Shown here: positions 1 to 64,000 of the stretch, piece after piece
How positions within the stretch are numbered: position 1 is the first letter of the stretch
Layout of the letters: each line of letters opens with the position of its first letter
Origin: Eledone cirrhosa
Taxonomy: Eukaryota
Assembly (NCBI GenBank): GCA_964016885.1
Contig: OZ024740.1
Span: 425,568,001-425,632,000, forward strand
Direction of reading: 5' to 3'
DNA: 64,000 nt
Notes under the pieces: model-generated
Told to the model about the DNA's origin: nothing
Database searches by the model: none
What the model saw: the letters and a program-made list of their open reading frames with translations, nothing else
Translations under genes and position numbers: made by a program

Positions 1-414
1 ATGCAGTGTCTCGACAGCTAACAACTGATGCAGGTAGTTTGTTCCATGGAGGTTTTAAAGGATGCAGTGTCTCGACAGCTAACAACTGATGCAGGTAGTT
101 TGTTCCATGGAGGTTTTAAAGGATGAAGTGTCTCGACAGCTAACAACTGATGCAGGTAATTTGTTCCATGGAGGTTTTAAAGGATGCAGTGTCTCGACAG
201 CTAACAACTGATGCAGGTAGTTTGTTCCATGGAGGTTTTAAAGTATGAAGTGTCTCGACAGCTAACAACTGATGCAGGTAGTTTGTTCCATGGAGGTTTT
301 AAAGGATGAAGTGTCTCGACAGCTAACAACTGATGCAGGTAGTTTGTTCCATGGAGGTTTTAAAGGATGAAGTGTCTCGACAGCTAACAACTGATGTAGG
401 TAGTTTGTTCTATG
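1..414. repeat. 61-bp minisatellite (~6.8 copies, runs off the left edge), derived from the LINE 3' coding end
   Basis: GTGTCTCGACAGC recurs at 6, 67, 128, 189, 250, 311 and 372 (period 61). On the minus strand the unit encodes WNKLPASVVSCRDTSSFKTSM, the continuation of the adjacent LINE ORF2. Confidence 0.95.
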
Positions 415-856
415 CTTCAGAAACTCTGAGCGTGAAAAAATGTTTCCGAAAGTCATGGGAGCTGTGCTGTTTTCTGACTTTGTTGGCATGCCCACGTGTG
501 TTAGACACATGGAAATCAAAAAGGTACTCAGAGTTGTTGTTGGCAAGATGGTTAATAATTTTGTGGGTGTTTACCAAGTCAGTTGCTAGATGTCAGAGCT
601 TCAATGTATCCATGCTCAGGGAAGCAAGGCGTTCAGAGTATGATAGATGCCTGATGGAGGGTATTCGCTTGGTTGCACGTCTCTGAACAGTTTCCAGGCG
701 GTCAATGTTCTGAGCAATATAGGGGTTCCAGACTGGTGATGCAAATTCTAAGTGTGGCCGCACCATAGCTATATATAACTTTAAATAGATAGCTGGAGAG
801 CGGCTGTCAAAGGTCATGCTGAGTGATGCTAAGACACCCTCGGCCTTCTTAACAAT
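350..856 (-). mobile_element. CR1/L2-type LINE, ORF2 C-terminal remnant (5'-truncated, with stop codons)
   Basis: Minus-strand translation IVKKAEGVLASLSMTF..LKLYIAMVRPHLEFASPVWNPY..IDRLETVQRRATK..LSYSERL..TRGHANKV..RKHFFTLRVSEA*NKLP matches the typical post-RT C-terminus of CR1/L2-group LINEs. It has two in-frame stops (TGA ~593, TAG ~410). Confidence 0.9.
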
Positions 857-1850
857 AGGTATAATAGCATATGCAGTTTATAAATAACTAACATTTTTAA
901 AGACATTTTATTTTATAGTATTTATTACGAGGGATCAGGCTCTGTCTCTTATTTTGTTTTTATGTTTTTATTCATTTAACTAGATATATTTTCATGTTTT
1001 TATTCCATTCTGTAATTTGAGGTTCAGTCACAGCAATGCACTAAGACACCAAGATTTGTTTGTTGCCTATTAATCTCATTGCTGTGATTGTCATTTTGAT
1101 TTTATTAATTTTTAACGAAAGAAATATAAGTTACCTTGGCGTAATTTCATAAAACTCAGGCAAAACAAAATTTCCCTACCCTTTTTTTTTTCTCATTTTT
1201 TTTTACGTCCCAAAATGTTTCTTTCCACGCCTTTTTCTTGGTTCGGTTAATTTTGGAGAAAATTTGATCAGGATTCAGAAAAACTCCCGCAATAAATGTG
1301 TCTGTTATGAGAACTGACACGGCGGCGTGGGGTGGGGATGGGGATGGGGTATGGGGGTTTATGATTGGAAATTAAAATTACGATATTAGGAATATATAAC
1401 TCTCATCATTTTTATGTGTCTACTAATGCACTCGTTCAGGCAATAATGACGGCAAATCGGTTTATCTTATTTAAATGTATTGAACATGGGAGGAAAATAA
1501 AGTTAGAATATAGAAAACTACGTTTATTTTTATTTGCACGATGGAAAGATTTTATAGGGAAACAATCTTGAATACACACACATGCGTACACACGCACACG
1601 CATAAAAGCACACATAAACACACAGAGTAATCAAGGGAGGTAACAAGAATAAGAACGGCGGTATCAATCTTTGCGTGACACGAAATATATAATTACACAA
1701 GTATATTTATTATAAGCGTGATTTATTTATTGTTTGAGTTTTATTATACACAAACGACGATATCGTATCAAGAAACAATATTCTTTTAACACTCTCTTCT
1801 CCCTCTTTTTCCATTCTTTCTTTCTTCCATTCTCCCTCTCTCCCTCCCCC

Positions 1851-1851
<1 letters not shown>

Positions 1852-1937
<86 letters not shown>
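1852..1937. repeat. (CT)n-(AT)n compound microsatellite
   Basis: Read directly from the sequence. Confidence 0.95.
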
Positions 1938-1940
<3 letters not shown>

Positions 1941-2328
1941 CTATCTGATTGTATAAGCATGTATACGACTGTGTATATATGCGTTTTGGGTTTGCAATCA
2001 CATTTCATGACGAAGACTTTAAAATCCAAATTCGCCGTCAGATAGTAGAGAAAGAGAACATGTTCTACTAACAACCATAAGCAGCCAGTATTAAAGTATT
2101 TCAAGAGATCCTATTAGACTGCCATTAGAAAAGTGTTAATTTTACACATTTTCGTAATTAAATTCTACATAGTACATAACACTTCATTGATTTCGAAGAC
2201 TTCAAGGCAGCAAAAGAATTCCGAAATCGCAAATCAAAATACTTTGATAATTTTTTCATCAACTTTACCAATGCCTTTAGACTAACACGAACAAGGTTCC
2301 GTGTTTCTATGTATGAATATACGTATGT

Positions 2329-2336
2329 ATCTATTC

Positions 2337-2433
<97 letters not shown>

Positions 2434-2436
2434 CCG

Positions 2437-2468
<32 letters not shown>

Positions 2469-2490
2469 ATATATGTATATATATATATAT
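2329..2490. repeat. (ATCT)n microsatellite followed by (CTTT)n and (AT)n
   Basis: Read directly from the sequence. Confidence 0.95.
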
Positions 2491-2737
2491 AAAATTAAAA
2501 TGGCTTAGACATTACAATACAATAAAATAGGCGGGAACATAATATTACCACTGATGATGTTGCAGATGTGCAACGAAAGAACTTTGATAGACTATATATA
2601 TGTATTTATATCTGTATTTTTAACTGTTGGTCAATCAATGATAAACGTTGATTGCCAAATAAATTAACTAAGGAGATATAAAAGATACAGAAGCTATAAT
2701 TTATTACAACAATATGGCCCTCCCCAAGTATGACTAT
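2491..2737 (+). mobile_element. Solo Penelope pseudo-LTR, subfamily 1 (copy A)
   Basis: Homologous to 12462-12790 and to the 3' end of the Penelope element (13485-13780, minus). Contains a hammerhead, GATATAAAAG, and the ORF-start remnant ATGGCCCTCCCCAAGTAT. Flanked by (TA)n. Confidence 0.85.
2545..2590 (+). ncRNA. Type I hammerhead ribozyme (minimal stem III)
   Basis: TTACCA-CTGATGA-T-GTTGCA(gatg)TGCAAC-GAAA-G-aa-CT-T/TGATAG. Intact core, perfect 6-bp stem II, stem I with one mismatch, predicted cleavage after 2584. Confidence 0.85.
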
Positions 2738-3234
2738 ATAACTATATATATATATATATCAACTAAAACAGATGGGTGGGTAGTGAAGCACAAGAGAGAC
2801 TGTCTGTTTTAGTAACAAAGGGAATTTGTCAAACACACATGTATGTTTTCCACTATTTCATGAATGTCAGTAATTATTTCTTTACCATCGATGATATGGT
2901 TTTCATTTCACTTTCTATGTCATTCACCCTTACTATATAGTGAGGGAGACTCTATAAGTTCACCCTGCTAGAAATAGCAGCCAAATTATCCTTGAAAACA
3001 AAACAAATGTCTTAAAAAGAAAATATGTTGGATGAAGCAATCCATGATTGCTTACATACATGGTTCTTTAACTTCTGATGGAATCGCATGGGGGCCATAT
3101 TGATATGAAGTATTTCTAGGGGATTAGAAAACCTGTTGGGGCCCATCTCCTCTCTAGGTCTTAATACAGCAGATTTCTTGCGGAGAAGGATAGAGAGAGT
3201 GACAGAAAGGAAGTCCGAAAGAGACATAGAAGAA

Positions 3235-3394
3235 GAATCGACCCCAGTACTAGACTGGTACTTTTTTTATCGATCTAGTATGGATGAAAAGTAAAGTTGA
3301 CTTCGGTGGGATTCGAACTCAGAGAGCAGAGAGCCAGAACGAATAACACAAAGTATTCTAAGCGGCGTTCTAACGGTTCTGATAATGTACTGCC
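3235..3394 (-). mobile_element. tRNA-derived SINE (diverged)
   Basis: Minus strand GGCAG..AGAACCGTTAG..GAGTTCGAATCCC (B box), then CTTTTCATCC..TCGATAAAA..AGTACCAG..ACTGGGGTCGA. Resembles abundant octopus SINEs as I recall them; not checked by search. Confidence 0.7.
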
Positions 3395-5050
3395 CTTAAT
3401 CCAAGTTGTATTATGCCTGAATACACGATGGTCTGGAATTAGAGAATAGCAGGTTGGGATGCAGGAACGGCTCACTGCTTATGACGTTTGTTTTGCAACC
3501 CTGCTTTTAGTTCGACCCAACATCGAATCACTTTGGTCTAGCGGTTTGTTTCGTGTGTGTGTGTATATAATTTCAATGATGTATATCTTCGAAATATGTG
3601 AACATCGATGAGAAAAACCGCTAAATTGTTTTTTTGCTTTTTTTTTCGATCTAAAAATGCTTTGTGATATTTATTCCTCACCGAGTTGAACAGGGAGTCC
3701 CTTGTCACTCTCGCAATCAGAGATTCATTGTACCGGGGATTAGCCCATTGAAAATTTGTAATCAAAGGGGCTATTGTTGACAAAGTAAAGATATATTAGC
3801 TAAAGCCATGAATATTTCAACACTACTAAGATTTGAGAAAGCTCATAGTAACTTTTCCAAAACTAACATCACTGGCAACCATCAAAATCAAGCTAACCAT
3901 TATAACACACATGAAATAAACACAACCTTACCCCCCACATCATCCCCAACAATGACCTTTATCTCTATCATTGATTGGATGTCAAATCTATCTACAAAAG
4001 AGCCAGCAAATAAGCTGCAATTAGCGGCCAGTTCTAAGAATTTCTAATTGCAAGTTCAATCATTAGGAAACAGATATACTTACTGACCTTAGTTGGCAAC
4101 GTATTTACAACTATTGGCAAGCACACTTACCAAGTCTTGGCACTGAAACTTTCAGAAAGTAAACAAGAAACATGCGCATTTCCATTCTCTGAGCTCTCTA
4201 TTTGTCAGTTGGCTTATTTCGTCTATCTTGATTCTAAGTTCTAACTACAGAAAGCCGCTTATTATAATCGTAAATAGTATCATCTCATCAGAATTAATTC
4301 TATCATGCAGATATTGTTAGAAAAATGCTTAGAACCAAAGTGATTACAATAAACGGTTTCCAGAGTATATAGTTAGAGGTTTACTAAGAGTCAATCTAAT
4401 GTGAGAATCCTCTGCTCTGTCACATGATCTTCTAGAAAGGGTAATAAACTCACCCTCAAATATTACGTTACTCCTCTTAAAATGGATAATGTAGACTACT
4501 TCCTAAAACAATCAAGATGGCCATGGGTGGAGCACATATGAACACACATTTGCTCAATCAGTAGTTGGAAAAATCAAGAAGTCACTGTGAATGTTAGATT
4601 CCTTTTGAGTAAATTCGAATGCTGTTTTTTATTTATTCACTAGCCCAGTAATCCTGCAATTGATTGGTGCCCTGTTACGGATTTCTCATTTCTTGAGTTC
4701 TAATTTCACCGTGAGAAAGTTTGCACTTTATCACTATCAGGGTGGGTTTCCAAAGTTCTTTGCGTTCTGAATTAAAATCCCACCTCTTATCACCGACCTC
4801 TTCATAGCAAGAAACTAGTCCCTCGGGACCCAACCGATGGTGAGAATGTTAAATGGAATGACATGTCTGTTGGAACATCTTGCTCATCGCATCAATAAAT
4901 CAAATAGACTTCGTACAAAGCGAGATAAGTTACTGATTTGATTTAATAGTACTCGGTCATACTGGGGCACTCTTTTGATTTTTTTTTATTTCAAATTTAT
5001 TTTTTTGTTTAATTTGATCTTTTTCTTTGTTTTCTAAATTCATTTCTAGA

Positions 5051-5150
5051 ATGGCGTATTGATTGAAAAGTTCACTTCACAATTATAAGTTCTAGGTTCA
5101 ATCCCACTGCTTAGAACTTGAAGCGAGTGTATTTGTTTAGACCCCGAGGA
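5051..5150 (+). mobile_element. tRNA-derived SINE head (diverged)
   Basis: A-box-like TGGCGTATTGATT and B-box-like GGTTCAATCCC, followed by ACTGC..CTTGAAGCGAGTGT. Confidence 0.5.
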
Positions 5151-5289
5151 AGATAAATGGTTGATAACATTCATGAGTTCGGTTGGTCTCGCATGTTGAT
5201 CCAGCTGGAGAGCCCTTCAGGTTGATTCTACATGTAATTCAAAGTACAGCCATTTATATATTGTGTCATGCAGATTCTGTCTGAAAAAT

Positions 5290-5466
5290 ACGTTAATTGT
5301 ATACATATGAGAGGAATACTCAACCAACTACACGTTAATTGTATACATATGAGAGGAATACTCAACCAACTACACGTTAATTGTATACATATGAGAGGAA
5401 TACTCAACCAACTACACGTTAATTGTATACATATGAGAGGAATACTCAACCAACTACACGTTAATT
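5290..5466. repeat. 42-bp minisatellite, 4 perfect copies plus a partial copy
   Basis: ACGTTAATTGTATACATATGAGAGGAATACTCAACCAACTAC at 5290, 5332, 5374 and 5416, partial at 5458. Confidence 0.95.
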
Positions 5467-5635
5467 CATGAGTGTTCTGCGTCTGCATGTTGTACGTGCA
5501 TATGTGTGTATCAGCATATATATGTTTGTATGTGTATATGTGTCGATCGACTTTCGTCAAATCGGACCGAGGAAACAATGTTTCCGTTGGTCTTTCCAAT
5601 TGCTAATACTATCTATCGGTCGCAACTCCAGGTAG

Positions 5636-5755
5636 AAGGAGCAACGTGAAATAGAGTGTCTTGCTCAAGGACATAACGCATCGCCCGGTCCAGGAATCGA
5701 ACTCACAACCTCATGATTGCGAATCCATTTCTCTAACCAATCAGCCACACGCCTT
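5636..5755 (-). mobile_element. tRNA-derived SINE
   Basis: Minus strand GGCGTGTGGCTGATTGGTTAG (A box) ..GAGTTCGATTCC (B box) ..TGTCCTTGAGCAAGACACT, a common SINE central-domain motif. Confidence 0.75.
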
Positions 5756-6053
5756 TACGCATGTGTATGTGTGGGTAAAATAGATTAATTTTGTTTTGTT
5801 TCTAACAAGTATTAACCAATGAAAACGCTCGTATAGTCAACTACCTTCACGGGTTTCACGAGTTTAACGTTCAGTTGATCAAACGAATGAATACTCATCG
5901 TCGAAGCTGACAAAGGATCCAGTGTTTCTTTCCCTCTATTTCATTTGTTTTCTGTACTATTGTTGCCATCTTTCACTGTGATTCTTTCTTTGTTGTTCTT
6001 CTTTCCTTCATACCTTTTCCCCAGGTCAATCTTCTCTCTTTTCTCTCTTTTAA

Positions 6054-6372
6054 TTACAATTGTTTTATATTTCGTTTCTGAATTTGTTTAGCAAGATTCT
6101 TTATCTGAAAACGTGTGTTGAAACCGATATTGTTATACTTTGGGAGGGTCATGTTGCCAATAAGAAACACACGCACCAGTTGCTTTCACTCCAATTTATT
6201 ATAAATTAAATTTATAAATTTAAGAATTTATAAATTTCCGGTTGGTTCCACAACCGGACGGTTGTTCATATACTGTCAAAGTTCTTTCGCCACACATTCT
6301 GTGACTTCTTCAGTGACTGAGGATTATTTTCTTTATTTTTGTGCCTCTCCTTTGTTCTGTCCTACGCCATCT
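6054..6372 (-). mobile_element. Penelope pseudo-LTR, subfamily 2 (copy D), with ORF N-terminus
   Basis: Inverted near-copy of 9750-9998 with a hammerhead at 6274-6318. The ATG at 6152 begins MTLPKYNNIGFNTRFQIKNLAKQIQKRNIKQL*, homologous to MTLPKYNDICFDTRFHIK at 12726. Confidence 0.8.
6274..6318 (-). ncRNA. Type I hammerhead ribozyme
   Basis: Minus strand GTCA-CTGAAGA-A-GTCACA(gaatg)TGTGGC-GAAA-G-aa-CT-T/TGAC. Confidence 0.85.
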
Positions 6373-6731
6373 TGTTTTTGTGTGTGTGGTGTGCTTAGTT
6401 TGCGCATGTGTTACATCCGGGTGTCTGTGTGTGTTTATATTCTTTCCCTGTTTTTTCTTTCTTTCCTTAATCCACACATCTCATCTCCTTCACTCTACAT
6501 TCAATTTCTCATTTAACTCTTTCTTTATTTTCTAGGGATCATCATATACTTTCAATATAATCTTCCTTCCTTCCTTCCTCCCTTCCTTTCAACCTATTTA
6601 CACTTTATCTTCTCTCTTCTTTTTCTAAAGTCACAATTGCTTTTTTTCTTATTTTCATCTTAATATTATACTTTATATATTTCTTCTTTTCTTTTCTGTC
6701 CTTTCCTTACCTTCTGCCTCCTTTATTTCCC

Positions 6732-7475
6732 TACCACCACTACCACCACCAAACACATCACCTCCACCACCACTACCACCACCACCCCACCAAACAAACA
6801 ACCACCACCAAACACATCACCTCCACCACCACTACCACCACCATCCCACCAAACAAACAACCACCACCAAACACATCACATCAACCACCACTACCACCAC
6901 CACCACCATCAAACACACAACCACCACCAAACACATCACATCAACCACCACTACCACCACCAACACCACCACCAAACACACAACCACCACCAAACACATC
7001 ACCTCCACCACCACTACCACCACCACCACCAAACACATCACATCCACCACCACTACCACCACCAAACACACAACCACCACCAAGCACATCGCCTCCACCA
7101 CCACCTCCACCACCACCATTACCCACACTACCACCACCAGCACCAAAACCACCACCACCACCACCACCACCAACACCAACACCACCATCATCACCACCAC
7201 CACCACCACTAAACCCCCCCCCCCCACATCACCACCATCACCACTACAACCACCACCATCACTACTAAAACCACCACCACCACCACCAACACCACCATCA
7301 ACCACCACAACCACTACCATCACTACTAAAACCACCACCACCACTACCACCACAACCACTACCATCACTACTAAAACCACCACCACCACCACTACCAACA
7401 ACAACACCAACACCAACACCGCCACCACCACAACCAACACCACCACCAACACCACCACCACCACCACCACCACAC
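6732..7475. repeat. (ACC)n-based cryptic simple repeat
   Basis: About 740 bp of ACC/ACA triplets with recurring AAACACATCA subunits. Confidence 0.9.
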
Positions 7476-7763
7476 ACTATCAAACACCGTTACTTTTCCT
7501 ACAACCCACTACACCACCCTGACCACCTACATCTCTACACGTTTCGTCCATTTATCTATAATATGCCTAAGATAAAGTGACCATTTACCATAAATCTAAC
7601 CACAGGCGCTATTGTTTACAGCGACTAAAGCAAAGATTGCAGGAATCAAATTTCATGGCAGGCCAGTTAAAATGTTTCTCTGTAGAATGTGGAATATAAT
7701 GAAAACCTAGTTTCTGTATACACACACATACATGCAAACACAGACACACAGACACACAGACAG

Positions 7764-7805
<42 letters not shown>

Positions 7806-7811
7806 GTATAT

Positions 7812-8005
7812 ATAGGAAAAGTGTCAGGACCCGGACGGCAGAGCTCAAGCCGTTTCGACGGCTATTCTGGACAGAAATAGCCGTCGAAACGGCTTGAGCT
7901 TTGCCGTCGGGGTCCTGACTCTTTTCTATTACCCACTTCACTACCCAAAGTATCGAGTACTCTGGTGCGTTATGGTCCACCTGGTTCCTTACCACACTTC
8001 CTTCG

Positions 8006-8008
<3 letters not shown>
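7812..8008 (+). mobile_element. Short fold-back element (~55-bp inverted arms plus tail), probable Penelope pLTR remnant
   Basis: Arms 7812-7866 and 7876-7929. Contains GAAACGGC-ttgagcttt-GCCGTC, the 3' half of a hammerhead. A second copy lies in opposite orientation at 12803-13000. Embedded in (CA)n/(TA)n. Confidence 0.7.
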
Positions 8009-8094
<86 letters not shown>

Positions 8095-8270
8095 AGAGTC
8101 GCGACTCCGACAGATGAGCTCTTGCTGTTTCAACAAGCTATGTTTGTATGTATGTATGTAAATGTTTATATATGTATTATGTATGTATGTATGTATGTAT
8201 ATATGTATGTATGTATATATGTATGTATTATGTTATATGTTTTATGTTTTATTATGTATTATTATGTTAT
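8008..8270. repeat. (TA)n and (TATG)n microsatellites
   Basis: Read directly from the sequence; interrupted by a short non-repetitive insert at ~8092-8140. Confidence 0.9.
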
Positions 8271-8575
8271 GTCAGGTCACCAGCTGGTGCTACTGGTAAC
8301 ATGTATCCCAGTACAACTTGTCTCATGGTCGGGTCTTTGGCGACTAAACTGAAAACCCCACCAAGGTTTCTTGGTGAGGAGGGTGATTTTGGACATCCTG
8401 CAGGACTAAAAACAAAACCTGTCATAGGGAAAAGGAGCTCTTAAGAGTCAATGGCCATCCAAAATCACCGGGAGAGATGACCCCTTAGTCTTTGTCAAGG
8501 CAGAATTCTAGGAGAAAGAAAACTCTGATATAACACCTGCAACCCTGATGGTATCCAATGATGTTGACTTGTTCT
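8271..8575 (+). mobile_element. Possible RTE-clade LINE 5' UTR or RTE-related repeat fragment
   Basis: Higher-complexity block starting after a microsatellite. GGAGAAAGAAAACTCTGATATAACACCT resembles RTE 5' UTR motifs as recalled. No ORF support. Confidence 0.3.
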
Positions 8576-8944
8576 TCTTTTTGGTAAATATCATCTTGGT
8601 TAAGAGAGTGGGACTGGCTTTGTGCAGTGCCTTTTCTCACTATAAAAGTTTCACGGCACAGGCATTGCTTTATATCTGGAGATCTCTCTGCACTTGTCGT
8701 CACATGGTACCATGGGCCCAGCACTATGTGTTAATAATTGTCACAAGTGTAGTGTTTGTACCAGAGTTTTCAAGTCGCTGGCTGGACTAAAAAGTCACAC
8801 TAGTTCAGCGCATCGGTAGGGGTTCTCCTACATGGATATAAAGTAGTGGCCGTACTCGAAAACGAGTTGGCAGCCACCATATATGTATATATGTATGTAT
8901 GTATTACATATGTATGTATTTCATTCATTCATTCATTTAATGTT

Positions 8945-9085
8945 TACAGTAATTAGACAGCGGTCAGGCTGGAGCACTGTCTTAATTTAAAGGATCATAT
9001 ATCGCCCCTAGTATTTATGTTGTCAAGTCTAATACTTATTTTATTGGTCACATTTTGTCAAACCACTCATGGGTACGGAAAACGA
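8945..9085 (-). mobile_element. SINE 3' region fragment (diverged)
   Basis: TAGACAGCGGTCAGGCTGGAGCAC..ATCGCCCCTAGTATTTAT..TACTTATTTTATTGGTC. Shares a degenerate ATCGACCCCAGTACT motif with the SINE at 3235. Confidence 0.5.
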
Positions 9086-9301
9086 CTCCCCCCCCCCCCA
9101 CACACACATATATATATATACATATCCAAGGATGGTGTCCCAGCATGTCCTCAGCTGGATGGCTGGAACAGATAGAAGAATAAAAAAATATATGTAAACG
9201 GAAAAAATGAAACGAAATTTCATTTCCCACTCTTAGTACGGCTGTTACTTAAATATAAGTATGTACACGTACATACATATATGTATACAGACGTACAGTA
9301 G

Positions 9302-9339
<38 letters not shown>

Positions 9340-9749
9340 CATGCACACATATATAAATGCACGTATGGATTCACCGAACATTTATTATAATGCTCGGTGT
9401 GTTTGTAAACAAACATCCCGTATTAAGCCGTAGTGTCCAGCAACCATCGTTGCTCGTTTGTTCACACTGACAAAGGAACGCTGTACTAGTTTCAAGCTAT
9501 ATGTATGTATGTGTATATATATATGCATATATATATTATATGCAGTTAGATGACCAGTTAGGCTATTGTCACTGGTAGATCACGAAGTATCCTAGGGTAA
9601 GCATTCAACATCCTGCATCATCCCAGATTACATCTAGTGGTCCTGGCGGAATGTGAAGCATATCCACTGAAGAATAAGTATGCAAAATAGGTTTTTACAA
9701 TTTAGTCAAATATTTTCCGTTACAAATCTTTCGACGGGGTTGACGACTA

Positions 9750-9998
9750 TGCGTAGGACAGAACAAAGGAGAGGCACAAAACAAAGAAAAGAATCCCCAG
9801 TCACTGAAGAGGTCACAGAATGTGTGACGAAAGAACTTTGACAATATATGAACAATCGTCTGGTTGTGGAACCAACCAACCAACCAGAAATTTATAAATT
9901 CCTAAATTTATAAATTTAATTTATAATAAATTGAAGTGAAAGCAACTGGTGCGTGTGTTTCTTATTGGCAACATGACCCTCCCAAAGCATAACAATAT
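9750..9998 (+). mobile_element. Penelope pseudo-LTR, subfamily 2 (copy E)
   Basis: Reverse-complement match to 6128-6368. Ends ATGACCCTCCCAAAGCATAACAATAT and runs into (TA)n. Confidence 0.85.
9800..9842 (+). ncRNA. Type I hammerhead ribozyme
   Basis: GTCA-CTGAAGA-G-GTCACA(gaatg)TGTGAC-GAAA-G-aa-CT-T/TGAC. Perfect stems I (4 bp) and II (6 bp); predicted cleavage after 9838. Confidence 0.88.
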
Positions 9999-10108
9999 AT
10001 ATATATATATATATAAGTAATAATAATAAATTTGAAGACTAAAATCCAAAGAGGGCTCGATAAGGATAAATATATATCACATATATAAGAACCGTAGAGG
10101 AAATATTT

Positions 10109-10200
10109 ATTAAAATAACAGATTAAAGTTTAAGCAAAGAATCGCCCGTGAAGGGTGAAAGCAGCGATTCTTTGCTTAAACTTTAATCTGTTATTTTAAT
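10109..10200. repeat. Perfect inverted repeat, 37-bp arms, 18-nt spacer
   Basis: ATTAAAATAACAGATTAAAGTTTAAGCAAAGAATCGC / GCGATTCTTTGCTTAAACTTTAATCTGTTATTTTAAT. Confidence 0.92.
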
Positions 10201-11076
10201 ATATATTTATATATATGCCGGGCTTCTGCAGTATCCGTCTATCAATTTGACTCACGAGGCATTGCTCAATTCGAAGCTTCAGTAACCAACAGCCTCCTCA
10301 TTTCGATGCTGTCTCGTTAACCACACAGCAATACGTGTATCTACGTATCTATACATGTAACATTGACAACCCTTACATATCTTCATGGTGATCGGCCGTC
10401 GAAAAGAACGTGCCCAGTTTGCACTCCTATCGACGGTTTGCACTCCTACTGGTGGTCCTTCCAGAGTTCCATTGTCAAAAAAATAGTCGTACAGTAAGTG
10501 ATGAAAAGGATGAATAGGACCTGAAGTCAAAAACATAGAGAACGTGACATCCAGAGAAGAAAATATTTGCTGGGTTAAACAGCGATCGTCACGGGTGTTA
10601 TTGCAATATTGGCAACAAGTACAAAATCTATGATCATCAGCCGTCGAAATAGATGTGCAGTTTCCTTCCCTACCGGTGTTGCTGCTGGCTATCCGGGATC
10701 ATTCTGTCCTTGGAGTATTTAGACGAAAATCGAACAAAGAAGGAATGTCGTTTGTGAAACTCGAATTTTCGAACTTATTAAGCGCTGAGGAAATAAATTT
10801 ATAATAAAATGTAGACGCTCAGACGCTGGCAACACAGTTCCGCCTCTAAGGATCTTTACCCGAATTTATAGCAACTGATTGTAATTGCAGTTGGTTTCTG
10901 CGTCTGAGTTTCCTAAATCTTTTTATAAGACAAAATAAAACCTATGTATATAGAAGTAATTGTACGTACAGTAAGTGACGAAAGGGGCTAAGTAGACCTG
11001 GTGACGGAAGCATACACAGAGAATATCTCGTCCAGAGGAGAAAATATCTAGTTTTATGTATCTATGAATGTATGTG

Positions 11077-11315
11077 AAGGCACGGGGCTTCGTAGTTAGG
11101 GTATGCGGTGGTCATTTCTGGCGGCGTGTAGTGTCCCCGAGAAAGTCAGTATATTTCCCGTTTCTCTAGTCTACCCAGCTACATTCATACATTGTGCCAC
11201 GGCGAATCTTCACTAGAACGTACGGTAATGCTCAGAAACTTGCGCGTTAATTCCGCAAATAGTATACTACCTTGGTGAAAGAACTGGAACATTCATCGTC
11301 GGAACCGACCGAGGT
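11077..11315 (+). mobile_element. Diverged tRNA-derived SINE (same type as 5636-5755)
   Basis: GAAGGCACGGGGCTTCGTAGTTAGG head and GTGTCCCCGAGAAAG..TATTTCCCGTTTCTCTAGT. Tail motif TCATCGTCG is also seen at ~5895. Confidence 0.45.
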
Positions 11316-11324
11316 CCAACAGTA

Positions 11325-11810
11325 CGTATGTACATACATACATATGCACATACATAAGTACATACGTATGAATGAATGTGGATAGGTTGTGTGTGTGTGT
11401 ATGTATGTATGTATATGTATATATATATGTATGTATGTCCTGGTTTTATTATTTTTATAAATCTTTGTATTTATGTATATACGCCCGTACGTATGTATGT
11501 ATGTATGTATGTATGTATGTATGTATGTATGTATGTATGTATGTATGTATGTATGTATGTATGTATGTATGTATGTACGTACGTACGTCCGTATGTATAT
11601 ATGTATGTATATATGTAAGTATGTAAGTAAATATTTATGTATGTATGTATTTATATATGCATGTATGCGTATGTATGAATTTATATATGTATGTTTATGT
11701 TGTATGTATATATGTATGTCTATGTATTTATTTATATATGTATGTCTATGTATGTATTTATATATGTATGTATGTGTATGTATTTATATATGTATGTATG
11801 TGTATGCATA
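11325..11810. repeat. (TATG)n microsatellite and degenerate flanks
   Basis: Read directly from the sequence. Confidence 0.92.
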
Positions 11811-12279
11811 GTTAATTAACTCTATACGTGAGAAGAAAATAAAATAAATCGTGGCGAAGGGCGGAGATTGCTACTGGAAAAAAAAATAAAAAAACAAAAA
11901 ATAAAACCACACACACAAAAACCAACGAAGATCCAAATTAAAGATATTGAACACTGCCAATGTCAGGACACATATCAACGTTAGTTTAAATCAGGAAATG
12001 AAAATACGATGATGTTCGTAGCCATCTTGCCACATAAATAGCCGATGACTATTGGTCAAATGTCATAGACAGTCATGTGGTACATGCATATTATTGCAAG
12101 ATAGTTATATGTATTTTCACTCTAATAAAATGCAGAGATTCAACGTTGGGGTGGGGTGGGACTGGTTTATATTTGAACCACCAAGAGAGAGACTATGTAG
12201 TCAGTCCAACATGGAGAAACACCAGTAAACCGGTTGTACACGGCGAATGATGTAGTCTTGAACCTCTTGTAAATAGGCA

Positions 12280-12367
12280 AATGGGTGAATAGATAAAGCT
12301 AGAAAGGGTTTGATCATATATAAAGATATATGATCAAACCCTTTCTAGCTTTGTCTATTCACCCATT
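12280..12367. repeat. Near-perfect inverted repeat, 42-bp arms, 4-nt loop
   Basis: AATGGGTGAATAGATAAAGCTAGAAAGGGTTTGATCATATAT-aaag-ATATATGATCAAACCCTTTCTAGCTTTGTCTATTCACCCATT, one mismatch. Confidence 0.92.
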
Positions 12368-12381
12368 CTGTTCTTATATAT

Positions 12382-12790
12382 AGTTATACTTGGGGAGGGT
12401 CATATTGTTATAATATTGCCAGAAATAATAACAGAACACACTAACTGTTTGGTTGGTTTATTAAATAAAATGGCGTAGACATTACGATACAATAGGAGGA
12501 AACATAATAGTACCATTGATGATGTTGCACATGTGCAACGAAAGAACTTTGATAGACTATATATATATATATATATATTTATATCTGTATTTTTAACCGC
12601 TGGTCAATAAATGATAAACGTTGATTGCCAAATAAATTAACTATAGAGATATAAAAGATACAGAAGTGAAAACCAACCAAACAGTGAGTGTGTTCTGTTA
12701 TTATTTCTGGCAATATTACAACAATATGACCCTCCCCAAATATAACGATATTTGTTTCGACACACGATTTCATATCAAAACAAACAAATA
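12382..12790 (+). mobile_element. Penelope pseudo-LTR, subfamily 1 (copy B), preceded by an inverted partial copy
   Basis: 12462-12790 matches copy A and adds the ORF start MTLPKYNDICFDTRFHIKTNK (ATG 12726). 12382-12459 is the reverse complement of ~12670-12746. Confidence 0.85.
12510..12555 (+). ncRNA. Hammerhead ribozyme, C3-to-U core variant (probably impaired)
   Basis: TACCA-TTGATGA-T-GTTGCAC(at)GTGCAAC-GAAA-GAACTT-TGATAG. Confidence 0.7.
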
Positions 12791-12802
12791 TATATATATA
12801 TA

Positions 12803-13000
12803 CATAACAAAGGAATTGTGGTAAGGAACCAGATGAACCATGACTCACCAGAGTACTCAATACTTAGGGTAGTAGAGTGGGAAATAGGAAAAAGTATGAC
12901 CCCGACGGCAGAGCTCAAGCCGTTTCGACGGCTATTTCTGGACTACAAATAGCCGTGGAAACGGCTTGAGCTCTGCCGTCGGGTCATACTTTTCCCTATA
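12803..13000 (-). mobile_element. Second copy of the short fold-back element (see 7812-8008)
   Basis: Tail 12803-12883 is the reverse complement of 7930-8008. Arms ~12884-12937 and 12947-13000 contain GAAACGGC-ttgagctct-GCCGTC. Confidence 0.7.
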
Positions 13001-13088
13001 TATATATATACAAATAAAATATAGAGTTATTAACTCATATTGATACCCTGCAATTAACAAGCTCAAAGTATAAATACTGAGCATTATA

Positions 13089-13478
13089 TAATATATGTAG
13101 AAATAAACACAGCAATTTCTGCGTCCAAAATTACGAGAGTAGATTTTACCACAAATGTTTATATATTTAAACTGAAACATACAGTTGGATACAAGATTTG
13201 CTATACATACCGTATTAATAACGATTTCATCTCTCGGAGACTAAAGATTTAATCTGTTTCGCCCTGAAAAAATTGTGTTTGTAACAGATAATCCTTAGGC
13301 ATTTTTTCAGGGCGAATCTTTAGTCAGTCCGAGAGATGAAATCGTTATTGATACGGTATGTATAGGAAATCTTGTATCTTACTGTATTTTTCAGTTTAAA
13401 TATATAAAACATTTGTTGTAAAATCTACCCTCGTAATTTTAGACGCAGAATTTGCAGTGTTTATTTCTACATATATTA
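13089..13478. repeat. Long imperfect inverted repeat (~180-bp arms), probable fold-back pLTR of another Penelope family
   Basis: Arms ~13089-13272 and ~13300-13478, e.g. TATGTAGAAATAAACAC / GTGTTTATTTCTACATA, CATACCGTAT / ATACGGTATG, TTCGCCCTGAAAAAAT / ATTTTTTCAGGGCGAA. Confidence 0.85.
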
Positions 13479-13689
13479 ATATATATTGTTATACTTGGGG
13501 AGGGTCATATTTGTGTAATATTGCCAGAATTAATAACAGAACACACTCACTGTTTGGTTGGTTTTCGCTTTTCGCTTCTGTGTCTTTTATATCGGTAATC
13601 TAATGTATTCGGTCCTCAATGTTGCCATTGACTGACCAACGGTAAAAAATAATACAGATACAATATAGACACACACACATATATATAGT

Positions 13690-13735
13690 TTATCAAAGTT
13701 CTTTCGTTGCACATCTGCAACATCGTCAGTGGTGC
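13690..13735 (-). ncRNA. Type I hammerhead ribozyme in the Penelope 3' pLTR (sense to the ORF)
   Basis: Minus strand ACCA-CTGACGA-T-GTTGCA(gatg)TGCAAC-GAAA-G-aa-CT-T/TGAT, ~280 nt downstream of the ORF stop. Confidence 0.87.
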
Positions 13736-14008
13736 TATTGTTTCCTCCCGTTACATTGTATGTCTACGCCATCTTTATTTAGTCTGTTTATATATTTATT
13801 TATTTATTTGTTTGTTTGTTTATTTTATTTTGTCTTCTTTGGCATGCGTTTGCGTGTGTGTATAGTGTTTTGTTTGATGTGTGTTCGTGATTGGGTGACT
13901 GTGTATTGGTTAATGTATTCTATCTTTACTAGTGTGTGTTTATATGTGTTTGTTGTTATTGTGCTTGTTTATGTATTTATTTATTTATTTATCTATTTAT
14001 TTATTTAT

Positions 14009-15373
14009 TTATACTTCTCTTACGTCAGTGTTGTTTGTTTGGGTGTTGTTGTTATTCCATTCATTCTTTCTGTTTAGCCTTGGCCTTCTAAGTTCTATTT
14101 CATTGGCCTCTCTGATTTGCCTATCTGCTGGGTCATTTCTATGTTTAGATATTATTCTAATTTCTATGTTGTCTATGTTACCGTCGTGTTGTTGTCTGGC
14201 ATGTTCGTATAGTACTGATCCGTTTTTTCGTCCCTTTAGTTCCCCCCAGTGTTGGTCTATCCTTTCACCTATGCTACGAGCTGTCTCGCCTATGTATGTT
14301 GTTGTCATGTTTCTGCAAGTACCCTCTGTACATCTTATGCTATAGACTACGTTTCTAGTTTTACAGTTTATCCGGGGGTTTACCTTACATATGATACATT
14401 TCCTATTAGTACAGTGGGTTTTCTTAAAAGGGTAGGTTTTGCTGATCAGGGATTTTATGGTGGTTCCTGGCTTTTCTACCACCTTAATCTTTAAGTGGGT
14501 CTTTCTCAGGGCCTTTCTACACTGGTTAGCTAATTTCCCTCCAGGGGTAGCGTCCACAAACATGACACTCTGGTATCTCTGGTTGTCGTACCATGAGGTG
14601 GCTTTCCCTATCTTATGTCTAGCCCTATCTAAGCTATTCCATGATTTGCTCCTGTATAATGGGCAAATTCCTTTGATGTCCAGTTCTATGAGGGTCTTAT
14701 ACTTCTCCATGGCTCCTTCGTATACTCTGACTCTGTCTCTTTGGTTGTAGCCAGAGAACTGCATGCGGTTGATGAAGTGTTGGATGTGTCTTTCCATTTC
14801 TGTTGGGTCGCACATGCGGGACACATTCTTCATCACTCGTACCAAATCTGCGATCAGAATATTAAACTTAGCACTACTGGACATTGCTGAGTTTTTGAGT
14901 ATCAGGTATTTGGAGGCCATGGGTTTAGCATAGTGTGAGTGGAGAATTTGGGCTCTCTCGTCTATAGTGTTAATCCAGAGTTCCGTGTCTAATACAGGTA
15001 GTCTATTGTTAGGGTGTTTGGAAGGGAAGTCGATAGTTACAGTTATACTCTGGTGTATGGAATTAGCTATCTGCTGGATGCTTTCCATTGTGCTACGTTC
15101 TAAATCAAACTTGTTAGTGCTCTCTAGTGGGGATGCTCTTATAACTATATTGATATCGTCTACGTAACGAGAGTACATGATGAGGTCTATGGAGCTCTCA
15201 TTAAGGAGATCTTTAAGTCTCCTTTCCCACCATACCATAAAAAGGTTGGCAACATCACCAGCTATGCTGACGCCAATGGCTGCTCCCTCATTTTGGGTGT
15301 AGATCTCGTTGAACTTGAATATATGGCCCTTTAGGGTAGTTTTGATACTAGCCCCTATTGCATGTGCGACCAT
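14009..15373 (-). pseudogene. Penelope polyprotein C-terminal part: RT motifs 4-7, thumb, Cys-rich linker, GIY-YIG endonuclease
   Basis: FKFNEIYTQNEGAAIG, YSRYVDD, LPVLD, CTNRKCIIC, NVVYSIRC...YIGETARSIGERIDQH, RQIREA..I..RPRLN. Confidence 0.93.
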
Positions 15374-15386
15374 TTTTCTTACCTGA

Positions 15387-15899
15387 TCATTGTTTTGGGG
15401 GGTCCCTATAGCTTTGGTCCACCCAATCCACCTTTTTTGTCATTGAGGTTATGGTGGGGGGTCTACCTCTTATAGGTCTACTAGGGCAGAAACGTCTAAG
15501 GTCATGGCTGTCTAGGTAGTCAGTGTCGTAGGTAAGTCTAAGTAGGAGGCCCAGTTCGTATGTGTCGACGTCGCAGAACTCCACTTCACTCTCAATGATC
15601 ATCTCCACACATTTTTCCACAGCAAAATCAATGTTAATGGATGGGTACAGTGACACCACATCCATGCTGCCTATTATGCAGTTGGATAGGTTCCTGTTTT
15701 TGTTGCACTCACTGATTCTGCTGAGGAGGTCCTCTGTACTGTCACATACATCTGGGGACATCTTGATTATGGGGCGTATAACCATTGAGAGGAAGTAGGA
15801 GATCCTGTTGTTGCTAGCTATATTAGCTCCGCATATGGGTCTTGTTGGTGGTCCTGTTGTCGGGTCGTCGACTGTCTTGTGGTCTTGGAGCCCATACAA
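15387..15899 (-). pseudogene. Penelope RT motifs 1-3 fragment (frameshifted)
   Basis: MYGLQDHK..PPTRPIC (YGLxKxHK / P-RPI of Penelope RTs) and GSMDVVSLYPSI. Confidence 0.9.
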
Positions 15900-16415
15900 G
15901 GGTGGTATGCGACTGTTAGACGCCTGGAAGTTGTTGGCAGTGCGTCTGCTTGCTTTAGGATGTCAGTCCACATCATCATGTGAGCGTTGAGGATTTTCTC
16001 TCTCCCATCATGTGTTTGCTGTGCAATTTCGCTCGTGTTGGTGATGTGGGGTTGCATAGCCTTGATGTAGTTCGGCATGCTAACTATTGACATCCTACCA
16101 GACTTATCCGTGGGTAGACATAATACCTCACCATCCCTTGTGCGCTGCTTGAGGCTAACCAAGCTTTCTACAGGTTTCCTCCCAAGTTGTTGGGCCTCTG
16201 GTCTGCTCTGTCTCTCAGTATACCGGTCTACTATTTGTCTAATCTTATTTCTAGCTATGGTGAACTGTGCCTCTGTCTCGTCATCTATTTGCTGTGGTAT
16301 GCAAACTCTTTTATTAAAGGGTAACCTCGTAGGATAGATATTACCCATCATATATGTTTTGTCAGCTGGGTTGAAAAATAGTTTCTCTAAGGGGTTGTCA
16401 TTATATCTATCGTCA
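15900..16415 (-). pseudogene. Penelope pre-RT region fragment
   Basis: PTRLPFNKRVCIP..SLKQRTRDGEVLCLPTDKSGRMSIVSMPNY. The (P/A)DK(S/G) motif precedes Penelope RT domains. Confidence 0.85.
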
Positions 16416-16459
16416 TAGTATATATATAATATAGTATATGTAATATAGTATATATATAT

Positions 16460-16583
16460 AATATTGAAATGGCTTCTACAGGAGTAGAACTGTTTCATTC
16501 CGAGTAAATCATCAGGGAAGGGCTTTCCTGATGATTTCCTCCGAATGAAACAGTTCTAGTCCTGTAGAAGCTATTTCTATATT
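16460..16583. ncRNA. Palindrome with back-to-back hammerhead cores, one on each strand
   Basis: Plus strand CTTTC-CTGATGA(16528)-tttcctccgaat-GAAACAG-ttctagtc-CTGTA/GAAG. Minus strand CTTCC-CTGATGA-tttactcggaat-GAAACAG-ttctactc-CTGTA/GAAG. Stem II is weak. Confidence 0.65.
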
Positions 16584-17585
16584 AAATATCTATACACTGC
16601 TATGTATCGAATACCTTACTTACTGTGGTTACCCCCCGATTGAACCCGGGATACGTACACACACACACAGAGACACAGACAGACACACACACACACACAC
16701 ACATAACACACACACATATATATATATATAAAATACGGAGAACAGAATTCGAAGAGGGCTCAATATATTAACCACATATGGAAAAATGCAGGGCATAACA
16801 TTTTAAAATCAATTGACATCCAAATAGGTACTTGAAATATGATCAATCTAGCACATGAGAGCTTATTTAGTTTATTAGAACGGCCCCTCTACTATATAGT
16901 GGTGACCAGAACTGAACCCCGAAACCTAACGTCGCAAATAGATGTTAAATTTAATATAAACTGCGAGTCTTTAACTCCGTTTTTTCATTTGATATTTTGC
17001 CTCCTAATTTCTTTATTAGTTGAGCTTTCTAAGTTGAATGGTTATAGGTTGCCATTTCTAGCGGTCTCTTGGTCTATTCAAGCCACTGTATACTGTCTGG
17101 CGCGCGTGTTTTCGTTTCTCTCTCTCCGTGCTATTTTTCAGTTGTCTAAAATCTCTTTAGAAGTGTTGACCGTATCTTCTTTACACCTACCAACGAGCCC
17201 CGAGGGGTTATGGCACCAACACTGTTTAGGGCAAAACATTCTCTTCTTTCAGTCTGTCCAGGTGTTTCATAGTTATAAAGGTGAGTCTGTACATTTTAAT
17301 TTATCTTTTTAATTATTTTGTATTTCCACTCCTTTCGTAGACTTTATGTTCTTCACACTAGTGGTTCTATACCCCTCGTAATTGAAAACATACCCTTTTT
17401 GTGTATTCTCCTCTATTTATTGTATTATGAAGAGTCGGTACTTATTCCTTGAGCTCATTAATTGCAGGGTGTTAACACAAGTCTTAAATTTCGTTTCTTC
17501 ATTTCATATATATATTATTCTTTAGTTCCCTTTGGTCTTTATGGAGCATCTCGTGACTCTAGTCATTTCTAGAGCGATTTTGATT

Positions 17586-20500
17586 TATGTTGGTGAGGTA
17601 CCTAGTCTTGTGTCCTTCCCTCCACCATTCCCAATATATGTTGGTAAGTTACCTAGTCTTGTGTCCTTCCCTCCACCATTCCCAATATATGTTGGTGAGG
17701 TACCTAGTCTTGTGTCCTTCCCTCCACCATTCCCAATATATGTTGGTAAGGTACCTAGTCTTGTGTCCTTCCCTCCACCATTCCCAATATATGTTGGTAA
17801 GGTACCTAGTCTTGTGGCCTTCCCTCCACCATTCCCAATATATGTTGGTGAGGTACCTAGTCTTGTGTCCTTCCCTCCACCATTCCCAATATATGTTGGT
17901 AAGGTACCTAGTCTTGTGTCCTTCCCTCCACCATTCCCAATATATGTTGGTAAGGTACCTAGTCTTGTGTCCTTCCCTCCAGCATTCCCAATATATGTTG
18001 GTAAGGTACCTAGTCTTGTGTCCTTCCCTCCACCATTCCCAATATATGTTGGTGAGGTACCTAGTCTTGTTTCCTTCCCTCCACCATTCCCAATATATGT
18101 TGGTAAGGTACCTAGTCTTGTGTCCTTCCCTCCATCATTCCCAATATATGTTGGTGAGGTACCTAGTCTTGTGTCCTTCCCTCCATCATTCCCAATATAT
18201 GTTGGTGAGGTACCCAGTCTTGTTTCCTTCCCTCCACCATTCCCAATATATGTTGGTAAGGTACCTAGTCTTGTGTCCTTCCCTCCACCATTCCCAATAT
18301 ATGTTGGTAAGGTACCTAGTCTTGTGTCCTTCCCTCCACCATTCCCAATATATGTTGGTGAGGTACCTAGTCTTGTTTCCTTCCCTCCACCATTCCCAAT
18401 ATATGTTGGTAAGGTACCTAGTCTTGTTTCCTTCCCTCCACCATTCCCAATATATGTTGGTGAGGTACCTAGTCTTGTGTCCTTCCCTCCACCATTCCCA
18501 ATATATGTTGGTAAGGTACCTAGTCTTGTGTCCTTCCCTCCACCATTCCCAATATATGTTGGTGAGGTACCTAGTCTTGTGTCCTTCCCTCCACCATTCC
18601 CAATATATGTTGGTGAGGTACCTAGTCTTGTGTCCTTCCCTACAGCATTCCCAATATATGTTGGTGAGATACCTAGTCTTGTGTCCTTCCCTCTACCATT
18701 CCCAATATATGTTGGTAAGGTACCTAGTCTTGTGTCCTTCCCTCCACCATTCCCAATATATGTTGGTAAGGTACCTAGTCTTGTGTCCTTCCCTCCACCA
18801 TTCCCAATATATGTTGGTGAGGTAACTAGTCTTGTTTCTTTCCCTACACCATTCCCAATATATGTTGGTAAGGTACCTAGTCTTGTGTCCTTCCTCCACC
18901 ATTCCCAATATATGTTGGTGAGGTACCTAGTCTTGTGTCCTTCCCTCCACCATTCCCAATATATGTTGGTGAGGTACCTAGTCTTGTGTCCTTCCCTACA
19001 CCATTCCCAATATATGTTGGTAAGGTACCTAGTCTTGTGTCGTTCCCTCTACCATTTCCAATATATGTTGGTAAGGTACCTAGTCTTGTGTCCTTCCCTC
19101 CACCATTCCCAATATATGTTGGTAAGGTACCTAGTCTTGTGTCCTTCCCTCCACCATTCCCAATATATTTTGGTAAGGTACCTAGTCTTGTATCCTTTCC
19201 TCCACCATTCCAAATATATGTTGATAAGGTACCTAGTCTTGTGTCCTTCCCTCCAGCATTCCCAATATATGTTGGTGAGGTACTTAGTCTTGTGACCTTC
19301 CCTCCACCATTCCCAATATATGTTGGTGAGGTACCTTGTCTTGCGTCCTTCCCTCCATCATTCCCAATATATGTTGGTGAGGTACCTAGTCTTGTATCCT
19401 TCCCTCCACCATTCCCAATATATGTTGGTGAGGTACCTAGTATTGTGTCCTTCCCACCACCATTCCCAATATATGTTGGTAAGGTACCTAGTCTTGTGTC
19501 CTTCCCTCTACCATTCCCAATATATGTTCGTGAGGTACCTAGTCTTGTGTCCTTCCCTCCACCATTCCCAATATATGTTGGTGAGGTACCTAGTCTTGTG
19601 TCCTTCCCTCCACCATTCCCAATATATGTTGGTGAGGTACCTAGTCTTGTGTCCTTCCTCCACCATTCCCAATATATGTTGGTGAGGTACCTAGTCTTGT
19701 ATCCTTCCCTCCACCATTCCCAATATATGTTGGTGAGGTACCTAGTCTTGTGTCCTTCCTCCACCATTCCCAATATATGTTGGTGAGGTACCTAGTCTTG
19801 TGTCCTTCCCTCTACCATTCCTAATATATGTTGGTAAGTTACCTAGTCTTGTGTCCTTCCCACCACCATTCCCAATATATGTTGGTAAGTTACCTAGTCT
19901 TGTGTCCTTCCCTCTACCATTCCTAATATATGTTGGTGAAGTACCTTGTCTTGCGTCCTTCCCTCCATCATTCGCAATATATGTTGGTAAGGTACCTAGT
20001 CTTGTGTCCTTCCCTCCACCATTCCCAATATATGTTGGTGAGGTACCTAGTCTTGTGTCCTTCCCTCTACCATTCCTAATATATGTTGGTGAAGTACCTT
20101 GTCTTGCGTCCTTCCCTCCATCATTCCCAATATATGTTGGTGAGGTACCTAGTCTTGTGTCCTTCCCTCTACCATTCCTAATATATGTTGGTGAGGTACC
20201 TAGTCTTGTGTCCTTCCCTCTACCATTCCTAATATATGTTGGTAAGTTACCTAGTCTTGTGTCCTTCCCTCTACCATTCCTAATATATGTTGGTAAGGTA
20301 CCTAGCCTTGTGTCCTTACCTCCACCATTCCCAATATATGTTGGTAAGTTACCTAGTCTTGTGTCCTTCCCACCACCATTCCCAATATATGTTGGTAAGT
20401 TACCTAGTCTTGTGTCCTTCCCTTTACCATTCCTAATATATGTTGGTGAAGTACCTAGTCTTGTGTCCTTCCCTCCATCATTCCCAATATATGTTGGTGA

Positions 20501-23500
20501 GGTACCTTGTCTTGTGTCCTTCCCTCCACCATTCCAAATATATGTTGGTAAGGTACCTAGTCTTGTGTCATTCCCTCCACCATTCCCAATACATGATGGT
20601 GAGGTACCTAGTCTTGTGTCCTTCCCTCCACCATTCCCAATATATGTTGGTAAGTTACCTAGTCTTGTGTCCTTCCCACCACCATTCCCAATATATGTTG
20701 GTAAGTTACCTAGTCTTGTGTCCTTCCCTCTACCATTCCTAATATATGTTGGTGAGTTACCTAGTCTTGTGTCCTTCCCTCCAGCATTCCCAATATATGT
20801 TGGTAAGTTACCTAGTCTTGTGTCCTTCCCTCCACCATCCCAATATATGTTGGTAAGGTACCTAGTCTTGTGTCATTCCCTCAACCATTCCCAATATATG
20901 TTGGTGAGGTACCTAGACTTGTGTCCTTCCCTCAACCATTCCCAATATATGTTGGTGGGGCACCTAGTCTTGTGTCCTTCCCTCCACCATTCCCAATATA
21001 TGTTGGTGGGGCACCTAGTCTTGTGTCATTCCCTCCACCATTCCCAATATATGTTGGTGATGTACCTAGTCTTGTGTCCTTCCCTCCACCATCCCAATAT
21101 ATCTTGGTGATGTACCTAGTCTTGTGTCCTTCCCTCCACCATCCCAATATATGTTGGTGATGTACCTAGTCTTGTGTCCTTCCCTCCACCATTCCCAATA
21201 TATGTTCGTGATGTACCTAGTCTTGTGTCCTTCCCTCCAGCATTCCCAATATATGTTGGTGAGGTACCTAGTCTTCTGTCCTTCCCTCCACCATTCCCAA
21301 TATATGTTGGTAAGGTACCTAGTCTTGTGTCCTTCCCTCCACCATTCCCAATATATGTTGGTGAGGTACCTAGTCTTGTGTCCTTCCAAACACCATACCC
21401 AATATATGTTGGTAAGTTACCTAGTATTCTGTCCTTCTCTCCACCATTCCCAATATATGTTGGTAGGTTACCTAGTCTTGTGTCCTTCCAAACACAATTC
21501 CCAATATATGTTGGTGAGGCACCCAGTCTTGTGTCCTTCCCTCCACCATTCCCAATATATGTTGGTGATGTACCTAGTCTCGTGACCTTCCCTCCACCAT
21601 TCCCAATATATGTTGGTGCGGTACTTAGTCTTGTGTCCGTCCCTCAACCATTCCCAATATATGTTGGTGAGGTACCTAGTCCTTCCCTCCTCATTCCCAA
21701 TATATGTTGGTGAGGTACGTAGTCTTTCCCTCCACCATTCCCAGTTTATGTTGGTGAGGTACCTAGTCTTGTGTCCTTCCCTCCACCATTCCCAAAATAT
21801 GTTGATAAGGTACCTAGTTTTGTGTCCTTCCCTCCACCATTCACAATATATGTTGGTGACGTACCTAGTCTTGTGTCCTTCCCTCCACCATTCACAATAT
21901 ATGTTGGTAAGGTACCTAGTCTTGTGTCCTTCCCTCCACCATTCCCAATATATGTTGGTAATGTACCTAGTCTTGTGTCCTTCCCTCCACCATTCCCAAT
22001 ATATGTTGGTAAGGTACCTAGTCTTGTGTCCTTCCCTCCACCATTCCCAATATATGTTGGTAAGGTACCTAGTCTTGTGTCCTTCCCTCCACCATTCCCA
22101 ATATATGTTGGTGAGGTATCTAGTCTTGTGTCCTTCCCTCCACCATTCCCAATATATGTTGGTGAGGTACCTATACTTGTGTCCTTCCCTCAACCATTCC
22201 CAATATAAGTTAGTGTGGTACCTAGTCTTCTGTCCTTCCCTCCACCATTCCCAATATATGTTGGTAAGGTACCTAGTCTTGTGTCCTTCCCTCCACCATT
22301 CCCAATATATGTTTGTGAGGTACCTAGTTTGTGTCCTTCCCTCCACCATTCCCAATATATGTTGGTGAGGTACCTATACTTGTGTCCTTCCCTCAACCAT
22401 TCCCAATATAAGTTAGTGTGGTACCTAGTCTTCTGTCCTTCCCTCCACCATTCCCAATATATGTTGGTAAGGTACCTAGTCTTGTGTCCTTCCCTCCACC
22501 ATTCCCAATATATGTTGGTGAGGTACCTAGTCTTGTATCCTTCCCTCAACCATTCCCAATATATGTTGGTGAGGTACCTAGTCTTGTGTCCTTCCTCCAC
22601 CATTCCCAATATATTTTGGTAAGTTACCTAGTCTTGTGTCCTTCCCTCTACCATTCCTAATATATGTTGGTGAGGTACCTAGTCTTGTGTCCTTCCCTCC
22701 AGCATTCCCAATATATGTTGGTAAGTTACCTAGTCTTGTGTCCTTCCCTCCACCATCCCAATATATGTTGGTAAGGTACCTAGTCTTGTGTCATTCGCTC
22801 AACCATTCCCAATATATGTTGGTGAGGTACCTAGACTTGTGTCCTTCCCTCAACCATTCCCAATATATGTTGGTGAGGTACCTAGTCTTGTGTCCTTCCC
22901 TCCACCATTCCCAATATATGTTGGTAAGTTACCTAGTCTTGCGTCCTTCCCTCCACCATTCCCAATATATGTTGGTAATGTACCTAGTCTTGTGTCCTTC
23001 CCTCCACCATCCCAATATATGTTGGTGGGGCACCTAGTCTTGTGTCCTTCCCTCCACCATTCCCAATATATGTTGGTGAGGTAACTAGTCTTGTTTCTTT
23101 CCCTACACCATTCCCAATATATGTTGGTAAGGTACCTAGTCTTGTGTCCTTCCTCCACCATTCCCAATATATGTTGGTGAGGTACCTAGTCTTGTGTCCT
23201 TCCCTCCACCATTCCCAATATATGTTGGTGAGGTACCTAGTCTTGTGTCCTTCCCTACACCATTCCCAATATATGTTGGTAAGGTACCTAGTCTTGTGTC
23301 GTTCCCTCTACCATTTCCAATATATGTTGGTAAGGTACCTAGTCTTGTGTCCTTCCCTCCACCATTCCCAATATATGTTGGTAAGGTACCTAGTCTTGTG
23401 TCCTTCCCTCCACCATTCCCAATATATGTTGGTAAGGTACCTAGTCTTGTATCCTTTCCTCCACCATTCCAAATATATGTTGATAAGGTACCTAGTCTTG

Positions 23501-26500
23501 TGTCCTTCCCTCCAGCATTCCCAATATATGTTGGTGAGGTACTTAGTCTTGTGACCTTCCCTCCACCATTCCCAATATATGTTGGTGAGGTACCTTGTCT
23601 TGCGTCCTTCCCTCCATCATTCCCAATATATGTTGGTGAGGTACCTAGTCTTGTATCCTTCCCTCCACCATTCCCAATATATGTTGGTGAGGTACCTAGT
23701 ATTGTGTCCTTCCCTCCACCATTCCCAATATATGTTGGTAAGGTACCTAGTCTTGTGTCCTTCCCTCTACCATTCCCAATATATGTTCGTGAGGTACCTA
23801 GTCTTGTGTCCTTCCCTCCACCATTCCCAATATATGTTGGTGAGGTACCTAGTCTTGTGTCCTTCCCTCCACCATTCCCAATATATGTTGGTGAGGTACC
23901 TAGTCTTGTGTCCTTCCTCCACCATTCCCAATATATGTTGGTGAGGTACCTAGTCTTGTATCCTTCCCTCCACCATTCACAATATATGTTGGTGAGGTAC
24001 CTAGTCTTGTGTCCTTCCCTCTACCATTCCTAATATATGTTGGTAAGTTACCTAGTCTTATGTCCTTCCCACCACCATTCCCAATATATGTTGGTAAGTT
24101 ACCTAGTCTTGTGTCCTTCCCTCTATCATTCCTAATATATGTTGGTGAAGTACCTTGTCTTGCGTCCTTCCCTCCATCATTCGCAATATATGTTGGTGAG
24201 GTACCTAGTCTTGTGTCCTTCCCTCCACCATTCCCAATATATGTTGGTGAGGTACCTAGTCTTGTGTCCTTCCCTCTACCATTCCTAATATATGTTGGTG
24301 AAGTACCTTGTCTTGCGTCCTTCCCTCCATCATTCCCAATATATGTTGGTGAGGTACCTAGTCTTGTGTCCTTCCCTCTACCATTCCTAATATATGTTGG
24401 TGAGGTACCTAGTCTTGTGTCCTTCCCTCTACCATTCCTAATATATGTTGGTAAGTTACCTAGTCTTGTGTCCTTCCCTCTACCATTCCTAATATATGTT
24501 GGTAAGGTACCTAGCCTTGTGTCCTTACCTCCACCATTCCCAATATATGTTGGTAAGTTACCTAGTCTTGTGTCCTTCCCACCACCATTCCCAATATATG
24601 TTGGTAAGTTACCTAGTCTTGTGTCCTTCCCTCTACCATTCCTAATATATGTTGGTAAGTTACCTAGTCTTGTGTCATTCCCTCAACCATTCCCAATATA
24701 TGTTGGTGAGGTACCTAGACTTGTGTCCTTCCCTCAAACATTCCCAATATATGTTGGTGGGGCACCTAGTCTTGTGTCCTTCCCTCCACCATTCCCAATA
24801 TATGTTGGTGGGGCACCTAGTCTTGTGTTATTCCCTCCACCATTCCCAATATATGTTGGTGATGTACCTAGTCTTGTGTCCTTCCCTCCACCATCCCAAT
24901 ATATCTTGGTGATGTACCTAGTCTTGTGTCCTTCCCTCCACCATCCCAATATATGTTGGTGATGTACCTAGTCTTGTGTCCTTCCCTCCACCATTCCCAA
25001 TATATGTTCGTGATGTACCTAGTCTTGTGTCCTTCCCTCCAGCATTCCCAATATATGTTGGTGAGGTACCTAGTCTTCTGTCCTTCCCTCCACCATTCCC
25101 AATATATGTTGGTAAGGTACCTAGTCTTGTGTCCTTCCCTCCACCATTCCCAATATATGTTGGTGAGGTACCTAGTCTTGTGTCCTTCCAAACACCATAC
25201 CCAATATATGTTGGTAAGTTACCTAGTATTCTGTCCTTCTCTCCACCATTCCCAATATATGTTGGTAAGTTACCTAGTCTTGTGTCCTTCCAAACACAAT
25301 TCCCAATATATGTTGGTGAGGCACCCAGTCTTGTGTCCTTCCCTCCACCATTCCCAATATATGTTGGTGATGTACCTAGTCTTGTGACCTTCCCTCCACC
25401 ATTCCCAATATATGTTGGTGACGTACCTAGTCTTGTGTCCTTCCCTCCACCATTCACAATATATGTTGGTAAGGTACCTAGTCTTGTGTCCTTCCCTCCA
25501 CCATTCCCAATATATGTTGGTAATGTACCTAGTCTTGTGTCCTTCCCTCCACCATTCCCAATATATGTTGGTAAGGTACCTAGTCTTGTGTCCTTCCCTC
25601 CACCATTCCCAATATATGTTGGTAAGGTACCTAGTCTTGTGTCCTTCCCTCCACCATTCCCAATATATGTTGGTGAGGTACCTAGTCTTGTGTCCTTCCC
25701 TCCACCATTCCCAATATATGTTGGTGAGGTACCTATACTTGTGTCCTTCCCTCAACCATTCCCAATATAAGTTAGTGTGGTACCTAGTCTTCTGTCCTTC
25801 CCTCCACCATTCCCAATATATGTTGGTAAGGTACCTAGTCTTGTGTCCTTCCCTCCACCATTCCCAATATATGTTGGTGAGGTACCTAGTTTGTGTCCTT
25901 CCCTCCACCATTCCCAATATATGTTGGTGAGGTACCTATACTTGTGTCCTTCCCTCAACCATTCCCAATATAAGTTAGTGTGGTACCTAGTCTTCTGTCC
26001 TTCCCTCCACCATTCCCAATATATGTTGGTAAGGTACCTAGTCTTGTGTCCTTCCCTCCACCATTCCCAATATATGTTGGTGAGGTACCTAGTCTTGTAT
26101 CCTTCCCTCAACCATTCCCAATATATGTTGGTGAGGTACCTAGTCTTGTGTCCTTCCTCCACCATTCCCAATATATTTTGGTAAGTTACCTAGTCTTGTG
26201 TCCTTCCCTCTACCATTCCTAATATATGTTGGTGAGGTACCTAGTCTTGTGTCCTTCCCTCCAGCATTCCCAATATATGTTGGTAAGTTACCTAGTCTTG
26301 TGTCCTTCCCTCCACCATCCCAATATATGTTGGTAAGGTACCTAGTCTTGTGTCATTCGCTCAACCATTCCCAATATATGTTGGTGAGGTACCTAGACTT
26401 GTGTCCTTCCCTCAACCATTCCCAATATATGTTGGTGAGGTACCTAGTCTTGTGTCCTTCCCTCCACCATTCCCAATATATGTTGGTAAGTTACCTAGTC

Positions 26501-29500
26501 TTGCGTCCTTCCCTCCACCATTCCCAATATATGTTGGTAATGTACCTAGTCTTGTGTCCTTCCCTCCACCATCCCAATATATGTTGGTGGGGCACCTAGT
26601 CTTGTGTCCTTCCCTCCACCATTCCCAATATATGTTGGTGAGGTAACTAGTCTTGTTTCTTTCCCTACACCATTCCCAATATATGTTGGTAAGGTACCTA
26701 GTCTTGTGTCCTTCCTCCACCATTCCCAATATATGTTGGTGAGGTACCTAGTCTTGTGTCCTTCCCTCCACCATTCCCAATATATGTTGGTGAGGTACCT
26801 AGTCTTGTGTCCTTCCCTACACCATTCCCAATATATGTTGGTAAGGTACCTAGTCTTGTGTCGTTCCCTCTACCATTTCCAATATATGTTGGTAAGGTAC
26901 CTAGTCTTGTGTCCTTCCCTCCACCATTCCCAATATATGTTGGTAAGGTACCTAGTCTTGTGTCCTTCCCTCCACCATTCCCAATATATGTTGGTAAGGT
27001 ACCTAGTCTTGTATCCTTTCCTCCACCATTCCAAATATATGTTGATAAGGTACCTAGTCTTGTGTCCTTCCCTCCAGCATTCCCAATATATGTTGGTGAG
27101 GTACTTAGTCTTGTGACCTTCCCTCCACCATTCCCAATATATGTTGGTGAGGTACCTTGTCTTGCGTCCTTCCCTCCATCATTCCCAATATATGTTGGTG
27201 AGGTACCTAGTCTTGTATCCTTCCCTCCACCATTCCCAATATATGTTGGTGAGGTACCTAGTATTGTGTCCTTCCCTCCACCATTCCCAATATATGTTGG
27301 TAAGGTACCTAGTCTTGTGTCCTTCCCTCTACCATTCCCAATATATGTTCGTGAGGTACCTAGTCTTGTGTCCTTCCCTCCACCATTCCCAATATATGTT
27401 GGTGAGGTACCTAGTCTTGTGTCCTTCCCTCCACCATTCCCAATATATGTTGGTGAGGTACCTAGTCTTGTGTCCTTCCTCCACCATTCCCAATATATGT
27501 TGGTGAGGTACCTAGTCTTGTATCCTTCCCTCCACCATTCCCAATATATGTTGGTGAGGTACCTAGTCTTGTGTCCTTCCCTCTACCATTCCTAATATAT
27601 GTTGGTAAGTTACCTAGTCTTGTGTCCTTCCCACCACCATTCCCAATATATGTTGGTAAGTTACCTAGTCTTGTGTCCTTCCCTCTATCATTCCTAATAT
27701 ATGTTGGTGAAGTACCTTGTCTTGCGTCCTTCCCTCCATCATTCGCAATATATGTTGGTGAGGTACCTAGTCTTGTGTCCTTCCCTCCACCATTCCCAAT
27801 ATATGTTGGTGAGGTACCTAGTCTTGTGTCCTTCCCTCTACCATTCCTAATATATGTTGGTGAAGTACCTTGTCTTGCGTCCTTCCCTCCATCATTCCCA
27901 ATATATGTTGGTGAGGTACCTAGTCTTGTATCCTTCCCTCCACCATTCCCAATATATGTTGGTGAGGTACCTAGTATTGTGTCCTTCCCTCCACCATTCC
28001 CAATATATGTTGGTAAGGTACCTAGTCTTGTGTCCTTCCCTCTACCATTCCCAATATATGTTCGTGAGGTACCTAGTCTTGTGTCCTTCCCTCCACCATT
28101 CCCAATATATGTTGGTGAGGTACCTAGTCTTGTGTCCTTCCCTCCACCATTCCCAATATATGTTGGTGAGGTACCTAGTCTTGTGTCCTTCCTCCACCAT
28201 TCCCAATATATGTTGGTGAGGTACCTAGTCTTGTATCCTTCCCTCCACCATTCCCAATATATGTTGGTGAGGTACCTAGTCTTGTGTCCTTCCCTCTACC
28301 ATTCCTAATATATGTTGGTAAGTTACCTAGTCTTATGTCCTTCCCACCACCATTCCCAATATATGTTGGTAAGTTACCTAGTCTTGTGTCCTTCCCTCTA
28401 TCATTCCTAATATATGTTGGTGAAGTACCTTGTCTTGCGTCCTTCCCTCCATCATTCGCAATATATGTTGGTGAGGTACCTAGTCTTGTGTCCTTCTCTC
28501 CACCATTCCCAATATATGTTGGTGAGGTACCTAGTCTTGTGTCCTTCCCTCTACCATTCCTAATATATGTTGGTGAAGTACCTTGTCTTGCGTCCTTCCC
28601 TCCATCATTCCCAATATATGTTGGTGAGGTACCTAGTCTTGTGTCCTTCCCTCTACCATTCCTAATATATGTTGGTGAGGTACCTAGTCTTGTGTCCTTC
28701 CCTCTACCATTCCTAATATATGTTGGTAAGTTACCTAGTCTTGTGTCCTTCCTTCTACCATTCCTAATATATGTTGGTAAGGTACCTAGCCTTGTGTCCT
28801 TACCTCCACCATTCCCAATATATGTTGGTAAGTTACCTAGATTGTGTCCTTCCCACCACCATTCCCAATATATGTTGGTAAGTTACCTAGTCTTGTGTCC
28901 TTCCCTCTACCATTCCTAATATATGTTGGTGAAGTACCTAGTCTTGTGTCCTTCCCTCCATCATTCCCAATATATGTTGGTGAGGTACCTTGTCTTGTGT
29001 CCTTCCCTCCACCATTCCAAATATATGTTGGTAAGGTACCTAGTCTTGTGTCATTCCCTCCACCATTCCCAATACATGATGGTGAGGTACCTAGTCTTGT
29101 GTCCTTCCCTCCACCATTCCCAATATATGTTGGTAAGTTACCTAGTCTTGTGTCCTTCCCACCACCATTCCCAATATATGTTGGTAAGTTACCTAGTCTT
29201 GTGTCCTTCCCTCTACCATTCCTAATATATGTTGGTGAGGTACCTAGTCTTGTGTCCTTCCCTCCAGCATTCCCAATATATGTTGGTAAGTTACCTAGTC
29301 TTGTGTCCTTCCCTCCACCATCCCAATATATGTTGGTAAGGTACCTAGTCTTGTGTCCTTCCAAACACCATACCCAATATATGTTGGTAAGTTACCTAGT
29401 ATTCTGTCCTTCTCTCCACCATTCCCAATATATGTTGGTAAGTTACCTAGTCTTGTGTCCTTCCAAACACAATTCCCAATATATGTTGGTGAGGCACCCA

Positions 29501-32500
29501 GTCTTGTGTCATTCCCTCAACCATTCCCAATATATGTTGGTGAGGTACCTAGACTTGTGTCCTTCCCTCAACCATTCCCAATATATGTTGGTGGGGCACC
29601 TAGTCTTGTGTCCTTCCCTCCACCATTCCCAATATATGTTGGTGGGGCACCTAGTCTTGTGTTATTCCCTCCACCATTCCCAATATATGTTGGTGAGGTA
29701 CCTAGTCTTGTGTCCTTCCCTCCAGCATTCCCAATATATGTTGGTAAGTTACCTAGTCTTGTGTCCTTCCCTCCACCATCCCAATATATGTTGGTAAGGT
29801 ACCTAGTCTTGTGTCATTCGCTCAACCATTCCCAATATATGTTGGTGAGGTACCTAGACTTGTGTCCTTCCCTCAACCATTCCCAATATATGTTGGTGAG
29901 GTACCTAGTCTTGTGTCCTTCCCTCCACCATTCCCAATATATGTTGGTAAGTTACCTAGTCTTGCGTCCTTCCCTCCACCATTCCCAATATATGTTGGTA
30001 ATGTACCTAGTCTTGTGTCCTTCCCTCCACCATCCCAATATATGTTGGTGGGGCACCTAGTCTTGTGTCCTTCCCTCCACCATTCCCAATATATGTTGGT
30101 GAGGTAACTAGTCTTGTTTCTTTCCCTACACCATTCCCAATATATGTTGGTAAGGTACCTAGTCTTGTGTCCTTCCTCCACCATTCCCAATATATGTTGG
30201 TGAGGTACCTAGTCTTGTGTCCTTCCCTCCACCATTCCCAATATATGTTGGTGAGGTACCTAGTCTTGTGTCCTTCCCTACACCATTCCCAATATATGTT
30301 GGTAAGGTACCTAGTCTTGTGTCGTTCCCTCTACCATTTCCAATATATGTTGGTAAGGTACCTAGTCTTGTGTCCTTCCCTCCACCATTCCCAATATATG
30401 TTGGTAAGGTACCTAGTCTTGTGTCCTTCCCTCCACCATTCCCAATATATGTTGGTAAGGTACCTAGTCTTGTATCCTTTCCTCCACCATTCCAAATATA
30501 TGTTGATAAGGTACCTAGTCTTGTGTCCTTCCCTCCAGCATTCCCAATATATGTTGGTGAGGTACTTAGTCTTGTGACCTTCCCTCCACCATTCCCAATA
30601 TATGTTGGTGAGGTAACTTGTCTTGCGTCCTTCCCTCCATCATTCCCAATATATGTTGGTGAGGTACCTAGTCTTGTATCCTTCCCTCCACCATTCCCAA
30701 TATATGTTGGTGAGGTACCTAGTATTGTGTCCTTCCCTCCACCATTCCCAATATATGTTGGTAAGGTACCTAGTCTTGTGTCCTTCCCTCTACCATTCCC
30801 AATATATGTTCGTGAGGTACCTAGTCTTGTGTCCTTCCCTCCACCATTCCCAATATATGTTGGTGAGGTACCTAGTCTTGTGTCCTTCCCTCCACCATTC
30901 CCAATATATGTTGGTGAGGTACCTAGTCTTGTGTCCTTCCTCCACCATTCCCAATATATGTTGGTGAGGTACCTAGTCTTGTATCCTTCCCTCCACCATT
31001 CCCAATATATGTTGGTGAGGTACCTAGTCTTGTGTCCTTCCCTCTACCATTCCTAATATATGTTGGTAAGTTACCTAGTCTTGTGTCCTTCCCACCACCA
31101 TTCCCAATATATGTTGGTAAGTTACCTAGTCTTGTGTCCTTCCCTCTATCATTCCTAATATATGTTGGTGAAGTACCTTGTCTTGCGTCCTTCCCTCCAT
31201 CATTCGCAATATATGTTGGTGAGGTACCTAGTCTTGTGTCCTTCCCTCCACCATTCCCAATATATGTTGGTGAGGTACCTAGTCTTGTGTCCTTCCCTCT
31301 ACCATTCCTAATATATGTTGGTGAAGTACCTTGTCTTGCGTCCTTCCCTCCATCATTCCCAATATATGTTGGTGAGGTACCTAGTCTTGTATCCTTCCCT
31401 CCACCATTCCCAATATATGTTGGTGAGGTACCTAGTATTGTGTCCTTCCCTCCACCATTCCCAATATATGTTGGTAAGGTACCTAGTCTTGTGTCCTTCC
31501 CTCTACCATTCCCAATATATGTTCGTGAGGTACCTAGTCTTGTGTCCTTCCCTCCACCATTCCCAATATATGTTGGTGAGGTACCTAGTCTTGTGTCCTT
31601 CCCTCCACCATTCCCAATATATGTTGGTGAGGTACCTAGTCTTGTGTCCTTCCTCCACCATTCCCAATATATGTTGGTGAGGTACCTAGTCTTGTATCCT
31701 TCCCTCCACCATTCCCAATATATGTTGGTGAGGTACCTAGTCTTGTGTCCTTCCCTCTACCATTCCTAATATATGTTGGTAAGTTACCTAGTCTTATGTC
31801 CTTCCCACCACCATTCCCAATATATGTTGGTAAGTTACCTAGTCTTGTGTCCTTCCCTCTATCATTCCTAATATATGTTGGTGAAGTACCTTGTCTTGCG
31901 TCCTTCCCTCCATCATTCGCAATATATGTTGGTGAGGTACCTAGTCTTGTGTCCTTCTCTCCACCATTCCCAATATATGTTGGTGAGGTACCTAGTCTTG
32001 TGTCCTTCCCTCTACCATTCCTAATATATGTTGGTGAAGTACCTTGTCTTGCGTCCTTCCCTCCATCATTCCCAATATATGTTGGTGAGGTACCTAGTCT
32101 TGTGTCCTTCCCTCTACCATTCCTAATATATGTTGGTGAGGTACCTAGTCTTGTGTCCTTCCCTCTACCATTCCTAATATATGTTGGTAAGTTACCTAGT
32201 CTTGTGTCCTTCCTTCTACCATTCCTAATATATGTTGGTAAGGTACCTAGCCTTGTGTCCTTACCTCCACCATTCCCAATATATGTTGGTAAGTTACCTA
32301 GTCTTGTGTCCTTCCCACCACCATTCCCAATATATGTTGGTAAGTTACCTAGTCTTGTGTCCTTCCCTCTACCATTCCTAATATATGTTGGTGAAGTACC
32401 TAGTCTTGTGTCCTTCCCTCCATCATTCCCAATATATGTTGGTGAGGTACCTTGTCTTGTGTCCTTCCCTCCACCATTCCAAATATATGTTGGTAAGGTA

Positions 32501-35500
32501 CCTAGTCTTGTGTCATTCCCTCCACCATTCCCAATACATGATGGTGAGGTACCTAGTCTTGTGTCCTTCCCTCCACCATTCCCAATATATGTTGGTAAGT
32601 TACCTAGTCTTGTGTCCTTCCCACCACCATTCCCAATATATGTTGGTAAGTTACCTAGTCTTGTGTCCTTCCCTCTACCATTCCTAATATATGTTGGTGA
32701 GGTACCTAGTCTTGTGTCCTTCCCTCCAGCATTCCCAATATATGTTGGTAAGTTACCTAGTCTTGTGTCCTTCCCTCCACCATCCCAATATATGTTGGTA
32801 AGGTACCTAGTCTTGTGTCCTTCCAAACACCATACCCAATATATGTTGGTAAGTTACCTAGTATTCTGTCCTTCTCTCCACCATTCCCAATATATGTTGG
32901 TAAGTTACCTAGTCTTGTGTCCTTCCAAACACAATTCCCAATATATGTTGGTGAGGCACCCAGTCTTGTGTCATTCCCTCAACCATTCCCAATATATGTT
33001 GGTGAGGTACCTAGACTTGTGTCCTTCCCTCAACCATTCCCAATATATGTTGGTGGGGCACCTAGTCTTGTGTCCTTCCCTCCACCATTCCCAATATATG
33101 TTGGTGGGGCACCTAGTCTTGTGTTATTCCCTCCACCATTCCCAATATATGTTGGTGATGTACCTAGTCTTGTCTCCTTCCCTCCACCATCCCAATATAT
33201 CTTGGTGATGTACCTAGTCTTGTGTCCTTCCCTCCACCATCCCAATATATGTTGGTGATGTACCTAGTCTTGTGTCCTTCCCTCCACCATTCCCAATATA
33301 TGTTCGTGATGTACCTAGTCTTGTGTCCTTCCCTCCAGCATTCCCAATATATGTTGGTGAGGTACCTAGTCTTCTGTCCTTCCCTCCACCATTCCCAATA
33401 TATGTTGGTAAGGTACCTAGTCTTGTGTCCTTCCCTCCACCATTCCCAATATATGTTGGTGAGGTACCTAGTCTTGTGTCCTTCCAAACACCATACCCAA
33501 TATATGTTGGTAAGTTACCTAGTATTCTGTCCTTCTCTCCACCATTCCCAATATATGTTGGTAAGTTACCTAGTCTTGTGTCCTTCCAAACACAATTCCC
33601 AATATATGTTGGTGAGGCACCCAGTCTTGTGTCCTTCCCTCCACCATTCCCAATATATGTTGGTGATGTACCTAGTCTTGTGACCTTCCCTCCACCATTC
33701 CCAATATATGTTGGTGCGGTACTTAGTCTTGTGTCCGTCCCTCAACCATTCCCAATATATGTTGGTGAGGTACCTAGTCCTTCCCTCCTCATTCCCAATA
33801 TATGTTGGTGAGGTACGTAGTCTTTCCCTCCACCATTCCCAGTTTATGTTGGTGAGGTACCTAGTCTTGTGTCCTTCCCTCCACCATTCCCAAAATATGT
33901 TGATAAGGTACCTAGTTTTGTGTCCTTCCCTCCACCATTCACAATATATGTTGGTGACGTACCTAGTCTTGTGTCCTTCCCTCCACCATTCACAATATAT
34001 GTTGGTAAGGTACCTAGTCTTGTGTCCTTCCCTCCACCATTCCCAATATATGTTGGTAATGTACCTAGTCTTGTGTCCTTCCCTCCACCATTCCCAATAT
34101 ATGTTGGTAAGGTACCTAGTCTTGTGTCCTTCCCTCCACCATTCCCAATATATGTTGGTAAGGTACCTAGTCTTGTGTCCTTCCCTCCACCATTCCCAAT
34201 ATATGTTGGTGAGGTACCTAGTCTTGTGTCCTTCCCTCCACCATTCCCAATATATGTTGGTGAGGTACCTATACTTGTGTCCTTCCCTCAACCATTCCCA
34301 ATATAAGTTAGTGTGGTACCTAGTCTTCTGTCCTTCCCTCCACCATTCCCAATATATGTTGGTAAGTTACCTAGTCTTGTGTCCTTCCCTCCACCATTCC
34401 CAATATATGTTGGTGAGGTACCTAGTTTGTGTCCTTCCCTCCACCATTCCCAATATATGTTGGTGAGGTACCTATACTTGTGTCCTTCCCTCAACCATTC
34501 CCAATATAAGTTAGTGTGGTACCTAGTCTTCTGTCCTTCCCTCCACCATTCCCAATATATGTTGGTAAGGTACCTAGTCTTGTGTCCTTCCCTCCACCAT
34601 TCCCAATATATGTTGGTGAGGTACCTAGTCTTGTATCCTTCCCTCAACCATTCCCAATATATGTTGGTGAGGTACCTAGTCTTGTGTCCTTCCTCCACCA
34701 TTCCCAATATATTTTGGTAAGTTACCTAGTCTTGTGTCCTTCCCTCTACCATTCCTAATATATGTTGGTGAGGTACCTAGTCTTGTGTCCTTCCCTCCAG
34801 CATTCCCAATATATGTTGGTAAGTTACCTAGTCTTGTGTCCTTCCCTCCACCATCCCAATATATGTTGGTAAGGTACCTAGTCTTGTGTCATTCCCTCAA
34901 CCATTCCCAATATATGTTGGTGAGGTACCTAGACTTGTGTCCTTCCCTCAACCATTCCCAATATATGTTGGTGAGGTACCTAGTCTTGTGTCCTTCCCTC
35001 CACCATTCCCAATATATGTTGGTAAGTTACCTAGTCTTGTGTCCTTCCCTCCACCATTCCCAATATATGTTGGTAATGTACCTAGTCTTGTGTCCTTCCC
35101 TCCACCATCCCAATATATGTTGGTGGGGCACCTAGTCTTGTGTCCTTCCCTCCACCATTCCCAATATATGTTGGTGGGGCACCTAGTCTTGTGTCCTTCC
35201 CTCCACCATTCCCAATATATGTTGGTAAGATACCTAGTCTTGTGTCCTTCCCTCCACCATTCCCAATATATGTTGGTGGGGGTACCTAGTCTTGTATCCT
35301 TCCCTCAACCATTCCCAATATATGTTGGTGAGGTACCTAGTCTTGTGTCCTTCCTCCACCATTCCCAATATATTTTGGTAAGTTACCTAGTCTTGTGTCC
35401 TTCCCTCTACCATTCCTAATATATGTTGGTGAGGTACCTACTCTTGTGTCCTTCCCTCCAGCATTCCCAATATATGTTGGTAAGTTACCTAGTCTTGTGT

Positions 35501-38500
35501 CCTTCCCTCCACCATCCCAATATATGTTGGTAAGGTACCTAGTCTTGTGTCATTCCCTCAACCATTCCCAATATATGTTGGTGAGGTACCTAGACTTGTG
35601 TCCTTCCCTCAACCATTCCCAATATATGTTGGTGAGGTACCTAGTCTTGTGTCCTTCCCTCCACCATTCCCAATATATGTTGGTAAGTTACCTAGTCTTG
35701 TGTCCTTCCCTCCACCATTCCCAATATATGTTGGTAATGTACCTAGTCTTGTGTCCTTCCCTCCACCATCCCAATATATGTTGGTGGGGCACCTAGTCTT
35801 GTGTCCTTCCCTCCACCATTCCCAATATATGTTGGTGGGGCACCTAGTCTTGTGTCCTTCCCTCCACCATTCCCAATATATGTTGGTGGGGCACCTAGTC
35901 TTGTGTCATTCCCTCCACCATTCCCAATATATGTTGGTGATGTACCTAGTCTTGTGTCCTTCCCTCCACCATCCCAATATATCTTGGTGATGTACCTAGT
36001 CTTGTGTCCTTCCCTCCACCATCCCAATATATGTTGGTGATGTACCTAGTCTTGTGTCCTTCCCTCCACCATTCCCAATATATGTTCGTGATGTACCTAG
36101 TCTTGTGTCCTTCCCTCCAGCATTCCCAATATATGTTGGTGAGGTACCTAGTCTTCTGTCCTTCCCTCCACCATTCCCAATATATGTTGGTAAGGTACCT
36201 AGTCTTGTGTCCTTCCCTCCACCATTCCCAATATATGTTGGTGAGGTACCTAGTCTTGTGTCCTTCCAAACACCATACCCAATATATGTTGGTAAGTTAC
36301 CTAGTATTCTGTCCTTCTCTCCACCATTCCCAATATATGTTGGTAAGTTACCTAGTCTTGTGTCCTTCCAAACACAATTCCCAATATATGTTGGTGAGGC
36401 ACCCAGTCTTGTGTCCTTCCCTCAACCATTCCCAATATATGTTGGTGATGTACCTAGTCTTGTGACCTTCCCTCCACCATTCCCAATATATGTTGGTGCG
36501 GTACTTAGTCTTGTGTCCGACCCTCAACCATTCCCAATATATGTTGGTGAGGTACCTAGTCCTTCCCTCCTCATTCCCAATATATGTTGGTGAGGTACGT
36601 AGTCTTTCCCTCCACCATTCCCAGTTTATGTTGGTGAGGTACCTAGTCTTGTGTCCTTCCCTCCACCATTCCCAAAATATGTTGATAAGGTACCTAGTTT
36701 TGTGGCCTTCCCTCCACCATTCACAATATATGTTGGTGACGTACCTAGTCTTGTGTCCTTCCCTCCACCATTCACAATATATGTTGGTAAGGTACCTAGT
36801 CTTGTGTCCTTCCCTCCACCATTCCCAATATATGTTGGTAATGTACCTAGTCTTGTGTCCTTCCCTCCACCATTCCCAATATATGTTGGTAAGGTACCTA
36901 GTCTTGTGTCCTTCCCTCCACCATTCCCAATATATGTTGGTAAGGTACCTAGTCTTGTGTCCTTCCCTCCACCATTCCCAATATATGTTGGTAAGGTACC
37001 TAGTCTTGTGTCCTTCCCTCCACCATTCCCAATATATGTTGGTGAGGTACCTAGTCTTGTATCCTTCCCTCAACCATTCCCAATATATGTTGGTGAGGTA
37101 CCTAGTCTTGTGTCCTTCCTCCACCATTCCCAATATATTTTGGTAAGTTACCTAGTCTTGTGTCCTTCCCTCTACCATTCCTAATATATGTTGGTGAGGT
37201 ACCTAGTCTTGTGTCCTTCCCTCCAGCATTCCCAATATATGTTGGTAAGTTACCTAGTCTTGTGTCCTTCCCTCCACCATCCCAATATATGTTGGTAAGG
37301 TACCTAGTCTTGTGTCATTCCCTCAACCATTCCCAATATATGTTGGTGAGGTACCTAGACTTGTGTCCTTCCCTCAACCATTCCCAATATATGTTGGTGA
37401 GGTACCTAGTCTTGTGTCCTTCCCTCCACCATTCCCAATATATGTTGGTAAGTTACCTAGTCTTGTGTCCTTCCCTCCACCATTCCCAATATATGTTGGT
37501 AATGTACCTAGTCTTGTGTCCTTCCCTCCACCATCCCAATATATGTTGGTGGGGCACCTAGTCTTGTGTCCTTCCCTCCACCATTCCCAATATATGTTGG
37601 TGGGGCACCTAGTCTTGTGTCCTTCCCTCCACCATTCCCAATATATGTTGGTAAGATACCTAGTCTTGTGTCCTTCCCTCCACCATTCCCAATATATGTT
37701 GGTGGGGTACCTAGTCTTGTATCCTTCCCTCAACCATTCCCAATATATGTTGGTGAGGTACCTAGTCTTGTGTCCTTCCTCCACCATTCCCAATATATTT
37801 TGGTAAGTTACCTAGTCTTGTGTCCTTCCCTCTACCATTCCTAATATATGTTGGTGAGGTACCTACTCTTGTGTCCTTCCCTCCAGCATTCCCAATATAT
37901 GTTGGTAAGTTACCTAGTCTTGTGTCCTTCCCTCCACCATCCCAATATATGTTGGTAAGGTACCTAGTCTTGTGTCATTCCCTCAACCATTCCCAATATA
38001 TGTTGGTGAGGTACCTAGACTTGTGTCCTTCCCTCAACCATTCCCAATATATGTTGGTGAGGTACCTAGTCTTGTGTCCTTCCCTCCACCATTCCCAATA
38101 TATGTTGGTAAGTTACCTAGTCTTGTGTCCTTCCCTCCACCATTCCCAATATATGTTGGTAATGTACCTAGTCTTGTGTCCTTCCCTCCACCATCCCAAT
38201 ATATGTTGGTGGGGCACCTAGTCTTGTGTCCTTCCCTCCACCATTCCCAATATATGTTGGTGGGGCACCTAGTCTTGTGTCCTTCCCTCCACCATTCCCA
38301 ATATATGTTGGTGGGGCACCTAGTCTTGTGTCATTCCCTCCACCATTCCCAATATATGTTGGTGATGTACCTAGTCTTGTGTCCTTCCCTCCACCATCCC
38401 AATATATCTTGGTGATGTACCTAGTCTTGTGTCCTTCCCTCCACCATCCCAATATATGTTGGTGATGTACCTAGTCTTGTGTCCTTCCCTCCACCATTCC

Positions 38501-41500
38501 CAATATATGTTCGTGATGTACCTAGTCTTGTGTCCTTCCCTCCAGCATTCCCAATATATGTTGGTGAGGTACCTAGTCTTCTGTCCTTCCCTCCACCATT
38601 CCCAATATATGTTGGTAAGGTACCTAGTCTTGTGTCCTTCCCTCCACCATTCCCAATATATGTTGGTGAGGTACCTAGTCTTGTGTCCTTCCAAACACCA
38701 TACCCAATATATGTTGGTAAGTTACCTAGTATTCTGTCCTTCTCTCCACCATTCCCAATATATGTTGGTAAGTTACCTAGTCTTGTGTCCTTCCAAACAC
38801 AATTCCCAATATATGTTGGTGAGGCACCCAGTCTTGTGTCCTTCCCTCAACCATTCCCAATATATGTTGGTGATGTACCTAGTCTTGTGACCTTCCCTCC
38901 ACCATTCCCAATATATGTTGGTGCGGTACTTAGTCTTGTGTCCGTCCCTCAACCATTCCCAATATATGTTGGTGAGGTACCTAGTCCTTCCCTCCTCATT
39001 CCCAATATATGTTGGTGAGGTACGTAGTCTTTCCCTCCACCATTCCCAGTTTATGTTGGTGAGGTACCTAGTCTTGTGTCCTTCCCTCCACCATTCCCAA
39101 AATATGTTGATAAGGTACCTAGTTTTGTGGCCTTCCCTCCACCATTCACAATATATGTTGGTGACGTACCTAGTCTTGTGTCCTTCCCTCCACCATTCAC
39201 AATATATGTTGGTAAGGTACCTAGTCTTGTGTCCTTCCCTCCACCATTCCCAATATATGTTGGTAATGTACCTAGTCTTGTGTCCTTCCCTCCACCATTC
39301 CCAATATATGTTGGTAAGGTACCTAGTCTTGTGTCCTTCCCTCCACCATTCCCAATATATGTTGGTAAGGTACCTAGTCTTGTGTCCTTCCCTCCACCAT
39401 TCCCAATATATGTTGGTGAGGTACCTAGTCTTGTGTCCTTCCCTCCACCATTCCCAATATATGTTGGTGAGGTACCTATACTTGTGTCCTTCCCTCAACC
39501 ATTCCCAATATAAGTTAGTGTGGTACCTAGTCTTCTGTCCTTCCCTCCACCATTCCCAATATATGTTGGTAAGTTACCTAGTCTTGTGTCCTTCCCTCCA
39601 CCATTCCCAATATATGTTGGTGAGGTACCTATACTTGTGTCCTTCCCTCAACCATTCCCAATATAAGTTAGTGTGGTACCTAGTCTTCTGTCCTTCCCTC
39701 CACCATTCCCAATATATGTTGGTAAGGTACCTAGTCTTGTGTCCTTCCCTCCACCATTCCCAATATATGTTGGTGAGGTACCTAGTCTTGTATCCTTCCC
39801 TCAACCATTCCCAATATATGTTGGTGAGGTACCTAGTCTTGTGTCCTTCCCTCCACCATTCCAAATATATGTTGATAAGGTACCTAGTCTTGTGTCCATC
39901 CCTCCACCATTCCCAATATATGTTGGTAAGTTACCTAGTCTTGTGTCCTTCCCTCCACCATTACCAATATATGTTGATGAGGTACAGAGTCTTCTGTCCT
40001 TCCCTCCACCATTCCCAATATATGTTGGTAAGTTACCTAGTATTCTGTCCTTCTCTCCACCATTCCCAATATATGTTGGTGAGGTACCTAGTCTTGTGTC
40101 CTTCCCTCCACCATTCCCAATATATGTTGGTAAGTTACCTAGTCTTGTGTCCTTCCCTCCACCATTCCCAATATATGTTGGTAATGTACCTAGTCTTGTG
40201 TCCTTCCCTCCACCATTCCCAATATATTTTGGTAAGGTACCTAGTCTTGTGTCCTTCTCTCCACCATTCCCAATATATGTTGGTGAGGTACCTAGTCTTG
40301 TGTCCTTCCCTCCACCATTCCCAATATATGTTGGTAATGTACCTAGTCTTGTGTCCTTCCCTCCACCATTCCCAATATATGTTGGTAAGGTACCTAGTCT
40401 TCTGTCCTTCCCTCCACCATTCCCAATATATGTTGGTGAGGTACCTAGTCTTGTTTCCTTCCCTCCACCATTCCCAATATATGTTGGTGAGGTACCTAGT
40501 CTTGTGTCCTTCCCTCCACCATTCCCAATATATGTTGGTAAGGTACCTAGTCTTGTATCCTTCCCTCCAACATTCCAAATATATGTTGATAAGGTACCTA
40601 GTCTTGTGTCCTTCCCTCCAGCATTCCCAATATATGTTGGTGAGGTACTTAGTCTTGTGTCCTTCCCTCCACCATTCCCAATATATGTTGGTGAGGTACC
40701 TAGTCTTGTGTCCTTCCCTCCATCATTCCCAATATATGTTGGTGAGGTACCTAGTCTTGTATCCTTCCCTCCACCATTCCCAATATATGTTGGTGAGGTA
40801 CCTAGTCTTGTGTCCTTCCCTCCACCATTCCCAATACATGTTGGTGAGGTACCTAGTCTTGTGTCCTTCCCTCCACCATTCCCAATATATGTTGGTGAGG
40901 TACCTAGTCTTGTGTCCTTCCCTCCATCATTCCCAATATATGTTGGTGAGGTACCTAGTCTTGTATCCTTCCCTCCACCATTCCCAATATATGTTGGTGA
41001 GGTACCTAGTCTTGTGTCCTTCCCTCCACCATTCCCAATATATGTTGGTAAGGTACCTAGTCTTGTGTCCTTCCCTCCACCATTCCCAATACATGTTGGT
41101 GAGGTACCTAGTCTTGTGTCCTTCCCTCCACCATTCCCAATATATGTTGGTGAGGTACCTAGTCTTGTGTCCTTCCCTCCATCATTCCCAATATATGTTG
41201 GTGAGGTACCTAGTCTTGTATCCTTCCCTCCACCATTCCCAATATATGTTGGTGAGGTACCTAGTCTTGTGTCCTTCCCTCCACCATTCCCAATATATGT
41301 TGGTAAGGTACCTAGTCTTGTGTCCTTCCCTCCACCATTCCCAATACATGTTGGTGAGGTACCTAGTCTTGTGTTCTTCCCTCCACCATTCCCAATATAT
41401 GTTGGTGATGTACCTAGTCTTGTGTCCTTCCTCCACCATTCCCAATATATGTTGGTAAGGTACCTAGTCTTGTATCCTTCCCTCCACCATTCCCAATATA

Positions 41501-44500
41501 TGTTGGTGAGGTACCTAGTCTTGTGTCCTTCCCTCCACCATTCCCAATATATGTTGGTAAGGTATCTAGTCTTGTATCCTTCCCTCCACCATTCCCAATA
41601 TATGTTGGTGAGGTACCTAGTCTTGTGTCCTTCCCTCCACCATTCCCAATATATGTTCGTGAGGTACCTAGTCTTGTGTCCTTCCCTCCAGCATTCCCAA
41701 TATATGTTCGTGAGGTACCTAGTCTTGTGTCCTTCCCTCCACCATTCCCAATATATGTTCGTGAGGTACCTAGTCTTGTGTCCTTCCCTCCAGCATTCCC
41801 AATATATGTTGGTGAGGTACTTAGTCTTGTCTCCTTCCCTCCACCATTCCCAATATATGTTCGTGAGGTACCTAGTCTTGTGTCCTTCCCTCCAGCATTC
41901 CCAATATATGTTGGTGAGGTACCTAGTCTTGTGTCCTTCCCTCCACCATTCCCAATATATGTTCGTGAGGTACCTAGTCTTGTGTCCTTCCCTCCAGCAT
42001 TCCCAATATATGTTGGTGAGGTACCTAGTCTTGTGTCCTTCCCTCCATCATTCCAAATATATGTTGGTAAGGTACCTAGTCTTGTGTCCTTCCCTCCAGC
42101 ATTCCCAATATATGTTGGTAAGTTACCTAGTCTTGTGTCCTTCCCTCCACCATCCCAATATATGTTGGTAAGGTACCTAGTCTTGTGTCATTCCCTCCAC
42201 CATTCCCAATATATTTTGGTAAGGTACCTAGACTTGTGTCCTTCCCTCAACCATTCCCAATATAAGTTAGTGTGGTACCTAGTCTTGTGTCCTTCCCTCA
42301 ATCATTCCCAATATATGTTGGTGAGGTACCTAGTCTTTTGTCCTTCCCTCCACCATTCCCAATATATGTTGGTGATGTATCTAGTCTTGTGTCCTTCCCT
42401 CCACCATTCCAAATATATGTTGATAAGGTACCTAGTCTTGTGTCCATCCCTCAACCATTCCCAATATATGTTGGTAAGTTACCTAGTCTTGTGTCCTTCC
42501 CTCCAACATTCCCAATATATGTTGGTGAGGTACCTAGTCTTGTGTCCTTCCCTCCACCATTACCAATATATGTTGATGAGGTACATAGTCTTCTGTCCTT
42601 CCCTCCACCATTCCCAATATATGTTGGTAAGTTACCTAGTATTCTGTCCTTCTCTCCATCATTCCCAATATATGTTGGTGAGGTACCTAGTCTTGTGTCC
42701 TTCCCTCCACCATTCCCAATATATGTTGGTAAGTTACCTAGTCTTGTGTCCTTCCCTCCACCATTCCCAATATATGTTGGTAAGTTACCTAGTCTTGTGT
42801 CCTTCCCTCCACCATTCCCAATATATGTTGGTAATGTACCTAGTCTTGTGTCCTTCCCTCCACCATTCCCAATATATGTTGGTAAGGTACCTAGTCTTGT
42901 GTCCTTCCCTCCACCATTCCCAATATATGTTGGTGAGGTACCTAGTCTTGTTTCCTCCCCTCCACCATTCCCAATATATGTTGGTGAGGTACCTAGTCTT
43001 GTGTCCTTCCCCCCCCCATCATTCCCAATATATGTTGGTAAGTTACCTAGACTTGTGTCCTTCCCTCCATCATTTCTAATATATGTTGGTGAGGTACCTA
43101 GTCTTGTGTCCTTCCCTCCATCATTCCCAATATATGTTGGTGAGGTACCTAGTCTTGTGTCCTTCCCTCTAGAATTCCTAATATATGTTGGTGAGGTACC
43201 TAGTCTTGTGTCCTTCCCTCCACCATTCCCAATATATGTTGGTGAGGTACCTAGTCTTGTGTCCTTCCCACCACCATTCCTAATATATGTTGGTGAGTTA
43301 CCTAGTCTTGTGTCCTTCCTCCACCATTCCCAATATATGTTGGTAAGGTACCTAGTCTTGTGTCCTTCCCTCTACCATTCCTAATATATGTTGGTGAGGT
43401 ACCTAGTCTTGTGTCCTTCCCTCCACCATTCCCAATATATGTTGGTGAGGTACCTAGTCTTGTGTCCTTCCCTCCACCATTCCCAATATATGTTGGTAAG
43501 GTACCTAGTCTTGTGTCCTTCCCTCCACCATTCCCAATATATGTTGGTAAGGTACCTAGTCTTGTGTCCTTCCCTCCACCATTCCCAATATATGTTGGTG
43601 AGGTACCTAGTCTTGTGTCCTTCCCTACACCATTCCCAATATATGTTTGTAAGGTACCTAGTCTTGTGTCCTTCCCTCCACCATTCCCAATATATGTTGG
43701 TGAGGTACCTAGTCTTGTGTCCTTCCCTCCACCATTCCCAATATATGTTGGTGAGGTACCTAGTCTTGTGTCCTTCCCTACACCATTCCCAATATATGTT
43801 GGTAAGGTACCTAGTCTTGTGTCGTTCCCTCTACCATTTCCAATATATGTTGGTAAGGTACCTAGTCTTGTGTCCTTCCCTCCACCATTCCCAATATATG
43901 TTGGTAAGGTACCTAGTCTTGTGTCCTTCCCTCCACCATTCCCAATATATGTTGATAAGGTACCTAGTCTTGTGTCCTTCCCTCCAGCATTCCCAATATA
44001 TGTTGGTGAGGTACCTAGTCTTGTGTCCTTCCCTCCACCATTCCCAATATATGTTGATAAGGTACCTAGTCTTGTGTCCTTCCCTCTACCATTCCTAATA
44101 TATGTTGGTGAGGTACCTAGTCTTGTGTCCTTCCCTCCATCATTCCCAATATATGTTGGTGAGGTACCTAGTCTTGTATCCTTCCCTCCACCATTCCCAA
44201 TATATGTTGGTGAGGTACCTAGTCTTGTGTCCTTCCCTCCACCATTCCCAATATATGTTGGTAAGGTACCTAGTCTTGTGTCCTTCCCTCCACCATTCCC
44301 AATATATGTTCATGAGGTACCTAGTCTTGTGTCCTTCCCTCCACCATTCCCAATATATGTTGGTGAGGTACCTAGTCTTGTGTCCTTCCCTCCACCATTC
44401 GCAATATATGTTGGTGAGGTACCTAGTCTTGTATCCTTCTCTCCACCATTCCCAATATATGTTGGTGAGGTACCTAGTCTTGTGTCCTTCCCTCCACCAT

Positions 44501-47500
44501 TCCCAATATATGTTGGTAAGGTACCTAGTCTTGTGTCCATCCCTCCACCATTCCCAATATATGTTGGTGAGGTACCTAGTCTTGTGTCCTTCCCTACACC
44601 ATTCCCAATATATGTTTGTAAGGTACCTAGTCTTGTGTCCTTCCCTCCACCATTCCCAATATATGTTGGTGAGGTACCTAGTCTTGTGTCCTTCCCTCCA
44701 CCATTCCCAATATATGTTGGTAAGTTACCTAGTCTTGTGTCCTTCCCTCCACCATTCCCAATATATGTTGGTAAGGTACCTAGTCTTGTGTCCTTCCCTC
44801 CACCATTCCAATATATGTTGGTAAGGTACCTAGTCTTGTGTCCTTCCCTCCACCATTCCCAATATATGTTGGTAAGTTACCTAGTCTTGTGTCCTTCCCT
44901 CCACCATTCCCAATATATGTTGGTAAGGTACCTAGTCTTGTGTCCTTCCCTCCACCATTCCCAATATATGTTGGTAAGTTACCTAGTCTTGTGTCCTTCC
45001 CTCCACCATTCCCAATATATGTTGGTAAGGTACCTAGTCTTGTGTCCTTCCCTCCACCATTCCCAATATATGTTGGTAAGTTACCTAGTCTTGTGTCTTT
45101 CCCTCCACCATTCCCAATATATGTTGGTAAGGTACCTAGTCTTGTGTCCTTCCCTCCACCATTCCCAATATATGTTGGTAAGGTACCTAGTCTTGTGTCC
45201 TTCCCTCCACCATTCCCAATATATGTTGGTAAGGTACCTAGTCTTGTGTCCTTCCCTCCACCATTCCCAATATATGTTGGTAAGTTACCTAGTCTTGTGT
45301 CCTTCCCTCCACCATTCCCAATATATGTTGGTAAGGTACCTAGTCTTGTGTCCTTCCCTCCACCATTCCCAATATATGTTGGTAAGGTACCTAGTCTTGT
45401 GTCCTTCCCTCAACCATTCCCAATATATGTTGGTAAGGTACCTAGTCTTGTATCCTTCCCTCCACCATTCCCAATATATGTTGGTGAGGTACCTAGTCTT
45501 GTATCCTTCCCTCCACCATTCCCAATATATGTTGGTGAGGTACCTAGTCTTGTGTCCTTCCCTCCACCATTCCCAATATATGTTGGTAAGGTACCTAGTC
45601 TTGTATCCTTCCCTCCACCATTCCCAATATATGTTGGTGAGGTACCTAGTCTTGTGTCCTTCCCTCAACCATTCCCAATATATGTTGGTGAGGTACCTAG
45701 TCTTGTGTCCTTCCCTCAACCATTCCCAATATATGTTGGTGATGTACCTACTCTTGTGTCCTTCCCTCCACCATTCCCAATATATGTTGGTAAGGTACCT
45801 AGTCTTGTGTCCTTCCCTCCACCATTCCCAATATATTTTCGTGAGGTACCTAGTCTTGTGTCCTTCCCTCCACCATTCCCAATATATGTTCGTGAGGTAC
45901 CTAGTCTTGTGTCCTTCCCTCCACCATTCCCAATATATGTTGGTGAGGTACCTAGTCTTGTGTCCTTCCCTCCACCATTCCCAATATATGTTGGTGAGGT
46001 ACCTAGTCTTGTATCTTTCCCTCCACCATTCCCAATATATGTTGGTGAGGTACCTAGTCTTGTGTCCTTCCCTCCACCATTCCCAATATATGTTGGTGAG
46101 GTACCTAGTCTTGTATCTTTCCCTCTACCATTCCCAATATATTTTGGTGAGGTACCTAGTCTTGTGTCCTTCCCTCCACCATTCCAAATATATGTTGGTG
46201 AGGTACCTAGTCTTGTATCCTTCCCTCCACCATTCCCAATATATGTTGGTGAGGTACCTAGTCTTGTGTCCTCCCCACCCCCATCATTCCCAATATATGT
46301 TGGTAAGTTACCTAGGCTTGTGTCCGTCCCTCCATCATTCCTAATATATGTTGGTGAGGTACCTAGTCTTGTGTCCTTCCCTCCATCATTCCCAATATAT
46401 GTTGGTGAGGTACCTAGTCTTGTGTCCTTCCCTCTACCATTCCTAATATATGTTGGTGAGGTACCTAGTCTTGTGTCCTTCCTCCACCATTCCTAATATA
46501 TGTTGGTGAGTTACCTAGTCTTGTGTCCTTCCCTCTACCATTCCTAATATATGTTGGTGAAGTACCTAGTCTTGTGTCCTTCCCTCCATCATTCCCAATA
46601 TATGTTGGTGAGGTACCTTGTCTTGTGTCCTTCCCTCCACCATTCCAAATATATGTTGGTAAGGTACCTAGTCTTGTGTCATTCCCTCCACCATTCCCAA
46701 TACATGTTGGTGAGGTACCTAGTCTTGTGTCCTTCCCTCCACCATTCCCAATATATGTTGGTAAGTTACCTAGTCTTGTGTCCTTCCCTCCACCATTCCC
46801 AATATATGTTGGTAAGTTACCTAGTCTTGTGTCCTTCCCTCCACCATTCCCAATATATGTTGGTAAGGTACCTAGTCTTGTGTCCTTCCCTCCACCATTC
46901 CCAATATATGTTGGTAAGTTACCTAGTCTTGTGTCTTTCCCTCCACCATTCCCAATATATGTTGGTAAGGTACCTAGTCTTGTGTCCTTCCCTCCACCAT
47001 TCCCAATATATGTTGGTAAGGTACCTAGTCTTGTGTCCTTCCCTCCACCATTCCCAATATATGTTGGTAAGGTACCTAGTCTTGTGTCCTTCCCTCCACC
47101 ATTCCCAATATATGTTGGTAAGTTACCTAGTCTTGTGTCCTTCCCTCCACCATTCCCAATATATGTTGGTAAGGTACCTAGTCTTGTGTCCTTCCCTCCA
47201 CCATTCCCAATATATGTTGGTAAGGTACCTAGTCTTGTGTCCTTCCCTCAACCATTCCCAATATATGTTGGTAAGGTACCTAGTCTTGTATCCTTCCCTC
47301 CACCATTCCCAATATATGTTGGTGAGGTACCTAGTCTTGTATCCTTCCCTCCACCATTCCCAATATATGTTGGTGAGGTACCTAGTCTTGTGTCCTTCCC
47401 TCCACCATTCCCAATATATGTTGGTAAGGTACCTAGTCTTGTATCCTTCCCTCCACCATTCCCAATATATGTTGGTGAGGTACCTAGTCTTGTGTCCTTC

Positions 47501-50500
47501 CCTCAACCATTCCCAATATATGTTGGTGAGGTACCTAGTCTTGTGTCCTTCCCTCAACCATTCCCAATATATGTTGGTGATGTACCTACTCTTGTGTCCT
47601 TCCCTCCACCATTCCCAATATATGTTGGTAAGGTACCTAGTCTTGTGTCCTTCCCTCCACCATTCCCAATATATTTTCGTGAGGTACCTAGTCTTGTGTC
47701 CTTCCCTCCACCATTCCCAATATATGTTCGTGAGGTACCTAGTCTTGTGTCCTTCCCTCCACCATTCCCAATATATGTTGGTGAGGTACCTAGTCTTGTG
47801 TCCTTCCCTCCACCATTCCCAATATATGTTGGTGAGGTACCTAGTCTTGTATCTTTCCCTCCACCATTCCCAATATATGTTGGTGAGGTACCTAGTCTTG
47901 TGTCCTTCCCTCCACCATTCCCAATATATGTTGGTGAGGTACCTAGTCTTGTATCTTTCCCTCTACCATTCCCAATATATTTTGGTGAGGTACCTAGTCT
48001 TGTGTCCTTCCCTCCACCATTCCAAATATATGTTGGTGAGGTACCTAGTCTTGTATCCTTCCCTCCACCATTCCCAATATATGTTGGTGAGGTACCTAGT
48101 CTTGTGTCCTCCCCACCCCCATCATTCCCAATATATGTTGGTAAGTTACCTAGGCTTGTGTCCGTCCCTCCATCATTCCTAATATATGTTGGTGAGGTAC
48201 CTAGTCTTGTGTCCTTCCCTCCATCATTCCCAATATATGTTGGTGAGGTACCTAGTCTTGTGTCCTTCCCTCTACCATTCCTAATATATGTTGGTGAGGT
48301 ACCTAGTCTTGTGTCCTTCCTCCACCATTCCTAATATATGTTGGTGAGTTACCTAGTCTTGTGTCCTTCCCTCTACCATTCCTAATATATGTTGGTGAAG
48401 TACCTAGTCTTGTGTCCTTCCCTCCATCATTCCCAATATATGTTGGTGAGGTACCTTGTCTTGTGTCCTTCCCTCCACCATTCCAAATATATGTTGGTAA
48501 GGTACCTAGTCTTGTGTCATTCCCTCCACCATTCCCAATACATGTTGGTGAGGTACCTAGTCTTGTGTCCTTCCCTCCACCATTCCCAATATATGTTGGT
48601 AAGTTACCTAGTCTTGTGTCCTTCCCACCACCATTCCCAATATATGTTGGTAAGTTACCTAGTCTTGTGTCCTTCCCTCTACCATTCCTAATATATGTTG
48701 GTGAGGTACCTAGTCTTGTGTCCTTCCCTCCAGCATTCTCAATATATGTTGGTAAGTTACCTAGTCTTGTGTCCTTCCCTCCACCATCCCAATATATGTT
48801 GGTAAGGTACCTAGTCTTGTGTCATTCCCTCAACCATTCCCATTATATGTTGGTGAGGTACCTAGACTTGTGTCCTTCCCTCAACCATCCCAATATATGT
48901 TGGTGAGGTACCTAGACTTGTGTCCTTCCCTCAACCATCCCAATATATGTTGGTGAGGTACCTAGTCTTGTGTCATTCCCTCAACCATTCCCAATATATG
49001 TTGGTAAGTTATCTAGTCTTGTGTCCTTCCCTCCACCATCCCAATATATGTTAGTAAGGTACCTAGTCTTGTGTCATTCCCTCAACCATTCCCAATATAT
49101 GTTGGTGAGGTACCTAGACTTGTGTCCTTCCCTCAACCATTCCCAATATATGTTGGTGAGGTACCTAGACTTGTGTCCTTCCCTCTACCATTCCTAATAT
49201 ATGTTGGTGAAGTACCTAGTCTTGTGTCCTTCCCTCCACCATTCCCAATATATGTTGGTGAGGTACCTAGTCTTGTGTCATTCCCTCCACCATTCCCAAT
49301 ATATGTTGGTGATGTACCTAGTCTTGTGTCCTTCCCTCCACCATCCCAATATATGTTGGTGATGTACCTAGTCTTGTGTCCTTCCCTCCACCATCCCAAT
49401 ATATGTTGGTGATGTAACTAGTCTTGTGTCCTTCCCTCCACCATTCCAAATATATGTTGGTGAGGTACCTAGTCTTGTGTCCTTCCCTCCACCATTCCCA
49501 ATATATGTTGGTGAGGTACCTAGTCTTGTGTCCTTCCCTCCACCATCCCAATATATGTTGGTGATGTACCTCGTCTTGTATCCTTCCCTCCACCATTCCC
49601 AATATATGTTGGTGAGGTACCTAGTCTTGTGTCCTCCCCCCCATCATTCCCAATACATGTTGGTAAGTTACCTAGACTTGTGTCCTTCCCTCCATCATTC
49701 CTAATATATGTTGGTCAGGTACCTAGTCTTGTGTCCTTCCCTCCACCATTCCCAATATATGTTGGTGAGGTACCTAGTCTTGTGCCCCCCCCCATCATTC
49801 CCAATATATGTTGGTAAGTTACCTAGACTTGTGTCCTTCCCTCCATCATTCCTAATATATGTTGGTGAGGTACCTAGTCTTGTGTCCTTCCCTCCACCAT
49901 CCCAATATATGTTGGTGAGGTACCTAGTCTTGTGTCCTCCCCCCCCATCATTCCCAATATATGTTGGTAAGTTACCTAGACTTGTGTCCTTCCCTCCATC
50001 ATTCCCAATATATGTTGGTGAGGTACCTAGTCTTGTGTCCTTCCCTCCACCATCCCAATATATGTTGGTAAGTTACCTAGTCTTGTGTCCTTCCCTCCAC
50101 CATCCCAATATATGTTGGTGAGGTACCTAGTCTTGTGCCCCCCCCCCCATCATTCCCAATATATGTTGGTAAGTTACCTAGACTTGTGTCCTTCCCTCCA
50201 TCATTCCCAATATATGTTGGTGAGGTACCTAGTCTTGTGTCCTTCCTCCACCATTCCTAATATATGTTGGTGAGTTACCTAGTCTTGTGTCCTTCCTCCA
50301 CCATTCCCAATATATGTTGGTGTGGTACCTAGTCTTGTGTCCTTCCCTCTACCATTCCTAATATATGTTGGTGAGGTACCTAGTCTTGTGTCCTTCCCTC
50401 TACCATTCCTAATATATGTTGGTAAGTTACCTAGTCTTGTGTCCTTCCCTCTACCATTCCTGATATATGTTGGTAAGGTACCTAGCCTTGTGTCCTTACC

Positions 50501-53500
50501 TCCACCATTCCCAATATATGTTGGTAAGTTACCTAGTCTTGTGTCCTTCCCTCCACCATTCCTGATATATGTTGGTAAGGTACCTAGCCTTGTGTCCTTC
50601 CCTCCACCATTCCCAATATATGTTGGTAAGTTACCTAGTCTTGTGTCCTTCCAAACACCATTCCCAATATATGTTGGTGAGGTACCTAGTCTTGTGTCCT
50701 TCCCTCCACCATTCCCAATATATGTTGGTGAGGTACCTAGTCTTGTGTCCTTCCCTCCACCATTCCCAATATATGTTGGTAAGGTACCTAGTCTTGTATC
50801 CTTCCCTCCACCATTCCCAATATATGTTGGTGAGGTACCTAGTCTTGTGTCCTTCCCTCCACCATTCCCAATATATGTTGGTAAGGTACCTAGTCTTGTG
50901 TCCTTCCCTCCACCATTCCCAATATATGTTGGTGAGGTACCTAGTCTTGTATCCTTCCCTCCACCATTCCCAATATATGTTCGTGAGGTACCTAGTCTTG
51001 TGTCCTTCCCTCCACCATTCCCAATATATGTTGGTAAGTTACCTAGTCTTGTGTCCTTCCCTCCACCATTCCCAATATATGTTGGTAAGTTACCTAGTCT
51101 TGTGTCCTTCCCTCCACCATTCCCAATATATGTTGGTGAGGTACCTAGTCTTGTGTCCTTCCCTCCACCATTCCCAATATATGTTGGTAAGGTACCTAGT
51201 CTTGTGTCCTTCCCTCCACCATTCCCAATATATGTTGGTGAGGTACCTAGTCTTGTATCCTTCCCTCCACCATTCCCAATATATGTTGGTGAGGTACCTA
51301 GTCTTGTGTCCTTCCCTCCACCATTCCCAATATATGTTGGTGAGGTACCTAGTCTTGTGTCCTTCCCTCAACCATTCCCAATATATGTTGGTGAGGTACC
51401 TAGTCTTGTGTCCTTCCCTCCACCATTCCCAATATATGTTGGTAAGGTACCTAGTCTTGTGTCCTTCCCTCCACCATTCCCAATATATGTTGGTAAGTTA
51501 CCTAGTCTTGTGTCCTTCCCTCCACCATTCCCAATATATGTTCGTGAGGTACCTAGCCTTGTGTCCTTCCCTCCACCATTCCCAATATATGTTCCTGAGG
51601 TACCTAGTCTTGTGTCCTTCCCTCAACCATTCCCAATATATGTTGGTGAGGTACCTAGTCTTGTATCCTTCCCTCCACCATTCCCAATATATGTTGGTGA
51701 GGTACCTAGTCTTGTGTCCTTCCCTCCATCATTCCCAATATATGTTGGTGAGGTACCTAGTCTTGTGTCCTTCCCTCTACCATTCCTAATATATGTTGGT
51801 GAGGTACCTAGTCTTGTGTCCTTCCTCCACCATTCCTAATATATGTTGGTGAGTTACCTAGTCTTGTGTCCTTCCCTCTACCATTCCTAATATATGTTGG
51901 TGAAGTACCTAGTCTTGTGTCCTTCCCTCCATCATTCCCAATATATGTTGGTGAGGTATCTTGTCTTGTGTCCTTCCCTCCACCATTCCAAATATATGTT
52001 GGTAAGGTACCTAGTCTTGTGTCATTCCCTCCACCATTCCCAATACATGTTGGTGAGGTACCTAGTCTTGTGTCCTTCCCTCCACCATTCCCAATATATG
52101 TTGGTAAGTTACCTAGTCTTGTGTCCTTCCCACCACCATTCCCAATATATGTTGGTAAGTTACCTAGTCTTGTGTCCTTCCCTCTACCATTCCTAATATA
52201 TGTTGGTGAGGTACCTAGTCTTGTGTCCTTCCCTCCAGCATTCCCAATATATGTTGGTAAGTTACCTAGTCTTGTGTCCTTCCCTCCACCATCCCAATAT
52301 ATGTTGGTAAGGTACCTAGTCTTGTGTCATTCCCTCAACCATTCCCAATATATGTTGGTGAGGTACCTAGACTTGTGTCCTTCCCTCAACCATCCCAATA
52401 TATGTTGGTGAGGTACCTAGACTTGTGTCTTTCCCTCAACCATCCCAATATATGTTGGTGAGGTACCTAGTCTTATGTCATTCCCTCAACCATTCCCAAT
52501 ATATGTTGGTAAGTTACCTAGTCTTGTGTCCTGCCCTCCACCATCCCAATATATGTTAGTAAGGTACCTAGTCTTGTGTCATTCCCTCAACCATTCCCAA
52601 TATATGTTGGTGAGGTACCTAGACTTGTGTCCTTCCCTCAACCATTCCCAATATATGTTGGTGAGGTACCTAGAATTGTGTCCTTCCCTCTACCATTCCT
52701 AATATATGTTGGTGAGGTACCTAGTCTTGTGTCCTTCCCTCCACCATCCCAATATATGTTGGTGAGGTACCTAGTCTTGTGTCATTCCCTCCACCATTCC
52801 CAATATATGTTGGTGATGTACCTAGTCTTGTGTCCTTCCCTCCACCATCCCAATATATGTTGGTGATGTACCTAGTCTTGTGTCCTTCCCTCCACCATCC
52901 CAATATATGTTGGTGATGTACCTAGTCTTGTGTCCTTCCCTCCACCATTCCAAATATATGTTGGTGAGGTACCTAGTCTTGTGTCCTTCCCTCCACCATT
53001 CCCAATATATGTTGGTGAGGTACCTAGTCTTGTGTCCTTCCCTCCACCATCCCAATATATGTTGGTGATGTACCTAGTCTTGTATCCTTCCCTCCACCAT
53101 TCCCAATATATGTTGGTGAAGTACCTAGTCTTGTGTCCTCCCCCCCCCATCATTCCCAATATATGTTGGTAAGTTACCTAGACTTGTGTCCTTCCCTCCA
53201 TCATTCCTAATATATGTTGGTGAGGTACCTAGTCTTGTGTCCTTCCCTCCACCATTCCCAATATATGTTGGTGAGGTACCTAGTCTTGTGTCCCCCCCCA
53301 TCATTCCCAATATATGTTGGTAAGTTACCTAGACTTGTGTCCTTCCCTCCATCATTCCTAATATATGTTGGTGAGGTACCTAGTCTTGTGTCCTTCCCTC
53401 CACCATCCCAATATATGTTGGTGAGGTACCTAGTCTTGTGTCCTCCCCCCCCATCATTCCCAATATATGTTGGTAAGTTACCTAGACTTGTGTCCTTCCC

Positions 53501-56500
53501 TCCATCATTCCCAATATATGTTGGTGAGGTACCTAGTCTTGTGTCCTTCCCTCCACCATCCCAATATATGTTGGTAAGTTACCTAGTCTTGTGTCCTTCC
53601 CTCTACCATTCCTAATATATGTTGGTAAGGTACCTAGCCTTGTGTCCTTACCTCCACCATTCCCAATATATGTTGGTAAGTTACCTAGTCTTGTGTCCTT
53701 CCCTCCACCATTCCTGATATATGTTGGTAAGGTACCTAGCCTTGTGTCCTTCCATCCACCATTCCCAATATATGTTGGTAAGTTACCTAGTCTTGTGTCC
53801 TTCCAAACACCATTCCTAATATATGTTGGTGAGGTACCTAGTCTTGTGTCCTTCCCTCCACCATTCCCAATATATGTTGGTGAGGTACCTAGTCTTGTGT
53901 CCTTCCCTCCACCATTCCCAATATATGTTGGTAAGGTACCTAGTCTTGTATCCTTCCCTCCACCATTCCCAATATATGTTGGTGAGGTACCTAGTCTTGT
54001 GTCCTTCCCTCCACCATTCCCAATATATGTTGGTAAGGTACCTAGTCTTGTTTCCTTCCCTCCACCATTCCCAATATATGTTGGTGAGGTACCTAGTCTT
54101 GTATCCTTCCCTCCACCATTCCCAATATATGTTCGTGAGGTACCTAGTCTTGTGTCCTTCCCTCCACCATTCCCAATATATGTTGGTAAGTTACCTAGTC
54201 TTGTGTCCTTCCCTCCACCATTCCCAATATATGTTGGTAAGTTACCTAGTCTTGTGTCCTTCCCTCCACCATTCCCAATATATGTTGGTGAGGTACCTAG
54301 TCTTGTGTCCTTCCCTCCACCATTCCCAATATATGTTGGTGAGGTACCTAGTCTTGTGTCCTTCCCTCCACCATTCCCAATATATGTTGGTGAGGTACCT
54401 AGTCTTGTATCCTTCCCTCCACCATTCCCAATATATGTTGGTGAGGTACCTAGTCTTGTGTCCTTCCCTCCACCATTCCCAATATATGTTGGTGAGGTAC
54501 CTAGTCTTGTGTCCTTCCCTCAACCATTCCCAATATATGTTGGTGAGGTACCTAGTCTTTGTCCTTCCCTCCACCATTCCCAATATATGTTGGTAAGGTA
54601 CCTAGTCTTGTGTCCTTCCCTCCACCATTCCCAATATATGTTGGTAAGTTACCTAGTCTTGTGTCCTTCCCTCCACCATTCCCAATATATGTTCGTGAGG
54701 TACCTAGTCTTGTGTCCTTCCCTCCACCATTCCCAATATATGTTCCTGAGGTACCTAGTCTTGTGTCCTTCCCTCAACCATTCCCAATATATGTTGGTGA
54801 GGTACCTAGTCTTGTATCCTTCCCTCCACCATTCCCAATATATGTTGGTGAGGTACCTAGTCTTGTGTCCTTCCCCCCCATCATTCCCAATATATGTTGG
54901 TAAGTTACCTAGAGTTGTGTCCGTCCCTCCATCATTCCTAATATATGTTGGTGAGGTACCTAGTCTTGTGTCCTTCCCTCCATCATTCCCAATATATGTT
55001 GGTGAGGTACCTAGTCTTGTGTCCTTCCCTGTACCATTCCTAATATATGTTGGTGAGGTACCTAGTCTTGTGTCCTTCCTCCACCATTCCTAATATATGT
55101 TGGTGAGTTACCTAGTCTTGTGTCCTTCCCTCTACCATTCCTAATATATGTTGGTGAAGTACCTAGTCTTGTGTCCTTCCCTCCATCATTCCCAATATAT
55201 GTTGGTGAGGTATCTTGTCTTGTGTCCTTCCCTCCACCATTCCAAATATATGTTGGTAAGGTACCTAGTCTTGTGTCATTCCCTCCACCATTCCCAATAC
55301 ATGTTGGTGAGGTACCTAGTCTTGTGTCCTTCCCTCCACCATTCCCAATATATGTTGGTAAGTTACCTAGTCTTGTGTCCTTCCCACCACCATTCCCAAT
55401 ATATGTTGGTAAGTTACCTAGTCTTGTGTCCTTCCCTCTACCATTCCTAATATATGTTGGTGAGGTACCTAGTCTTGTGTCCTTCCCTCCAGCATTCCCA
55501 ATATATGTTGGTAAGTTACCTAGTCTTGTGTCCTTCCCTCCACCATCCCAATATATGTTGGTAAGGTACCTAGTCTTGTGTCATTCCCTCAACCATTCCC
55601 AATATATGTTGGTGAGGTACCTAGACTTGTGTCCTTCCCTCAACCATCCCAATATATGTTGGTGAGGTACCTAGACTTGTGTCTTTCCCTCAACCATCCC
55701 AATATATGTTGGTGAGGTACCTAGTCTTATGTCATTCCCTCAACCATTCCCAATATATGTTGGTAAGTTACCTAGTCTTGTGTCCTTCCCTCCACCATCC
55801 CAATATATGTTAGTAAGGTACCTAGTCTTGTGTCATTCCCTCAACCATTCCCAATATATGTTGGTGAGGTACCTAGACTTGTGTCCTTCCCTCAACCATT
55901 CCCAATATATGTTGGTGAGGTACCTAGATTTGTGTCCTTCCCTCTACCATTCCTAATATATGTTGGTGAAGTACCTAGTCTTGTGTCCTTCCCTCCACCA
56001 TTCCCAATATATGTTGGTGAGGTACCTAGTCTTGTGCCATTCCCTCCACCATTCCCAATATATGTTGGTGATGTACCTAGTCTTGTGTCCTTCCCTCCAC
56101 CATCCCAATATATGTTGGTGATGTACCTAGTCTTGTGTCCTTCCCTCCACCATCCCAATATATGTTGGTGATGTACCTAGTCTTGTGTCCTTCCCTCCAC
56201 CATTCCAAATATATGTTGGTGAGGTACCTAGTCTTGTGTCCTTCCCTCCACCATTCCCAATATATGTTGGTGAGGTACCTAGTCTTGTGTCCTTCCCTCC
56301 ACCATCCCAATATATGTTGGTGATGTACCTAGTCTTGTATCCTTCCCTCCACCATTCCCAATATATGTTGGTGAGGTACCTAGTCTTGTGTCCTCCCCCC
56401 CCATCATTCCCAATATATGTTGGTAAGTTACCTAGACTTGTGTCCTTCCCTCCATCATTCCTAATATATGTTGGTGAGGTACCTAGTCTTGTGTCCTTCC

Positions 56501-59500
56501 CTCCACCATTCCCAATATATGTTGGTGAGGTACCTAGTCTTGTGTCCCCCCCCCCATCATTCCCAATATATGTTGGTAAGTTACCTAGACTTGTGTCCTT
56601 CCCTCCATCATTCCTAATATATGTTGGTGAGGTACCTAGTCTTGTGTCCTTCCCTCCACCATCCCAATATATGTTGGTGAGGTACCTAGTCTTGTGTCCC
56701 CCCCCCCATCATTCCCAATATATGTTGGTAAGTTACCTAGACTTGTGTCCTTCCCTCCATCATTCCCAATATATGTTGGTGAGGTACCTAGTCTTGTGTC
56801 CTTCCCTCCACCATCCCAATATATGTTGGTAAGTTACCTAGTCTTGTGTCCTTCCCTCTACCATTCCTAATATATGTTGGTAAGGTACCTAGCCTTGTGT
56901 CCTTACCTCCACCATTCCCAATATATGTTGGTAAGTTACCTAGTCTTGTGTCCTTCCCACCACCATTCCCAATATATGTTGGTAAGTTACCTAGTCTTGT
57001 GTCCTTCCATCCACCATTCCCAATATATGTTGGTAAGTTACCTAGTCTTGTGTCCTTCCTCCACCATTCCCAATATATGTTGGTAAGGTACCTAGTCTTC
57101 TGTCCTTCCCTCCACCATTCCCAATATATGTTGGTAAGTTACCTAGTCTTGTGTCCTTCCCTCAATCATTCCCAATATATGTTGGTAAGGTACCTAGTCT
57201 TGTGTACTTCCCTCCATCATTCCCAATATATGTTGGTGAGGTACCTAGTCTTGTGTCCTTCCCTCCACCATTCCCAATATATGTTGGTAAGGTACCTAGT
57301 CTTCTGTCCTTCGCTCCACCTTTCCCAATATATGTTGGTAAGTTACCTAGTCTTGTGTCCTTCCAAACACCATTCCCAATATATGTTGGTGAGGTACCTA
57401 GTCTTGTGTCCTTCCATCCATCATTCCCAATATATGTTGGTAAGGTAACTAGTCTTCTGTCCTTCGCTCCACCTTTCCCAATATATGTTGGTAAGGTACC
57501 TAGTCTTGTGTCCTTCCCTCCACCATTCCCAATAAATGTTGGTGAGGTACCTAGTCTTGTGTCCTTCCCTCCACCATTCCCAATATATGTTGGTGAGGTA
57601 CCTAGTCATGTGTCCTTCCCTCCACCATTCCCAATATATGTTGGTAAGGTACCTAGTCTTCAGTCCTTCGCTCCACCATTCCCAATATATGTTGGTAAGG
57701 TACCTAGTCTTGTGTACTTCCCTCCATCATTCCCAATATATGTTGATGAGGTACCTAGTCCTTCCCTCCACCATTCCCAATATATGTTGGTGAGGTACCT
57801 AGTCTTGTGTCCTTCCCTCCACCATTCCCAATATATGTTGGTGAGGTACCTAGTCTTGTGACCTTCCCTCCACCATTCCCAATATATGTTGGTGAGGTAC
57901 CTAGTCATGTGTCCTTCCCTCAACCATTCCCAATATAAGTTAGTGTTGTACCTTGTCTTGTGTCCTTCCCTCCACCATTCCCAATATATGTTGGTGAGGT
58001 ACCTAGTCTTGTGTCCTTCTCTCAACCATTCCCAATATAAGTTAGTGTTGTACCTTGTCTTGTGTCCTTCCCTCCACCATTCCCAATATATGTTGGTATG
58101 GTACCTAGTCTTGTGTCCTTCCCTACAACATTCCCAATATATGTTGGTGAGGTACCTAGTCTTGTGTCCTTCCCTCAACCATTCCCAATATAAGTTAGTG
58201 TTGTACCTTGTCTTGTGTCCTTCCCTCCACCATTCCCAATATATGTTGGTATGTTACCTAGACTTGTGTCCTTCCCTCCAACATTCCCAATATATGTTGG
58301 TGAGGTACCTAGTCTTGTGTCCTGCCCTCAACCATTCCGAATATAAGTTAGTGTTGTACCTTGTCTTGTGTCCTTCCCTCCACCATTCGCAATATATGTT
58401 GGTATGGTACCTAGTCTTGTGTCCTTCCCTCCAACATTCCCAATATATTTTGCTAATGTACCTAGTCTTGTGTCCTTCCCTCAACCATTCCCAATATATG
58501 TTAGTGAGGTATCTAGTCTTGTGTCCTTCCCTCCACCATTCCCAATATATGTTGGTGAGGCACCTAGTCTTGTGTCCTTCCCTCCACCATTCCCTAATAT
58601 ATGTTGGTAAGGTACCTAGTCCTGTGTCCTTCCTCCACCATTCCCAATATATGTTGGTGAGGTAACTCGTCCTTCCCTCCACCATTCCCAATATATGTTG
58701 GTGAGGTACCTAGTCCTTCCCTCCTCATTCCCAATATATGTTGGTGAGGTACCTAGTCTTGTCCTTCCCTCCACCATTCCCAATATATGTTGGTGTGGTA
58801 CCTAGTCTTGTGTCCTTCCCTCCACCATTCCCAATATATGTTGGTAAGATACCTAGTCTTGTGTCCTTCCCTCCACCATTCCCAATATATGTTGGTAAGG
58901 TACCTAGTCTTGTGTCATTCCTCCACCATTCCCAATATATGTTGGTGAGGTACCTAGTATTGTGTCCTTCCCTCCACTATTCCCAATATATGTTGATAAG
59001 GCACCTAGTCTTGTGTCCTTCCCTCCACCATTCCCAATATATGTTGGTGAGGTACCTAGTATTCTGTCCTTGCCTCCACCATTCCCAATATATGTTGGTA
59101 AGTTATCTAGTCTTGTGTCCTTCCCTCCATCATTCCCATTATGTGTTTGTGAGGTACCTAGTCTTGTGTCCGTTCCTCCACCATTCCCAATATATGTTGG
59201 TGAGGTACCTAGTCTTGTGTCCTTCCCTCCACCATTCCCAATATATGTTGGTAAGTTACCTAGTCTTGTGTCCTTCCCTCCACCATTCCCAATATATGTT
59301 GGTAAGTTACCTAGTCTTGTGTACATCCCTCCACCATTCCCGATATATGTTGGTGAGGTACCTAGTCTTGTGTCCGTTCCTCCACCATTCCCAATATATG
59401 TTGGTAAGGTACCTAGTCTTGTGTCCTTGCCTCCACCATTCCCAATATATGTTGGTAAGTTACCTAGTCTTGTGTCCTTCCCTCCACCATTAACAATATA

Positions 59501-62500
59501 TGTTGGTAAGGTACCTAGTCTTGTGTCTTTCCGTTCACCATTCCCAATATATGTTGGTAAGTTATCTAGTCTTGTGTCCTTCCCTCCACCATTCCCAATA
59601 TATGTTGGTGAGGTACTTAGTCTTGTGTCCTTCCCTCCGCCATCCCCAATATATGTTGGTGAGGTACATAGTCTTTCCCTCCACCATTCCCAGTATATGT
59701 TGGTGAGGTACCTTGTCCTGTCCTTCCCTCCACCATTCCCAATATATGTTGGTGAGGAACCTAGTCTTGTGTCCGTCCCTCAACCATTCCCAATATATGT
59801 TAGTGAGGTAACTAGTCCTTCCCTCCTCATTCCCAATATATGTTGGTGAGGTACCTAGTCTTGTCCTTCCCTCCACCATTCCCAATATATGTTGGTGAGG
59901 TACCTAGTCTTGTGTCCTTCCCTCCACCATTCCCAATATATGTTGGTAAGATATCTAGTCTTGTGTCCGTCCCTCAACCATTCCCAATATATGTTAGTGA
60001 GGTAACTAGTCCTTCCCTCCTCATTCCCAATATATGTTGGTAAGGTACCTAGTATTATGTCCTTGCCTCCACCATTCCCAATATATGTTGATAAGGTACT
60101 TAGTCTTGAGTCCGTCCCTCAACCATTCCCAATATATGTTGGTGAGGTACCTAGTCCTTCCCTCCTCATTCCCAATATATGTTGGTAAGGTATCTAGTAT
60201 TGTGTCCTTCACTCCACCATTACCAATATATGTTGGTGAGGTACCTAGTCTTGTATCCTTCCCTCCACCATTCCCAATATATGTTGGTGAGGTACCTAGT
60301 CTTGTGTCCTTCACCCCCATCATTCCCAATATATGTTGGTAAGTTACCTAGAGTTGTGTCCGTCCCTCCATCATTCCTAATATATGTTGGTGAGGTACCT
60401 AGTCTTGTGTCCTTCCCTCCATCATTCCCAATATATGTTGGTGAGGTACCTAGTCTTGTGTCCTTCCCTGTACCATTCCTAATATATGTTGGTGAGGTAC
60501 CTAGTCTTGTGTCCTTCCTCCACCATTCCTAATATATGTTGGTGAGTTACCTAGTCTTGTGTCCTTCCCTCTACCATTCCTAATATATGTTGGTGAAGTA
60601 CCTAGTCTTGTGTCCTTCCCTCCATCATTCCCAATATATGTTGGTGAGGTATCTTGTCTTGTGTCCTTCCCTCCACCATTCCAAATATATGTTGGTAAGG
60701 TACCTAGTCTTGTGTCATTCCCTCCACCATTCCCAATACATGTTGGTGAGGTACCTAGTCTTGTGTCCTTCCCTCCACCATTCCCAATATATGTTGGTAA
60801 GTTACCTAGTCTTGTGTCCTTCCCACCACCATTCCCAATATATGTTGGTAAGTTACCTAGTCTTGTGTCCTTCCCTCTACCATTCCTAATATATGTTGGT
60901 GAGGTACCTAGTCTTGTGTCCTTCCCTCCAGCATTCCCAATATATGTTGGTAAGTTACCTAGTCTTGTGTCCTTCCCTCCACCATCCCAATATATGTTGG
61001 TAAGGTACCTAGTCTTGTGTCATTCCCTCAACCATTCCCAATATATGTTGGTGAGGTACCTAGACTTGTGTCCTTCCCTCAACCATCCCAATATATGTTG
61101 GTGAGGTACCTAGACTTGTGTCTTTCCCTCAACCATCCCAATATATGTTGGTGAGGTACCTAGTCTTATGTCATTCCCTCAACCATTCCCAATATATGTT
61201 GGTAAGTTACCTAGTCTTATGTCCTTCCCTCCACCATCCCAATATATGTTAGTAAGGTACCTAGTCTTGTGTCATTCCCTCAACCATTCCCAATATATGT
61301 TGGTGAGGTACCTAGACTTGTGTCCTTCCCTCAACCATTCCCAATATATGTTGGTGAGGTACCTAGACTTGTGTCCTTCCCTCTACCATTCCTAATATAT
61401 GTTGGTGAAGTACCTAGTCTTGTGTCCTTCCCTCCACCATTCCCAATATATGTTGGTGAGGTACCTAGTCTTGTGCCATTCCCTCCACCATTCCCAATAT
61501 ATGTTGGTGATGTACCTAGTCTTGTGTCCTTCCCTCCACCATCCCAATATATATTGGTGATGTACCTAGTCTTGTGTCCTTCCCTCCACCATCCCAATAT
61601 ATGTTGGTGATGTACCTAGTCTTGTGTCCTTCCCTCCACCATTCCAAATATATGTTGGTGAGGTACCTAGTCTTGTGTCCTTCCCTCCACCATTCCCAAT
61701 ATATGTTGGTGAGGTACCTAGTCTTGTGTCCTTCCCTCCACCATCCCAATATATGTTGGTGATGTACCTAGTCTTGTATCCTTCCCTCCACCATTCCCAA
61801 TATATGTTGGTGAGGTACCTAGTCTTGTGTCCTCCCCCCCCATCATTCCCAATATATGTTGGTAAGTTACCTAGACTTGTGTCCTTCCCTCCATCATTCC
61901 TAATATATGTTGGTGAGGTACCTAGTCTTGTGTCCTTCCCTCCACCATTCCCAATATATGTTGGTGAGGTACCTAGTCTTGTGTCCCCCCCCATCATTCC
62001 CAATATATGTTGGTAAGTTACCTAGACTTGTGTCCTTCCCTCCATCATTCCTAATATATGTTGGTGAGGTACCTAGTCTTGTGTCCTTCCCTCCACCATC
62101 CCAATATATGTTGGTGAGGTACCTAGTCTTGTGTCCTCCCCCCCATCATTCCCAATATATGTTGGTAAGTTACCTAGACTTGTGTCCTTCCCTCCATCAT
62201 TCCCAATATATGTTGGTGAGGTACCTAGTATTGTGTCCTTCCCTCCACCATCCCAATATATGTTGGTAAGTTACCTAGTCTTGTGTCCTTCCCTCTACCA
62301 TTCCTAATATATGTTGGTAAGGTACCTAGCCTTGTGTCCTTACCTCCACCATTCCCAATATATGTTGGTAAGTTACCTAGTCTTGTGTCCTTCCCACCAC
62401 CATTCCCAATATATGTTGGTAAGTTACCTAGTCTTGTGTCCTTCCATCCACCATTCCCAATATATGTTGGTAAGTTACCTAGTCTTGTGTCCTTCCTCCA

Positions 62501-64000
62501 CCATTCCCAATATATGTTGGTAAGGTACCTAGTCTTCTGTCCTTCCCTCCACCATTCCCAATATATGTTGGTAAGTTACCTAGTCTTGTGTCCTTCCCTC
62601 AATCATTCCCAATATATGTTGGTAAGGTACCTAGTCTTGTGTACTTCCCTCCATCATTCCCAATATATGTTGGTGAGGTACCTAGTCTTGTGTCCTTCCC
62701 TCCACCATTCCCAATATATGTTGGTAAGGTACCTAGTCTTCTGTCCTTCGCTCCACCTTTCCCAATATATGTTGGTAAGTTACCTAGTCTTGTGTCCTTC
62801 CAAACACCATTCCCAATATATGTTGGTGAGGTACCTAGTCTTGTGTCCTTCCATCCATCATTCCCAATATATGTTGGTAAGGTAACTAGTCTTCTGTCCT
62901 TCGCTCCACCTTTCCCAATATATGTTGGTAAGGTACCTAGTCTTGTGTCCTTCCCTCCACCATTCCCAATAAATGTTGGTGAGGTACCTAGTCTTGTGTC
63001 CTTCCCTCCACCATTCCCAATATATGTTGGTGAGGTACCTAGTCATGTGTCCTTCCCTCCACCATTCCCAATATATGTTGGTAAGGTACCTAGTCTTCAG
63101 TCCTTCGCTCCACCATTCCCAATATATGTTGGTAAGGTACCTAGTCTTGTGTACTTCCCTCCATCATTCCCAATATATGTTGATGAGGTACCTAGTCCTT
63201 CCCTCCACCATTCCCAATATATGTTGGTGAGGTACCTAGTCTTGTGTCCTTCCCTCCACCATTCCCAATATATGTTGGTGAGGTACCTAGTCTTGTGACC
63301 TTCCCTCCACCATTCCCAATATATGTTGGTGAGGTACCTAGTCATGTGTCCTTCCCTCAACCATTCCCAATATAAGTTAGTGTTGTACCTTGACTTGTGT
63401 CCTTCCCTCCACCATTCCCAATATATGTTGGTGAGGTACCTAGTCTTGTGTCCTTCCCTCAACCATTCCCAATATAAGTTAGTGTTGTACCTTGTCTTGT
63501 GTCCTTCCCTCCACCATTCCCAATATATGTTGGTATGGTACCTAGTCTTGTGTCCTTCCCTACAACATTCCCAATATATGTTGGTGAGGTACCTAGTCTT
63601 GTGTCCTTCCCTCAACCATTCCCAATATAAGTTAGTGTTGTACCTTGTCTTGTGTCCTTCCCTCCACCATTCCCAATATATGTTGGTATGGTACCTAGAC
63701 TTGTGTCCTTCCCTCCAACATTCCCAATATATGTTGGTGAGGTACCTAGTCTTGTGTCCTGCCCTCAACCATTCCGAATATAAGTTAGTGTTGTACCTTG
63801 TCTTGTGTCCTTCCCTCCACCATTCGCAATATATGTTGGTATGGTACCTAGTCTTGTGTCCTTCCCTCCAACATTCCCAATATATGTTGCTAATGTACCT
63901 AGTCTTGTGTCCTTCCCTCAACCATTCCCAATATATGTTAGTGAGGTATCTAGTCTTGTGTCCTTCCCTCCACCATTCCCAATATATGTTGGTGAGGCAC
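17586..64000. repeat. 51-bp tandem satellite array, ~910 units, continuing past the window end
   Basis: Consensus TATGTTGGT(G/A)AGGTACCTAGTCTTGTGTCCTTCCCTCCACCATTCCCAATA with a KpnI site GGTACC. Single orientation with 50-bp and ~45-bp deletion variants; no foreign insertion noticed. Confidence 0.99.

Follow-up and report, generated by a model that had tools for sequence, protein, structure and literature searches.

The five motifs in the window (the whole 64,000-nt stretch of Eledone cirrhosa DNA analysed here) are real copies of a small hammerhead RNA motif already known from Penelope-like elements (PLEs). Very probably, they are minimal type I hammerheads in the pseudo-LTRs (pLTRs) of two abundant lineages, with weak predicted cutting brought about by a helix III shared between two copies, by an element protein, or by both. 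The five window copies themselves are likely inert remnants.

Five hammerhead motifs in the window

Five hammerhead cores had been predicted, and reading the letters bore out the position of each. Three belong to lineage A: 2547..2588 (+; subfamily A1, with a C·A mismatch in stem I and a predicted cut after 2584), 12512..12553 (+; A1, predicted cut site after 12549) and 13692..13733 (−; A2, with C3 280 nt 3' of the ORF stop and a predicted cut after 13696). The other two are B1 copies of lineage B, 6275..6317 (−; cut predicted after 6279) and 9800..9842 (+; after 9838). The core CUGANGA ... GAAA ... UH is intact in four of the five. The exception is the 12510 copy, in which the U at C3, correctly noted before, is combined with G8; judging by this C3U change without G8A, the copy is probably inactive. 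N7 varies as had been claimed (U, A, A, U and C across the five copies).

A strict structural descriptor recovered three of the five motifs in positions 1-17,400 of the window, compared with a mean of 0.03 and a maximum of 1 in 200 dinucleotide shuffles. The two motifs not recovered are the 12510 copy (U3 without A8) and the 13690 copy (weak stem I). The original prediction had proposed a check against Rfam; of the 54 matches obtained at E ≤ 10, none was to a hammerhead family. The folding energy of the five motifs was no better than that of shuffles (z −0.4 to −1.2). Since there is no Rfam match and folding energy is uninformative, the case for a hammerhead rests on motif, covariation and context, and on these the identity of the five motifs is supported.

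Stems and covariation

In all ten rows of our alignment, helix II is 6-7 bp long, 100% paired, opened by G10.1-C11.1 and preceded by an unpaired base after A9. Helix I has four of four pairs in lineages B and C and three of four in lineage A. The stem I described as ACCA/TGAT is thus present, but it is not a clean 4-bp stem, as all four lineage-A rows carry the C·A mismatch. Three compensatory pairs were found, with 96.7% of cells paired. The covariation claimed at the outset therefore exists as three pair changes, but these fall between related lineages (two or three), and 394 of 500 shuffles also gave three doubly changed pairs. Searches for additional covarying subfamilies yielded 11 matches against 5 in the control for pair 10.2-11.2, and 34 against 54 for a purine at 10.3. 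Motifs without G15.2 matched 1,233 times (control 68), and the first 100 for the most part carried one change each, with no sign of a subfamily that compensates.

The distribution of variants was taken from about 11,000 contigs aligned to the B copy. In the contig alignment to the A copy, helix III was hidden by repeat masking. Variants above 2% occurred at four of ten free sites (N7, loop II, loop III and N17) and at two of 33 constrained sites, both in one CpG (Fisher p 0.02). Compared with the flanks, variability at the constrained sites of the B copy was not significantly lower (p 0.13).

The host elements

The motif is carried in the pLTR of two Penelope-like lineages encoding RT and GIY-YIG domains, with 65% protein identity between them, which supports the predicted link to Penelope pLTRs. 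At least 29,183 copies (about 29,000) are present genome-wide, and the 14-mer CGAAAGAACTTTGA alone occurs 16,799 times, compared with 11 for its control. In both lineages the RT/GIY-YIG ORF lies immediately upstream of the motif, which is found 280 nt past the ORF stop, with 135-190 nt separating it from the ORF start of the unit that follows. Same-strand pairs of motifs flank the ORF at a distance of 4,058-4,260 nt in five cases (L097, L098, L100, L145 and L150). The family also shows a tail, partial tandem arrangements, truncation at the 5' end and inverted copies there.

The translations read as an RT followed by a C-terminal GIY-YIG domain with CCHH residues. The Pfam RVT_1 match was weak and below the cut-off, a PDB sequence search gave a weak RT match alone, and the Atlas neighbours carry HTH_animal/GIY-YIG. 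The linker between RT and endonuclease contains CX2-5CxxC (CTNRKCIIC in A, CIDKKCITC in B), a criterion for the Neptune/Nematis type (bioRxiv 2021.04.23.441226). By sequence, the host thus appears to be an EN+ Penelope-like element of this type.

In the window, the five motifs lie in five separate truncated insertions, none with a same-strand partner inside its own insertion. At 2488..2763 (+) there is a 5'-truncated, pLTR-only remnant of lineage A, flanked by (TA)n tracts and terminating in the ORF-start tail. A lineage B pLTR with the first ORF codons lies at 6066..6464 (−; 86% to a full-length B copy). A 5'-truncated lineage B pLTR, with the ATG of the MTLPK ORF start at 9973, occupies 9751..9998 (+) and is followed by (TA)n. 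The insertion at 12375..12780 has no single strand: a lineage A pLTR (12464-12780, +) bears an inverted 85-nt copy of the tail at its 5' end (12459-12375, −). The last, 13462..16419 (−; 94% to a full-length A copy), is a 5'-truncated, frameshifted element in the order RT, CX4CxxC linker, GIY-YIG endonuclease (ORF pieces 16410-14009), 3' pLTR and tail, with a copy of the ORF-start ATG at 13508 in the tail. Because the five insertions are separate and truncated, pairing of tandem pLTRs among these copies is not supported.

Separately from these motifs, two inverted copies of another hammerhead-like motif stand head to head at 16448..16595, with CUGAUGA at 16528 (+) and 16515 (−); this other motif has 9,531 exact 28-mer copies genome-wide.

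Comparison with known hammerheads

The closest known RNAs are the minimal hammerheads (min-HHRs) of metazoan Penelope elements, which are inactive as monomers and weak as dimers (Cervera and de la Pena 2014, PMC4209133). The present motif shares with them the type I core, a 6-7 bp helix II starting from G10.1-C11.1, the base after A9, a 4-bp helix I, a tiny helix III, the position in the pLTR and thousands of dispersed, truncated copies. The long helix II, the inserted base and the U17/CUU site had been regarded as unusual, but all are part of the 2014 description: in the published alignment, U17 occurs in 24 of 56 sequences and CUU in 3 (PMC4209133, Fig. S3). We looked in one published paper for NUH rate data for CUU and found none there. 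Relative to the consensus, the one departure is a non-palindromic AA loop III; the lineage A helix I also differs by its C·A mismatch. A palindromic loop III is the >80% consensus, with Hydra (loop AUU) and Latimeria 3 as exceptions, and the Oikopleura helix III, AGAUCU with U17 (CUU), is one base away from the present AGAACU-U (PMC4209133, Fig. S3). The 56 rows include no cephalopod, a literature search for Penelope hammerheads with a non-palindromic loop found nothing, and among octopus and cephalopod hammerhead papers none concerned this motif, as judged by title.

Dimer dependence is how hammerheads of this class have been modelled in the literature (PMC4209133, PMC6765202). The dimer-cleaving variants of Lunse, Weinberg and Breaker (2016/2017), as summarized in PMC6765202, share the reduced stem III and the association with PLEs. 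Non-LTR retrozymes also have a type I hammerhead, one with a relationship to PLE pLTRs; in contrast to their head-to-tail repeats, the five copies in the window are scattered, truncated pieces of a coding element, and a retrozyme array was rejected for lack of a tandem array. Elsewhere, in L147, fragments of the A3 motif follow one another in a retrozyme-like tandem array at spacings of 0.8-1.7 kb. As a type of RNA, the present family is not new.

Loop III and the proposed mechanism

GAAAGAACTTTGA, described as invariant, is so among the five window copies but not genome-wide, where N17 and loop III differ by subfamily. Loop III is AA, and hence non-palindromic, in the five copies and the largest subfamilies; across subfamilies it is AA, GA, AG or AU, with U or A at N17. 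A17 occurs in 12,384 copies, while G or C at N17 was found 433 times (control 59). AGAACU is not self-complementary and leaves two A·A mismatches, with a predicted +2.4 kcal/mol for helix III as a dimer. In subfamily A3, by contrast, AGAUUU can pair with itself if G·U pairs are counted. Lineages A and B each separately gained A17 and a better-pairing loop, in more uniform subfamilies, and by predicted pairing these changes fit an intermolecular helix III.

We propose that a full-length element, whose two motif copies share a strand at a spacing of about 4.1 kb, could cut its RNA as follows. A lone copy would be unable to close helix III over a 2-nt loop (the predicted probability of A15.1-U16.1 in the monomer is ≤0.014); two copies would pair A-G-N-N-Y-U with each other, and cutting after N17 would trim the RNA to unit length. 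Such a dependence on two copies might gate the processing of element RNA, as originally suggested. The double hammerhead is the predicted lowest-energy dimer for none of the copies; for lineage A it reaches −4.0 kcal/mol, compared with −22.8 to −27.0 for the lowest-energy dimer. Since subfamilies with the AA loop outnumber the others despite its poor predicted pairing, spread cannot require efficient dimer cleavage. Most insertions would be templated by RNA intact across the cut site, either uncut or re-joined. On one contig, 5' truncation points showed no accumulation at the predicted cut, with 15 there against 11 at a control site, and a pile-up was rejected. This suggests that the RNA copied during insertion is unbroken at the site, with no sign of cut RNA as the usual template.

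More speculatively, and in our view doubtfully, the AA loop may throttle the ribozyme in both diverged lineages, with both youngest subfamilies independently re-tuned to stronger intermolecular pairing (U17 to A17, AA to GA/AU). If so, A/B heterodimers could form, and the family would provide the double-hammerhead model with a naturally occurring set of mutants. The subfamilies in any case offer ready-made variants for probing a two-copy helix III.

Alternative explanations

Two-copy pairing might instead be irrelevant in vivo, with the monomer folding on the element's own protein. We consider this possible but rather unlikely. There is a precedent in the PAc hammerhead (Poseidon, Anolis), which cuts solely when PAc protein is added and for which RNA left uncut serves as the chief template (Frangieh et al. 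2024, PMC11167929). PAc is similar in having a pLTR hammerhead near the ORF start and insertions ending in a tail inside the ORF start; its ORF begins inside the ribozyme, whereas in the present elements the cut precedes the ATG by 135-190 nt, and Poseidon lacks the Neptune/Nematis CX4CxxC linker of the present host. The poor pairing of the AA loop in a dimer favours a protein-assisted monomer, as does the scarcity of same-strand neighbours within 5 kb (21 of 164 sampled copies). However, every subfamily retains G15.2-C16.2 (or G·U), a pair that could not be closed over a 2-nt loop in a monomer, and both subfamily loop changes raise the predicted intermolecular pairing. Protein assistance and two-copy pairing are not mutually exclusive.

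Less probable still is that the fold is kept for a non-cutting role, such as RT binding or a promoter or splicing element, and that cleavage is vestigial. The lack of excess truncation at the cut site would agree with this, as would the unchanged in vitro insertion of catalytic mutants (PMC11167929) and the spread of Naiad elements without hammerheads (bioRxiv 2021.04.23.441226). Yet lineages with flanking pLTRs that can barely be aligned still have the catalytic core and the NUH rule in common, and a binding site would not have to preserve these.

A chance resemblance that was multiplied within a repeat family while the fold was under no selection is very improbable: the unremarkable z-scores, the missing Rfam match and the few independent covariation events would favour it, but position and architecture agree with the published PLE consensus, variation avoids core and stems, and the descriptor count far exceeds that of shuffles.

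Recognition of the motifs and their copy number

The five hammerhead cores claimed in the original prediction, named here by their starts (2545, 6274, 9800, 12510 and 13690), were all found in place and read as described. A strict structural descriptor recovered three of them in window positions 1-17,400, compared to a mean of 0.03 in 200 shuffles. It missed the 12510 copy, in which U3 with G8 breaks the C3-G8 pair, and the 13690 copy, which has a weak stem I. An Rfam search, suggested as a check of the prediction, returned no hammerhead among 54 matches at E<=10, and the folding energies of the cores were no better than those of shuffled sequences. In the 3.0-Gb genome (G000), the exact 14-mer with U at N17 occurs 16,799 times (control 11), and another 12,384 copies have A replacing this U, so that the family comprises at least 29,183 copies.

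The long stem II and the base after A9 had been called unusual; both are already defining traits in PMC4209133, where the motifs have a long helix II, a short helix I and one base between 9 and 10.1. By our own count of its Fig. S3, U17 is present in 24 of 56 examples, while the CUU triplet, also thought unusual, occurs in three (Philodina, Oikopleura and Chrysemys), the Oikopleura example reading AGAUCU-U. Monomers of these motifs are described there as inactive and dimers as having low activity; the dimer model is stated in PMC6765202. The five motifs are real, were correctly recognised, and are of a known class.

The host element

The 13690 motif lies 280 nt 3' of the stop codon of a frameshifted ORF (16410-14009, minus strand) that encodes RT motifs, the linker CTNRKCIIC and a GIY-YIG domain. 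Its RVT_1 match (E 0.003) was below the cut-off; its Atlas neighbours carry HTH_animal and GIY-YIG. According to bioRxiv 2021.04.23.441226, a CX2-5CxxC linker marks Neptune/Nematis-type Penelope-like elements (PLEs). A related ORF is located upstream of B-type motifs at loci L001, L010, L018, L020, L025 and L029, and the proteins of the two PLE lineages, A and B, are 65% identical across 468 aa. Full-length copies contain same-strand motif pairs spaced 4,058-4,260 nt apart (L097, L098, L100, L145, L150); the ORF starts with MTLPKYNNI, and insertions end at the same place. A long low-complexity stretch rich in Asn and Thr, and of varying length, separates the N-terminal domain of the full-length ORF from the RT (L053-L075, upstream of the query; L146).

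Each of the five window copies is a separate, 5'-truncated insertion. Of 164 copies in the first 28 Mb of contig C1, 21 have a neighbour within 5 kb on the same strand and 56 have one on the opposite strand, mainly divergent (21 vs 7 adjacent pairs); this divergent excess is the usual 5' inversion. The repeats resemble octopus repeats.

AANATGGCG is found 40-60 nt 5' of each core (e.g. window 13772-13763, minus strand, and 12469-12478, plus strand) and is common to both lineages, though the remaining pseudo-LTR (pLTR) barely aligns. It resembles a YY1 site and may belong to the promoter of the pLTR. Just 5' of the ORF ATG, both lineages have GTGAGTGTGTT / GTGCGTGTGTT (window 13550-13535, minus strand; 9948-9960, plus strand), which looks like a 5' splice donor. 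Introns are known in PLEs.

Constraint on the fold

Stem changes between subfamilies had been read as covariation expected from selection on the fold. In an alignment of 10 hand-picked rows (five window copies and five subfamily representatives), 96.7% of cells were paired, and three pairs, one in helix I and two in helix II, were indeed changed on both sides. However, these pairs separate two or three related lineages, and as many were reached in 394 of 500 shuffles. Helix I carried a C·A mismatch in all four lineage-A rows. A genome search with altered helix II patterns turned up no additional subfamily with covarying pairs.

Variation within lineage B is a better test. For this, 11,339 contigs of run X1 (X1-X3 are one sample) were placed on a B copy, and sites at which at least 2% of the depth carried a different letter were considered variable. 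Four of ten free sites varied, namely N7 (4.7%), loop II (8.7%), loop III (9.3%) and N17 (18%), compared to 2 of 33 constrained sites, both belonging to a single CpG at 2-3% (Fisher p 0.02, or 0.002 when this CpG is left out). The difference between constrained sites and flanks, where 14 non-CpG sites out of 173 were variable, was not significant (p 0.13). C or G at N17 occurred 433 times (control 59) and non-G at position 15.2 1,233 times (control 68), frequencies fitting post-insertion decay.

Helix III subfamilies

The stretch previously regarded as invariant differs between subfamilies at N17 and loop III. Among the first 100 A17 matches, loop III was AA in 44, GA (subfamily B3) in 39, and AU with U16.2 (A3) in 17; the AU-loop pattern gave 2,008 matches, and A3 accounted for about 85 among the first 100 of these. 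Midpoint-rooted trees were built from the pLTRs of 39 A and 47 B copies, excluding loci chosen for decayed cores; in them, A17 copies appear to form one group inside each lineage. A3 is more uniform than A2 (median distance 0.042 vs 0.062), as is B3 compared to B1 (0.031 vs 0.053), although pairs of copies within the same insertion lower these values.

The hexamers of helix III plus loop III gave dimer scores of +2.4 (AGAACU), +0.2 (AGAUUU, A3) and -1.7 kcal/mol (AGGACU, B3); the palindrome AGAUCU scored -5.0. Both loop changes therefore raise the predicted inter-copy pairing; as there are two such events, this is no more than a hint. The predicted P(A15.1-U16.1) was at most 0.014 in monomers, and the double hammerhead was never the lowest-energy predicted dimer. 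A non-palindromic PLE loop, or the motif in cephalopods, was not found in the literature searched, most subscription papers being outside it; PMC13282606 does not contain the word ribozyme. The non-palindromic loop and the parallel change are the only points found beyond print, and the supplement of Lunse et al. may hold the variant.

Template RNA and cutting

Copying of linear RNA cleaved after N17 should make 5' truncations accumulate at that point. At the predicted cut on contig C1, true truncations made up 15 of 48 pattern matches, and at a control position just before G12 they made up 11 of 21. This lack of excess indicates that templates were mostly intact across the site, either uncut or re-joined. 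Likewise, for PAc, the Poseidon element of Anolis, PMC11167929 reports templates intact across the cut site in vitro, and cutting that required the element's own protein. Most probably, the pLTR hammerhead cuts weakly: two copies would pair through an intermolecular helix III, the element's protein would be an alternative or added aid, and the cut would trim or circularise element RNA. Of this scheme, everything from the motif up to the tandem arrangement is observed, and pairing of copies and cleavage are inferred. The five window remnants are probably inert.

Other repeats and hammerhead-like families

A 61-bp tandem repeat (window 1-414, 6.8 copies; also at L050) precedes a C-terminal fragment of a LINE-like RT (593-877, minus strand). 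Short MITE-like elements, whose long inverted repeats are internal or terminal, lie at 7801-8027 and 12788-13010, 12281-12366, and 13089-13478. A 51-bp satellite (more than 850 copies, ~95% identity) occupies the remainder (17586-64000).

At 16448-16595, another hammerhead-like motif forms a head-to-head pair on both strands, with CUGAUGA, a 3-bp helix II closed by U·U, a GUA triplet, and a 4-bp helix III with an 8-nt loop containing CUAG. Its 28-mer has 9,531 exact copies in the genome; no PLE ORF match was found near such motifs in 12 loci of 3 kb. Other minimal hammerhead families (L096:7242, L100:8274, L050:1522) have a palindromic helix III (ACGU, ACUAGU) and U17 too. At L147 (G000:C1:117458000-117464500), A3 motif fragments are tandemly arrayed in (TA)n-rich units at 0.8-1.7 kb spacing, with loops alternating between AGAUUU and AGAUAU. 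This array is retrozyme-like; retrozymes are linked to pLTRs in a 2026 retrozyme preprint.

Follow-up and report, generated by a model that had tools for sequence, protein, structure and literature searches.

The window analyzed here, a stretch of 64,000 nucleotides from Eledone cirrhosa, harbors short palindromes of which several fold back on half of a hammerhead ribozyme motif. This arrangement raises the question of what fixes the point at which the two arms of such a palindrome meet. The original prediction was that the structure or the cleavage of the ribozyme may set this junction in insertions of Penelope-like elements (PLEs).

Palindromes and hammerhead motifs of the window

Palindromes were present in the window sequence at positions 7816–7926 (P1), 10101–10208 (P2), 12280–12367 (P3), 12801–12999 (P4), ∼13089–13478 (P5), and 16448–16595 (P6). 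The half motif GAAA-stem III-UH was located at 7886, 10157, 12958, and 16547, and CTGATGA at 16528 (plus strand) and 16515 (minus strand), confirming that the predicted palindromes and motifs are real. Among random positions in 200 kb of the same genome, a half motif with a stem of at least 3 bp began within 45 nt outward in 12% and one with 4 bp in 6.8%; this background comprised twenty 10-kb stretches, which held only one family match, too few for sampling. By hand arithmetic, the presence of the motif in 4 of 6 independent families corresponds to a chance of ∼1 in 400, with P1 and P4 taken as one family and a palindrome at 12375–12749 (P7), absent from the original list, scored as a miss. 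None of the 49 matches returned by an Rfam scan with E ≤ 5 was to a hammerhead family; the matches were to microsatellites and hairpins alone, all under the gathering scores.

The palindromes had been described as unrelated in sequence, which needs amendment for P1 and P4, both members of family F1. P1 consists of a tail-less inverted arm on the minus strand (7816–7871), reaching ∼−40 from the predicted cleavage site, and a plus-strand forward arm (7872–8009) that starts at ∼−37 in loop II (GAAA at 7886, predicted cut after 7908) and continues into a tail of ∼80 nt ending in (TA)n. In P4, the minus-strand arm bears the tail (12801–12945; start ∼−42, predicted cut after 12904) and the plus-strand arm is tail-less (12947–12999; start ∼−34, GAAA at 12958). 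P2 (family F2) is composed of a tail-bearing minus-strand arm (10016–10145) starting at −14 in loop III and a tail-less plus-strand arm (10145–10208) starting at −33 in stem II, with GAAA at 10157 and the predicted cut after 10177. The start of the latter lies within the ribozyme, yet away from the hot spot of its family described below. P6 (16448–16659, plus strand) comprises both arms of family F6 and a tail. Each of its strands carries the hammerhead motif in full (core 16528, GAAA 16547, predicted cut after 16566), and both arms extend to the 5′ edge of stem I (∼−46).

P5 (12997–13482, minus strand) is an inverted pair of family F5. Its ribozyme had been parsed wrongly: the family has stem III CAGA..UCUG with the triplet GUC before CGAGAG, and the arm in the window has lost two letters at the stem III/GUC triplet compared with the family. 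The minus arm begins right after the lost core and the plus arm in loop II. The F5 unit recurs at a spacing of 458 nt in one copy (L109), with head-to-tail run-ons in other copies, and appears from its sequence to be a tandem unit with a type I hammerhead, like the non-LTR retrozymes described in animals (bioRxiv 10.64898/2026.07.22.740005). F1, F2, and F6 differ from these retrozymes as they end ORF-bearing elements and are not tandem monomers.

A hammerhead was not found at every fold center. P3 (12280–12367, strand unassigned) is single-copy, with no second copy found and no hammerhead motif; it was recovered in one piece in contigs of the runs X1 and X2, possibly the source sample. P7 (12375–12749, plus strand), a larger inverted structure, joins a short inverted arm to the forward pLTR of family F7. 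Its minimal hammerhead, complete as a site but mutated in the core (predicted cut after 12549), lies ∼50 nt downstream of the junction, and P7 therefore falls outside the pattern. Also on the minus strand are an F7 3′ UTR and pLTR with a minimal hammerhead (13468–14008; core 13729, predicted cut after 13696) and a Penelope-like F7 ORF broken over three frames (14009 to ∼16400).

Within the window, complete hammerheads occur only in the P6 arms and the F7 copies. The CUGANGA half missing from arms was, as anticipated, recovered upstream in longer genomic copies of all four families, which carry complete type I hammerhead motifs, with variant cores in two. Descriptor matches in long copies were obtained for F1 (U3-A8 or C3-A8), F2 (U4A), F5, F6, and F7; these sequences conform to the type I motif and are predicted ribozymes, of which those with a variant core could cleave slowly or not at all. 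Stem I of F6 showed compensatory changes (AGAUUC/GAAUCU, AGCUUC/GAAGCU, and GGCUUC/GAAGCC; no formal count), and the F1 and F2 stems showed little variation. Several of these features are shared with the hammerheads known from PLEs (Cervera and de la Pena, 2014; PMC4209133), namely the location of type I motifs in pLTRs, the core variant U3-A8, an extra nucleotide after A9, and the minimal type seen in F7. Differences from those described in the part of that report available to us are a real stem III in F1, F2, F5, and F6, a long loop II in F1 and F5, U4A in F2, and U.U at 10.1/11.1 in F2 and F6.

The parent elements

F1, F2, and F6 are present in thousands of copies inserted in (TA)n, with 36,875, 12,005, and 7,857 exact tail matches genome-wide, respectively. 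A search made with F6 listed no RNA data set containing this family. ORFs were found attached to the repeat in these three families, bearing out the prediction of inverted, truncated Penelope-type ends. F1 forms a 3,542-nt tandem unit carrying a single 717-aa ORF with RT and C-terminal GIY-YIG domains, assigned by motif; a Pfam search of this ORF gave no match. For F2 and F6, the N-terminal and RT parts were read from broken copies. All three contain RWR, which is RWK with one conservative change, and SDKT; the linker CNCPDRSIC (CxCX5C) and the endonuclease motifs CNLC and CKH were seen in F1 only. Together with the (TA)n insertion and the hammerhead near the element end, these motifs suggest that F1, F2, and F6 are ends of Hydra-clade PLEs, and that the elements themselves are ordinary members of a known clade. 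The Hydra-clade PLEs (Craig et al., 2021; PMC8557442), including Hydra-1_Obim, to which a likeness was noted by eye, share RWK-type and DKT motifs, a CxCX5C linker, a C-terminal GIY-YIG, (TA)n targets, and a hammerhead near the end. However, they are described as generally <3 kb with tails of 30–40 nt, compared with the 3.5-kb F1 unit, tails of ∼60–80 nt, and variant cores found here, and the available part of that description does not include a breakpoint hot spot or start-site mapping. The F7 ORF (DKSG motif, RT, CX4CxxC linker, and C-terminal GIY-YIG) is Neptune-like by motif rather than by tree, with a weak RVT_1 match (E = 0.0027) and an endonuclease resembling that of F1 (E = 7e-7).

Full-length Hydra-clade copies showed the order hammerhead, pLTR end, tail, and ATG. 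The same sequence serves as leader and as 3′ end of intact RT elements, which speaks against non-autonomous hairpin masters amplified as ready palindromes with later decay of the centers. Such MITE-like masters would fit the uniform outer ends and the very high copy number; they are nevertheless very improbable, as the tail is confined to one arm and the centers differ in nearly every copy, with insertions and duplications. Hence, the suggested MITE-like character applies to the shape of the elements and not to a fixed fold center. The one-sided tail, the variable center, and many non-inverted copies likewise disagree with a DNA transposon having terminal inverted repeats and a fixed interior; in the search for target site duplications, the (TA)n flanks would mask any duplication. 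Inverted 5′-truncated copies and one-sided tails are on record for PLEs generally (PMC8557442).

The hot spot of arm ends

Breakpoints were counted in 70 insertions per family (F1, F6, and F2), each sample being anchored on the tail. Samples collected by DNA similarity carry a bias from the query and were kept out of these counts, but they do enter the G count given below; F5 stayed outside the statistics, as its anchor fell in a tandem unit often interrupted by another repeat. Plotted against the predicted cleavage site, the breakpoints were far from random, as had been expected. Arm ends accumulated 40–46 nt upstream of the site, with medians of −40 (F1), −44 (F6), and −45 (F2). A 17-nt interval, defined after the histograms had been inspected, contained the ends of 47/65, 40/69, and 15/54 at-risk insertions of F1, F6, and F2, respectively, which corresponds to 8.35, 5.77, and 2.43 ends per 100 nt, compared with 0.18–0.54 elsewhere. 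The ends of F7 were broad (5/30 at −102 to −80 and 4 at −55 to −41).

If hammerhead self-cleavage made the RNA 5′ end and hence the junction, ends should gather at the cut site. Ends within −7 to +10 do exist (4/65, 5/69, and 5/54 insertions), but their rate of 0.35–0.54 per 100 nt is close to the background (0.18–0.36), and most arms hold 30–45 nt upstream of the cut site. In vitro, the Anolis element also did without cleavage (PMC11167929). The proposal that cleavage sets the junction is thus largely refuted.

A role for the ribozyme fold, in which RT is stalled, or the cDNA enabled to fold back, by the closing stem I or (in F1) by the long hairpin of loop II, has more in its favor. In F2 and F6, the hot spot coincides exactly with the 5′ edge of stem I, the F1 ends are spread along the 3′ side of the loop II hairpin, and a few individual junctions (L181, L261, and L072) are accounted for by pairing of stem I, II, or III. 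However, the F1 hot spot lies inside loop II, and a hot spot at the stem I edge in two families but in loop II in the third tracks no ribozyme landmark. RT would first encounter the 3′ strands, and end rates there equal the background (0.23–0.36); the three folds tested were no stabler than shuffles (z = +1.36, −0.12, and +0.16). In F5, which has the longest stems, 23/27 other distinct copies continue past the core, as judged by eye in a query-biased sample. The fold would also leave unexplained an extra G at the arm ends. Control of the junction by ribozyme structure is therefore unlikely, and less likely than control by the RNA 5′ end, because the F1 landmark differs, the folds resemble shuffles, and both a TATA spacing and the extra G point to a start site.

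A TATA-like box was observed ∼30 nt above the hot spot in two families. Long copies of F6 had TATAAA/TATATA 30 nt above it in 15/22; since the filter for these copies demanded a TATA, only the spacing of the F6 box is informative. TATTTA/TATTCA occurred 29–31 nt above the hot spot in 14/16 long copies of F1, and young intact F1 units carried TATTTAAA 29 nt above +1. The box of F1, which overlaps stem II on its 5′ strand, could be conserved for pairing. F2 had only a weak box, at −33. An extra G ahead of the predicted +1 A was found in 11/15 arms whose end falls exactly on +1 vs. 37/143 other ends (Fisher p = 4e-4), a signal that comes from 15 arms in all, is absent in F6 (2/5 vs. 11/47), and meets a high background in F2 (13/26). 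In L1, an extra G is the mark of a copied cap (PMC11702581), and the G at the predicted +1 is likely to have the same origin. Of 197 parsed F1 arms, 47 reached 1–8 nt past the predicted +1, so that starts are multiple or the extensions partly due to chance. The box spacing and the extra G suggest that the hot spot is likely to be where the element RNA begins, and not a ribozyme cut or stall point.

The Penelope of Drosophila virilis has a TATA-less promoter, with 46 nt and a 75-nt intron separating the upstream start from helix I (PMC2377424; PMC4209133), and its promoter and start position count against the RNA-start reading. The hot spot was also considered as a splice acceptor, with AG nearby in F1, F2, and F6 and the D. 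virilis intron ending at helix I; by eye, no upstream exon piece was found at the junctions, and this reading was rejected.

Origin of the palindromes

It is proposed, with a probability of about 0.65, that the palindromes are stubs of PLEs in which a single RNA leader, capped and uncleaved, was the template of both arms, and in which the arms were joined at the point where the cDNAs reached and left the 5′ end of this RNA. The endonuclease would nick a (TA)n target on both strands. Each of the two cut DNA ends would prime at one of two internal start sites, at the tail end or at the pLTR end, as for the Anolis element in vitro. On a monomeric RNA, both priming sites lie within the 5′ leader, so the product would be a short “strong-stop”-like cDNA. 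A second cDNA halting behind the first would give a tail-only forward arm, one displacing it would give a palindrome, and the cDNA ends would be joined via microhomology or small insertions. The position of the junction at or within the ribozyme would follow from that of the predicted start site, which is the first base of stem I (F2 and F6) or lies in loop II (F1).

Among F1 inversions, the inverted arm began at +20 in 45/55 and lacked the tail. Poseidon of Anolis carolinensis (Frangieh et al., 2024; PMC11167929) is comparable: two internal RT start sites bound the tail, both target strands are cut and extended, and the main template is uncleaved RNA. The tail lies inside the ORF in Poseidon and upstream of the ATG here, and that study, as far as available, does not address the inverted junction. 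Twin priming of L1 (PMC11702581) similarly yields inversions from two primed ends on one RNA, with an extra G at the full-length 5′ end; L1 inversions, however, hardly overlap and have variable breaks, compared with the full overlap and fixed end observed here.

Both arms agreed at variable sites in F6 (13/15, 0.34 expected) and F1 (28/36, 0.21 expected). Such shared variants would also result if one cDNA snapped back at the RNA 5′ end or if antisense RNA primed itself, after which the endonuclease would trim the hairpin at the pLTR end. Snap-back has been seen after full-length cDNA synthesis with R2 proteins (PMC11371274). Antisense self-priming has been put forward for the palindromes at PLE junctions (PMC3846280); it predicts that inverted arms tend to be the longer ones, as observed. 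The inverted arm exceeded the tail arm by >10 nt in 15/55, 6/39, and 21/32 inversions of the three families (42/126 in total), which snap-back of a tail-primed cDNA cannot yield, and the forward arm was longer in 12/126, which antisense self-priming cannot yield. Nor does antisense self-priming account for the cap G or for copies without inversion whose start lies at the hot spot (L191, L227, and L312), of which the ORF-bearing F6 copy L191 begins at ∼−48. This route is hence quite unlikely.

A wider reading, held tentatively and at slightly less than even odds, is that PLEs make a strong-stop-like cDNA from the capped 5′ leader, primed twice per RNA, and that tens of thousands of these have been integrated as hairpins that map the transcription start of each family. 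The F1 promoter would then lie within the hammerhead, with the TATA box in stem II and the start in loop II, and only read-through RNA would contain a complete ribozyme, at its 3′ end. By the same reading, an F1 leader starting in loop II carries half a ribozyme and would therefore be unable to cut off its own cap.

The formation of head-to-head inverted ends, the use of a sense or an antisense template, and the role of the hammerhead in PLEs are open questions (PMC3846280; PMC8557442; PMC11167929, as far as available). In a search of mainly open-access literature, no paper was found that maps the inversion junctions of PLEs to start sites. With their intact tandem masters and thousands of stubs, the young families described here provide a large natural record of such junctions. 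Should the hot spot represent the capped 5′ end, the RNA used as template would be sense and uncleaved, and DNA alone would suffice to locate the start site in any such family.

Palindromes of the window and their families

The fold-back palindromes (P1–P6) and hammerhead half motifs were found on inspection of the window sequence where the original prediction had placed them (between 7812 and 16583). At 12% of random positions, a GAAA-stem-UH half motif is found no more than 45 nt away; the pattern of motifs at palindromes thus exceeds chance, yet the half motif is weak by itself. The window represents 64 kb of a 3.0-Gb genome, at G000:C1:425568001-425632000. Its first 17.5 kb abound in (TA)n and repeats, and a 51-bp satellite (17586–63997; 914 copies, 92% matches) occupies most of it. 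P1 and P4 belong to the same repeat family, F1, and P2, P5, and P6 to F2, F5, and F6, respectively. A search for a second copy of P3 (12280–12367) found none; it is a single-copy, near-perfect palindrome of 88 bp without relatives, which occurs in short-read contigs. An inverted structure not listed in the original prediction, belonging to F7, is positioned at 12375–12749 with its junction outside the ribozyme. F7 is the pseudo-LTR (pLTR) of a broken ORF at 14009–16400. Five minimal hammerhead sites of two related Penelope-like element (PLE) subfamilies are present at 2551(+), 6313(−), 9804(+), 12516(+), and 13729(−); in four of these copies, A(A/G)ATGGC occurs on the 5′ boundary or close to it.

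Predicted ribozymes and coding elements

Exact genomic matches to the motifs of the tail, i.e., the segment present on the forward arm only, numbered 36,875 for F1, 7,857 for F6, and 12,005 for F2, and motifs of F5 and F7 gave 212 and 4,500 matches (reversed-motif controls, 0). The core half missing from four of the palindromes in the window, as originally noted, is present in longer genomic copies of F1, F2, F5, and F6. The F1 hammerhead consists of ACCCC, a UUGAGAA or UUGAAAA core (U3-A8), a long loop II, GAAA, a 4-bp stem III, GUC, and GGGGU; the U3-A8 variant is already known from Schistosoma PLEs. That of F2 comprises AGUUU, CAGAAGA, a short stem II, a GUU-type triplet, and AAACU. F6 and F5 have the standard core, with a stem I covarying between subfamilies in F6 and of 8–10 bp in F5. 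F5 is a tandem unit of 458 nt, often broken by another repeat at one same AT-rich spot (L233–L258). Five F7-motif matches ∼315 nt apart form a tandem array at G000:C1:34853600-34854884, possibly a retrozyme made from the F7 pLTR. At least five more hammerhead families were seen as bystanders in fetched loci (L183, L087, L102, L071, and others). GTATYGARTAC is common to the F1 and F6 tails (7940–7965 and 16600–16625), with GTAAG on the opposite strand of both.

The predicted Penelope ORF was borne out for F1, F2, and F6, whose tails continue into a reading frame that has the motifs RWR and SDKT. Intact F1 ORFs encode 717 aa with a CxCX5C linker plus a GIY-YIG at the C terminus, inside 3,542-nt tandem units. 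Such motifs define the Hydra clade (PMC8557442), and by motif the three families probably belong to this clade. A young tandem master at G000:C1:91473000-91493000 (L445, L446) contains five near-identical F1 leaders spaced 3,542 nt with intact ORFs, its last tail ending in (TA)23. Across the genome there are dozens of further open frames some 784 codons long.

Distribution of the arm ends

For each of F1, F6, and F2, 70 insertions were taken as exact tail matches in positional order along C1, skipping matches <3 kb from the preceding one (4 F1, 2 F2); this sampling is biased to young copies and one chromosome arm, and neutral as to upstream length. An adjoining inverted arm was called in 55/70 F1, 39/70 F6, and 32/70 F2 insertions. 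The end was the furthest point attained by either arm, tail-only copies being dropped (5, 1, and 16 for F1, F6, and F2). Counting from the first base after the predicted cut as +1, ends were concentrated within −49 to −33 in F1 (47/65, median −40), −52 to −36 in F6 (40/69, median −44), and −54 to −38 in F2 (15/54, median −45), windows picked post hoc from an automatic parse with some visible errors. Per 100 nt at risk, these hot spots received 8.35 (F1), 5.77 (F6), and 2.43 (F2) ends, vs. 0.35–0.54 at the cleavage site, 0.23–0.36 in the ribozyme body, and 0.18–0.25 upstream; 7, 16, and 21 copies, respectively, continued past −180. The breakpoints are therefore non-random, as anticipated, and do not lie at the cut site, where cleavage had been suggested to set them. 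Within the window, P1, P4, and P6 lie at their own family's hot spot; P2 and P5 are broken inside the ribozyme, away from any hot spot. F7 ends were broad, with 5/30 arm matches at −102 to −80 and 4 at −55 to −41 (three match pairs are single insertions). Those at −102 to −80 lie close to an AAGATGGCG motif, which is YY1-like.

Probable RNA start and proposed formation of the two arms

In F2 and F6, stem I begins with the hot-spot base; in F1, the hot spot falls inside loop II. Of the long copies, 14/16 in F1 have a TATA-like box 29–31 nt above the hot spot, and 15/22 in F6 have one 30 nt above it (TATA required by the F6 filter, spacing free); F2 has only a weak box at −33. Among arms ending exactly at the A predicted as the RNA start and followed by a base not explained by the other arm, this base was G in 11/15 cases, vs. 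37/143 at other ends (p = 4e-4; all loci), a test of small numbers for which the start was set beforehand from the breakpoint analysis and a few cases had been noticed by eye. By family, the counts were 4/5 (F1), 5/5 (F2), and 2/5 (F6, no excess). In L1, an extra G at this point reflects the copied cap (PMC11702581). Against a capped start here speak the low counts, the missing excess in F6, and the 47/197 F1 arms that extend 1–8 nt past the predicted RNA start, though three untemplated ends at A −45/−46 likewise carry G. Folding as the cause was not favored by stability, which in the three ribozyme folds tested was no greater than in shuffles. An F1 subfamily with another loop II sequence (L274, L297) has its junction at an equal distance (about −40), which favors a fixed-spacing cause. 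It is fairly likely (about two chances in three) that the junction is set by the RNA 5′ end. Copies that are inverted and truncated, tails, hammerheads, and palindromes at junctions have all been described for PLEs (PMC8557442, PMC4209133, PMC3846280); our literature search turned up no paper that connects the PLE junction with a capped start at TATA spacing or that puts a start within a ribozyme loop.

The inverted arm begins at +20 in 45/55 F1 inversions and is without the tail. This fixed start and the missing tail fit the two internal start sites of the Anolis PLE in vitro, where both strands are extended and uncleaved RNA is used (PMC11167929). The arms carry the same variants (13/15 in F6 and 28/36 in F1), so that both derive from one template or locus. 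Among 126 inversions, the inverted arm was longer in 42 and the forward arm in 12, and many F2 insertions consist of a long inverted arm and a tail-only forward arm. Snap-back of cDNA (PMC11371274) and self-priming of antisense RNA (PMC3846280) would each account for one direction only. Double priming on one RNA would yield both. In intact F1, the predicted start lies 231 nt and the tail end about 95 nt above the ATG, and hence priming at the tail of a monomeric RNA would give a short leader only. We infer that the two arms may form by such double priming, with a short leader as the product.
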